A stretch of DNA of 64,000 nt from an uncultured Pelagibacteraceae bacterium (GCA_902555965.1 CACDUM010000002.1:353-64352); one strand, 5' to 3'. Numbered from the stretch's first letter, positions 1 through 64,000 are shown. Translations and numbers: made by a program. Notes: generated by a model not told the origin, from the sequence alone.

Positions 1-318
1 AGAAATATTGAGGAAATAAGTATAGGAGATTATGTGCTTTCTGGAGGGGAAACAGCTGCTCTTGTAGTTCTTGATAGTGTGTTAAGACTTTTGCCTGGAG
101 TTTTAGGTAATGATAAATCATCTTCAGAGGAAACTTTTGAAAATGGTCTTTTAGAGTATCCTCAATATACAAAACCTCAAATTTGGGAGGAAAAATCAGT
201 ACCAGATGTCTTATTATCAGGGGATCATAGCAAAATTAAAGACTGGCGTTTATCTCAATCTGAGGCTATAACACGCGTCCGAAGACCAGATTTGTGGCAA
301 AAATATAAGAAGGATTAA
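1..318 (+). CDS. trmD: tRNA (guanine37-N1)-methyltransferase, 5'-truncated by window edge
   Basis: Frame open from base 1; motifs [36 protein letters not shown]; upstream of rplS. Confidence 0.97.
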
Positions 319-334
319 CTTGATAAATATTGAA

Positions 335-913
335 ATGAAAACGATTGAAGAAATAAATCAATATAATGTAAAAAAAATTCTTTCGGAAAAAAAGATTCCA
401 GAATTCTTTCCAGGTGATGTTGTAAAAGTTGGTGTAAGAATTACAGAGGGAAAAAAAGAGAGAATTCAGTATTTTGAAGGAGTATGTATTGCGAAAAAAA
501 GCAGAGATTTAAATTCTTCTTTTACAGTTAGAAAGATTTCTTTTGGTGAAGGTGTTGAGAGAACATTCCCACTATTTGGTACAGTAATCGACTCAATTAA
601 AGTTATTCGTTCAGGAAAAGTTAGAAGAGCTAAACTATATTACTTAAGAGATAGAACTGGTAAATCAGCTAGAATTGCCGAAAAAATAAGAAAGAAGATT
701 GGTATTGATATAGATGTAAAACCAGAAACAGTAACTGAAGAAAATTTAGCTCCTGTTTCAACAGAACCATCTGATAATAAAGAAGATGTAACTAAGGCAG
801 AGGCTAAGAAAGAAGAAACTCCTAAGGAAGAGCCAAAAAAAGAAGAATCAGCCAAAGTTAAAACAAAACCTAAAACTGAAGAAAAACTTGAAACTTCTCC
901 AGAAAAAAAATAA
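335..913 (+). CDS. rplS: 50S ribosomal protein L19 with long Lys/Glu-rich C-terminal tail
   Basis: [17 protein letters not shown] and [12 protein letters not shown]; ATG at 335 preferred to TTG at 320. Confidence 0.97.
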
Positions 914-924
914 TTTTTTTTTCA

Positions 925-2328
925 ATGCCTAATACTCTTTACGACAAAATTTGGAAAGAACACTTAGTTGATCAGCAAGATGATGGAACAGCTTTATTAT
1001 TTGTTGATAGGCATCTCGTTCATGAAGTGACCAGTCCACAAGCATTTGAAGGTTTACGAAATTCTAAAAGAAAAGTAAGACACCCAAAGCTTACATTGGC
1101 CGTTGCAGATCACAACGTCCCAACTACTGATAGAACAAATGGTATTTCAGATAAAGAGTCTAAAATTCAAGTTGATACATTAGAAAAGAATTGTAAGGAA
1201 TTTGATATCCAACTCTTTGGAATGGAGGATAAGCGTCAAGGCATAGTTCATATAATTGGTCCTGAACAAGGATTTACTCAACCTGGAACAGTTATAGTTT
1301 GTGGAGATAGTCATACAGCTACACATGGAGCGTTTGGTGCTTTAGCATTTGGTATAGGCACCTCAGAGGTTGAACACGTACTAGCAACACAAACTTTAGT
1401 GCAAAAAAAAGCAAAAAATTTCAGAATTAATGTTAATGGAAAACTTCCGTTAGGTGTTACTTCAAAAGATGTAATTTTACAAATAATTGGAAAAATAGGA
1501 ACAGCAGGTGGAACAGGATGTGTTATTGAGTATGCTGGTGATTTAATCAGATCATTGAGTGTTGAGCAAAGAATGACTATATGCAACATGACTATAGAGG
1601 GTGGAGCAAGAGCAGGTTTGATTGCACCAGACGAAAAAATTTTCAAGTATTTGGAGGGAAAACCCATGTCACCCAAAGGTGAAAAATGGGATAAAGCTTT
1701 AGCGTACTGGAGAAGTTTAAAATCTGATGATGGTGCAAATTTTGATAAAGAAATAAGTCTTCAAGCTAATGAAATTTCACCGATGATTACCTGGGGAACT
1801 TCACCTCAAGATGTCATTACCATTGAGGATAAAGTACCAAACCCAGACAACGAAAAGGATGAGGATAGAAAAAATTCTATTGAAAGAGCTCTAAAATATA
1901 TGGGTTTAAAACCTGATATGGCTGCTAAAGATATTAAGATAGATAAGGTTTTTATAGGTAGTTGCACAAATGGAAGAATTGAGGATTTACGAGAAGCAGC
2001 AAAGATTTTAAAAGATAAAAAAATTGCCTCTCATGTGCATGCAATGGTTGTTCCAGGATCTGGTCTAGTGAAAGAACAAGCAGAGCAAGAGGGTTTAAAT
2101 AAAATATTTGAAGAGTCTGGTTTTGAGTGGAGAGAACCAGGATGTTCTATGTGTTTAGCGATGAATGCTGATAAATTAAAACCAGAGCAAAGATGTGCAT
2201 CTACATCAAACAGAAACTTTGAGGGAAGACAAGGTAGAGGTGGAAGAACACACCTTGTGAGCCCAGGAATGGCAGCTGCAGCAGCAATTTCTGGAAATTT
2301 GGATGATGTAAGAAAGTATCAAAATTAA
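925..2328 (+). CDS. leuC: 3-isopropylmalate dehydratase large subunit
   Basis: [43 protein letters not shown]. Confidence 0.98.
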
Positions 2329-2933
2329 TGCAAAAATTTTCTACATTAAAAAGTATTCCAGCATATTTACCAATAGTAAATATCGATACTGATATGATTA
2401 TCCCAAAGCAGTTTTTAAAAACAATTAAAAGAACTGGACTTGGAAAAAATTTGTTTTTTGAAATGAGGTATGATGATAATGGAAATAAAATAGACGATTT
2501 TATATTAAATAAAGATCCTTTTACAAATTCAAAAATACTGATAGCAGGAAAAAACTTTGGTTGTGGATCCTCAAGAGAACACGCTCCATGGGCATTATTA
2601 GATTTTGGTATTACATGTGTAATTAGCTCCAGTTTTGCTGATATTTTTTATAGCAATTGTTTTAAAAACGGAATTTTACCAATTATTGTTGATGAGGAAA
2701 AAATAAAAGAGTTGTCTGAATATGCTAATAGAAAAGAAGAAATTTCAGTAGACCTTAAAGAAGAAAAAATAGTTTATGGTAATAATGAAATTAAATTTAA
2801 AATAGACTCCTTTAAAAAGAAATGTCTTCTTGAAGGTTTAGATGATATTGCGCTATCTTTAAATAAGTCTGATAAGATAAAAAGTTTTGAGCAAAAATTA
2901 AAAAGCTCTAAGCCATGGATTATAAGTGATTAA
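2328..2933 (+). CDS. leuD: 3-isopropylmalate dehydratase small subunit
   Basis: [24 protein letters not shown]; TAATG overlap with leuC. Confidence 0.98.
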
Positions 2934-4032
2934 GGTAAAAAAGAGAAAGATACTATTACTTCCTGGAGATGGTATTGGTCCCGAAGTTATCGGTGAAGTA
3001 AAAAAAATTATCAGTTGGTTCAATGATAAAAAGTCTCTAGATTTTGAGATGGATGAAGATTTAGCGGGAGGATGCTCTTACGATAAGCATGGTACACCGA
3101 TTACAGATGAGGTTTTTTATAAAGCATTAGAAAGTGCAGTTGTTATGTTAGGCGCTGTAGGAGGACCAAAGTGGGATAATGTTGAGTTTTCCAAAAAACC
3201 TGAGAGAGCACTTTTAAAACTAAGAAAAGAATTAAAACTATTTGCTAATTTGAGACCGGCGATATGTTTTAAACAATTAGTTGATGCCTCAACATTAAAA
3301 CCTGAAATTGTTTCAGGTTTAGATATTATGATTGTAAGAGAGTTAACTGGAGGAATATATTTTGGTGAGCCTAGAGGAATTAAACCAATAGAAAATGGGG
3401 AAAGAAAAGGGATTAATACTCACACTTACACAAGCAATGAGATTATAAGAGTTGCTAGAGTTGCCTTTGATTTAGCAAAAAAAAGATCAAACAAAGTAAC
3501 TTCTTGTGAAAAATCAAATGTTATGGAGGCAGGCCAACTTTGGAAAGAAGAGGTTCAGACATTACACGATAAAGAATTTAAAGACGTTGAACTAAGTCAT
3601 ATGCTTGCAGACAATTGTGCTATGCAGTTGTTGAGAAATCCAAAGCAATTTGATGTAATTGTAACAGATAATTTGTTTGGAGATATGTTATCTGACCAAG
3701 CCTCAATGTTGACTGGATCATTAGGTCTTTTACCTTCTGCATCTTTAGGTGCAAAAAATAAAGATGGAGAGATGAGGGCTATGTATGAACCTATTCATGG
3801 TTCGGCTCCAGATATAGCTGGTAAAAGTATTGCTAATCCAATAGCTACAATTTTAAGTTTTGCTATGGCCTTGAGATATTCATTAGATTTAGATAAAGAG
3901 GCAGAAGCTCTGGAAAAAGCTGTACAGGATGTATTAAATGATGGTTTAAGAACTAAAGACATTTTATCAAAAGGTACAAAAGAGGTGACTACATCACAAA
4001 TGGGTGATGCGATCATTTCAAAATTGCAATAA
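2926..4032 (+). CDS. leuB: 3-isopropylmalate dehydrogenase
   Basis: [41 protein letters not shown]. Confidence 0.98.
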
Positions 4033-4058
4033 TTAATTAATTATTTTAAAATCAAATT

Positions 4059-5822
4059 ATGCCAACTTATACTGCACCCGTTGAAGATATGATGTTTCTT
4101 TTTGAAAAACTAAGAAACAACAAAGAGTATAATGAATTGGAAAAATACAAAGAAGTTACCCCAGATTTAGTAAAAGACATTCTACAGGAAGCAGCAAAAA
4201 TAAATCAAAATTTAATTTTACCATTAGCTAAAGTTGGAGATGAAAATCCTGCAATTTTAGAAAATGGAGTTGTTAGAACGCCTCCGGGTTACAAAGAGGC
4301 TTATAAAAAATATATTGAGGATGGTTGGACATCTTTATCATGTGATCCAAAATATGGGGGTCAAGGTATGCCAAAAACAGTGAGCGCATTTTTTGATGAA
4401 ATGCTATCCTCTGCTAGCCTTTCTTTTAAACTCTATAGTGAACTTAGTATTGGTGCTTATAATTGTATTAATCATCATGCTAGCGATGAAATAAAAAATA
4501 AATATTTACCAAAAATTGTAGAAGGTAAGTGGAGTGGAACAATGTGCTTAACTGAGCCAGTATGTGGTACTGATTTAGGGCTACTAAAAACAAAGGCTAA
4601 AAAACAATCTGATGGTACATTCAAATTAACTGGACAGAAAATTTTTATTACCTCTGGTGATCACGATTTAACTGAAAATATTATTCATTTGGTTTTAGCA
4701 AGAGTGGATGACTCTCCGGCTGGCACTAAAGGTATCAGTCTGTTTTTAGTTCCAAAGTTTATTGTAAAAGAAGATGGGAATGTTGGTCCAAGAAATGGAA
4801 TATCAACTGGTTCTATCGAAACAAAAATGGGAATTAAAGGATCAGCAACTTGTGTTCTTAATTTTGATGAAGCAACTGGCTACATGATTGGTGATAAGGA
4901 AAAAGGTTTGAGTGCAATGTTTACGATGATGAATCTTGAGAGGATCGTTGTTGGGATACAGGGTTTGGGTATATCAGAGATTGCTTATCAAAATTCACTT
5001 TCATACGCAAAAGAAAGAAAGCAAGGTAAGTCGAATAATTCAAAATCTAAAAATGGTGCTGATTTTATAATTGAGCATGCAGATATTAGAAGATCGTTGT
5101 TAAATATGAAATCTATTATTGAGGGCGAGAGAGCCTTATGTTTTTGGTTATCTCAACAAACTGAGGTAAGCCTATATCATCCAGATGAAAAAGCTAGGCG
5201 GGAGGCATCTGATTATGTCTCATTAATGACTCCAGTAGTAAAATCCTTGTTTACAGATTTAGCAATGGAAATCACTAGCGATGCAATGCAAATTTATGGT
5301 GGGTATGGTTATACTAAAGATCAAGGAATAGAACAGTTATATCGAGATAATAGAATCACACCAATTTACGAGGGCACGAATTCTGTACAAGCTGCTGATT
5401 TAGTTTTTAGAAAATTATCAAATAAGAACGGGAATGTAATTAATAAATTTTTAGATCAGGTTAAAAATGAATGTAATTCTAACAACGAAAAAATAAAACC
5501 ATTCATCTCAGATTTTAACAATTATTTAGATATATTAAAAAAATTTAGTGATTGGATGATTGAGAAATCTAAAACAGATAAAGATGATGTAAGTGCTGCT
5601 GCTAATGATTATCTTAAAACTCTTGGATTTGTTTCGATTGCTTATGCATGGATAAAAGTACTAGAGGTAAGTTTTAAAGATTATAATGAAAATAAAAACT
5701 TTTATGATGACAAAATTGATACTGCTAGGTTTTATTTTGATAAAGTTCTACCAAGAGCTGAACAACATTACAAATCAGCAATTTCTGGAAGCTCCAATAT
5801 TATGAATTTTAAATTCAATTAA
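4059..5822 (+). CDS. dmdC: Acyl-CoA dehydrogenase, probable 3-methylmercaptopropionyl-CoA dehydrogenase
   Basis: GTMCLTEP, GQKIFITSG, KMGIKGSAT, QIYGGYG, PIYEGTN; clustered with dmdB and dmdA. Confidence 0.88.
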   Translation: MPTYTAPVEDMMFLFEKLRNNKEYNELEKYKEVTPDLVKDILQEAAKINQNLILPLAKVGDENPAILENGVVRTPPGYKEAYKKYIEDGWTSLSCDPKYGGQGMPKTVSAFFDEMLSSASLSFKLYSELSIGAYNCINHHASDEIKNKYLPKIVEGKWSGTMCLTEPVCGTDLGLLKTKAKKQSDGTFKLTGQKIFITSGDHDLTENIIHLVLARVDDSPAGTKGISLFLVPKFIVKEDGNVGPRNGISTGSIETKMGIKGSATCVLNFDEATGYMIGDKEKGLSAMFTMMNLERIVVGIQGLGISEIAYQNSLSYAKERKQGKSNNSKSKNGADFIIEHADIRRSLLNMKSIIEGERALCFWLSQQTEVSLYHPDEKARREASDYVSLMTPVVKSLFTDLAMEITSDAMQIYGGYGYTKDQGIEQLYRDNRITPIYEGTNSVQAADLVFRKLSNKNGNVINKFLDQVKNECNSNNEKIKPFISDFNNYLDILKKFSDWMIEKSKTDKDDVSAAANDYLKTLGFVSIAYAWIKVLEVSFKDYNENKNFYDDKIDTARFYFDKVLPRAEQHYKSAISGSSNIMNFKFN

Positions 5823-7439
5823 ATGAGTCATTACGATACTAATTTAGATAAGAATAGTGCAAATTATGTTCCTTTAACTCCTTTGACTTTTTTGAAGAGA
5901 GCAAAAGAGATTTATCCTGATTATGAAGCAATTATCTATGAAGATCGTAAATACACCTGGGCTGATGTTTACAAACGTACCATTAAATTTGCAAGCGCCC
6001 TTAATAAAATTGGAATTAAAAAAGGAGATACTGTCTCATTTTTAGCTTTCAACACACCTGAAATTTTTGAGGGACATTACTCTGTTCCTATGTCTGGTGC
6101 AGTATTAAATACAATTAACATAAGATTAGATGCTAAAACTATTGCTTATATTTTAGAACATAGTGATGCTAAAGTTCTTGTTGTTGATAGACAATTACAC
6201 ATAGAAGTTAAAAAAGCGTTAAACACTTTAAAAAAGAAAATCACAATTATTGATATAGTTGATAAGTTTGCAGACCAATCAAAGTGTGAAAAAATTGGTG
6301 ATCTAGAATACGAAAGTTTTTTAAATACTGGTGATGAAAATTTTGATTGGAAAATGCCAGAGGACGAGTGGCAAGCAATATCATTGAGCTATACATCCGG
6401 AACTACTGGAAACCCTAAAGGCGTTGTTTACCATCATCGGGGATCATATTTAATGTCCACGGGTAGTGCAGTCGCCTGGAACATGCCAAACAGACTTAAT
6501 TTTTTAACTATCGTCCCAATGTTTCATTGCAATGGATGGGGTTATCCTTGGACTATACCTATGTTAAATGGAAGAACAATTTGTTTGAGAAATATAGATG
6601 TAAAAAAAATATTTGAATTAATAGATAAACATAATGTTACTCACTTTGGCGGAGCGCCTATTGTACTAAATATGATCACTGGTGCACCAGAGTCTGATAG
6701 AAAAAAATTAAAGCAAAAAGTGTACGTCCTTACTGCAGGAGCTCCACCGCCAAGTATAATTTTCAAAAAAATGAGAGAACTTGGTTTTGAAGTTATGCAT
6801 GTTTATGGATTAACTGAAACTTATGGACATGTAACTCAATGTGCGTGGAATGATGCTTGGAATGACTTCGATGAGGAAAAGCAGAACGAAATTAAAGCAA
6901 GACAAGGAGTTAGATATCCTAATACAGAAGGGATTGCTGTGATGGATCCAGAGACAATGACTGAAGTTCCAAAAGATGGAAAGACGATTGGTGAAATAAT
7001 GATTAAAGGAAATGTAGTCATGAAGGGTTATTTTAAGGATAAGGATGCTACAAATAAAGCAATGGCTGGTGGTTGGTTTCATTCTGGTGATTTAGCTGTC
7101 ATGCATCCAGATGGATATGTAAAAATCCAGGATAGGTCTAAAGATATAATAATTTCTGGAGGTGAAAACATATCCTCTATAGAAATAGAAAACACTCTTG
7201 CAAAACATCCCTCAGTATCTATTGCAGCCGTTGTAGCTAAACCAGATGAAAAATGGGGAGAGGTACCTTGTGCATTTATTGAGATGGTAAAGGATAAACC
7301 AACAACCGAGAAAGAATTAATTGGTTTTTGTAAAGAAACCCTCGCAGGTTTCAAAGTGCCAAAACAAGTTGTTTTTTGTGAACTACCTAAAACATCGACA
7401 GGAAAAATTCAAAAATTTGAATTGAGAAAAAAATTTTAG
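5823..7439 (+). CDS. dmdB: AMP-dependent acyl-CoA ligase, probable 3-methylmercaptopropionate-CoA ligase
   Basis: YTSGTTGNPKG, YGLTE, FHSGD, LPKTSTGKIQK; position in dmd cluster. Confidence 0.88.
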   Translation: MSHYDTNLDKNSANYVPLTPLTFLKRAKEIYPDYEAIIYEDRKYTWADVYKRTIKFASALNKIGIKKGDTVSFLAFNTPEIFEGHYSVPMSGAVLNTINIRLDAKTIAYILEHSDAKVLVVDRQLHIEVKKALNTLKKKITIIDIVDKFADQSKCEKIGDLEYESFLNTGDENFDWKMPEDEWQAISLSYTSGTTGNPKGVVYHHRGSYLMSTGSAVAWNMPNRLNFLTIVPMFHCNGWGYPWTIPMLNGRTICLRNIDVKKIFELIDKHNVTHFGGAPIVLNMITGAPESDRKKLKQKVYVLTAGAPPPSIIFKKMRELGFEVMHVYGLTETYGHVTQCAWNDAWNDFDEEKQNEIKARQGVRYPNTEGIAVMDPETMTEVPKDGKTIGEIMIKGNVVMKGYFKDKDATNKAMAGGWFHSGDLAVMHPDGYVKIQDRSKDIIISGGENISSIEIENTLAKHPSVSIAAVVAKPDEKWGEVPCAFIEMVKDKPTTEKELIGFCKETLAGFKVPKQVVFCELPKTSTGKIQKFELRKKF

Positions 7440-7447
7440 GTAATTGA

Positions 7448-8224
7448 TTGATATTTGAAATAGAAAATAAAACTATTCATGCATCTGATGCAGGTCAAGG
7501 CATAGATCCAAAAAAACAAACAATAGTATTTCTTCATGGAAGTGGCCTTTCACACATAGTTTGGTCATTAACTGAACAATTTTTTTCGAATAAGAATTTC
7601 AATGTATTGTCCATCGATCTTCCTGGTCATGGAAATTCAGATGGACCATGTTTAGATACCATAGAAAAAATTGCTGATTGGTTAGAAAGTGTATTTAAAA
7701 AATTGCAATTAAAAAATTTGATTTTAGTTGGTCATTCTCAAGGATGTTTAGAAATACTTGAATATGCTTTTAAATATAAAACCAGAGTAAATAAAATAGT
7801 TTTCGTTGGCGGCTCAAATAAAATGCCAGTTCATCCTGATTTAATAGAACTTGCAAATAATGGTGACTCTGATGCTGTAAAATTAATGATGAAGTGGGGT
7901 TATGAAGGCTCAAAAAAATTTATTGGTGGTAATCCAGTAGAAAAAATAATTCAGTCCCCAAGAGATATTAGTGAAATTTTAGCAGTTGATTTAAATGCGT
8001 GTAATAACTACTCAAATGGGTTAGAGGCAACAAAAGTTTTAGATCTTCCCACGTTACTTATTTTCGGAGAGTTAGATAAAATGATCAATTTAGATGCAGG
8101 GAAAAAATTTTCAAATTTAGTAAAAAACTCATCTACTCATGTAATTCAAGGTTGTGGTCATATGATAATGATTGAAAAAGCATTTGAAATGAGAGAAAAG
8201 ATTTTGGAATTTTTAATTAAATGA
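7448..8224 (+). CDS. Alpha/beta-fold hydrolase of unknown substrate
   Basis: FLHG, DLPGHG, nucleophile elbow GHSQG, GELD acid, CGHM histidine; TTG start; overlaps dmdA start. Confidence 0.9.
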
Positions 8225-9330
8225 AAAGTTATCCGATAGCAAAATCAAGAAGAGTTAGAAGTACACCCTATACTTCTAGAATAGAGAAACAAGGTGTTAC
8301 CGCTTATACTGTTTATAATCATATGCTTTTACCAGCAGCTTTCGGTTCCTTGGAAGAGTCTTGTGATCATTTAAAAAAGAATGTTCAAATTTGGGATGTA
8401 GCTGCAGAAAGACAGGTTGAAATTTCAGGCAAAGATGCTGCAAAACTTGTACAACTCATGACTTGTAGAGATTTATCGAAATCCAAAGTAGGAAGATGTT
8501 ATTATTGTCCTTTAATCGATGAAAATGGAAATTTGGTAAATGATCCTGTTATTTTAAAATTAGCTGAAGATAGATGGTGGATATCAATTGCTGACTCTGA
8601 TGTAATTTTTTTTGCAAAAGGACTTGCTTCAGGAAATAAATTTGATGTCAAAATTTTTGAACCAATCGTAGATATCTTAGCGGTTCAAGGTCCTAAATCT
8701 TTTGATTTAATGGAAAAAGTTTTTGGTGAAAAAATAAAAGAGTTAAAATTTTTTGGATTTGATTATTTCACTTTTAATGGGGCAAAACATTTAATAGCTA
8801 GATCTGGTTGGTCAAAACAAGGTGGTTTTGAAATTTATGTTGAAAACACTGAATCAGGTTTGAAGTTATACGATCATCTTTTTGAAATTGGTAAAGAATT
8901 CAATGTCAGACCTGGATGTCCAAATTTAATAGAAAGGATTGAGAGTGGTTTACTTTCTTATGGGAATGATTTTGATAACAATGACAATCCATTTCAATGT
9001 GGTTTTGATAAATATATCGATTTAGAGACCGATATAAACTTTTTAGGTAAAGATAAACTTAAAAAAATTAAAGAAAAAGGAATTGATAGAAAGCTAATGG
9101 GTGTTCAGATAGATTTAACCAAGATTCTTTTAACTAGTTCTTTAAACATCAAGAATAATGATGGAAATATAATTGGAGAACTAAGATCCGCTTGTTACTC
9201 GCCTCATTTTAAAAAAGTTATTGGTATTGCAATGATAAAAGAACCATATTGCAAAGCATCTTCGTCCGGAACAATAGAAATTGATGGAAATTCTTTAGCT
9301 CTTAAAGTTTGCGATTTACCTTTCATCTAG
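8221..9330 (+). CDS. dmdA: Dimethylsulfoniopropionate demethylase (GcvT family)
   Basis: [52 protein letters not shown]. Confidence 0.96.
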
Positions 9331-9345
9331 TATAAAACTTAGATC

Positions 9346-10353
9346 ATGAATATTGCAATTGTAGGAGCAACAGGAAATGTTGGTAGAAAAACATTGGAAA
9401 TTTTGGAGAAAAAAGAATTTTCCATAGATAATTTATATTTAGTTGCGTCCTCAAAAAGTGTTGGAAAAAAAATTGGTTTTAGAGGTAAGGAAATGGATGT
9501 CCTTGATTTAGAAAATTTTGATTTTTCAAAAGTTAATATTGCTTTTTTTGCAGCGGGTGGAAAAATTTCTGAAAAATTTGCTGAAAGAGCAGCCAAAAAT
9601 TGCTTGGTAATTGATAACTCTAGTTTTTTTAGAATGGATCCAGACGTACCTTTGATAGTTCCACAAGTAAATTCAGATGATCTAAAAAAAATTAAAAAAA
9701 ATATTGTTGCAAATCCGAATTGTTCAACAGCTCAATTAGTGATTGCTCTTAAACCTTTACACGATCTATTTATTATCAAAAGAATTGTTGTGTCTACTTA
9801 TCAATCAGTTTCTGGAGGTGGAAAAGCTCCCATGGATGAACTTATTGAGCAAACTAAACTAGTTTTAGATGGTAAAAAAGTATCATCTAAAAATTTTACA
9901 AAACAAATAGCTTTTAATGCCATCCCTCATATCGATCAATTTGCAGATGATGGTTATACTAAGGAAGAGTTAAAAATGATGAACGAAACTAAAAAAATTT
10001 TAGATAGCAAAATTAATTTAACGGCAACATGTGTGAGATTACCAATCTCTGTTTCTCATTCTGAGTCAGTCAACTTACAATTTGAAAAACCTTTTACTCT
10101 GGAAAAGGTAAGAGATGCTTTGAATAATTTTGAAGGTTGTAAAGTTATTGATGAAAGAAATGATGGCGGTTATTCAACTCCAATTGAAGCAGAGGGAATG
10201 GATGAAACTTTTATTTCAAGAATAAGAGAAGATAAAACAATTAAAAATGGATTAAACTTATGGATCGTTTCAGATAATCTTTTGAGAGGCGCGGCTTTGA
10301 ATGCAGTAGAAATTGCAGAAACAGTAATTAAAAACAATTACCATGGAAAATAA
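9346..10353 (+). CDS. asd: Aspartate-semialdehyde dehydrogenase
   Basis: VGATGNVG, IDNSS, ANPNCST, STYQSVSG, DNLLRGAALNAV. Confidence 0.97.
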   Translation: MNIAIVGATGNVGRKTLEILEKKEFSIDNLYLVASSKSVGKKIGFRGKEMDVLDLENFDFSKVNIAFFAAGGKISEKFAERAAKNCLVIDNSSFFRMDPDVPLIVPQVNSDDLKKIKKNIVANPNCSTAQLVIALKPLHDLFIIKRIVVSTYQSVSGGGKAPMDELIEQTKLVLDGKKVSSKNFTKQIAFNAIPHIDQFADDGYTKEELKMMNETKKILDSKINLTATCVRLPISVSHSESVNLQFEKPFTLEKVRDALNNFEGCKVIDERNDGGYSTPIEAEGMDETFISRIREDKTIKNGLNLWIVSDNLLRGAALNAVEIAETVIKNNYHGK

Positions 10354-10726
10354 AAAACCATTATCCCCTCACATACAAGTTTATAAATGGCATATTTCGT
10401 CTTTAGTATCTATTTCACACAGAATTACGGGCATAATAAATATAATTGGGATTACATTAATTTGTTTGTGGGCATCTTTATTATTATTAGGTGAAAATAG
10501 TTATGAGGCTGTTAATTTACTATTAAATTCTCAAATTGGAAAATTTATTACTTTAGGTTTGACCTGGTCTTTTTGTTTTCAAATTTTAAGTGAGATTAGA
10601 CATTTGATAATGGATTTAGGTTATGGATTTGAACTTAAGACAACTAAAATAACTGGTCTATTAGTAATCATAGGGTCAATCTTTTTAACTATAATTTTAT
10701 ATTTGATTGGAAAAAATTTATTTTGA
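10343..10726 (+). CDS. sdhC: Succinate dehydrogenase cytochrome b556 subunit
   Basis: PLSPH...SISHRITG, IRHLIMD; three hydrophobic segments. Confidence 0.95.
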   Translation: MENKKPLSPHIQVYKWHISSLVSISHRITGIINIIGITLICLWASLLLLGENSYEAVNLLLNSQIGKFITLGLTWSFCFQILSEIRHLIMDLGYGFELKTTKITGLLVIIGSIFLTIILYLIGKNLF

Positions 10727-10727
10727 A

Positions 10728-11051
10728 ATGATTGCTGCAACAAAAAAATGGATTTTTTTAAAAATTAGTGGAGCAATATTAGTTCCATTAATGGCCTGGT
10801 TTATTCTAAGTTTTATAAGTATTTATGATCAGAGCTATTCAGAAGTATTGGAATTTTTTACGAACCCATTATCTAAGTTTTTATTTAGCTTATTTATTAT
10901 TACTGCATATTTCTTTTCAGCATTAAGTATTAGTGAGGTTTTTGAGGATTATATAAAAGATTATAAAATCAAAAATGTCGCAAATGGTTTTTTGTACGTA
11001 TCAGCTGTGGTAATTCCATTAATTACAATTATATTATTAATTAACTTATGA
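10728..11051 (+). CDS. sdhD: Succinate dehydrogenase membrane anchor subunit
   Basis: Small hydrophobic ORF with VFEDY between sdhC and sdhA; ATG at 10728. Confidence 0.9.
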
Positions 11052-12823
11052 GTTCTTACAAAATAATCGATCATGAATACGATGTGGTAGTCTTGGGAGC
11101 AGGTGGTTCTGGTCTAAGGGCCGCAGTTGGTTTAAGTGAGGCTGGTTTAAAAACAGCTTGTATTTCAAAAGTCTTTCCAACTAGAAGTCACACCTCTGCA
11201 GCGCAAGGTGGTATTTCCGCTGCTTTAGGAAATATGGGTGAGGATGATTGGCGTTGGCATATGTACGATACAGTTAAAGGAGCTGATTGGTTAGGTGATC
11301 AGGATAGTATTGAATATCTCTGTAAGGAGGCACCAAAGGCTGTAATAGAGCTAGAAAAATATGGTGTTCCATTTAGCAGAACTGAAGATGGAAAAATTTA
11401 TCAAAGACCATTTGGTGGTATGACCAAAAATTACGGCAATGGAATTGTACAAAGAACTTGTGCAGCTGCTGATAGAACAGGTCACGCAATTTTACATACT
11501 TTGTATGGACAAGCTTTAAAACATAATACAGAATTTTTTATTGAGTATTTTGCATTAGATTTATTAATGAAAGATGGAGCGTGCAAAGGTCTAATTGCTT
11601 GGAATTTAAATGATGGAACTATTCATAGATTTAGAGCTCACACTGTTATAATTGCAACAGGTGGTTATGGAAAAGTATATTATTCTGCAACATCAGCCCA
11701 TACTTGTACGGGTGATGGTAATGCGATGGTATTAAGAGCAGGTTTGCCTTTGCAAGATATGGAATTTGTGCAGTTCCATCCAACTGGAATTTATGGTCAT
11801 GGCACTTTGATCACAGAGGGCGCAAGAGGTGAAGGAGGATATCTTACAAATTCTAAGGGTGAAAGATTTATGGAAAGATATGCCCCTAAAGCAAAAGATT
11901 TAGCATCAAGAGATGTTGTGAGCAGATCAATGTCAATTGAGATTAATGAAGGAAGAGGAGTGGGAAAAGATCAAGATCATGTGCATCTTAATTTAAGTCA
12001 CTTAGATAAGGATATTATCGAAAGTAGGTTACCTGGTATAACTGATGCTGCAAGATTATTTGCTAATGTAGATGTTACTAAAGAACCAATTCCGGTTGTT
12101 CCAACGGTTCATTATAATATGGGCGGTATTCCAACAAATTATAAAGCAGAAGTATTAACTGTAAATGGTTCAGAAAAAACTGTTCCAGGTTTAATGGCAA
12201 TAGGTGAAGCAGCGTGTGTTTCAGTTCATGGTGCAAACAGACTTGGTTCAAACTCATTAATTGATTTAGTTGTTTTTGGTAGAGCAGCTGCTAAACGCGC
12301 AGCAGAGCTAATAAAACCAGGAACTCCACACGAGGAAATCAGTGAAACAGAAACCCAAAAATGCTTAGATCGTTTTGATAAGATAAGAAATTCACAGGGT
12401 GACATCGGAACAGCTGAACTAAGGTTATCAATGCAGAAAACTATGCAATCTAAGTGTGCTGTTTTTAGAACTGAAAAAACTCTTAAAGAAGGTGTTAATG
12501 AAATAAGAAAAACTTATGACGGGCTAGACTCTTTATCAGTTAAAGATAAATCTTTAATTTTTAACACTGATTTAGTTGAAACTTTAGAATTTGATAACCT
12601 AATAAGACAAGCTGTAGTAACAGTTGATTCAGCCTATAACAGAAAAGAAAGTCGAGGAGCACATGCGAGAGAAGACTTTCCAAAAAGAGATGATAATAAA
12701 TTTATGCAACATACTCTTGCCTGGTGTGACGGAAAAGATACAAAAATTAGTTATAGAGAAGTTCACAAATCAACACTAACTAATGAAGTGCAGTATTTTC
12801 CACCTCAGGAAAGAGTTTATTGA
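11048..12823 (+). CDS. sdhA: Succinate dehydrogenase flavoprotein subunit
   Basis: [38 protein letters not shown]. Confidence 0.99.
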
Positions 12824-13602
12824 TGGCTCAAATAGGTTTACCTGACAACTCCAAAGTAAAAAAAGGTAAATATTTTAAGGATAAAACTGGTTCAAAAAAT
12901 CTTAGAAAAGTAAATGTTTATAGATGGGATCCGTCTACAGAGGAAAATCCTAGAATTGATACCTATGAAGTTGATATGGATAATTGTCCCTCAAAAGTTT
13001 TAGATATTTTAAATAAAATTAAAAATGAAATAGATCCGACTTTGGCTTATAGAAGATCTTGTGCTCATGGAGTTTGTGGTTCTTGTGCAATGAATATGGA
13101 TGGAAAAAATGGCCTTGCCTGTACAACTCCCCACAAAGAAATAGATGGTGATATCAATATCTACCCATTACCACACCTTAAGGTCAAAAAAGATCTAATA
13201 GGCGACTTGGATGGTTTATATAAACAATATCAATCAATTGAGCCATGGTTAAAATCAAATTCAAAGTCAGAAACTAAAGAAATTTTTCAATCAAAAGAAG
13301 ATAGAGCTAAATTAGATGGCGCATATGAATGTATAATGTGTGCGTGTTGTTCAACTTCTTGCCCAAGTTATTGGTGGAATGGTGATAAATATCTAGGACC
13401 AGCAGTGCTTTTACAAGCCTATCGATGGATCATAGATAGTAGAGATGAAGAGAGAAATTCAAGACTAAAAAAAGTTGCAGATGAACTTAAACTTTATAGG
13501 TGTCATACAATTTTAAACTGCACTAGCGCTTGCCCCAAAGGGTTAAATCCTGCAAAAGCAATTGCCGAAATAAAAAAGATGTTAGCAACAGCTAATATTT
13601 AA
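12823..13602 (+). CDS. sdhB: Succinate dehydrogenase iron-sulfur subunit
   Basis: [37 protein letters not shown]. Confidence 0.98.
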
Positions 13603-13606
13603 ACAA

Positions 13607-13635
13607 TAGACTAATAACAATTTTTAATCTAAAAG
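13607..13635 (+). promoter_or_regulatory. Possible sigma70 promoter for mmsA
   Basis: TAGACT (13607-13612), 17 bp spacer, TAAAAG (13630-13635); AT-rich background makes chance matches likely. Confidence 0.35.
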
Positions 13636-13644
13636 GTCCTATTC

Positions 13645-17278
<3,634 letters not shown>

Positions 17279-17279
<1 letters not shown>

Positions 17280-18154
17280 TGTCAGTTCTTGTAAATAAAG
17301 AAACTAGGTTAATTTGTCAGGGTTTTACTGGTTCGCATGGAACATTTCACTCTGAGCAAGCAATTAAATATGGAACAAAATTAGTAGGTGGAGTCACTCC
17401 TAAAAAAGGAGGACAAAAACATTTAGGATTACCAGTTTTTAATACAGTTAAAGAGGCTAAAAACTCTGAGGGCGCCAACGCCACGATGATATATGTGCCA
17501 GCGAAGTTTGCTGCTGCAGCAATCATTGAGGCAATAGAGGCATCAATCGAGCTAATTGTTTGCATTACTGAAGGAATCCCAATTCAAGATATGTTGAGAG
17601 TTAAACAGAAATTACTAAAATCAAATTCCAGATTAATTGGACCTAATTGTCCAGGAATAATAACTCCAGATGAATGCAAAATTGGTATTATGCCAGGCAA
17701 TATTCACAAAAAAGGTTCAGTTGGTATTGTCTCTAGATCTGGGACTTTAACCTATGAGGCAGTTGCTCAAACCACAGAAAATGGATTAGGTCAATCTACT
17801 TGTATAGGTATTGGTGGAGATCCAATAAACGGTACAAATTTTATTGATTGCTTAGATTTATTTTTGAATGATGACGAAACAGAGTCTATTTTAATGATAG
17901 GAGAAATCGGAGGAACAGCTGAAGAGGAAGCAGCAGAATTTATTCAAAATCACAAAATAAAAAAACCAATTGTTGGCTTTATAGCGGGTATAACAGCACC
18001 ACCAGGTCGTAGAATGGGCCATGCTGGTGCAATCATTTCAGGGGGCAAAGGTGGCGCGAAAGATAAGATTAAAAAGATGGAAGATTGTGGGATAACAATG
18101 GCGAATTCTCCATCCAAAATTGGGAAAACACTTTTCGATAAATTGTCTGATTGA
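17279..18154 (+). CDS. sucD: Succinyl-CoA synthetase alpha subunit
   Basis: [30 protein letters not shown]. Confidence 0.98.
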
Positions 18155-18189
18155 AAAATTTCTTAGTCAGTTTATATTGATTTAACATA

Positions 18190-21063
18190 ATGTCTTCTTC
18201 TAAAAATTTAGAATTTAAAAAAACAGCATTTCTCAATAAATCAAACAGCGCTTTCATCGAAGAAATGTACTTAAAATTTGTAAATAATGATCCTGAATTA
18301 CCTGATAGCTGGAGAAAATATTTTAAGGAAGTTGGCGATGAAGACGATATAATTGTAAATGAAATCAATGGTCCTTCGTGGAGTCCTTCTAAGAAAGTTT
18401 CAATAAATAAAAAGCAAAATTTTGAAAATCAAATCACAGAGCAAAATGATGATGATATAATTAAATCAAATACAAATTCAATTAAAGCTGTTGCGATGAT
18501 CAGGTCGTATAGACAAAGAGGTCATCTTATTGCAAAGTTAGACCCATTAGGTTTGTTAAAAACAGATTATTTAGAGGAACTTCATCCAGAGTCTTATGGA
18601 TTTAAAAAAGAAGATTATCAAAAAAAAATTTTCTTAGACAATGTCACTAACAAGCAATACTCAAATATTAATGAGATATTAAAATTTTTAAAAGAAAAGT
18701 ATTGTGGTTCTTTAGGTTATGAATATATGCATATTTCAAATCCCACTGAAAGAAAATGGTTTAGAGATCGTGTTGAAAAGGCTGATGATTTCAATTTTAC
18801 ACAAAATGGTAAAGAGGCAATTCTTAACAAACTGATTCAGGCTGAGGGTTTTGAAAAATTTCTTCATACAAAATATGTTGGGACCAAAAGATTTGGTCTT
18901 GATGGTGGTGAAAGCTTAATTCCTGCACTTGAACAAATAATTAAAATTGGCGGACAGTCAAATGTTAGAGAAGTTAAAATCGGGATGTCTCATAGAGGTC
19001 GACTTAATGTATTGGCTAATGTTCTTCAAAAATCTTATAAAAGAATATTTAATGAGTTTGCGGGAGAAATAAGTTCAAAGTCTAAAGATGATACTGGTGA
19101 TGTTAAATATCATTTAGGTGCTTCATCTAATAGAGAGTTTGATGGAAATTCAGTTCATGTTAGTTTGACCGACAATCCTTCACATTTAGAAGCGGTAAAT
19201 CCAGTCGTCTTAGGACAAACTAGAGCAAAACAATTTTTTCATAAAGATAAAGAGAGAAAAAAAGTAATTCCGATTCTTATTCATGGAGATGCAGCCTTTG
19301 CTGGACAAGGAGTAGTTGCTGAATGCTTTGCGATGTCTGGTCTTCCAGGACATAACACTGGTGGCACAATTCATATTATCGTAAACAATCAAATAGGTTT
19401 TACAACAAGCCCTAGATTTGCGAGATCTTCGCCATATCCATCTGATATAGCTAAAATGGTTGAAGCTCCAATTATTCATGTTAATGGTGACGATCCAGAA
19501 GCAGTTGTTTACGCAGCAAGAATTGCAACAGACTTTAGATTAAAATTTAATAGAGATGTTGTCATTGATTTAATTTGCTACAGAAGATTTGGACATAATG
19601 AGGGTGATGAGCCCTCATTTACTCAGCCTTTAATGTATAAAAAGATAAGATCTCATCCTTCAACTATTAAAGTTTATGGTGAAAAACTGGTAAGTGAAGG
19701 ATCAATTACAAATGATTATTTAAAAAATTCTATAAAAAAATTTAAAGATCTTTTAGATGATCAATTTAAAAATGCAAAAAATTATAAACCAAAAATAGAG
19801 TGGTTTGAGGGAACCTGGTCAAGATATAGACCAGAGCGAGGAAAAGACAAAAGAGGAGTAACAGGTTCTGACACCAAAAAATTGAGAAATATTTCCGATA
19901 AAATAAATACAATACCGACTGAAATAAATATTCACAAAACAATTACAAAAATTCTAGAGAATCGTAGAATTTCAGTTTCTAATGGCAACGGCATAGACTG
20001 GTCTACCGCAGAGTCTTTAGCTTTTGGTTCATTGTTGGAGGAGGGTTATCCAGTAAGACTTGTAGGTCAAGATTCAGGAAGAGGAACATTTAGTCAAAGA
20101 CATTCTGTTTTAAGAAATCAAATAGATAATTCGAGATATATCCCTTTAAATAATATTTCTAATAAACAAAAAAATTTTGAAATAGTAGATAGTTTTTTAT
20201 CAGAATTAGCTGTTTTAGGGTTTGAATATGGATATAGTTTAGTTGAACCTAATACTCTTACTATCTGGGAGGCTCAATTTGGAGATTTCGCTAATGGTGC
20301 ACAAGTAGTTATCGATCAATTCATAGCTTCTGGTGAACGAAAGTGGTCAAGAGCGTCTGGTCTAGTAATGTTGTTACCACATGGATATGAGGGACAAGGA
20401 CCCGAGCATTCATCAGCAAGGTTAGAGAGGTTTTTACAATTATGTTCAAATGACAATATGCAAGTCATGAATTGCACAACTCCTGCAAATTATTTTCATG
20501 CTTTAAGAAGACAAATGCATAGAGATTTTAGAAAACCATTAATTATCATGACCCCTAAATCTTTATTACGTCATAAACATTGTGTTTCCAATTTGGATGA
20601 TTTTAGTAAAAAAAATTCATTTCATAGAGTTTTATGGGATCATGCTATTGATCCGAAAGTAAAAGGATTTATTAAACTAAAAAAATCAAAAGATATTGAA
20701 AAAGTGATTCTTTGTTCTGGAAAAGTCTATTTTGATTTACTTGAAGCAAGAGAAAAAATAAAAAAAGACAACGTGGTGTTATATCGGATTGAACAACTTT
20801 ACCCTTTTCCTGCAAAAGCACTTGCTAATGAGCTCAAACCATATGCAAAAAAAGCAAAATTTTATTGGTGTCAAGAAGAACCAAAAAATATGGGTGCTTG
20901 GTTTTCAGTCAGAGACTATATCCAATGGACATTAGATAATATAAAGGCTAAGAATAGTATAATTTCTTATATTGGAAGAAGTCCAGATGCATCACCTGCA
21001 ACAGGATATGCCAAAAGACATGTTTCTCAACAACAAGAAATTATAAAGAAAGTTTTTGAATAA
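18190..21063 (+). CDS. sucA: 2-oxoglutarate dehydrogenase E1
   Basis: HRGRLNVL, GDVKYHLG, HGDAAFAGQG, WEAQFGDFANGAQ, GQGPEHSSARLER. Confidence 0.98.
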   Translation: MSSSKNLEFKKTAFLNKSNSAFIEEMYLKFVNNDPELPDSWRKYFKEVGDEDDIIVNEINGPSWSPSKKVSINKKQNFENQITEQNDDDIIKSNTNSIKAVAMIRSYRQRGHLIAKLDPLGLLKTDYLEELHPESYGFKKEDYQKKIFLDNVTNKQYSNINEILKFLKEKYCGSLGYEYMHISNPTERKWFRDRVEKADDFNFTQNGKEAILNKLIQAEGFEKFLHTKYVGTKRFGLDGGESLIPALEQIIKIGGQSNVREVKIGMSHRGRLNVLANVLQKSYKRIFNEFAGEISSKSKDDTGDVKYHLGASSNREFDGNSVHVSLTDNPSHLEAVNPVVLGQTRAKQFFHKDKERKKVIPILIHGDAAFAGQGVVAECFAMSGLPGHNTGGTIHIIVNNQIGFTTSPRFARSSPYPSDIAKMVEAPIIHVNGDDPEAVVYAARIATDFRLKFNRDVVIDLICYRRFGHNEGDEPSFTQPLMYKKIRSHPSTIKVYGEKLVSEGSITNDYLKNSIKKFKDLLDDQFKNAKNYKPKIEWFEGTWSRYRPERGKDKRGVTGSDTKKLRNISDKINTIPTEINIHKTITKILENRRISVSNGNGIDWSTAESLAFGSLLEEGYPVRLVGQDSGRGTFSQRHSVLRNQIDNSRYIPLNNISNKQKNFEIVDSFLSELAVLGFEYGYSLVEPNTLTIWEAQFGDFANGAQVVIDQFIASGERKWSRASGLVMLLPHGYEGQGPEHSSARLERFLQLCSNDNMQVMNCTTPANYFHALRRQMHRDFRKPLIIMTPKSLLRHKHCVSNLDDFSKKNSFHRVLWDHAIDPKVKGFIKLKKSKDIEKVILCSGKVYFDLLEAREKIKKDNVVLYRIEQLYPFPAKALANELKPYAKKAKFYWCQEEPKNMGAWFSVRDYIQWTLDNIKAKNSIISYIGRSPDASPATGYAKRHVSQQQEIIKKVFE

Positions 21064-21069
21064 ATATTA

Positions 21070-22356
21070 ATGAGTGAAAAGATATTAGTTCCAGTTCTTG
21101 GGGAAAGTATCACAGAGGCAACTGTCTCTAAGTGGTTAAAAAACGAGGGTGACTCAGTTGAAGCTGATGAACCACTTGTTGAACTAGAAACTGATAAAGT
21201 AAATTTAGAGGTTCCTTCTCCAGTATCTGGGGTTCTTACAAAAATAAATTCAAAAAATGGATCGGTCGTTGAAGTTGGTGCTGATTTAGGATCCGTTTCA
21301 GAGAGTGAGACTAAGTCTAAAGAAAATCAGGAAATTAAAAAGATACAACCCACTGTAAAAGTTGATAAAGAAAATTTGATAGATGAAGATGATAAAGATG
21401 AAGATATGGAAGTTTTTCAAGACAATGATGAGGAAGAGAAACCATTAGTTCTTACAAAAGAGGTAGAGCCTTTAAAAGTAGAAGTTGAAACAAAAATTGA
21501 CGAAACTTTGTCCCCAGCAGTAAGAAAAATTGTAACTGAAAACAAGATAGATATCAGCTCTGTCAAAGGTTCAGGAAAAGATGGCAGAGTTTTAAAAGGT
21601 GATCTGATAAATTTAATGGGTATCAATCCTCCTCCATCTGAAAGAAAAATAAAATATGGTCAAGAGGAAAGAATTAAGATGACCAGATTAAGACAAACTA
21701 TTGCCAAGAGATTAAAACAAGCGCAGGATAATGCAGCCTTACTGACAACATTTAATGAAGTTGATATGTCAAATGTAATGGCAATGAGGAAAGAAAATCA
21801 AGATGATTTTCAAAATCGCTATGGGGTAAAATTGGGGTTTATGTCCTTTTTCGTTAAAGCAAGTATAGTAGCATTAAAAAATTTCCCAGCGATAAATGCT
21901 GAAATTGAAGGTGATACAATTGTTTATAAAAATTATTATAATATAAGTTTTGCAGTTGGCACTGAAAAAGGATTGGTCGTACCAGTCCTCAAAAACGCAG
22001 ATGAATTGTCTTTTGCAGATATTGAAAAAAATATTAAAGAAATTTCTGAAAAAGCAAAAAATGGGAAATTGACAATTGAAGATCTTCAAGGTGGAACTTT
22101 CACCATCAGTAATGGAGGTGTCTATGGTTCAATGCTTTCAACCCCTATTCTTAATCTTCCACAATCAGGTGTCTTAGGTATGCATAATATAGTTGATAGA
22201 CCTATTGTAGTTGATGGAGAAATTAAGATCAGACCTATAATGTACTTAGCGTTATCATATGACCATAGAATTGTTGATGGTAAAGAGTCTGTTTCCTTTT
22301 TAAAAATGATAAAAGAAAATTTAGAGGAACCAAGAAGGCTATTTTTGGATATTTAA
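21070..22356 (+). CDS. sucB: Dihydrolipoamide succinyltransferase E2
   Basis: Lipoyl motif [24 protein letters not shown]. Confidence 0.98.
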
Positions 22357-23757
22357 ATGACAGATAAATTTCAAGCAGTAGTAATTGGTGGAGGACCTGG
22401 AGGTTATGTTTGCGCAATAAGATTAGCACAATTAGGCCTCAAAACTGCATGTATAGAATCTAGAGGTTCACTAGGTGGTACTTGTTTGAATGTTGGATGT
22501 ATTCCTTCTAAAAGTTTATTAAATTTATCTGAGGAGTTTCATAAAGCACAAAGTCTATCAAATAAGGGAATTGAAATTGGTGAGGTAAAATTAAACTTGT
22601 CAAAAATGATGAAGAATAAGGACAAAGCGGTTACAATTTTGACTAAAGGAGTGGAATTTCTTCTTAAAAAAAACAAAGTCACCTATTTTAAAGGTACCGG
22701 AAGTTTCAAATCTAAAAATGATATTGTAATCAAAGATAACGATAATAAAGAGACAATTATACAAACTGAAAATACTATAATTGCAACTGGTTCAGTTCCA
22801 GTATCATTGCCAGGAGTTGAAATTGATGAAAAAGTAATTGTTTCATCCACTGGAGCACTTAAATTAGAACAAGTCCCCAAAAAAATGGTCGTAGTTGGTG
22901 GAGGATACATAGGTTTAGAGATGGGATCTGTATGGTCTAGACTTGGTTCAGAAGTCCATGTAGTCGAATTTCTAGATCATATCACACCAGGTATGGACAA
23001 AGAGATTTCAAGTGAGTTTATGAAAATTCTAAAAAAACAAGGTATCAATTTTCATATGCAGCATAAAGTAGAGAAAATTAAAAAGAGTAACAATAATGCA
23101 ATTGTTTCAACTTTAAACGAAAATGGTGCCAAAAAAGATTTTGAATGTGATGTAGTATTAATATCTGTTGGTCGAAAGCCAAATACAGAGGGACTAAATC
23201 TTCAAAAAATTGGAGTGGAATTAGATGAAAAAAAGAGAGTAAAAACAGACAAAAATTTTAAAACTAATCAAAATAATATTTATGCGATAGGAGATGTAAT
23301 AAGTGGTCCCATGTTAGCTCATAAAGCTGAAGATGAGGGAATTGCGGTCGCAGAAAATATAGCAGGTCAATCAGGTCATGTTAACTATGATACTATTCCT
23401 GGTGTGATTTATACGAGTCCAGAAGTTGCCTCTATTGGAAAAACAGAGGAACAATTAAAAGAACTGAAAATAAATTATAAAATTGGAAAATTTTCATTTA
23501 TGGCTAACTCTAGAGCAAAAGCCATTGATGACACCGAGGGTTTTGTAAAAATTCTTGCTGATGAAAAAACTGATCAAGTATTGGGAGCACACTTAATAGG
23601 TCCACACGCTGGAGAATTAATTGCTGAGATTGGAATTGCGATGGAGTTTGGAGCAAGTTCAGAAGATATAGCGCGTACATGTCATGCTCATCCTACTTTT
23701 TCAGAAGCAGTAAAAGAAGCAGCTTTATCAGTAGAGAAAAGAGCTATACACTCTTAA
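22357..23757 (+). CDS. lpdA: Dihydrolipoyl dehydrogenase E3
   Basis: GGGPGG, GGTCLNVGCIPSK, LAHKAEDEG, HAHPTFSE. Confidence 0.98.
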   Translation: MTDKFQAVVIGGGPGGYVCAIRLAQLGLKTACIESRGSLGGTCLNVGCIPSKSLLNLSEEFHKAQSLSNKGIEIGEVKLNLSKMMKNKDKAVTILTKGVEFLLKKNKVTYFKGTGSFKSKNDIVIKDNDNKETIIQTENTIIATGSVPVSLPGVEIDEKVIVSSTGALKLEQVPKKMVVVGGGYIGLEMGSVWSRLGSEVHVVEFLDHITPGMDKEISSEFMKILKKQGINFHMQHKVEKIKKSNNNAIVSTLNENGAKKDFECDVVLISVGRKPNTEGLNLQKIGVELDEKKRVKTDKNFKTNQNNIYAIGDVISGPMLAHKAEDEGIAVAENIAGQSGHVNYDTIPGVIYTSPEVASIGKTEEQLKELKINYKIGKFSFMANSRAKAIDDTEGFVKILADEKTDQVLGAHLIGPHAGELIAEIGIAMEFGASSEDIARTCHAHPTFSEAVKEAALSVEKRAIHS

Positions 23758-23782
23758 TTGGTAAATTTTTGGTAAAAAAATA

Positions 23783-25450
23783 ATGAAAAAAGCTAGGGTA
23801 GGTATAATTGTTGATAACCTAAACTCATCGAAACAAATTTTTGACTTTATTACGGCGTCACAAAAATCAAATAATTATGAAGTAAGCCATATTATAATTC
23901 AAAAAATTAGTAAAAAAAAAAATCAAAATTTTTTAGAAAAATCATCAGAGTATATTAAAAGAAGAGGTTTTAAAAAATTTGTATCTGCTGCTGGATTTAA
24001 AATGTTGACCATATTAGAGTCAATGATTTTAAAGAGATTTAAAGTTTTTTCAGATTTCTTTGATGAGTATTCTCTTAAAGAATTTAATATTGAATCAATT
24101 GAAGTTGAACCAGAAATATCAGAAAATGGTCTTTTTTATACTTATACTGAAATTGATTTACAAAAAATTAGATCACTAAATTTAAATCTTTTAATACGTG
24201 GTGGATCTGGAATTTTAAAAGGAGAAATTTTAGAACTTTGCAAAAATGGCATAATTTCATTTCATCATGGTGATAATGATTTTTATCGTGGTGGACCGCC
24301 GGGATTTTGGGAAATAATCAATAAAGAAACAAGAACCGGATTTATAATACAAAGACTTGGAAATGAGCTTGATAATGGTGAAGTATTATTTAAAGGTTAT
24401 TTTACTACTCATTGGATTTATACAATAAATTTAATTAATCTCTTGGAAAAATCTAATATTTTTCTACATCACACAATTGATGAAATAACATCACAAAACC
24501 CTAAGGAAAGACTTAAATTTGAGAAAAAAACTACAGGGAAAATTTATTCAATACCTTCACTTTATATTTTATTTTCCTATTTATTTTCTACTTTAAAAAA
24601 AATTTTAATTAAGATTTTAAGTAAAAATTTTTTACATAATTACAAATGGAATATTGCCTATAAATTTACGAATGAATGGCAGGGTGTAAACCTTACCCAA
24701 ACAAAAATAATACCTAATCCTCCAAACAGATACCTTGCAGACCCTTTTATTATCAAAAAAGGAGATAATCACTATTGTTTTGTTGAGGATTATAATTTTA
24801 AGACTAATAAGGGTTGTATTTCTGTTTACGAAATTAATAATGATTCATTCAAAGAACTGGGGGTAGTGCTAGAAGAAAATTTTCATCTTTCTTATCCATT
24901 TTTATTTCGTCACGAAAAAGAATTGTATATGTGTCCAGAAACACATGAGGCCAAAGATATAAGATTGTATAAATGTGTAGATTTTCCTCTAAAGTGGAAA
25001 TTTGCTAAAACTCTAATAAAAAATGTTTCAGCAGTAGATACTAATATTTTTTATAAAAATAAAAAATGGTGGTTACTTACTACTTTATCAAATAGTTCTT
25101 TATTAGATCATAACTCTCAATTACACGTTTTTAGCTGCGAAAATATTCTTTCTGATGAATGGAAGCCTCATAAAAAAAATCCAGTAATATTTGATCCTTT
25201 TTTTGCAAGAAATGCTGGATTAATAATTGAAGATAATAATTTTTATAGAGTTTATCAAAAACCGGGTTTCAATAGATATGGTGAATCATTGGGGGTAGCA
25301 AAAATTGAAGAATTAAATGAAGATAATTATAAAGAACAGAGTAAATTTGAAGTTTCACCTAATTTTTTAAAAGATATTGAAGGCACGCATACATACAATT
25401 TTTCTAATGGTCTTTTAGTTTTAGACTTTTTAAAAACTTCAAAAAAATAA
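23783..25450 (+). CDS. Uncharacterised two-domain protein: formyltransferase-like N-domain plus glycosidase-like (GH43/GH32 clan, GINT1 N-terminal-like) beta-propeller
   Basis: IISFHHGDNDFYRGGPPGFW...GFIIQRL..ELDNG resembles formyl-THF transferases; ADPF...FVED, HLSYPF, YMCPET, VDT, HxxNPV, RNAG, YG, HT resemble the propeller family; 555-aa open frame. Confidence 0.75.
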   Translation: MKKARVGIIVDNLNSSKQIFDFITASQKSNNYEVSHIIIQKISKKKNQNFLEKSSEYIKRRGFKKFVSAAGFKMLTILESMILKRFKVFSDFFDEYSLKEFNIESIEVEPEISENGLFYTYTEIDLQKIRSLNLNLLIRGGSGILKGEILELCKNGIISFHHGDNDFYRGGPPGFWEIINKETRTGFIIQRLGNELDNGEVLFKGYFTTHWIYTINLINLLEKSNIFLHHTIDEITSQNPKERLKFEKKTTGKIYSIPSLYILFSYLFSTLKKILIKILSKNFLHNYKWNIAYKFTNEWQGVNLTQTKIIPNPPNRYLADPFIIKKGDNHYCFVEDYNFKTNKGCISVYEINNDSFKELGVVLEENFHLSYPFLFRHEKELYMCPETHEAKDIRLYKCVDFPLKWKFAKTLIKNVSAVDTNIFYKNKKWWLLTTLSNSSLLDHNSQLHVFSCENILSDEWKPHKKNPVIFDPFFARNAGLIIEDNNFYRVYQKPGFNRYGESLGVAKIEELNEDNYKEQSKFEVSPNFLKDIEGTHTYNFSNGLLVLDFLKTSKK

Positions 25451-25480
25451 AACTAAATAATAAATATTTATAAGTTGTTA

Positions 25481-25486
25481 TATAAT
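25481..25486 (+). promoter_or_regulatory. Consensus -10 box just upstream of priA (candidate leaderless transcript)
   Basis: TATAAT at 25481-25486, ATG at 25492, no Shine-Dalgarno. Confidence 0.4.
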
Positions 25487-25491
25487 AAACT

Positions 25492-27447
25492 ATGCAATTT
25501 CCGATTCTTTTGCCTAATATTTTTAATTATCCTTTTACATATGAAAGTAACTTAAATTTAAGTGTAGGAGATTTTGTAGAAGTACCATTTGGTACTTCAA
25601 AAAAGATTGGCGTTGTGTGGAATGAATTTGAAAAAAAAAACGAAAAAAATTTTAAGATAAAAAGAATAATTAAGAAACTAGACATTCCAAAACTAAATAT
25701 AAAAACTTTAAATTTCTTAAACTGGTTTTCAGAATATAATCTTATATCTAAGGGTATGGCTTTAAAAATGACTTTGTTAAGTGGCAAACCTATTGGGAAA
25801 TTTGAAGATAAATTTTATAAAGTATTTCAAATTGAAAAAAAAAAAAATTTATATCGGCTAACAAAAGATCAGAAAGTCTCTCTAAATGAAATAAATAATT
25901 CAAATCAAAATTTTAATGTTCATGTGTTGCAAGGTACTACTGGATCCGGAAAAACAATAGTTTATTTTGAAGCCTTAAAAGTTATTTTAAAAAAAGGTTA
26001 TCAAGGTTTAATTATGTTACCAGAGATTGGATTAACCAACCAATTTGAAAAAAAATTTTTAGAATTTTTTGGTATAGAGCCGGCAATCTGGCATTCTGGT
26101 ATTTCAAAAAAAAATAAAGAAATAATTTGGAGCGGTATAGTAACAGGAAAAATAAAAGTCGTTATTGGTGCTAGATCTGCACTTTTTTTACCATTTAAAA
26201 AATTAGGATTAATAATCGTCGATGAGGAACACGATCAGTCATACAAACAAGATGAAGGTGTAATTTATAATGCACGTGATATGGCAATTTCAAGGGCATC
26301 TTTTGAGAATATACCCGTAAATTTAATAACAGCTGTTCCATCAGTTGAGACTTTTCAGAATATAAAAAAAAAAAAATATAAATTATCAAAGCTAGAAAAT
26401 AGATATCAAAACGCATCTCTACCTAACTATGAAATAATTGATTTAAATAATGCTAAGATGGAAAAACAATCTTGGATATCAAATGAAATTATTGAAAAAG
26501 TAAATATTCATTTAAAAAAAAAAGATCAAATTTTATTTTTTTTAAATAGAAGAGGATTTTCACCTAATGTGCTATGTAAAAAATGTTATGATTCATTTTC
26601 ATGTCCTAATTGTTCTATAAATTTAGTTTATCATAAGAGAAAGGGAAATTTATTATGTCATTATTGTGGATACAAAACCCATTTAGAAAGAAATTGTAAA
26701 AAAAATGGGAAATGTGAATTTATATTTAGTGGTCCAGGTGTAGAGAGAATTTCTGAGGAAGTAAAAAAAAAATTTCCTAATAAAATAGTAGAAATTTTTT
26801 CGAGTGATACAATGAATAAAAAAAGTTCAAAAGATAAGTTAGAAAAAATTACAAATAATGAAATTGAAATTTTAGTTGGTACTCAATTAATTTCAAAGGG
26901 GTTTCATTTTCCAAATTTAAATTGCATTGTAGTAATAGATATTGATTTATCATCTAATGGTCATGATTTAAGAAGTGCAGAAAAAAATTTACAACTCTAT
27001 CACCAATTGTCGGGCAGAGCGGGTAGAACTGGAAAATCAGCCACAATCTATTTTCAATCTTATAATATAAATAACAATATGATTTCAGATATTACTAATA
27101 AAAATCCTGAAAATTTTCTTGAAAAGGAAATCAGAATTAGAAAAATAAATAATCTTCCTCCATTTCAAAGATTTATTTCTTTAATTTTGACTGGTGATAA
27201 TGAAAATCAATTAGAAAAAGAGGCCTTAAGATTTAAATTATTTTTAGAAAATAAGATTAGTGGAAAAATATTAGGTCCAGTGAATGCACCAATATTTAGA
27301 TTGAAGAGAAAATATCGTGTTAGGCTTTTAATAAGAGGGCTTAAAACATTAAAGTTACAGAATTCATTAGCAAAGTTTATACCAAAATATAAATTTACCT
27401 CAGGAATAAAACTTTCAGTTGATGTTGATCCAATAAGCTTCAATTAA
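25492..27447 (+). CDS. priA: Replication restart helicase PriA
   Basis: GTTGSGKT, GARSALF, DEEHDQSYKQ, LNRRGF, Cys-rich Zn region, GTQLISKG, QLSGRAGR. Confidence 0.96.
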   Translation: MQFPILLPNIFNYPFTYESNLNLSVGDFVEVPFGTSKKIGVVWNEFEKKNEKNFKIKRIIKKLDIPKLNIKTLNFLNWFSEYNLISKGMALKMTLLSGKPIGKFEDKFYKVFQIEKKKNLYRLTKDQKVSLNEINNSNQNFNVHVLQGTTGSGKTIVYFEALKVILKKGYQGLIMLPEIGLTNQFEKKFLEFFGIEPAIWHSGISKKNKEIIWSGIVTGKIKVVIGARSALFLPFKKLGLIIVDEEHDQSYKQDEGVIYNARDMAISRASFENIPVNLITAVPSVETFQNIKKKKYKLSKLENRYQNASLPNYEIIDLNNAKMEKQSWISNEIIEKVNIHLKKKDQILFFLNRRGFSPNVLCKKCYDSFSCPNCSINLVYHKRKGNLLCHYCGYKTHLERNCKKNGKCEFIFSGPGVERISEEVKKKFPNKIVEIFSSDTMNKKSSKDKLEKITNNEIEILVGTQLISKGFHFPNLNCIVVIDIDLSSNGHDLRSAEKNLQLYHQLSGRAGRTGKSATIYFQSYNINNNMISDITNKNPENFLEKEIRIRKINNLPPFQRFISLILTGDNENQLEKEALRFKLFLENKISGKILGPVNAPIFRLKRKYRVRLLIRGLKTLKLQNSLAKFIPKYKFTSGIKLSVDVDPISFN

Positions 27448-27556
27448 TCCAAAAAAACTGCTTTTTTTGACAAACGTGTTACTTGAAGACCAATTGGTCA
27501 TGTGTTAATTAACTCGAGAATTATTAATAAATCTTCAATATTTAATAGGTATAAAT

Positions 27557-28114
27557 TTGAGTAATAATAAAGAATTTTCCAGCACTTCAGCTAGTAGATA
27601 TTCTTTAGCTTTATATGAGCTTGCCGAAGAAGCAAATTTACTTCCACAAATCGAGGAAAATTCTTTGGCATATTTAAGCTTAATCGATCAAAGCAAAGAA
27701 TTTAATAGTTTTTTAAAAGACCCCACTTTAAGTCAAAATATTCTAACAGATATTAATAATAGGATTTCTAATAACTTTAAATTAGAAAATTTATTTAAAA
27801 ATTTTTTAAATTTTTTAATTTTAAAAAGAAGATATTTTTATACTGAAAAAATTCTAAAAAGTTTTATTGAAATATGTTCAGAGAAAAGAGGTGAGTTAAA
27901 AGCTGAAATTAAATCTGCAAAATCCTTAACTCAAGATGAGATTAAAAAAATTACAGATGAGTTATCTAATAATTTTAAATCAAAGATTAAATTGAATTAT
28001 AAACAAGATGAAAGTTTAATTGGAGGTTTGATTGTGCAAGTTGGAAGTACTATGATTGATACTTCTATAAAAAGTAAATTACAACAAATTGAAAATAAAA
28101 TGATAGAGGCATAA
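27557..28114 (+). CDS. atpH: ATP synthase F1 delta subunit
   Basis: [26 protein letters not shown]; first gene of F1 operon; TTG start. Confidence 0.95.
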
Positions 28115-28115
28115 T

Positions 28116-29651
28116 ATGGATATAAACCCCTCAGAGGTCACAAAGATATTAAAAGAACAAATCAAAAATTTCGGTGAAAAAGCTGAAATTTCCGAGGTTG
28201 GTCAAGTTTTGTCAGTTGGAGATGGTATAGCAAGAATTTATGGCTTAGATAATGTTCAGGCTGGTGAAATGGTAGAATTTTCTGACGGTTCAAAAGGTAT
28301 GGCTTTAAATTTAGAAAGTGAAAACGTAGGTGTTGTAATTTTTGGAGATGATCGAAACATTAAAGAGGGAGATGTAGTAAAAAGAACAGGAAGTATTGTT
28401 GATACCCCTGTCGGAAAAGAATTATTAGGAAGAGTCGTTGATGGGTTAGGAAATCCAATTGATGGAAAAGGACCATTAGATAAAAGTGTCAAAAAAAGTA
28501 GAGTTGAAGTTAAGGCTCCCGGTATTATTCCAAGACAGTCTGTAAGTGAACCAATGCAAACAGGTTTAAAATCAATTGATAGTCTAGTTCCAATTGGAAG
28601 AGGTCAACGAGAATTAATTATTGGAGATCGTCAAACTGGCAAAACTGCAGTCGCAGTTGACACAATCATCAACCAAAAAAAGATTAATGAGTCTGGAGAT
28701 GAAAAACAAAAACTTTATTGTATTTATGTTGCGGTTGGTCAAAAAAGATCAACTGTAAGACAAATTCAAAAAACTTTAGAAGAAGCTGGTGCAATGGAAT
28801 ATACAACTATAGTGGCAGCAACAGCATCAGACTCAGCTCCACTTCAATTTTTGGCTCCTTACACGGGGTGTGCAATGGGAGAATATTTCAGAGACAATGG
28901 AATGCATGCTCTAATTATTTATGATGATTTATCAAAGCAAGCAGTTGCCTACCGACAAATGTCACTAATCTTGAGAAGACCACCAGGCAGAGAAGCATAC
29001 CCAGGTGATGTATTTTATCTTCATAGTAGATTACTAGAAAGAGCTGCTAAATTGAGTGATGAACATGGTGGAGGTTCATTGACAGCTCTTCCGATCATTG
29101 AAACTCAAGGTGGAGACGTTTCTGCTTATATTCCAACCAATGTAATTTCAATTACTGACGGACAAATTTTTTTAGAAACTGAGTTATTTAACCAAGGTAT
29201 AAGACCAGCAATTAATGTTGGACTCTCTGTTTCTAGGGTTGGATCAGCAGCGCAAACAAAAGCTATGAAAAAAGTATCAGGATCAATGAAGCTCGAATTG
29301 GCACAATATAGAGAAATGGCAGCTTTTGCTCAATTTGGATCTGATTTAGATGCCTCAACTCAACAGCTTTTAAATAGAGGATCGAAATTAACTGAGTTAT
29401 TAAAACAAAAACAATATTCACCAATGACTGTTGCTGAACAGGTGATATCTGTATTTTGTGGAGTAAAAGGATATTTAGATGATATTGATTTAAAAGATAT
29501 TGCTGACTTTGAGAATAGAATTATTGAACGATGTAAATCTGATAAACCAGAGTTAATACAATCTATTTTAAGTTCTGGTAAGTTAGAGGAAGAAACTGAA
29601 AAAACTTTAATTGAAGTAATTACCAATCTTAAGAAAAACTTTAAATCTTAA
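28116..29651 (+). CDS. atpA: ATP synthase F1 alpha subunit
   Basis: [31 protein letters not shown]. Confidence 0.99.
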
Positions 29652-29658
29652 TTAATTT

Positions 29659-31954
<2,296 letters not shown>

Positions 31955-31955
<1 letters not shown>

Positions 31956-32347
31956 TGAGTGATGAATTTAAAATAGAAATAGTTAATCCAGAGAAATCCT
32001 TTTTATCAAAAGAGGATGTTAATGAGGTAATTGTTCCTGCATTTGAAGGAGAAATGGGAATACTAAAAGATCATATTTCTATAATTTCATTTTTAAAACC
32101 GGGTATTATTACCATTAAAGCAAAATCTGATGAAGAAAAATATTATGTTGAAGATGGAATTATTGAATTTAAAAATAATACTTTATCCATTTTAACTAGC
32201 TACATCCTTAATTTAAAAGACATTGAGAAAAACAAATTACAGGATTTATTAAAAATTGCAGAGGAAGAGTCTAATAAACCAGAAATTAGTGATCAATTGA
32301 AATATTTGGCTGATCAAAAAGTTGAAACTTTAAAGTCTATCAATTAA
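31955..32347 (+). CDS. atpC: ATP synthase F1 epsilon subunit
   Basis: IVNPE, GEMGILKDH..LKPG; last gene of F1 operon. Confidence 0.95.
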
Positions 32348-32816
32348 TTATTGTTTTTATTTTTTCTTTAAGTTCTTTATATACATGATATTTAAAGTCC
32401 ACTACTACTTCAGTTATTTTATCTAATTCAATCCATTTCCACTCTAAAAATTCTGGTTTATTTGTTTTTATATTTATATCTTCATCTTTACCCAGGTATC
32501 TCATCAAAAACCATTTTTGTTTTTGTCCCTTATATTTACCTTTCCAAATAATACCCAATAAATTTTTGGGTAGCTCGTAGGTTATTGTGCCTTCAATTTC
32601 TCTTACAAGTTCTACATTTTTGATACTAGTCTCTTCCTCTAATTCTCTATAAGCAGCAGCTAAAAAATCTTCACCGTCATCTACTCCACCTTGCGGCATT
32701 TGCCAAAAATTTTTTGGATTGTCTATTCGTTTTGCTACAAAAACTTTATCCTCCTTGTTAAGGACAACAATTCCCACTCCACTCCTAAGTGGCAGATTTC
32801 TGAATTTTTCTTCCAT
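32340..32816 (-). CDS. rppH: RNA pyrophosphohydrolase (Nudix)
   Basis: WQMPQGG...AAYRELEEET, GQKQKWF, VVDFK. Confidence 0.93.
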   Translation of the reverse strand: MEEKFRNLPLRSGVGIVVLNKEDKVFVAKRIDNPKNFWQMPQGGVDDGEDFLAAAYRELEEETSIKNVELVREIEGTITYELPKNLLGIIWKGKYKGQKQKWFLMRYLGKDEDINIKTNKPEFLEWKWIELDKITEVVVDFKYHVYKELKEKIKTIIN

Positions 32817-32817
32817 A

Positions 32818-33945
32818 CTAGCCTTTGAGAAGTTTAATGGCGTATTCTAATTGATTGTCGGTCTCAGTTTTGATTCTGAAATCATCGTTTTCCTCATCGA
32901 TTTCTATATCTGGAGATACACCAACTTCAGAAATAGATTTTCCAGAAGGAAGATAATATTTTGCCACTGTAAGCCTAATTGCCCCATCATTTTTAAGAGG
33001 TATGATAGATTGTACTGAACCTTTGCCATAACTATTTTCACCTAATAAAATTGCTCTTTTGTGATCTTTAAGAGCTCCCGCAACTATCTCTGATGCTGAA
33101 GCTGATCCGTAGTTAATAAGAACAATCAAAACTTTTCCATTTGTTAGGTCACCTTTTTTTGCAAACCATTTTCTATTTTCAGAAGGCTTTCTACTTTTTG
33201 TAGATACGATCTCTCCATTATCTAGGAAAAAGTCGGAGATTTTTATTGCTTGAGAAAGTAGTCCGCCAGGATTGTTTCTTAGATCTAAAATGTAGGACTT
33301 AACATCTTTATTTTTTTCTAATTTTTTAACTTCTCTTTCTATTTGTTTGCCACTATTTTCATTAAACGAGGTTAGTCTTAAATAACCTATACTTTTCTCC
33401 AAAATATCAGCTTTAACAGATTGAATTTGTATAACCTCTCTTACAACATTAAATATTAGAGCTTTTCTCTCTCCACGTCTTCGAATTGTGAGTTCAATTC
33501 CTGATCCAACTGGCCCCCTCATCAAATCAACAGCTTCGCTGAGAGATTTACCCTGAACTTGGACATCATTAATTTTGACAATATAGTCGCCTGCTTTAAT
33601 CCCTGCTCTAGATGCTGGTGTATCATCTATAGGAGAAATGACTTTTACAACACCTGACTCCATACTTACTTCAATACCAAGACCCCCAAATTCACCACTG
33701 GTCTCAGTCTGCATTTCATTAAATATTTCTGGAGACATGTATGCCGAGTAAGGGTCCAGAGATTGTAGAAGGCCATTGATTGCAGAGTCCATACTCTCAG
33801 ATTGATTAATTTCATCTACATATTCTTTATTGATTTTTTCAAGCACTTCTCCAAATAAATCAATTTTTTTGTAAATATCATTCTCAGCAGAATTGACATG
33901 CTGAAATAGAAAACAAAATAAAAATAATGTTAATACTTTTTTCAT
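32818..33945 (-). CDS. ctpA: S41 family carboxy-terminal processing protease
   Basis: Signal peptide, LDPYS, PDZ GGLG, DLRNNPGGLL, SASASEI, GKGSVQ. Confidence 0.93.
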   Translation of the reverse strand: MKKVLTLFLFCFLFQHVNSAENDIYKKIDLFGEVLEKINKEYVDEINQSESMDSAINGLLQSLDPYSAYMSPEIFNEMQTETSGEFGGLGIEVSMESGVVKVISPIDDTPASRAGIKAGDYIVKINDVQVQGKSLSEAVDLMRGPVGSGIELTIRRRGERKALIFNVVREVIQIQSVKADILEKSIGYLRLTSFNENSGKQIEREVKKLEKNKDVKSYILDLRNNPGGLLSQAIKISDFFLDNGEIVSTKSRKPSENRKWFAKKGDLTNGKVLIVLINYGSASASEIVAGALKDHKRAILLGENSYGKGSVQSIIPLKNDGAIRLTVAKYYLPSGKSISEVGVSPDIEIDEENDDFRIKTETDNQLEYAIKLLKG

Positions 33946-34295
33946 TAGATAATTAATTTTTCTTTAGGGATTAGTTCGGACCACATTTTTTCAAGTTCAT
34001 AAAATTTTCTTTTTTCTGGGTGAAAAATATGAACTATTAAGTCTATACCATCAATTAATTTCCATTCACTACTATCAGCGCCCTCAATTTTTGAATTTTT
34101 AATGCCATTATCTTTAAATTTTTCCAAAACTTGCTCGGATAAAGATTGTATGTGCCTAGATGAAGTGCCGCTCGCAATAATCATAAAATCAGCCATAGAG
34201 CTTTTGTCTTTAAGATCTATACTTATTATGTTTTGAGCCTTGTTAATATCCAATGTTTTGATGATAGAATTTTTAAGATCTGAAATTTTATCCAT
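33945..34295 (-). CDS. rsfS: Ribosome silencing factor
   Basis: ADFMIIASGTSSRH, W.LID..D.IVHIF, R.FYELEKMW. Confidence 0.95.
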   Translation of the reverse strand: MDKISDLKNSIIKTLDINKAQNIISIDLKDKSSMADFMIIASGTSSRHIQSLSEQVLEKFKDNGIKNSKIEGADSSEWKLIDGIDLIVHIFHPEKRKFYELEKMWSELIPKEKLII

Positions 34296-34312
34296 TAATT
34301 AATTTTAGACTA

Positions 34313-34834
34313 TCAAATTTTCCTTAATTGAGAAGACGAAATATTGACTTTATTAAAATAAACAAATTTAAATTTCTCACTTTTAAGGGTTTTATATGTC
34401 TTTGAATTTAATGATTTTTTCTTATATCCATATCTATCAAAAACTAAGATATTACATTTTTCTGAAATCTGTTTCCATTTATGCCATTTATGGAAATTAA
34501 CTAAATTATCTGCACCCATTAAGAAAAAAATTTCATTTTTTTTATTTTTGTTGAAGTAATTTATTAGATTTATTGTTTTATTTGATTTAATTTTATTTTC
34601 ATAAAATTTGACCTCAATAAATTTATTTTTTTTAATAATCTTTTTACATCCTTTAATTCTAGATTGCAGGCTAAAAGAACTTTTTATTTTAAAAGGATTT
34701 TTTTTTGTAATAGCCCATATAATTTTTTCAAGTTTAAATCTTTTTGCTGCTTCTTTAGATATAGCTAGATGACCATTGTGAGCAGGATCAAATGAACCAC
34801 CTAAAATTCCAATTCTTTTTTTTTTCAAATTCAA
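34313..34834 (-). CDS. nadD: Nicotinate-nucleotide adenylyltransferase
   Basis: GGSFDPAHNGH, LMGAD, ISSSQLR; start codon uncertain (TTG). Confidence 0.92.
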   Translation of the reverse strand: MNLKKKRIGILGGSFDPAHNGHLAISKEAAKRFKLEKIIWAITKKNPFKIKSSFSLQSRIKGCKKIIKKNKFIEVKFYENKIKSNKTINLINYFNKNKKNEIFFLMGADNLVNFHKWHKWKQISEKCNILVFDRYGYKKKSLNSKTYKTLKSEKFKFVYFNKVNISSSQLRKI

Positions 34835-34835
34835 A

Positions 34836-36085
34836 TTACTTCCTTATTTGACCTTTGCTGGTGACTTGATATTTATAGGAAATAAGTTGATTAAGTCCTA
34901 CGGGACCTCTTGGTGGAAGTGTGTTGGTTGAGATTCCCACTTCGCCACCAAACCCAAATTCACCTCCATCTGCAAATTGTGTTGATGTATTGTGCATAGC
35001 TATTGAGCTTTTTACCTCATTTAAAAATTTTTTTGCTGCTTTTTTGTTTTGAGTAATAATACAATCCGTATGCATGGTTCCGTATTTGTTAATATGCGCT
35101 ATAGCTTCATCTATATTTTTTACTGATTTCACAGATACAACAGGTGACAAATATTCTTTTGACCAATCTTTTATAGAAGCTTTCTGAATTTTTTTATCAT
35201 AAAGTTTTCTTATCTGATTATCACCGATAATTTTACATCCATTTTCCTCTAAATTTTTCAAAATTTTATTTCCACATTTCTTGATGATTTTTTCGTGTAA
35301 AAGAATTGTTTCGGTTGCTCCACATATTGCGGTATTCCTCATCTTAGCATTTTGAACTATTTTATTTGCAATCTTAGGATTTGCATTTTTATCTACATAA
35401 GAATGACAAACACCTTCCAAATGACCAATTGTTGGAACAGATGACAAATCCTGTACTTTTTTAACTAAACCTTTCCCACCTCTTGGAATTATTACATCAA
35501 TAAATTTACTCATTTTTTGTAGAAGAAAATCAACAACACTTCTTTTTTTAAGTTTTAAAAACTGAACAAAGTTTTCATCAACATTATTTTTTTTTAGCGA
35601 TTTTCTAAAGAATTTTGTGAGAATAAGATTAGAATAATAAGCTTCAGATCCACCTTTTAAAATGACGGCATTACCAGACTTAAAACATAACGATGCAACA
35701 TCTGCTGTAACATTGGGTCTACTTTCGTATATAACGCCAATTACACCAATAGGTATGGATACTTTTGATATTACCAAACCATTTGGCCTTTTCCATTTTT
35801 CTAAAATGACATTTGTAGGATCCCTTAAACTAATAATTTTTTTTATAGAATTGGTTATCGTAATTATTTTTTTATCATTTAATATTAATCTTTGGATTAA
35901 ATTATTTTTAATACCTTTTTTGTAGGCATTCTTAATGTCTTTTTTATTTTCATTAATTATTAATTTTTTGTTCTTTAAGATTAGAAGACGATAATCTTTT
36001 AGAACTTTGTCTTTTTTTTTTGTACTTAACCTTTTATTAACAGCTTTTTTGGATTTTTTTCCGATATCAGTTAGTAACTTTTGCA

Positions 36086-36086
<1 letters not shown>
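34836..36086 (-). CDS. proA: Gamma-glutamyl phosphate reductase
   Basis: GVIYESRPNVT, IPRGG, CGATE, FADGGEFGFGGEVGIST, RGPVGL. Confidence 0.96.
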
Positions 36087-38174
<2,088 letters not shown>

Positions 38175-38192
38175 CTATTTTGAGTTGTAATA

Positions 38193-38447
38193 TTAATTAG
38201 GTTTTACTGAAACAAAAGTTCTATCGGATTTTGTTTTTTTAAAAACAACTTTACCTTTTATTACTGAAAAAATTGAGTGATCTTTACCCATACCCACATT
38301 TTCTCCTGGAAATATCTTAGTGCCTCTTTGTCTAACAATTATGTTGCCAGGAATAACATTTTGACCACCATATTTTTTTACACCAAGTCTTCTGCCTGCA
38401 CTATCTCTGCCGTTCCTTGATGATCCACCAGCTTTTTTCGTAGCCAT
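38193..38447 (-). CDS. rpmA: 50S ribosomal protein L27
   Basis: [21 protein letters not shown]. Confidence 0.98.
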
Positions 38448-38458
38448 ATTTTATTCCT

Positions 38459-38857
38459 TTATTTACTTAATTCCTTTTTTTCAGAATCTTTTTTTGTTGG
38501 TTTAGAAATATTCTCAGCCTCAGATAAAAGCTTACCATCTTTTGAAAAAATCTTATTTATTCTAATCATAGAATATTCTTGTCTATGACCATTTTTTCTT
38601 CTTGAGTTTTGTCTTCTTCTCTTTTTAAAAATAAGTACAGTTCTATTTTTACTATTTTTAATTAGGTTTGCCTCAACTTTGGCACCTTGAATTGTTGGCG
38701 AACCAATTTCTATTACTTTATTATCGCCATATGCCAATATATCATTAAACTCAATTTTAGTGTCGGATTTTGAATTTGGTAATTTTTCAATTTTTAAAAT
38801 CTCACCAGACTTCACTTTATATTGTTTTCCACCTGATTGTATAACTGCGTATGACAT
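38459..38857 (-). CDS. rplU: 50S ribosomal protein L21
   Basis: YAVIQSGGKQYKV, FKKRRR...GHRQ; ATG at 38857. Confidence 0.97.
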   Translation of the reverse strand: MSYAVIQSGGKQYKVKSGEILKIEKLPNSKSDTKIEFNDILAYGDNKVIEIGSPTIQGAKVEANLIKNSKNRTVLIFKKRRRQNSRRKNGHRQEYSMIRINKIFSKDGKLLSEAENISKPTKKDSEKKELSK

Positions 38858-38916
38858 AAAAAAGATTTTTTTATCAGGCAATATAGTCAGGGCATTTCTT
38901 TAGTCAAGCTTATTAA

Positions 38917-39636
38917 CTAAAAATTATCCTTTAAATCTCTCAATTTTGAAAAACTTTCTAAATCTTTTGCTTTAAGAAATATATTACATTCTAATTCATC
39001 AGCTAAAGTACTTGGTATTGTTGGTAATGCATTTTTAAGTTTCTTGTTAATCTCTAGTATTTTATTTTTTAATTTTAAATTATCAGAGTCATTGGCAATA
39101 CAAAAATTTGAGTTTTGTAAAGTGTATTCATGGCCACAATATATTTCTGTATCTTTTGGTAATGATTTAATTTTTTTAAGTGAATTATACATTTGTTCGT
39201 GGGTACCTTCAAAAATTCTGCCACACCCTAAAGAGAATAGAGTATCACCAGTAAAAATTTTTTTTTCTTTAAAAAAATGAAAAGCGATATGTCCAGATGT
39301 ATGACCTGGAATATGATAAATTTTTGCCTCAAAATTATCTTGTTTCCATATTTGGTTATCCTCTAGAGATATATCAATCTCGGGTATACGATTTTTATCT
39401 CCAATAAATCCAACCACCTTAGAATTATACTTTTTTTTTAATTCAAGATTTCCACCCACATGATCGTAATGATGGTGTGTATTAAGTATAAATTTTAAAT
39501 TTATTTTTGAATTATCAAGATAGTTGATTATTGGTACAGACTCGCTAGGGTCAATGACACAAGCGGTCTGATTTTCTTCATCAATGATTAAGTAGCTATA
39601 ATTATCCTGTAGACATTTTATAATTTCAATTTTCAT
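38917..39636 (-). CDS. gloB: Hydroxyacylglutathione hydrolase (glyoxalase II)
   Basis: DNY, THHHYDHVGG, PGHT.GH, FTGDTLF..GCGR, CGHEYT. Confidence 0.95.
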   Translation of the reverse strand: MKIEIIKCLQDNYSYLIIDEENQTACVIDPSESVPIINYLDNSKINLKFILNTHHHYDHVGGNLELKKKYNSKVVGFIGDKNRIPEIDISLEDNQIWKQDNFEAKIYHIPGHTSGHIAFHFFKEKKIFTGDTLFSLGCGRIFEGTHEQMYNSLKKIKSLPKDTEIYCGHEYTLQNSNFCIANDSDNLKLKNKILEINKKLKNALPTIPSTLADELECNIFLKAKDLESFSKLRDLKDNF

Positions 39637-40233
39637 TTATTTTTCTATTAAAAATATACCAAGTTCTCCAAATAAATTTTTAAAAATAAGATTTGAGTTA
39701 TTTATATCAGAAACATTTTCATTAATTAACGCTAAAGATTTAAAAATTTTAAAGTTAATAATCTTAGAAAATCTTACAAAATCTTTTATCGTACACATAT
39801 GAATGTTCGGTGTGTTATACCAATCATGAGGTAAAGAGTTTGTAATTGGCATTGTTCCTTTAAATAATAAATTCAATCTTACTTTCCAATGCCCAAAATT
39901 TGGAATAGTTACTATAGCTTTGTTACCAACTCGTAAAAGCTCTTTAATTACAGTCTCAGGATTTATAAAAGCTTGTAAAGTTTGTCCAAGTACAACATAC
40001 TCAAAAGAGTCATTTGGAAATTGCTTTAAATCAAATTCTGCATTTCCCTCAATAACAGTCAGCCCTTTAGCAATACAAATTTGCACTTTTTCTTTTGAAA
40101 TTTCAATTCCCCTGATATTAGCATTTTTGTTTGTTTTTAAAAATTCCATCAAAGTTCCATCATCACATCCTACATCAAGAACTTTTGCATCTTTCTCAAT
40201 TAAATCTGAAATAATTTTATACTCTGGTTTCAT
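39637..40233 (-). CDS. metW: Methionine biosynthesis protein MetW
   Basis: VLDVGC, QTLQA, PNFGHW, WYNTPNIH; directly downstream of metX. Confidence 0.95.
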   Translation of the reverse strand: MKPEYKIISDLIEKDAKVLDVGCDDGTLMEFLKTNKNANIRGIEISKEKVQICIAKGLTVIEGNAEFDLKQFPNDSFEYVVLGQTLQAFINPETVIKELLRVGNKAIVTIPNFGHWKVRLNLLFKGTMPITNSLPHDWYNTPNIHMCTIKDFVRFSKIINFKIFKSLALINENVSDINNSNLIFKNLFGELGIFLIEK

Positions 40234-41354
40234 GAAAGTTTTTCTGCATAAGATTTATCTAAAAAATTTTTAAGAGCTTTTAAGAAATCTGGAACATTAA
40301 GCAAAAAAGAATCGTGACCTTTATCAGACTCAATTTCAACAAAACCCACATTTGCACCTACTGCGTTTAAGGCAATTACAATATCTTTATTTTCTTGTGT
40401 TGGATAAAGCCAATCTGAGGTAAAGGATATTATAAAAAATTTCGCTTTAGTATTTTTAAAAGCATCAGATAAATTTCCATTAAATTGTTTTACTAAATCA
40501 AAATAATCCATTGCTCTGGTAATATATAAATAGCTATTCGCATCGAACCGATCTACAAATACCGAACCTTGGTATCTAAGATAACTTTCAATTTGAAAGT
40601 CAGCATCAAAACCAAATTTTAAATCATCTCTTTCTTGAAGTTTTCTTCCAAATTTTTCTTGAAGCCCTTTTTTTGAGAGATAAGTAATATGTGCGGCCAT
40701 TCTAGCCACAGCTAATCCTTTATCGGGTACAATACTTTTTGAATTATAATTTCCATCTGACCAATTATGATCTGCTGCAATGGCTTGTCTGCCAAGTTCA
40801 TTAAAAGCTATATTTTGCGCAGAATGGCTTGAAGTACAAGCAATTGGTATTGCTGTTTTAGCTTTATCAGGAAAATTACTAATAAATTGTAGGACTTGCA
40901 TCCCACCCATTGAACCACCTACAACTGAAAAAAGTTTTTTTATTCCAAAAAAATCCAACAAATTTAATTGTGCATTTACCATGTCATTAATTGTAATTAC
41001 CGGGAAATCCGTTCCGTAAATTTTTTTTGTCTTAGGATTTTCATGGCTAGGCCCAAAAGACCCCATGCATCCACCTATTACATTTGCACATATTACAAAA
41101 TATTTATCTGTATCTATCGACTTACCAGAGCCTACTGCGTAAGACCACCAACCATCTTTTTTGGTTATAGGATTTATACCTGTTACGAATTGATCACCAG
41201 TTAAAGCATGAAATATTAAAATCGCATTATCTTTTTCATTGTTGAGTGAACCATAAGTTTCATACGCTAAAGGAAAATTATTAATAGTCTGACCACAATC
41301 TAATTTGAGTGGTTTTTCAACAATCAATGTTTTTATATTTTCTTTTATATTCAT
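40230..41354 (-). CDS. metX: Homoserine O-acyltransferase (MetX family)
   Basis: AYETYG, HALTG, GGSMGG, ARMAAHITY, RFDANSY, GHDSFL. Confidence 0.96.
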   Translation of the reverse strand: MNIKENIKTLIVEKPLKLDCGQTINNFPLAYETYGSLNNEKDNAILIFHALTGDQFVTGINPITKKDGWWSYAVGSGKSIDTDKYFVICANVIGGCMGSFGPSHENPKTKKIYGTDFPVITINDMVNAQLNLLDFFGIKKLFSVVGGSMGGMQVLQFISNFPDKAKTAIPIACTSSHSAQNIAFNELGRQAIAADHNWSDGNYNSKSIVPDKGLAVARMAAHITYLSKKGLQEKFGRKLQERDDLKFGFDADFQIESYLRYQGSVFVDRFDANSYLYITRAMDYFDLVKQFNGNLSDAFKNTKAKFFIISFTSDWLYPTQENKDIVIALNAVGANVGFVEIESDKGHDSFLLNVPDFLKALKNFLDKSYAEKLS

Positions 41355-41387
41355 AATAAAAGCTGAAAGTTGAATTGTGAGAAAAAA

Positions 41388-41440
41388 AACTTTTTTAGCG
41401 GTTTTTTTAAAGCGCTCGCAATTCAGTTAAATCAGCGCAT
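41388..41440 (-). ncRNA. SAM-II riboswitch aptamer upstream of metX
   Basis: Minus-strand RNA AUGCGCUGAUUUAACUGAAUUGCGAGCGCUUUAAAAAAACCGCUAAAAAAGUU matches the SAM-II pseudoknot: P1 GCGCU/AGCGC, GAUUU loop, UUGC pairing with GCUAAA, AACU/AGUU. Confidence 0.93.
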
Positions 41441-41444
41441 AAAT

Positions 41445-41473
41445 TTTGTACTAGATGTTATTTAGTATGTCAA
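41445..41473 (-). promoter_or_regulatory. Sigma70 promoter for SAM-II/metX-metW
   Basis: Minus strand TTGACA (41473-41468), 17 bp, TACAAA (41450-41445); the predicted start falls at the first bases of the aptamer. Confidence 0.75.
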
Positions 41474-41556
41474 TTTTTAAAATAATTACACTTAAACTAT
41501 GTAAAAAAATGTTTTTTTATTTATAAAGGGCATAAAATTTATAAAAGATTGCAACT

Positions 41557-42630
41557 ATGAGATTTAAAAGATTGAATATTGAAACCTATGAACCTGGCAA
41601 ATCCAGTGTTAAGAGATTTCATCAAGTTGTAAAGCTATCTGCGAATGAATCGGCCTTAGGTGTCAGCTCAAGAGCAAAAAAAATTTTGTCTAATAAAAAT
41701 TTAAGTTTTTTTAGGTACCCAGATGGCAAGTCTAAAGCCTTAAGAAGACAAATATCAAAAAAGTTTAAATGTGATGAAGATAGAATTATTTGCGGCGCTG
41801 GATCTGATGAGGTTATTCAAATGCTATGTCAATTATTTTTAAATCCTAAGGATGAAGTTATTCTTCCTCAGTATAGTTTCTTAATGTACAGGATATATGC
41901 TAAAATAGTTGGTGCAAGAGTTATTTTTGCTAAAGAAAATAATTTTAAAGTATCAATTCCAGAAATTATTAAAAATGTTTCAAAAAAAACAAAAATTGTT
42001 TTTTTAGCAAATCCTAATAATCCAACTGGAACATATCTAACAAGTTCTGAGCTTTTAGAACTTAGAAAAAAATTGAGAAAAAATATTCTGCTAGTAGTGG
42101 ATGATGCATATGCAGAATATATGAAAAATAATGATTATAAAAGTGGATTAAAATTATTCAAAAATAAACAAAATGTCTTTATTTTAAGAACATTTTCTAA
42201 AATATACGGTTTATCCTCTCTAAGAGTAGGGTGGGGATATGGTTCAAAAAAAATTATTAAAGCACTGAATGTTATTAAGCCACCTTTTAACGTTAATGAG
42301 GTAGCACAAAAAGCTGCTATTGAGTCTCTTAAGGATACTAAGTTTATAACTCGTTCGATTAAACACAATATTATTTATGCAAAAAAATTGAAAAATTTTC
42401 TTAGACAATATGGAATTAATTCAAACAATGTATCGGCCAATTTTTTATTATTAAATTTTGAAAAATGTAAATTCAAAGCGAAAAATTTTTATGAAAAATT
42501 AAAGATGAAAGGAATTATCTTAAGATCAACAGAAAATGGCTACAATATAAAAAATATGTTACGATTAACAATTGGATCAAAAAAAGATAATTTAAAATTT
42601 ATGCGAGCAGTAAAAGGAATGTTTAATTAA
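41557..42630 (+). CDS. hisC: Histidinol-phosphate aminotransferase
   Basis: KLSANE, RYPD, GAGSDE, ANPNNPTG, DDAY, RTFSKIYGL..LRVG. Confidence 0.94.
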   Translation: MRFKRLNIETYEPGKSSVKRFHQVVKLSANESALGVSSRAKKILSNKNLSFFRYPDGKSKALRRQISKKFKCDEDRIICGAGSDEVIQMLCQLFLNPKDEVILPQYSFLMYRIYAKIVGARVIFAKENNFKVSIPEIIKNVSKKTKIVFLANPNNPTGTYLTSSELLELRKKLRKNILLVVDDAYAEYMKNNDYKSGLKLFKNKQNVFILRTFSKIYGLSSLRVGWGYGSKKIIKALNVIKPPFNVNEVAQKAAIESLKDTKFITRSIKHNIIYAKKLKNFLRQYGINSNNVSANFLLLNFEKCKFKAKNFYEKLKMKGIILRSTENGYNIKNMLRLTIGSKKDNLKFMRAVKGMFN

Positions 42631-43526
42631 TGAAAAATGTGCTCATCATCGGCTGTGGCTTGTTAGGATCTTCGTTAGTAAAAAGAATTGCAAAAAAAAA
42701 ATTAGCAAAAAAAATTTTCATTTTTGAAAAATCTAAAAAAAATATATCAAAGATCAAAAGACTAAAGTTACCAGGAACTCTCGTAAATAAACTACAAGAG
42801 GTAGTTCCAAAATCAAATCTAATTATTTTTTGTACGCCAATGAGTGAATACAAAAAGATGATATTAAGATTAAACAATAATTTTAATTCACAACAAATTA
42901 TTACTGATGTTGGTTCGTCAAAAATAGAGTCTTCAGAAATTATTAAAAGAAATTTAAAAAAAAAAATATCCTGGATTCAAAGTCATCCTATAGCTGGATC
43001 GGAAGTAAGTGGGCCTGAGCATGGTAAGGAAAACCTGTTTGAAAATAAGTGGTGTGTATTGATTAAAAATAAGAAAATAAATATGAAACATTTAAAATTT
43101 TTGAATTCTTTTTGGAAAAAAATGGGTTCAAAAACTGTAATCATGAATGCGGAAAGACACGATAAAATATTTTCAATTACAAGCCATTTACCACATTTAA
43201 TAGCTTACAATTTGGTTAAATCAGCTCAAGATTTTGAGAAAAAGCAAAAATATGACTTAATTAAATATAGTGCAGGTGGATTAAGAGATTTTTCAAGAAT
43301 TGCTGCATCAAATGAAATTATGTGGAGAGACATTTTTTTTGATAATAAAAAAAATGTTTCAAGAGCAATTGATATATTTATCAAAAATTTAAGATCTTTT
43401 AAGACAGACATTAATTCAAAAAATAATAGATCAATTCTTAAAAAATTAATTCAAACAAAAAAAGTTAGGTCTAAAATAATTAAATTAAAACAGGATGTAA
43501 ATAAACCTGACTTTGGTAGAGATTAA
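42630..43526 (+). CDS. tyrA: Prephenate/arogenate (cyclohexadienyl) dehydrogenase
   Basis: IGCGLLGSS, TDVGSSK, HPIAGSE, HD...SHLPH, RDFSRIA. Confidence 0.92.
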   Translation: MKNVLIIGCGLLGSSLVKRIAKKKLAKKIFIFEKSKKNISKIKRLKLPGTLVNKLQEVVPKSNLIIFCTPMSEYKKMILRLNNNFNSQQIITDVGSSKIESSEIIKRNLKKKISWIQSHPIAGSEVSGPEHGKENLFENKWCVLIKNKKINMKHLKFLNSFWKKMGSKTVIMNAERHDKIFSITSHLPHLIAYNLVKSAQDFEKKQKYDLIKYSAGGLRDFSRIAASNEIMWRDIFFDNKKNVSRAIDIFIKNLRSFKTDINSKNNRSILKKLIQTKKVRSKIIKLKQDVNKPDFGRD

Positions 43527-44278
43527 TAATTACCAATATTACTTATTTTTTTAACTTTTAGATTTGCAGTTTTATCAATTAATTGAATTGTTTGTTTAGT
43601 TGGCATTACTACCACTTTCTTTTTTGGTCCATAAGCATGAATAAATTTAGACTTACTTAGACATATACCGACATGTCCTTTCCAAAATATTATATCTCCT
43701 TTACTAAAATTTTTACCTCTTTTTCTTTTACAAAACTTTATCTGATCTTTTGTATCTCTTGGAAAAAATATTCTGTTATAATAAAAGTAAATTTGGATCA
43801 AAGCAGAGCAATCAATACCATCAGATGTTTTTCCGCCCCATAGATATTTACTACTTTTAAATAATTTCATTATTTTTAAATAATCTTTTTCAAGATGATT
43901 AATTTTAACAATATCACTTTTTTTTATCCATCTGTCCTTTTTAAACTCAATTAGTCTTTTATTTTTGTTTAAAACCGATATTCCAGATGCAAAGAAAAGA
44001 TAATTTTTTGTTGGTAAAAACTTATTTTTTTTTTTAATAAATATTCTAGATTTTGTTTTTTTTATCTTAAAAGTTGGCTTAAAATTTTCGTAAAAATAAT
44101 TTTTTTTAATATAACCAATATAATTGTCAAAATTAGTTTTAATCTTAACCCAGTTCTTTTGATTTTTTAATACCTTAAATTTTTCACCATACAAGATTTG
44201 CGATAAAGTTTCAGAGTTATTAGAAGGTTTTGCATTTATATTTCCAAGTGAAAAATTATAAAAAAAATTATTTTTCAT
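43523..44278 (-). CDS. NlpC/P60 (C40) peptidoglycan peptidase with N-terminal SH3-like region
   Basis: SQILYGE, YLWGG...GIDCSAL, PRD..DQ, GD.IFWKGHV, IHA. Confidence 0.9.
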   Translation of the reverse strand: MKNNFFYNFSLGNINAKPSNNSETLSQILYGEKFKVLKNQKNWVKIKTNFDNYIGYIKKNYFYENFKPTFKIKKTKSRIFIKKKNKFLPTKNYLFFASGISVLNKNKRLIEFKKDRWIKKSDIVKINHLEKDYLKIMKLFKSSKYLWGGKTSDGIDCSALIQIYFYYNRIFFPRDTKDQIKFCKRKRGKNFSKGDIIFWKGHVGICLSKSKFIHAYGPKKKVVVMPTKQTIQLIDKTANLKVKKISNIGNY

Positions 44279-45644
44279 TAATCTTTAATTTATTTCTTAT
44301 TATCCATAATATAATTAAAGATGGTATTACCATTATAGCTGTTAAGATAAAAAATACCCCCCAGTCTCCATTAAGCCAATCAACTAGAGCGCCCGATGAT
44401 GATGCTAATGTAGTTCTTCCAGCAGTACCTATTGAAGCTAATAGAGCATATTGAGTTGCTGTGTAAGTTCTATCAACTAGCAATGATATGAATGCAACAA
44501 ATGCAACAGTGGCAAAAGCTGCTGCAATGTCGTCAAAGATTACAGCAATTGCAAATAGTATTTCAGATTTACCACTCCACGCTAAAAGACTGAACAAGAG
44601 ATTTGTGCTCGCCATTAAAATTCCTGCTAAAAACATTGCTTTTAAAACACCAGATCTTATTACAAATAGTCCACCTAGCAGAGTGAAGATGACAGTTGTT
44701 ACCCATCCTAAGGTTTTTGAGTAAATAGCAATATCTGATTTACTAAAACCAATTTCTTTGTAAAAGATAATAGACATACGCCCTAAAAAAGCCTCTCCAA
44801 CTTTGAATAAAAAAACAAACCCTAGGATCCCCAAAGCTATATGAAAGCCATTTTTTTTAAAAAAACTTATTATAGGTCCACTAATTGTTCCACTGATCCA
44901 AGTTATAGTTTGAGTAAGAAAATTTGAATTTTGGAATTTACCAGCAATTAATTGATCATTTTCTTTCTGATTAATTTGTCTTTCAGTCGAGTCAGTTTCA
45001 TTGACAAACATTAATCCAATATTCATTAAAATTATTAAAATTCCTAAGATTAAAAAAGTTAGTTGCCAATAATTTTGAAAACCTAAATTTTCTAAAAAAT
45101 CTGCGGAAAACAATGACAAAACTCCGCCTAATTTATATCCGCTCCACCACCCAACGACAGCCATTGCTGCGCCCGCAGCCATTGATTTACCCTCATTTTC
45201 GCTAATTTGCTCAATCCTTAAAGCATCCACAGTAATATCTTGTGTTGCAGAAGCAATTGCAATCAGCAAACCTACTGATATTACAAGGGCTAAATTTTCT
45301 GAAGGATCTATTACACTCCACAAAAATAATGAGATTAAGATTAATATCTGCATAAGGACAATCCATCCTCTTCGATGTCCAATTTTTTTTGTTAGGTATG
45401 GTATTTGAATACGATCGATTAAAGGAGCCCATAAATAATTAAATGCATAAACTGCAAATATAAGACCAGCCCAACCGACTGTAGATCTGCTTAATCCATC
45501 TTCCTTTAACCATAAACTTAAACTACTACCTATCAATACCCAAGGAAAACCAGAGATAGCACCAAGCAATAATATTTTTAACATTCTTTTATCGAAATAA
45601 ACTGAAAATGTTTCTGAAAGGGATTGTTTTTTAATTTCTATCAT
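44268..45644 (-). CDS. ampG: AmpG family muropeptide MFS transporter
   Basis: SGFP, LWAPLID, RRGW, SATQDITVDALR, ATQYALL; many transmembrane segments. Confidence 0.92.
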   Translation of the reverse strand: MIEIKKQSLSETFSVYFDKRMLKILLLGAISGFPWVLIGSSLSLWLKEDGLSRSTVGWAGLIFAVYAFNYLWAPLIDRIQIPYLTKKIGHRRGWIVLMQILILISLFLWSVIDPSENLALVISVGLLIAIASATQDITVDALRIEQISENEGKSMAAGAAMAVVGWWSGYKLGGVLSLFSADFLENLGFQNYWQLTFLILGILIILMNIGLMFVNETDSTERQINQKENDQLIAGKFQNSNFLTQTITWISGTISGPIISFFKKNGFHIALGILGFVFLFKVGEAFLGRMSIIFYKEIGFSKSDIAIYSKTLGWVTTVIFTLLGGLFVIRSGVLKAMFLAGILMASTNLLFSLLAWSGKSEILFAIAVIFDDIAAAFATVAFVAFISLLVDRTYTATQYALLASIGTAGRTTLASSSGALVDWLNGDWGVFFILTAIMVIPSLIILWIIRNKLKINEK

Positions 45645-45647
45645 TTT

Positions 45648-47087
45648 TTAATTCCTCCAGAATGAAGGTAAAAATAACACTAATATAGCAAATAACTCCA
45701 GTCTTCCCAAGATCATACCGATTGTCAAAATCCATTTGGAAAAATCTGGTAATGAGGAGAAATTACCATTAGGTCCAATTATTGATCCTAAACCTGGACC
45801 AACATTTGAAATAGAGGTCGCAGCACCTGAAATTGCGGTTATAAAATCAAGTCCATTTAAAGATAATAACGCAGACAATAAAAAAAATATTATTAAGTAC
45901 ATGTAAATAAAAGAAATGATCGATGCTATGAATTTATCATCAATTGGATTTTTATCGTATTTCAACACAAAAACACCTTTAGGGTAAATAATTTTTTTTA
46001 GTTGATTAATTACAAATGAATAAAGAATTTGAAAACGAAAAATTTTTATGCCACATGTTGTTGAACCAGCACAGCCACCTATGAACATCAAAGCTAAAAA
46101 TAATACTAGAGGAAAGCTACCCCAATTGTCAAATTGAGCATTGACATAACCGGTCCCGGTTAGAATAGAAATAACGTTAAAGAAAATTGATCTTAAATTA
46201 AATGAAGTTGAATTGTTTAAAGTAAGATAAATCGATAAAATGAAAATTGATATAAATATTATTTTAATAAAAGTTTTGATCTGAGAATCTGATGTAAAAA
46301 TAGACCTATTGCCATTCAAAAATTTAATGTAAACGATAAATGGAACACTTCCTAAAATAATAAATACCATAGCCGTAGTTTCTATCGCTAAGCTATTAAA
46401 AAAACCAATGGATTGATTATAATTAGAGAATCCACCAGTTGCTATAGTTGTCATCGAATGTGTAATACTATCAAAAATATTCATTCCAAAAATATTGTAA
46501 GTGATTGCACATAGCGCTGTTAATACAGAGTAAATATAAATCAATCTTAGAGCAACCTCTTTAGACTTTGGAAGAATTTTTTCAGATGAATCATTGTTCG
46601 AAATTTTAAATAATTGCATTCCTCCAACATTCATAATGGGCATTAATGTAATCGCCATCACTATTACACCAATACCCCCTAACCATTGCAGTATTGCTCT
46701 CCAAAATAATATCCCTTTAGGCATATTTTCTAAATTTGATATGATTGTTGAACCAGTTGTTGTAATACCCGACATACTCTCAAAAAATGCATTTGTGACT
46801 GAAAATTCTAAATTAGAGAATATAAAGGGTAATGAACCAAATATAGCAATACTTAACCAAGCTAATGCAGTTAGAAGGAATGCTTGTTGCAAATTAAGTT
46901 TTTTTTCATGATCGAGATTGGAGAGAAAAAATAAGGTTCCAAAAATGATTGTAACAATTGCTGCACCAAAAAAAGAAGAATCTATTTGACCATAAATAAA
47001 TTGTACAATTATTGGAACAAGCATAAAAATACCAAGAATTATTTGAAGAATTCCAAGGGTGAAAAAAACTGTTTTATAATTAGACAT
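45648..47087 (-). CDS. trkH: Trk potassium uptake membrane protein
   Basis: FESMSGITTTG, QWLGGIG, ATGGFS, GGCAGST..GIK, SNVGPG, GRLE. Confidence 0.95.
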   Translation of the reverse strand: MSNYKTVFFTLGILQIILGIFMLVPIIVQFIYGQIDSSFFGAAIVTIIFGTLFFLSNLDHEKKLNLQQAFLLTALAWLSIAIFGSLPFIFSNLEFSVTNAFFESMSGITTTGSTIISNLENMPKGILFWRAILQWLGGIGVIVMAITLMPIMNVGGMQLFKISNNDSSEKILPKSKEVALRLIYIYSVLTALCAITYNIFGMNIFDSITHSMTTIATGGFSNYNQSIGFFNSLAIETTAMVFIILGSVPFIVYIKFLNGNRSIFTSDSQIKTFIKIIFISIFILSIYLTLNNSTSFNLRSIFFNVISILTGTGYVNAQFDNWGSFPLVLFLALMFIGGCAGSTTCGIKIFRFQILYSFVINQLKKIIYPKGVFVLKYDKNPIDDKFIASIISFIYMYLIIFFLLSALLSLNGLDFITAISGAATSISNVGPGLGSIIGPNGNFSSLPDFSKWILTIGMILGRLELFAILVLFLPSFWRN

Positions 47088-47174
47088 TTTGAAAGGACAT
47101 TATTTTATGGTAAATAAATTTCAACTCTATAAGAATTAAGTAGTTCGCTAATTAAAGATTTTGTTGAATTATTC

Positions 47175-48737
47175 ATGATAAAAAAAGAAAACTTAGAAAA
47201 AACAAGCTCTTGGCCAATCGTTGAAGCAAAAAAAATGCTTAGAGAAAGAAAATCTTTTTTAGAAAAAAAAGGTAAAATTACACTACAGACTGGGTATGGC
47301 CCAAGTGGACTTCCCCACATAGGAACATTTGGAGAAGTTGCTAGAACTTCTATGATGGTTAATGCGTTAAAACAATTAACTGATCTTCCAACAGAAATTA
47401 TCACTTTTTCTGATGATATGGATGGTCTTAGAAAAGTACCAGACAATGTACCCAATAAAGAATTGTTAGAAAAAAACCTTCATAAACCTTTGACAGACGT
47501 ACCAGACCCCTTTGAAAAATATAATAGTTTTGGTGAACATAATAATGAGAAATTAAAAAAGTTTTTAAATAATTTTAATTTTAAATATAATTTCAAGAGC
47601 TCTACTCAATTGTATAAATCGGGTTTTTTTAATCCAACACTTCAAATTATTTTAGATAATTATGATGGAATAATGAATATCATTATGCCTACTTTAGGAA
47701 AAGAACGGCAAAAAACTTATTGTCCATTTCTTCCTATTTGTCCAGAAACAGGACATGTTTTGGAAATTCCAGTTAAAAAAATTGATAATTCTAAGTCTAA
47801 AATTGTGTTTGATAATAAAGGTAAAGATTTAGAATCAAGTATATTAGATGGTCATTGTAAACTTCAGTGGAAAGTCGATTGGGCCATGAGATGGTATGCG
47901 TTAGATGTTGACTTTGAAATGTACGGAAAAGATCTGATAGAAAGTGCAATATTATCCACTAAAATTATTAAACTAATTGGAAAAAAAAACCCATCTGGTT
48001 TTGCTTATGAACTCTTTTTGGATGAGAAAGGGGAAAAGATTTCTAAATCAAAAGGAAATGGAATAACAATCGAGCAATGGTTGGAGTACGCCTCACCAGA
48101 AAGTTTATCATTATATATGTATCAAAATCCAAAAAGAGCTAAAAAACTTTATAATGAGATAGTTCCAAAAGCGGTAGACGAATATTTGGAATTTATTGAA
48201 AAGGCTAAAACTCAAGATGAGCTTCAGTTACTGATGAATCCAGTATGGCATGTTCATAATGGTAGTGTCCCAAAAGAAAAAATGATTATGTCATTTTCTA
48301 TGTTATTAAATCTTGTAGAAACAAGTAATGCGGAAAATAAAGAATTATTATGGAAGTTCGTAAAAAAATATAAGGAAAATATTTCTGAAAAAGATCACCC
48401 CATTTTTGATAATCTAGTTGGTTATGCTATTAAATATTTTAACGATGTAATAAAAACCAAAAAAAAATATAAAATACCTGATCAAATAGAAAAAAAAGCA
48501 CTAGAGGCTCTAATATCAACCTTAGATAAATGTAATGACAAGATGTCTCCCGAAGAAATTCAAACTTTAATTTATTCAACAGGAAAAGAAAATGGGTATT
48601 CAGAAAATTTGAGAGACTGGTTTAAATTAATTTATGAAGTTGTATTTGGAGTCGAAAATGGCCCTCGAATGGGTTTTTTTATAAGTTTTTTTGGTGTTAA
48701 AGAAACTAAAGATCTTATAATAAATAAAATTAAATAA
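47175..48737 (+). CDS. lysS: Class I lysyl-tRNA synthetase
   Basis: GPSGLPHIG, SDDMDGLRKVP, KLQWKVDW, KISKSKGN, GPR. Confidence 0.96.
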   Translation: MIKKENLEKTSSWPIVEAKKMLRERKSFLEKKGKITLQTGYGPSGLPHIGTFGEVARTSMMVNALKQLTDLPTEIITFSDDMDGLRKVPDNVPNKELLEKNLHKPLTDVPDPFEKYNSFGEHNNEKLKKFLNNFNFKYNFKSSTQLYKSGFFNPTLQIILDNYDGIMNIIMPTLGKERQKTYCPFLPICPETGHVLEIPVKKIDNSKSKIVFDNKGKDLESSILDGHCKLQWKVDWAMRWYALDVDFEMYGKDLIESAILSTKIIKLIGKKNPSGFAYELFLDEKGEKISKSKGNGITIEQWLEYASPESLSLYMYQNPKRAKKLYNEIVPKAVDEYLEFIEKAKTQDELQLLMNPVWHVHNGSVPKEKMIMSFSMLLNLVETSNAENKELLWKFVKKYKENISEKDHPIFDNLVGYAIKYFNDVIKTKKKYKIPDQIEKKALEALISTLDKCNDKMSPEEIQTLIYSTGKENGYSENLRDWFKLIYEVVFGVENGPRMGFFISFFGVKETKDLIINKIK

Positions 48738-49789
48738 TGTTTTCAAATTTAAGATCTCTAATTTTTAAACTTGATCCAGAGACAGCCCATGGTTTGGCAA
48801 TAAAGTCATTAAAATTTAATTTCGTGCCAAATGTTTTGGATAAAAATAAAAATAGCCATTTATTTAAGACTAAATTATTTGAAAAAGAGATAGAAAATCC
48901 AATTGGAATGGCAGCAGGATTTGACAAAAATGCTGAGGTTTATAATTCTTTATTTAAATTGGGATTTGGTTTTGTGGAGGTGGGCACAGCTACACCTCTT
49001 AAACAATATGGTAACCCCAAGCCAAGAGTTTTTAGATTAGTCGAAGATGAGGCATTAATTAATAGATTGGGTTTTAATAATTTAGGTGCAAAAAACATTG
49101 TTGATAGGATCTCAAATAATAAACCAATTGGTTTACTTGGAATTAACATAGGTCCTAACAAAGATACAAATGATAGATTGAAGGATTATGTTGAATGTTT
49201 AAAAACCTTCCATGAATTTGCAGACTATATTACGATTAATATTTCATCTCCCAACACCGAAGAGCTGAGAAACTTTCATGATCAGGAAAAATTAAATAGT
49301 TTATTAAATATAATCAATAGTGAAAAAACAAAACTAAATTCAAAAATTCCAATTGTAGTAAAAGTCTCACCAGATATTAAAGATAAGGAAATACCCAAAA
49401 TTTCTGATGTTCTTTTAAGCAATAATATAAAAGCAGTCATTTTATCGAACACCTCTGACTCTACTCGAGATAAATTAAATGACATTCAAAAGCATCAAAA
49501 AGGAGGTTTGTCAGGTAAACCAATAGAAGAAAAATCTACAATGCTGATTAATAAATTTTATAAAACTCTTGGTAATAAAATTAAAATTATTGGAGTTGGT
49601 GGAGTAGACTCTGGAATAAGTGCGTACAATAAGTTTTTAGCTGGCGCGAGTTATGTTCAACTTTATACAGGTATGGTATACAGAGGGCCAAATATTGTAA
49701 ACCTTATTAAAAAAGAGCTTAAGGAATTATTGATAAGAGATGGAGTTAAACATTATAGTGAAATCATAGGGAAAAAAACAACTTCTTAA
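48737..49789 (+). CDS. pyrD: Quinone-dependent dihydroorotate dehydrogenase
   Basis: [38 protein letters not shown]. Confidence 0.97.
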
Positions 49790-49800
49790 ATTTTATAAAC

Positions 49801-49829
49801 TTGACGCAATCATCAACTCACTTTATATA
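49801..49829 (+). promoter_or_regulatory. Sigma70 promoter for rpmB
   Basis: TTGACG (49801-49806), 17 bp, TATATA (49824-49829); ATG at 49842. Confidence 0.6.
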
Positions 49830-49841
49830 GTCGAAAATATT

Positions 49842-50156
49842 ATGTCAAAAAAATGTGAACTTACCGGCAAAATTCCCCTTAAAGGTCATAACGTTAGTCA
49901 TGCTAATAATAAGACAAAGAGAAGATTTTTACCTAATTTAAAAAAAGTAAAATTTACAAGTGAACTTTTAAAGAGAAGCATGAAACTTACTGTAAGTAAT
50001 GCTGGTGTAAGATCTGTAGATAAAAAAGGAAGTTTTGACGAGTTTTTAAAGACTGTAAAAAATAAAAATTTGTCTCCAAGATTAAAGAAGATGAAAAAAA
50101 GTTTATTAATAAAGTCTCCATTTCAAAAAAAACAAGTTCAATCTAAGACAGCTTAA
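49842..50156 (+). CDS. rpmB: 50S ribosomal protein L28
   Basis: CELTGK...[19 protein letters not shown]. Confidence 0.97.
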
Positions 50157-50704
50157 TGAATAAAATTTTTTTTATACTCTCATTTTTAATGGGAGCAGTT
50201 GTTTTAGCATCTAATTATTTAGTTCAGTTCCCTATAAAATATTATGGTTTAGAAGAAGTATTAACTTATGGAGCTTTTAGCTATCCGATTGCTTTCTTGA
50301 TCACAGATTTAGCCAACAGATCTTTTGGCAAGATAGTTGCCAGAAAAATTGTTTATATTGGTTTTGCTATAGGTATTAGCTTTACGCTTTTATTCTCAAC
50401 AAACTTTACAGACTTGATATCTATAAGAATTGCAATTGGATCGGGTACTGCCTTTTTAGTTGCCCAACTCTTAGATGTTCAAATTTTTGATAAATTGAGA
50501 AAAAAAGAATGGTTTGTTGCACCTTTAACGTCATCTTTGATAGGTTCAACAATTGATACGTTTATATTTTTTTCAATATCTTTTTATGGAACAGGCATTC
50601 CTTGGATCACATTGTCTTTAGGAGATTTAAGTGTAAAAATTTTTGTTGCTTTAATGATGTTAATCCCTTTCAGACTACTGCTGAAAACACTTAAACCAGT
50701 TTAG
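50156..50704 (+). CDS. yhhQ: Queuosine precursor transporter (VUT/YhhQ family)
   Basis: SN, YP.AFLITD, RIAIGS..AFLVAQLLD..IF, IDT..F; hydrophobic. Confidence 0.85.
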   Translation: MNKIFFILSFLMGAVVLASNYLVQFPIKYYGLEEVLTYGAFSYPIAFLITDLANRSFGKIVARKIVYIGFAIGISFTLLFSTNFTDLISIRIAIGSGTAFLVAQLLDVQIFDKLRKKEWFVAPLTSSLIGSTIDTFIFFSISFYGTGIPWITLSLGDLSVKIFVALMMLIPFRLLLKTLKPV

Positions 50705-50706
50705 AT

Positions 50707-51582
50707 TTAATATAAATATTTATAAGATAATATTTTATAAGCCAACTTTGCTACTAGAAAATTATAGGAATTAAATCCTTTGATCGGTGCGAGCTCATTG
50801 ATATCTGCGCCAACGATGTTTGAGTTTTTGGCTGCAATCTTAATTATATCTAAAACTTCATCCCATAATAAACCGCCAGGTTCAGGTGTTCCAGTTGCAG
50901 GCATGATACTCGAATCTAATCCATCTACATCGAAAGTTAAATAAACAGTCTTATTTTTAATAAGTTTTTTAAATTTTTTTAAATTCCATTTTGCCTTATC
51001 TTTTGCCCAAAAAATACTAATTCTAGATTTATTTTTTTTTAAAAAAGGTATCTCCTCTTTAGAAATATTTCTAATTCCAAATGAGATTATTGAAACGTTT
51101 TTATAATCTAAACATCTTCTGATAGCAGATGCGTGTGAAAATTTTTCACCATTATAACTTTCTCTTAAATCTGCATGAGCATCGAAATGTAAGAGGCAGA
51201 TATTTTTATGTTTTTTAACAAATGGAACAATACATCCTGGTGTGATTGAATGTTCCCCACCAAAAGTCATTGGAAAAAGTTTATTATTAAGAATTTCTTT
51301 ATTTATGTTAGATATCTTTTTTAAAGCTTTTTTAATATTTTTATCAATCTTAAAAGGTTTTAAAGTTTTAATTCCTATTTTTTTGTAAGGTTCACAATTT
51401 AATTCCTCATCATATAATTCAACTTGATGTGAAGCTTTAATTATCTCTTTTGGGCCATTTTTAGTTCCACCACCATAACTCACAGTTTTTTCCAGACCAA
51501 AAGGAACAATTACAACTTTTTCTTTGAAATTGAACTTATTATCTATTCCAAGAAATCCTTTTTTATTTGAAAGATATTGCAA
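50707..51582 (-). CDS. speB: Agmatinase-family ureohydrolase
   Basis: GGEHS, DAHAD, SHAS, DVDGLD, PATGTPEPGG; TTG at 51582 chosen because it lies 4 nt past the upstream stop. Confidence 0.9.
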   Translation of the reverse strand: MQYLSNKKGFLGIDNKFNFKEKVVIVPFGLEKTVSYGGGTKNGPKEIIKASHQVELYDEELNCEPYKKIGIKTLKPFKIDKNIKKALKKISNINKEILNNKLFPMTFGGEHSITPGCIVPFVKKHKNICLLHFDAHADLRESYNGEKFSHASAIRRCLDYKNVSIISFGIRNISKEEIPFLKKNKSRISIFWAKDKAKWNLKKFKKLIKNKTVYLTFDVDGLDSSIMPATGTPEPGGLLWDEVLDIIKIAAKNSNIVGADINELAPIKGFNSYNFLVAKLAYKILSYKYLY

Positions 51583-51586
51583 TGTT

Positions 51587-52630
51587 TTATCCAAAAATTT
51601 TTGTAAAGTTTTTTCTATCTCTATTTTTCCATTCACCTTTATGATATGCATCACTTGCAATCAAAGGTAATACACTTGTTGCCTCAGCAAAAACCATTTG
51701 TTCTTTCGTGACATCAACTTTACCCCATGAACTTGCCTCTTTTAAAGTTGAACTGCTACACGCACCATCTCTTGAGTCTGCTACAGTAATTTGCACAGCA
51801 TATTTATGCATTTCAACATCTTTACCTAAAAGTTCAGCACATATGACTGTGTCCTGAATAAAATTTTTTGGCACTCCGCCACCTATCATAAATAATCCAG
51901 AACCTTTTGATCTAATTTTTATTTCAGTTAATTCTCGAAATTCTCTTACAGAGTCTATTGTAATATGAGATTTCGGACTCTTTTCTTGATGAATTACTAA
52001 ACCAAAACCAGCGCTAGAGTCTGTAAAAGCAGGACAGAATATTGGCACATTGTGATCATAGGCAGTTTCAATTAAAGACTCTTTCTTCACTGAGTTTTTT
52101 TTAAGATATTTTCCCATTTCGTGAATAAATTCCCTAGAGGTATAGCTTCTAGGCTCCAAGTTATCAGCTATTTCACAAATTTTCTTATCACAAATTTGTA
52201 ATTCATCTTCGTCGATGTAAGTATCGTATATTCTATCAATATAATTTTTTCTGAGTTCAGTATCATCTTGAAATTGAGAGCCTTGATAATGCTTAAATCC
52301 TAATGCCTCAAAAAAATCCATATCAATTATCGAAGCACCAGTTGCAACGATTGCATCTACCATATTGTATTTGACTAAATCTTTGTAAATATTCATACAA
52401 CCAGCTGCTGAGGTCGAACCAGCTAAAGTAAGAAAAATTGTACAATCTTTATCTTTTAACATTTCATTATAGATGTTTGCTGCATTTGCAGTTTCTCTTG
52501 ATACAAATGACATTTTCTCCATTGATGAAATAATTTTTCTAGAGTCAAAAGATGTAATATCTATATGTTCAACTGGATTTTTAAGAAAGTCTTTTTTACT
52601 ATTATGTCCTAGATTTTTGTTTTTTGACAT
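51587..52630 (-). CDS. Deoxyhypusine synthase homologue (SpeY-like, probable homospermidine pathway enzyme)
   Basis: IDRIYD, VPIFCPAFTDSS, GGGVPKN, EASSWGK containing the DHS catalytic Lys. Confidence 0.88.
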   Translation of the reverse strand: MSKNKNLGHNSKKDFLKNPVEHIDITSFDSRKIISSMEKMSFVSRETANAANIYNEMLKDKDCTIFLTLAGSTSAAGCMNIYKDLVKYNMVDAIVATGASIIDMDFFEALGFKHYQGSQFQDDTELRKNYIDRIYDTYIDEDELQICDKKICEIADNLEPRSYTSREFIHEMGKYLKKNSVKKESLIETAYDHNVPIFCPAFTDSSAGFGLVIHQEKSPKSHITIDSVREFRELTEIKIRSKGSGLFMIGGGVPKNFIQDTVICAELLGKDVEMHKYAVQITVADSRDGACSSSTLKEASSWGKVDVTKEQMVFAEATSVLPLIASDAYHKGEWKNRDRKNFTKIFG

Positions 52631-53814
52631 TAAGCAACTAAAGTATCTTTGTTGCTGTCTTTGTTATAGAGGCTCATTATAGCATTATCTTCAACTTCAT
52701 AAATTTTATCAGAATAGAAACCATTAAACTGTGTTCTAAAGGTAAGGCCGTATGAACCTAATTGACCAAGTTCTATATAATCATTTTCTTTAATATTATT
52801 AGGTAAAAGGAAAGGACCTTTCATGTAATCCATGCTGTCGCATGTTGGTCCATAAAAATCAAATGCAGTTAATTTTTTTGAAATAATTTTGTTTGAATTA
52901 TCTTTTATCATTTTAGATGGAAAAACAATATTTGGTGTTCCTGCATCAAAAAGTGTTCCATAAGTTCCATCATTTATATAAAGTTTTTGTTTTTTTCTTA
53001 AGTTAACCCGAACTATAGTTGAACCACTTTCAGCAACTAAGGCTCTACCTGGTTCACAAATTATTTCTGGTAATTTTTCAATCTTTAAATTTTCTAAACC
53101 TTTCTTAATTTCATCAAAATAACTCTCTAAAGAGGGTGGAATTAAATCTGGATAGATAGTTGGAAAGCCGCCTCCTATATTTAAATAATCAGGAACAATT
53201 TTCGTTTTCTTTATTATATTTGCAATTTCGGAAATCCCTTTTGAGTATGAAATTGGATGCATACATTGCGATCCTACATGAAAACTTAATCCAATCTTTT
53301 TTGAATGTTGTTTTACTAATCTTAAAAGTCCTGCCGCCTCTGAATTTATAGCACCGAATTTTTTTGATAAGTCAATTTCGGCATGTTCATTTGATACAGC
53401 CACCCTTACAAATAATTCTAAATCTTTTGCATTGCTGGTGCTCTCAATAATTTTTATTAATTCATCTTTAGTATCAAGTGCAAATGTTTTCACTCCATAT
53501 TTAAAGTATGCTTCACTTACATCTTCTCTACTTTTAATTGTGTGCATGAAAGAACACTTAGATATTTGATCAAATTTTCTGACTGCTTTTATCTCCTCCA
53601 CTGAGGCAACATCAAATTGATTAATACCACTTTTTAGTAAAGTTTTAATTACCTCAGGATGAGGATTTGTTTTGACAGCATATAGAATTTTACCTGGAAA
53701 GTTTTTTTGAAAAAATTTAGAAGCTGAAAGAATAGATTTCTTTCTAATACAATAAACCGGTTTGTCTGGTCTCAGTTGATTAACTAGTTCTTCAACCGAC
53801 TTAAATTTTTGCAT
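52630..53814 (-). CDS. Fold-type III PLP basic amino acid decarboxylase (ODC homologue, probably arginine-specific)
   Basis: YAVK, FDVAS, KFG, FHVGSQ, IGGGF, EPGR, GPTCDSMD; substrate inferred from operon context. Confidence 0.88.
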   Translation of the reverse strand: MQKFKSVEELVNQLRPDKPVYCIRKKSILSASKFFQKNFPGKILYAVKTNPHPEVIKTLLKSGINQFDVASVEEIKAVRKFDQISKCSFMHTIKSREDVSEAYFKYGVKTFALDTKDELIKIIESTSNAKDLELFVRVAVSNEHAEIDLSKKFGAINSEAAGLLRLVKQHSKKIGLSFHVGSQCMHPISYSKGISEIANIIKKTKIVPDYLNIGGGFPTIYPDLIPPSLESYFDEIKKGLENLKIEKLPEIICEPGRALVAESGSTIVRVNLRKKQKLYINDGTYGTLFDAGTPNIVFPSKMIKDNSNKIISKKLTAFDFYGPTCDSMDYMKGPFLLPNNIKENDYIELGQLGSYGLTFRTQFNGFYSDKIYEVEDNAIMSLYNKDSNKDTLVA

Positions 53815-53842
53815 TTTTCATGCCCCCCAAAAAAAATTTAAC

Positions 53843-53872
53843 AAAAAAAAGTCTTTTTATTTAAAAAACTTT
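53843..53872 (-). terminator. Terminator-like hairpin plus U tract upstream of the decarboxylase
   Basis: AAAGUUUUUU-AAAUA-AAAAGACUUU forms a 10-bp stem (one GC, one GU) that runs into U8; the stem is weak. Confidence 0.45.
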
Positions 53873-53961
53873 AATGAATCGAGCAATTAATTCAATACTT
53901 ACCTAATGTAAAGCAAATAATGACCTATTGAATTGTGGAAAAAAATTCCCATATCATTCAC

Positions 53962-54525
53962 ATGAAAAACGAAGGCGCATTACAAAATTTAGCTGATTTC
54001 AACAATAAATCACTATTAATTGTTGATGATGACAATCCATTTAGAGAAAGATTGGCTAGGGCAATGGAAAAAAAGGGTTTTGAAGTTATTCAAGCTGAAG
54101 GTGTGCAAAAAGGAATTGATACAGTCAAAGCAAAAAAACCAGGATTCGCTGTTGTTGATTTGAGACTGGGTGATGGTAATGGTTTGGAAGTTGTTAAACA
54201 AATACAAACCTCTAATCCTGAAAGTAGAATAATAATGTTAACTGGATATGGAAATATTCCAACTGCTGTTGCAGCAATAAAAGAGGGTGCAATCGATTAT
54301 TTGGCTAAACCTGCAGATGCAGATGATGTTGAAAAAGCTCTTTTAGCTGATCCTGCTAAAAAAGCGGCTCCACCTGAAAATCCAATGTCAGCAGATAGAG
54401 TGAAATGGGAACATATACACAGAGTTTTTGAATTGTGTAACAGAAATGTTTCAGAGACGGCAAGAAGACTAAAAATGCACCGAAGAACTCTTCAAAGAAT
54501 TTTATCTAAAAGATCACCTAAATAA
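53962..54525 (+). CDS. regA: RegA/PrrA/ActR redox response regulator
   Basis: IVDDD, VVDLRL, LTGYGNI, PPENPMSADRVKWEHI, NVSETARRLKMHRRTLQRILSKR; ATG at 53962. Confidence 0.96.
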   Translation: MKNEGALQNLADFNNKSLLIVDDDNPFRERLARAMEKKGFEVIQAEGVQKGIDTVKAKKPGFAVVDLRLGDGNGLEVVKQIQTSNPESRIIMLTGYGNIPTAVAAIKEGAIDYLAKPADADDVEKALLADPAKKAAPPENPMSADRVKWEHIHRVFELCNRNVSETARRLKMHRRTLQRILSKRSPK

Positions 54526-55069
54526 GTTTTCTAAATTTTAAAATTTTCTTAGCAATAAGCACTAGTAAAGCAATCTTAAATATTTCAGCTAATAGAAAAG
54601 GCTTAACACCTAAATCGAATATAGGTTTGTCCCAACCGATTAGTGTTCCTAACCACAAAATACCAAAAATATAGATTGTTGATACTGCAAGTATAAGTTT
54701 TGAGAAAATGATTAAAAAATTATCTTTTAATTTTACAAAAGAAGCAAAAAAACAAGCTGAAAGAAATCCAATTAGATATCCCATTGTTGGACCTGTAAAA
54801 TAAGCTAAACCTATTCCTCTTTCTGGGGAATTTGAAAACACGGGAAGACCTGCAATTCCTTCAATTAAATATAAACCAATTGTCGCAACACCTATTTTAT
54901 ATCCAAAGCTTATTCCAATAAATAGAACTACAAAAGTTTGCATTGTCATTGGAACTGGATAGAAAGGAATTTTAATTTTCGCAGAGACAGCAAGTAACAC
55001 AGAACCTAAAAAAATTACAAGTATTGATTTAATTATTTGGGCTTGTGTATTTTGCTTTATAAGTTCCAT
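54518..55069 (-). CDS. bioY: Biotin transporter BioY
   Basis: PVPMTMQ, GLPVF, GPTMGYLIGF, PFL..E..K. Confidence 0.94.
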   Translation of the reverse strand: MELIKQNTQAQIIKSILVIFLGSVLLAVSAKIKIPFYPVPMTMQTFVVLFIGISFGYKIGVATIGLYLIEGIAGLPVFSNSPERGIGLAYFTGPTMGYLIGFLSACFFASFVKLKDNFLIIFSKLILAVSTIYIFGILWLGTLIGWDKPIFDLGVKPFLLAEIFKIALLVLIAKKILKFRKLI

Positions 55070-55115
55070 AAAAAATAATACTCTTATTTCTGTCTATAAT
55101 CTATATTAATTTCTA

Positions 55116-57890
55116 ATGGGAAAAATTAAAAAAACAGATCATTTTTATTTAATTGATGGATCAGGTTACATTTTTAGAGCGTATTATGCGTTACCACCAT
55201 TAACGCGTAAAAGTGATGGATTACCGACGGGTGCAGTGAGTGGTTTTTGCAGTATGCTTTTTAAACTTCTAGAGGACTCAAAGTCAAATCAAAATTTACA
55301 AAAACCAACACATTTTGCAGTTATATTTGACTCTGCTAGAAAAACTTTCAGAAACGAAATTTATAGTGATTACAAAGCTAATAGAGCTGAAGCACCTGAT
55401 GATTTAGCTCCTCAATTTGATTATATCAGAAAATCAGTATTAGCTTTTAATTTACCTTCATTGGAATTGATAAATTATGAAGCTGACGATTTAATTGCAA
55501 CGTATGTTGAAATGATTTTAAAAGAAGGTGCAAAAGTAACAATAGTGTCCTCCGATAAGGATTTAATGCAATTATATAAAAAAAACGTTCGAATTTATGA
55601 TCCAATGAAAAATAAGTTTATTTCAGAGGAAGATATTAAAAATAAATTTGGTGTTGGTGCAAGAAAGGTAATTGATGTCCAGGCTTTAGCTGGTGATAGT
55701 AGTGATAATGTACCAGGAGTTCCTGGAATTGGTGTTAAAACAGCTGCAGAATTAATTAATAAATATGGAGACCTTGAAAAACTTTTAAAATCTGCTCATG
55801 AAATTAAACAAAACAAAAGAAGAGAAACACTCATTGAGAATAAAGATAAGGCTTTAATAAGTAAAAAACTAGTGACATTAAAAAGTGATGCTCCAGTAAA
55901 TAAAAATCTAACTGATCTTGAATTAAAAAGTATTGATAAAGATAAACTCTATAAATTTTTGAGGGAGATGGAATTTAATAGATTGTTGAGTTCAGCTATC
56001 TCTGCATATGGAGAACCAAATTTAACAAGTATCAAAAACGAGGTTAAAATTGAAAAAAATCAAAAAGCAATCAATAAAAAAGAATATTATCTAATTGAAA
56101 ATTTGGAACAAATCGACAACTGGATAACTGAAGCTGAGGAGTTAGGTGAAGTTGCAGTAGATACCGAGACAAATTCATTAGATCCTCATCAGGCAGATCT
56201 AGTCGGTGTTTCATTAAGCTCAAAAGTTGGAAAAGCTTGTTATATTCCTATCGGTCATAAATCTAACAAATGTATCGAAAAAGATTTAGTTTTAAAAAAG
56301 TTAAAACCTTTACTTGAGGATCCTAGTATCAAAAAAATAGGTCAAAATATAAAATTTGATTTTATAGTTTTTTTCAAACATGGAATTAATATGACTTCAA
56401 TGGAAGATACTATGCTGATGTCCTATGTTCTTGATGCAGGAAAAAATAGACATAATATGGATACATTGTCAGAAATTCATTTAAACCATAAAACAATATC
56501 TTTTAAAGATTTAGTTGGCACAGGAAAAAAGGAGATTAATTTCAGTGAAGTAGATGTTGAAAAAGCCAAAGATTACGCAGCCGAAGATGCTGATATTACA
56601 TTTAGATTATACAAAAAATTTCAAAAAAGTTTGAAGGATGAAAAAATGATAAATATTTACGAGATATTTGAAAAGCCTTTATTAAAAATTCTTGCTTTTA
56701 TGGAAATTGAGGGAGTTAAAATAGATAATAAATTTTTAAAATCATTATCCACTAAATTTGAAAAAAAGATCGTTAAAATTCAAAACGAAGTTTTTAAAAT
56801 ATCTAAAAAAGAATTTAATATTGCATCACCAAAACAACTTGGGGAAATATTATATAATGATCTTAAAATTGCAGATTTAAAAAAAACAAAAAAAGGGAGT
56901 TTTGCAACAAGCGCTTCGGTTTTAGAAGATTTAGCATTTAAAGGTCATAAGTTTCCCCAATTAGTATTGGATTGGAGACAGGTATCTAAATTGAAAAATA
57001 CCTACTCAGATTCCTTGCCGGAACACATCAATCCTAACACACAAAGAGTACATACTTCTTTTTTATTAGCAGCTACTACAACTGGCAGATTAGCGTCAAG
57101 CGATCCTAACTTACAAAATATTCCGATTAAATCCGAGGATGGTAAAGATATCCGTAAAGCATTTATAGCTAAAAAAGATCATGTTTTAATTTCTGCAGAT
57201 TATAACCAAATTGAGATGAGAATTTTAGCTGATTTGGCTGACGTGAAAGGATTAAAAAAAGCTTTTAAAAACAACGAAGATATTCATTCACTCACAGCTA
57301 GTCAAATTTTTAATGTTGATATAAAAAAAGTAAATCAAGATCAGAGAAGGAAAGCTAAAGCTATAAATTTTGGAATTATTTATGGAATTTCACAATATGG
57401 ATTGGCAAAACAAATTAATGTCACAAATCATGAAGCTGAGGAATTTCTTAATGCTTATTTTTTGAAATTTCCTGAAATAAAAATTTATATGGACCGAACA
57501 ATAAAGTTTTGTAGAAAAAGTGGATTTGTGAATAATATTTTTGGAAGACGATCACATTTTATTAATATCAACGATAAAAACTATAATATTAGAAATTTCC
57601 AAGAGCGCGCAGCAATTAATGCTCCAATTCAAGGTTCCGCGGCAGAAATAATGAGATTAGCCATGATAAGACTTAATAAAAAATTAAGTGATCAAAAAAA
57701 TCAAAAAACAAAAATGTTATTGCAAATCCATGATGAGTTAATTTTTGAAGCTCCCAAAGAAGAAGCAAAAAGAATCAGTAAAATTATAATTGATGAAATG
57801 TCTAGTGTTGTTAAGAGTGAACAGCATTCTTTTTCCATACCTTTAACAGTTGATCTAAATACCGGAGAAAATTGGGGTACACTTCATTAA
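55116..57890 (+). CDS. polA: DNA polymerase I
   Basis: LIDGS..IFRAY, GDSSDNVPGV, DTET, TGRLAS..PNLQNIP, ADYNQIE, KAINFGIIYG, QIHDE. Confidence 0.99.
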   Translation: MGKIKKTDHFYLIDGSGYIFRAYYALPPLTRKSDGLPTGAVSGFCSMLFKLLEDSKSNQNLQKPTHFAVIFDSARKTFRNEIYSDYKANRAEAPDDLAPQFDYIRKSVLAFNLPSLELINYEADDLIATYVEMILKEGAKVTIVSSDKDLMQLYKKNVRIYDPMKNKFISEEDIKNKFGVGARKVIDVQALAGDSSDNVPGVPGIGVKTAAELINKYGDLEKLLKSAHEIKQNKRRETLIENKDKALISKKLVTLKSDAPVNKNLTDLELKSIDKDKLYKFLREMEFNRLLSSAISAYGEPNLTSIKNEVKIEKNQKAINKKEYYLIENLEQIDNWITEAEELGEVAVDTETNSLDPHQADLVGVSLSSKVGKACYIPIGHKSNKCIEKDLVLKKLKPLLEDPSIKKIGQNIKFDFIVFFKHGINMTSMEDTMLMSYVLDAGKNRHNMDTLSEIHLNHKTISFKDLVGTGKKEINFSEVDVEKAKDYAAEDADITFRLYKKFQKSLKDEKMINIYEIFEKPLLKILAFMEIEGVKIDNKFLKSLSTKFEKKIVKIQNEVFKISKKEFNIASPKQLGEILYNDLKIADLKKTKKGSFATSASVLEDLAFKGHKFPQLVLDWRQVSKLKNTYSDSLPEHINPNTQRVHTSFLLAATTTGRLASSDPNLQNIPIKSEDGKDIRKAFIAKKDHVLISADYNQIEMRILADLADVKGLKKAFKNNEDIHSLTASQIFNVDIKKVNQDQRRKAKAINFGIIYGISQYGLAKQINVTNHEAEEFLNAYFLKFPEIKIYMDRTIKFCRKSGFVNNIFGRRSHFININDKNYNIRNFQERAAINAPIQGSAAEIMRLAMIRLNKKLSDQKNQKTKMLLQIHDELIFEAPKEEAKRISKIIIDEMSSVVKSEQHSFSIPLTVDLNTGENWGTLH

Positions 57891-57895
57891 TTTAA

Positions 57896-57924
57896 TTGCC
57901 CAAATTAGAACAATTTAGTATTTT
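57896..57924 (+). promoter_or_regulatory. Possible promoter for chvI-chvG
   Basis: TTGCCC (57896-57901), 17 bp, TATTTT (57919-57924). Confidence 0.35.
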
Positions 57925-57935
57925 TATAATTGAGT

Positions 57936-58643
57936 ATGCAGAAACAAACAATTGCCCTTGTCGACGATGATAGAAATATTTTAACAAGTCTGAGTATAGC
58001 TTTAGAGAAAGAGGGATTTAAAGTTCAAACATATATTGATGGTGAAAGCGCTTTAATTGGGTTAACTAGAACCCCACCGGATCTTGCAATTGTTGACATT
58101 AAAATGCCAAAAATGGATGGAGAAGAACTACTTAAAAAGCTAAGAAAAAAAACTTCATTACCAGTTATTTTTTTGACTTCAAAAGATGATGAAATTGATG
58201 AATTACTTGGATTGAAGTTAGGGGCAGATGATTTCATAAAAAAATCAGGAGGCTTTTCAATTAAGGTGTTGATTGAGAGAATAAGAGTGCAACTTAGAAA
58301 GAAAGACTCAAAAGAAATTATAGAGGAAAACAAAAGTATAATATCTCATGGTAAGTTAAAACTAGATCCCTCACAATTAGAGTGTGAATGGAATGGCAAA
58401 CAATTGCCAGATAAACTTACTACGACTGAATTTTTATTAGTTAAGGAATTAGCAAAAAGACCAGGTATAATTAAAGAAAGAGCTCAGTTGATGGACATAG
58501 CATATAGAGAAGATACCGATATAGAGGACAGAACAATAGATAGTCATGTTAAAAGAATAAGAAAAAAATTTAAAAAGGTTGACCCTGAATTTTCAGCTAT
58601 AGAAACTAGATATGGAAGTGGATATAGGTGGAATGTTAGCTGA
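57936..58643 (+). CDS. chvI: OmpR-family response regulator ChvI
   Basis: [45 protein letters not shown]; ATG at 57936. Confidence 0.93.
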
Positions 58644-60184
58644 TGTTAAGCAACCTTCTTAAAAACTTATCTATATTAAAAAAATTTTTATTTATAAATT
58701 TTATTTTTTTTACAATTATTGGAATTTTCCTTTTTATTTACTTAAAAAATGTTCAACCAAATTTGATAAAAAAAAAATCATCTAATCACATTGAAGTGAT
58801 TAATAATACAATTGATAATTTGACAAGATTAAATGTCGAATTTGTAGAAGATGATATCAGGAAATTTCTTTTTTCCACAAGATTTCTTTTTCAAAATTTA
58901 GATAGAGTGATATTTTTTGATAATCAACTAAACTTAATTGGTGATACAGATACCTTAGATCTTGATCCAAGATCATTTTCACAAAGATTAGATATTGTTG
59001 AATTTGAAGTGTTAACTGAAAAAAAAACTAAAGAAATCACTGAGAAAAAAAATATTGATGTTGGAAATAATAACGTTGTTTCTCTTAATGATGTACTTTT
59101 AAATTATGCATCTTCTAAAAATTTTGGAACACCTTTTACTTTTACCCAAGAAGAGTTCAATAAATTTAAGCTGACAACAATTAAAAATGTAATGCAAAAA
59201 GGTGAAAACATTGGTTATTTAGCTATTACAGAAAATGCAAACGATGTTAAAGCAGCTATAGATGAAAGAAAGACTTTTGTAATTAGAACTGCTTTAGCTA
59301 TTGGTTTGGTAATATTAATTTTCTCCTTTGTTTTAAATAGATATTTCTTAAAACCAATTAAAAATTTAGTAACGTACACTGAAACAATCAGAAATAAAGA
59401 TCCGAAAGTTACTAATCTTGATATTTTAAAAAAAAGAAATGACGAACTAGGATTACTCTCAAAATCACTAGATGATATGACGAATGAATTAACTAAAAGG
59501 ATTTCACATGCTGAAAATTTTTCAACAGATTTAGTTCATGAAATAAGAAATCCATTAGCTTCTCTCAAGAGTGCTTCTGAAATTTTACATGATACGACTG
59601 ATGTTGAGCAAAGGATTAAATTAATTGATATTTTGAGTCATGATGTTCAAAGGATTGAAAGATTAATTACAGATTATTCACAAATGCTAAAAGATGAAGT
59701 TGCATTAAGTAAAGAAAAAATTAAAAAACTTAACATCGAGCCAATTATTAAATCAGTCGTAGATGATTTTAATAATATTTATAAATTAAAAAGAGGAATA
59801 AATATTTCTTATTCGAACGATGGAAAAAACCAATATTTGATAAATGGAATAGAAAATAGGATTGAACAAATAGTTGCTAATCTTTTGGATAACGCAATAT
59901 CTTTCAGTGGTGATAATAAAGATGTAATTGTTAAAGTTTCAAAATTAGAAAATGATAAAGTTTCAATCAATATTTTAGATGAAGGACAAGGATTTAAAGA
60001 AAAAGATACTAATAAAATATTTAAAAGATTTTATAGTAATAGACCTGATAAATTTGGACAACATTCAGGACTTGGTTTAAATATAGTTAAAAATTTAGTC
60101 GATTTACATAATGCTACAATAAGAGCATCTAACAGATTAGACAAAAAAGGAGCAAGTATGGAAATTATATTTCCAAATGCTTAA
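58643..60184 (+). CDS. chvG: Sensor histidine kinase ChvG
   Basis: Two transmembrane segments, HAMP, HEIRNPL, NLLDNA, DEGQG, SGLGL; coupled to chvI. Confidence 0.9.
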   Translation: MLSNLLKNLSILKKFLFINFIFFTIIGIFLFIYLKNVQPNLIKKKSSNHIEVINNTIDNLTRLNVEFVEDDIRKFLFSTRFLFQNLDRVIFFDNQLNLIGDTDTLDLDPRSFSQRLDIVEFEVLTEKKTKEITEKKNIDVGNNNVVSLNDVLLNYASSKNFGTPFTFTQEEFNKFKLTTIKNVMQKGENIGYLAITENANDVKAAIDERKTFVIRTALAIGLVILIFSFVLNRYFLKPIKNLVTYTETIRNKDPKVTNLDILKKRNDELGLLSKSLDDMTNELTKRISHAENFSTDLVHEIRNPLASLKSASEILHDTTDVEQRIKLIDILSHDVQRIERLITDYSQMLKDEVALSKEKIKKLNIEPIIKSVVDDFNNIYKLKRGINISYSNDGKNQYLINGIENRIEQIVANLLDNAISFSGDNKDVIVKVSKLENDKVSINILDEGQGFKEKDTNKIFKRFYSNRPDKFGQHSGLGLNIVKNLVDLHNATIRASNRLDKKGASMEIIFPNA

Positions 60185-60229
60185 AGAGTTCTATTGATTA
60201 ATTAATTCTTTATTGTTAGAAGACGCACC

Positions 60230-61516
60230 ATGGAAGATTTCAAAGTTAAAGATTTGACCCAAGCTGAGTTTGGAAGAAAAGAAATTTCAATAGCAGAGAG
60301 TGAAATGCCTGGCTTAATGGCTTTAAGAGAAGAATACTCTGGAAAGTCACCGCTAAAAGGAGCAAAAATTATTGGATGTCTGCACATGACTATTCAAACA
60401 GCTGTTTTAATTGAAACACTTGTTGCTTTAGGTGCAGAGGTGAGATGGTCATCATGTAACATTTTTTCAACTCAAGATCATGCAGCGGCTGCAATCGCCA
60501 AAGCTGGGATACCAGTATATGCTTGGAAGGGAGAAACTGAAGAGGAATATATTTGGTGTATTAAACAAACTATTGAGGGTAAAAAAAATTGGGCGCCTAA
60601 CATGCTTTTAGATGATGGAGGAGACCTCACTGCAATGATGCATCAAGAGTATAAAGAATTACTTAAAAATGTGAAAGGTGTTTCAGAAGAGACAACAACA
60701 GGCATTAAAGCTCTTAATAAAATGGAAAAAGATAAAACTTTGTTAGTGCCTGCAATAAATGTAAATGATTCTGTCACCAAATCTAAATTTGACAATCTCT
60801 ATGGATGTAGAGAGAGTTTAGTTGATGGCATAAGAAGAGCTACAGATGTTATGATGTCTGGAAAAATTGCCATAGTTGCTGGATTTGGAGATGTTGGTAA
60901 AGGAAGTGCTGCATCTTTAAGACAAAGTGGTGCTAGAGTATTAGTTACAGAAGCTGATCCAATTTGTGCATTACAAGCAGCAATGGAGGGTTACGAAGTA
61001 GTTTTGATGGAAGAGGCAATTAGCAAAGCTGACATCGTCGTTACAGCAACTGGTAACAAAGATATTGTTACAGCCGATCATATGAGAGAAATGAAAGATA
61101 GGGCAATTTTGTGTAACATAGGACACTTTGATAACGAAATTCAAGTTGAAGCTTTGAAAAATTATAAATGGACTGAAGTAAAACCTCAAGTTCACGAAAT
61201 AGAATTACCAAGTAAAAAAAGGATTATTTTATTAGCAGAAGGTAGATTAGTTAATTTAGGTTGTGCCACAGGTCATCCAAGTTTTGTAATGAGCGCATCG
61301 TTTACTAACCAAGTGATTGCCCAGATAGAGCTTTGGAATAATCATAAAAACTATGAGAACAAAGTTTATGTTTTACCAAAACATTTAGATGAGAAGGTTG
61401 CCACCCTTCATCTTAAGAAAGTTGGAGCAAAATTAACCAAATTATCAAAAGAACAGGCGGACTATATAAGTGTAGGAGTCGAAGGTCCTTTTAAACCTAA
61501 TGCCTACCGCTATTAA
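60230..61516 (+). CDS. ahcY: Adenosylhomocysteinase
   Basis: [52 protein letters not shown]. Confidence 0.99.
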
Positions 61517-61949
61517 AAGTGATAAAATAGATTTATCTTCAGAAAAAGAAACAGAGGAACTTGCCAGTGCATTTATAAAAAAAATCAAGCCTGGATGCTT
61601 TATTTTTTTATATGGTGAAATCGGAGTAGGAAAAACTACTTTTATTAGATATCTTATTAATCAATTTCAAAAAAATAATAAATTGGAGATAACAGAAGTT
61701 ACGAGTCCCACTTTCAATTTGTTAAATGAGTATCAAATAAATGATTTCAAGATAAATCATTATGATTTATTTAGATTAAAATCTACTGAGGAAATTAAAA
61801 GTTTAGATTTATTTGAGGATAATAAAAACATAATTACTTTAGTAGAATGACCACAAATGATTAAAGAACCCCCAAAAAATTTGATAGAATTAGTTTTCGA
61901 GTATGGAAAAGATCACAAAACTAGATCTGTGCAAATTAAAGGTTTATAG
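61500..61949 (+). pseudogene. tsaE: tRNA threonylcarbamoyladenosine ATPase TsaE with in-frame TGA at the conserved EW motif (error, nonsense allele or readthrough)
   Basis: GEIGVGKTT, SPTF, HYDLFRL, LVE-TGA-P; the frame continues PQMIKEPPKNLIELVFEY...RSVQIKGL to TAG at 61947-61949, giving 149 codons. Confidence 0.9.
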
Positions 61950-61962
61950 CTTCTATTCCTGA

Positions 61963-62901
61963 ATGCCAAGATTAATAAAAATAAAGGGGGATGCATCTTT
62001 TAGACGTTTTTTTAGAAAAAAAGTAAATGGTAAATCCTCCATCGTTGTTTATGCCAAAAAAGAAAAATTTAAAAATTTACTTGTATACGATGCAATAAAT
62101 AAAATTTTAAACAGGAACAAAATTTTAGCACCACGATTATATACCCAGAGATATGATAAAAATTTCATTGAAATAGAAGATTTTGGAAATGAAACTGTTT
62201 TCAAAACATTAAGAAAAAAGGGTAAAAATAAACTAAGCTATTTTAATCGAATAATTGAATTGTTAATACAAATACAATCTATCAAACATAGAAAAGTAAA
62301 AAATTTTAGAAATCAAAATTATATAATTCCAAAATATGATAAAAAGGTTTTAATAAATGAAGCAAATTTATTTTGTGATTGGTATGCAAAAAATAATTTA
62401 TCAAAATTAAGAAAAAAAAAATTTTGTAAAAAATTTAAAAAGATTATTAAAGAATTAACTTTGAAATTAAAATTAAAAGATAATATTTTCGTCCACAGAG
62501 ACTTTCATGTTTCAAATTTAATGTTAGTTAAAAACCAAATAGGTCTTATTGATAGTCAGGACGCATTAATTGGTAACAAAGCTTATGATTTAGCCTCTTT
62601 AATAGATGATGTGAGACTAAAAACTTCTAACTCTTTTAAGGAGAAAATTTTTAAGTTTTATACAAAAAAACAAAAAAACTTGGATGTTAAAAAATTCAAG
62701 AATGATTTTGAAATATTATCAGTTTTAAGAAATCTTAAAATAATTGGAATATTTACCCGCCTAGCACTCAGGGATAGAAAAAAAAATTACTTAAGATTTA
62801 TTCCTTATACATGGCAACTGATTAATATGCGAATTGATCAAAATCAGACATTCATTGATTTGAAAAATTTATTAAGTCAAAATTTTAAAAAGATTAAATG
62901 A
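61963..62901 (+). CDS. amgK: APH-family sugar phosphotransferase, probable MurNAc/GlcNAc anomeric kinase
   Basis: GDASFRRFFR, EDFG, VHRDFH..NL, IDSQDA, YDLASL, KIIGIF.RL; lies between tsaE and murU. Confidence 0.85.
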   Translation: MPRLIKIKGDASFRRFFRKKVNGKSSIVVYAKKEKFKNLLVYDAINKILNRNKILAPRLYTQRYDKNFIEIEDFGNETVFKTLRKKGKNKLSYFNRIIELLIQIQSIKHRKVKNFRNQNYIIPKYDKKVLINEANLFCDWYAKNNLSKLRKKKFCKKFKKIIKELTLKLKLKDNIFVHRDFHVSNLMLVKNQIGLIDSQDALIGNKAYDLASLIDDVRLKTSNSFKEKIFKFYTKKQKNLDVKKFKNDFEILSVLRNLKIIGIFTRLALRDRKKNYLRFIPYTWQLINMRIDQNQTFIDLKNLLSQNFKKIK

Positions 62902-63587
62902 GAATTAAAACAGCTTTGATATTATGCGCAGGCTTCGGATCGAGGTTAAATCCACTTACTTTAAAGACACCTAAACCTCTTTTGAAATTAAATGATAAAA
63001 CAATGTTAGAAGTCTGCATAAATTTAACTTTGAAATTGGGTGTTCAAAAAATTTTTATCAACACATTTCATTTAGGTGATCAAATCTCAAAATTTATTGA
63101 AAATAAAAACTTTCCAATAAATATTCAAATAATCAAAGAGGAAAATGAGATACTTAATACAGGTGGAGGAATATTAAATTTGATAAATTATTCTGATGAC
63201 AACGATTTTATAATTTTTAACCCTGATACTTTATGGCACAAAGATTATCTTCATGAAATCATTCAAATGCAAAATTTTTATTTTTCTAATAAACTAAATA
63301 ATGTTCTCCTGCTATCAAATAAAGAATTAAGTTTTGATAAAAATTTTTTAGGTGATTTTACATTGGAAAATAACTTGATAAAAAAAAATGAAAAAAACGA
63401 TTTGATATATATTGGTTGTCAAATTCTAAACAAAAGTTTATTTAAAGAATATAGTGTCTCAAATTTTTCTATTACAAAAATATGGGATAATTTACGAAGT
63501 GAAAATAAATTAAATGGTTTCCAAAGTAAAAAAAAATTTTATCATTTAACAAATTTAGATGTCTTCAAAAAACTAAAAGATCTTTAG
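62898..63587 (+). CDS. murU: Nucleotidyltransferase, probable MurNAc-1-phosphate uridylyltransferase
   Basis: LCAGFGSRL.PLT..PKPL, INTFHL, LNTGGG; coupled to amgK. Confidence 0.82.
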   Translation: MRIKTALILCAGFGSRLNPLTLKTPKPLLKLNDKTMLEVCINLTLKLGVQKIFINTFHLGDQISKFIENKNFPINIQIIKEENEILNTGGGILNLINYSDDNDFIIFNPDTLWHKDYLHEIIQMQNFYFSNKLNNVLLLSNKELSFDKNFLGDFTLENNLIKKNEKNDLIYIGCQILNKSLFKEYSVSNFSITKIWDNLRSENKLNGFQSKKKFYHLTNLDVFKKLKDL

Positions 63588-64000
63588 CTCTTTCCTTATC
63601 AAGATATTCACATTTTGCTATTGCAAAATTTTCTCTAAATTCTATCAACATAGGGTTTCCAGTGGGTATTTCTAAATTAGAAATTTGTTTATTATCTAAA
63701 TTAAATAAATTCTTACATAGAGCCCTAATAGAGTTTCCGTGTGCAGATATTAAAACATTATTATTTTTTAAATTTTCTTTCACGTGTCCCTCAAAAAAAT
63801 TAATAACTCTTTCATAAGTGTCTTTTAAAGACTCAGTGTCAGGTAATAATTCTCTCGGAATTTGTTTATAAGTTTCAATATTAAGTGGATGATATGGACT
63901 TTCCTTTTTTAGTGGATCTGGTCTTAGATCCCATGATCTTCTAAACTCATAAATTTTATCCTCGCCAATTTTTTTACTCATTTCAATTTTATTCAAACCA
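63565..64000 (-). CDS. gpmA: 2,3-bisphosphoglycerate-dependent phosphoglycerate mutase, 5'-truncated by window edge
   Basis: RRSWD, ESLKDT..RV, AHGNSIRAL, LEIPTG.P. Confidence 0.93.
   Translation of the reverse strand, partial: GLNKIEMSKKIGEDKIYEFRRSWDLRPDPLKKESPYHPLNIETYKQIPRELLPDTESLKDTYERVINFFEGHVKENLKNNNVLISAHGNSIRALCKNLFNLDNKQISNLEIPTGNPMLIEFRENFAIAKCEYLDKERAKDLLVF

Follow-up and report, generated by a model that had tools for sequence, protein, structure and literature searches.

How can a SAM-II aptamer control a gene whose leader carries neither a Shine-Dalgarno (SD) motif nor a terminator hairpin? This question is raised by the metX leader of an uncultured Pelagibacteraceae bacterium, located in a 64,000-nucleotide stretch of DNA (GCA_902555965.1 CACDUM010000002.1:353-64352) that was analysed as a whole and is called the window below; positions are counted from its first letter, and features lie on the minus strand unless stated otherwise. 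SAR11 bacteria are among the most abundant organisms of the sea and depend on reduced sulfur, which gives the tuning of methionine synthesis in this group an ecological weight. The first gene of the regulated operon is metX (40230-41354), encoding a homoserine O-acyltransferase of the alpha/beta hydrolase fold, and it is followed by metW (39637-40233) and by a gene encoding a metallo-beta-lactamase-fold glyoxalase II-like protein (38917-39636). The three genes are probably co-transcribed, as they abut or overlap (38917-40233).

A putative sigma-70-type promoter precedes the leader (41445-41473), with TTGACA at 41473-41468, a 17-nt spacer and TACAAA at 41450-41445. Its GUACAAAA block is conserved among relatives, and its placement suggests a transcript start at around 41440-41438, at the foot of the aptamer stem P1. 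The TTGACA/TACAAA pair, whose -10 hexamer ends in A, was not listed by the consensus promoter scan. A second promoter-like arrangement within the leader, CTCACA-17-TATTAT, was rejected because its -10 part is not conserved. Beyond a 202-nt spacer, a divergent operon on the plus strand (41557-43526) encodes a class I/II aminotransferase and then a prephenate dehydrogenase. We also observed an AUG-CGC-UGA sequence overlapping the foot of P1 (41432-41440); its AUG reads UUG, CUG, GUG or ACG in relatives and, not being conserved, is probably meaningless.

The aptamer itself (41386-41438) folds as an H-type pseudoknot. P1 pairs 41438-41434 with 41416-41412, P2a pairs 41428-41425 with 41391-41388, and P2b pairs 41421-41418 with 41399-41398 and 41396-41395, U41397 between them occupying the position equivalent to U44; L1 (GAUUU) spans 41433-41429 and the A-rich L3 spans 41411-41400. 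The SAM-II core is present in full at 41433-41395, namely the L1 third strand GAUUU, UUGC, the A-rich L3 and GCUAAA with its bulged SAM-reading U, and the core columns are invariant across the Pelagibacterales. When 22 aptamers from nine Pelagibacterales genera were compared, 95.4% of the cells of the pseudoknot pairing were paired, versus 30-54% in slid controls, with compensatory change from U-A to C-G at two pairs, one in P1 and one in P2a. A SAM-II element upstream of metX (SAR11_0217) has been on record for 'Candidatus Pelagibacter ubique' HTCC1062 since 2009 (Meyer et al. 2009, PMC2704228), and published work has established selective SAM binding by SAM-II RNAs of relatives. The RNA before metX is this known SAR11 metX SAM-II riboswitch, and by analogy with its relatives the copy in the window would bind SAM. 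The core, the pseudoknot pairing and the position in the metX-metW leader, which is the same in 150 leaders (among the matches listed), bear out the initial annotation, made from the DNA sequence, that had placed a SAM-II aptamer here. That annotation had further described AGUU (41391-41388), opposite AACU in the loop (41428-41425), as a compensated replacement for the purine-rich, SD-like 3' tail typical of SAM-II. The replacement stands, since relatives have GAGG or AGGG where the window has AGUU, and the P2a pair concerned is U-A 7 times and C-G 14 times in the comparison; the pairing falls within the variation of the family, however, ACU/AGU being the P2a consensus of the Rfam family RF01726.

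With Rfam at gathering cut-offs, no RNA family whatever was found in the whole window (1-64000), so that standard annotation would miss the metX riboswitch. A local Rfam scan matched both SAM-II families, but below their gathering cut-offs: RF01726 (SAM-II long loop) with 31.9 bits against a cut-off of 44 (E = 1.6e-4), and RF00521 (SAM_alpha) with 30.2 bits against 36 (E = 2.8e-5). The SAM-V covariance model (RF01826, cut-off 41) gave no match, with 18.9 bits and E = 0.84. The literature's own HTCC1062 copy also lies below the SAM-II cut-offs (31.8 and 26.7 bits), as do the sister-genus copies that fit the crystallised SAM-II RNA (26-29 bits); orthologous leaders of the order's second family pass (36.8-44.7 bits). 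Since the literature-named copy and the sister-genus copies fall short as well, the Rfam cut-off is too strict for AT-rich members, and the low score of the window's RNA reflects the Rfam model rather than the RNA.

Immediately after G41390 comes a run of eight U (41382-41389), the first two of which belong to P2a, and then an 11-nt strand, CUCACAAUUCA (41371-41381), complementary to UGAAUUGCGAG (41425-41415) in the aptamer core, that is, to the 5' strand of P2 and two bases of the 3' strand of P1. Ten of the 11 positions pair, the sole mismatch being C41418 against A41378. On one side of this helix AAAAAAAC (41408-41401) pairs with GUUUUUUU (41390-41383); on the other, UCAGC (41362-41366) pairs with GCUGA (41436-41432) as a basal extension. 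These elements, the G41390-U8 segment included, lie on the minus strand exactly where the initial annotation had put them, and the long hairpin that it had drawn from them is precisely the minimum-energy structure of 41340-41440 (RNAfold, -18.1 kcal/mol). The hairpin and the pseudoknot are mutually exclusive. On a single sequence the hairpin is within chance (z = -1.75, with 14 of 200 shuffles folding equally well), and shuffling the downstream 70 nt yields a complement of at least 10/11 in 6.7% of cases. The window sequence alone proves little; it is conservation, as read from aligned leaders, that makes the anti-aptamer strand real. A terminator scan found no terminator-like site at 41100-41700, and the stem-loop plus U-run terminator of the transcription-terminating SAM-II subtype is absent after this aptamer. 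The leader likewise differs from the direct-occlusion SAM-II/SAM-V subtype, in that the aptamer tail is AAAAAAGUU and the AUG follows 37 nt after G41390 with no SD-like motif between.

Conservation was assessed in 150 Pelagibacter leaders with an identical aptamer core (among the matches listed), 30 retrieved via metX of genus relatives and 120 by a pattern scan; these leaders are phylogenetically related, and the counts overstate their independence. In 147 of the 150 (among the matches listed) a run of five to nine U is followed, after 0-2 nt, by CUC-N-CAAUUCR, so the U run and the anti-aptamer strand proposed for the window are real and conserved features, the strand matching the aptamer itself in conservation. 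The run comprises 5 U in 4 leaders, 6 in 10, 7 in 33, 8 in 98 and 9 in 5, and a spacer of mostly 9-19 nt separates the strand from the AUG (both among the matches listed). Across 106 unique leaders (among the matches listed) the strand is 96-100% conserved with two exceptions, the position of the mismatch (76%) and the final base (A/G, 90%), and the adjoining spacer is only 30-60% conserved. At the mismatch, A, U, C, G or a deletion is found. Four leaders have G there (CUCGC), which creates a C-G pair, and these same four have the shortest U runs; runs of five or six U occur only where the anti-aptamer gains this G-C pair or where extra bases follow. The length of the U run also rises weakly with that of the L3 A run. 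Compensation of short runs and this tracking of the A run are both consistent with a pairing role for the U run.

The anti-aptamer strand lies within the minimum-energy structure of 77 of 112 unique leaders, and for 46 of 90 unique spacers a basal pairing comparable to UCAGC/GCUGA is better than shuffling would give, at p <= 0.05 (both among the matches listed). The basal UCAGC helix is lineage-specific and is missing where spacers are short and A-rich. A scan for aptamer-core variants with a non-A at the A18-equivalent position found none, and the core is identical in 30/30 genus relatives retrieved via metX. Because the core never varies, two-sided covariation of the anti-aptamer helix cannot show; the alignment of metX leaders thus upholds the strand and the U run but yields no covariation for the helix.

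The 35 nt before the metX AUG (41354) contain one G, 7 C and no SD-like motif. The initial annotation had noted this absence correctly and had regarded it as unusual, which it is not: an SD core (AGGA, GGAG or GAGG at -18 to -5) was found at about 11% of 856 gene starts of the window's genome, against a background of 4%, with the null gene starts called crudely. A missing SD is ordinary in this genome and no peculiarity of the metX leader. With an SD core at so few starts, the openness of the start site becomes a plausible handle for control. The start region concerned (41316-41361) consists of the spacer, the AUG (41354-41352) and the A-rich codons 2-13. Its accessibility was compared in two states, one with the anti-aptamer helix forced, standing for the SAM-free RNA, and one with the aptamer blocked as a proxy for the SAM-bound RNA; the energies are nearest-neighbour predictions that contain neither pseudoknot nor ligand terms.

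With some 60 nt of coding sequence added, the predicted fold of many leaders keeps P1 closed and pairs the U run and CUCAC..AAUUCA with the start region. The start region of many lineages is a mimic of the aptamer core plus A run, as in UGAAU-AC-UGAG-AAAAA. Over 123 unique leaders (among the matches listed), the predicted cost of opening -3 to +20 averages 5.36 kcal/mol with the aptamer blocked versus 2.03 kcal/mol with the anti-aptamer formed, and it is higher in the blocked state by more than 0.5 in 114 of the 123 and lower in 1. A composition-matched shuffled strand gives a mean opening cost of 4.2, so that much of the effect is that of a U-rich strand facing an A-rich one. Relative to 286 other genes of the genome, the SAM-bound proxy is average and not closed (53rd percentile), and the anti-aptamer state lies at the 9th percentile. 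Compared with 856 null start regions, 34 of 106 unique pairs (among the matches listed) have a duplex of switching strand and own start that ranks in the best 5%. An unconstrained 'apo' ensemble showed no clear polarity over -12 to +12.

For the window's own leader, opening -3 to +20 is predicted to cost 3.56 kcal/mol in the SAM-bound proxy and 1.55 kcal/mol in the anti-aptamer state. This masking is modest (2.0 kcal/mol) and no better than that by a composition-matched shuffled strand (3.56 versus 3.8), and the duplex of switching strand and start is ordinary (-7.0 kcal/mol, matched by 16% of the null). The predicted pairs of the proxy join 41362-41356 to 41348-41342, UCAG to 41327-41324 and UUCAAC (41374-41369) to 41321-41316; the U8 run is predicted to have the L3 A run (41408-41401) as its partner in the alternative hairpin and the A-rich codons in the SAM-bound proxy. 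The two global folds are nearly isoenergetic (-24.8 versus -25.2 kcal/mol, before any contribution of SAM), as suits a reversible switch. The initial annotation had noted that, taken literally, SAM binding would free the initiation region. That reading ignored the early codons, and it falls away once they are included, the freed strand then pairing with the start region in the predicted folds, which gives OFF polarity. Two further candidates were rejected. The one candidate for two-sided covariation couples GUAAAAA in codons 6-9 to an AC or GC behind the U run (raw counts of 10/15 versus 2/114, among the matches listed); on a tree it reduces to about four independent contrasts and does not reach significance. 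Partners for the strand were also noted by eye in GAUUGUGG, some 75 nt inside the gene, and in UUGAUUGU, but these codons lack nucleotide-level conservation among close relatives.

An experimental anchor is offered by HTCC1062. We infer that genome G081 of our set is this strain, since its spacer before metX has the length (191 nt) and GC content (22.5%) given for HTCC1062 in PMC2704228. The G081 leader has the window's platform, U7-GU-CUCACAAUUCA; its switching strand/own start duplex reaches -10.6 kcal/mol (2.7% of the null), and its predicted opening cost is 6.55 in the SAM-bound proxy versus 2.87 in the anti-aptamer state. In published array data (PMC5069961 Data Set S1), the log2 values of SAR11_0217 (metX) were 6.47, 6.94, 6.88 and 7.28 (mean 6.89) in control exponential cultures and 7.89, 8.22 and 8.27 (mean 8.13) in sulfur-limited exponential cultures, a rise of approximately 2.4-fold in metX mRNA when sulfur is limiting. 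SAR11_0219, which is probably third in the operon, rises likewise, and the divergent SAR11_0216 is unchanged (PMC5069961 Data Set S1). These data support OFF logic with an mRNA-level component, in agreement with the polarity that the initial annotation had expected for metX, but they do not separate mechanisms. The same paper states, without data, that SAM-II affects transcription (PMC5069961).

We favor a model where the leader is a SAM OFF switch that acts by three-strand exchange on SD-less initiation, to which we give a probability of about 0.45, the highest of the readings considered though just short of even odds. The transcript would start at the foot of P1, and the aptamer (41438-41386) would fold first. 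The strand made next, consisting of the U run and CUCACAAUUCA and in this lineage also UCAGC, would have two alternative partners. Without SAM, it would invade the aptamer by pairing CUCACAAUUCA with UGAAUUGCGAG, the U run with the L3 A run and UCAGC with GCUGA; the resulting long hairpin would lock the pyrimidine-rich leader away and leave the A-rich start unusually open, allowing translation of metX-metW. With SAM, the pseudoknot would hold the core, and the free U/C-rich strand would pair with the AUG and the A-rich early codons, lowering ribosome access to the level of an average gene or below; the untranslated mRNA would then be lost via Rho or decay. The U run, lying between the aptamer and its competitor, may also pause the polymerase and so give SAM time to bind. 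What the sequences show in this model are the complementarities, their conservation and mutual exclusivity, and the predicted energies and polarity; ribosome access as the regulated step, the pausing and the secondary loss of mRNA are inferred. As the conserved strand is made after U8, the regulated event must follow its synthesis, which favors control of initiation on the finished leader and speaks against U8 termination being the only output.

The 2.4-fold mRNA change fits transcriptional control equally well, and the U run could itself be the site of regulation. P2, stabilised by SAM and closed by C41426-G41390, would then act, as the initial annotation had suggested, as a ligand-dependent intrinsic terminator lacking a hairpin, stopping or pausing the polymerase at around 41382-41379, with read-through when SAM is absent; the anti-aptamer strand would only dismantle the aptamer or act as a lock after read-through, and the pseudoknot stem would have replaced the classical terminator still kept in sister genera. 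The U run does follow G41390 directly and measures at least 7 nt in 136 of 150 leaders (among the matches listed), all sister genera with the aptamer have a hairpin-plus-U-run terminator, making termination control likely ancestral at this locus, and both the rise of metX mRNA itself in sulfur-limited HTCC1062 and the statement in PMC5069961 that SAM-II acts on transcription, given there without data, are in line with this view. We nevertheless consider it unlikely, as it leaves unexplained a near-invariant strand made after the proposed stop, P2 does not make a stable stem by itself (evaluated as a hairpin, +0.2 kcal/mol at 37 C), no terminator shows up at the site in the scan, and the U run has another explanation in its pairing with the L3 A run, whose length it tracks. 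SAR11 relatives that do terminate build ordinary GC-containing terminators, and a pseudoknot serving as terminator stem was not found described in the literature searched. The HMP-PP riboswitch, reportedly an aptamer embedded in a terminator with which it shares nucleotides, is relevant to this alternative only; it is said to be an ON switch on an ordinary hairpin terminator, whereas the window would employ a pseudoknot. An effect on mRNA could also arise if its survival or the loading of Rho were what is regulated, the SAM-bound state exposing the G-poor, pyrimidine-rich segment 41389-41355 to Rho or RNase E and the long hairpin burying it without SAM. The genome has genes encoding Rho and a nuclease of the RNase E/G family, the excess of C over G before the AUG (7 C, 1 G) is reached by only 1.8% of other genes' -35 to -1 regions, and the polarity would be right and the effect at the mRNA level. 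Over the usual span of a Rho site (71-78 nt), however, the skew is unremarkable (13% of genes), and it arises automatically because the strand complements the G-rich aptamer core; the effect is, moreover, not separable here from a secondary consequence of blocked translation, and as a primary mechanism it appears quite improbable.

Two other readings would dispense with the OFF switch or with the aptamer. The 11-mer might be kept for a role unrelated to the aptamer, such as a protein site or a DNA-level element, its complementarity being coincidental. The 6.7% of shuffles that reach at least 10/11 on a single sequence, and an invariant core that makes two-sided covariation impossible to demonstrate, would be compatible with this, but the only freely varying position is the mismatched one, the CUCGC variants turn that mismatch into a C-G pair, and the strand accompanies this aptamer core alone, always at the same place behind it, so that coincidence is very hard to credit. 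Lowest of all we rate an ON switch, where the long hairpin, ending 8 nt before the AUG and followed in this lineage by UUUUAUU, would block initiation or terminate transcription without SAM, and SAM would free the start. Its basal helix GCUGA/UCAGC does span -12 to -8, and a minority of leaders need about as much energy, or more, to open -15 to +3 when the anti-aptamer is formed (in 48 of 123 the cost is lower with the aptamer blocked, among the matches listed). Against this, sulfur limitation raises metX mRNA in HTCC1062 instead of lowering it, about half of the unique spacers lack the basal helix (among the matches listed), the UUUUAUU tail is not conserved, the anti-aptamer state has the more open -3 to +20 region in 114 of 123 leaders (among the matches listed), and the relatives are all OFF-type terminator designs.

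No description of a platform or mechanism combining a U run with an anti-aptamer strand was found in the literature searched. The aptamer is already known; it is the output stage that differs from the terminators of sister lineages. The HTCC1062 metX SAM-II element is orthologous, having the same core, downstream gene and platform, and the paper describing it records the aptamer only (PMC2704228). The crystallised metX SAM-II RNA has been treated as a translational switch with the ribosome site in P2 (PMC10907184, PMC6061858, PMC3303485). It shares with the window the fold and the ligand-contacting L1 UUU, UUGC and GCUAAA with U44. Crystal-type leaders, however, have CC/GG at P2a and a purine-rich tail followed, in the genomes seen, by a classical terminator, whereas the window has ACU/AGU, U8, the anti-aptamer strand and an AUG 37 nt downstream of G41390. 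The residues of the crystal RNA (2QWY) quoted in papers (U1, C6, U7, U18, A19, U20, U21, G22, A25, G26, A46-A48 and G52) all fit the sister-genus leaders L171 and L172 and not the window, which suggests the lineage from which that RNA comes. In these two leaders the aptamer (L171:109-161, L172:90-142) is followed by the purine-rich tail AAAAAGGGAG and then by the terminator GCCCAGUUUAGCUGGGC-U9, with the metX AUG 2 nt after the U run. An in-frame AUG stands straight after GGGAG in L171 and L172 (AUA in L173) and may be the reason why a ribosome site beside the start was assumed. The textbook 'ribosome-site occlusion' for the metX SAM-II model RNA misfits the genomic contexts seen here and should be used with caution.

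A 2024 study reported that a downstream linker blocks the SAM-II domain of the P. ubique bhmT leader (Feng et al. 2024, PMC11508383). This tandem SAM-II/SAM-V leader resembles the window's in being a SAR11 SAM-II RNA whose ligand response is blocked by a downstream linker at equilibrium; there, however, the linker folds into a hairpin ahead of a poly-U terminator and translation is left to a separate SAM-V domain, whereas the window has one aptamer and no terminator hairpin. In translational riboswitches with an anti-sequestor and a sequestor, such as the E. coli thiM TPP riboswitch, a middle strand has two alternative partners, the aptamer and the start region, and what is hidden is the SD. 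The same three-strand logic would apply to the metX leader, except that an A-rich start would be masked by a U/C-rich strand and no SD is involved. A widely studied aptamer class would thereby be wired to an SD-less start by way of a strand whose partner is now the aptamer, now the A-rich codons.

All other Pelagibacterales genera with the aptamer, in the same family and in the second family, have a hairpin-plus-U-run terminator downstream, for example GCCCAGUUUAGCUGGGC-U9 or ACCGCC...GGGCGGU-U9. Such leaders are like the window's in serving metX, in having a homologous aptamer and in following OFF logic via a strand that competes for part of the aptamer. In their predicted folds, the antiterminator forms when the P2 3' strand GCUAAA pairs with UUUAGC inside the terminator; they thus compete for the P2 3' strand, with the competitor inside a GC-containing terminator that runs into U7-U9, whereas the window competes for the P2 5' strand and the P1 3' strand and no terminator hairpin follows. 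Among the samples searched, the U-run/anti-aptamer platform was seen only in the genus of the window, and it looks derived from the terminator design. Three Pelagibacteraceae leaders, L064, L099 (SCGC AAA240-E13) and L147, are hybrids that combine the window's aptamer core and a U5-U7 run with the sister-genus terminator, here GCCCAGYUUAGCUGGGC-U9, and may represent steps on the way from one platform to the other. Taken together, the metX leaders form a natural series in which a classical terminator was exchanged for a new platform, which makes the evolution of expression platforms testable.

One genus of the same family (L174-L178) has metX without a riboswitch, the gene starting at or overlapping the stop of the upstream gene (UAAAUGA), and methionine control must be organised differently there. 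The usual metX AUG reads AUU in leaders L068 and L087; an in-frame AUG lies nine codons downstream, which is present too in their relatives L023 and L145, and the metX start codon may differ in the L068/L087 clade.
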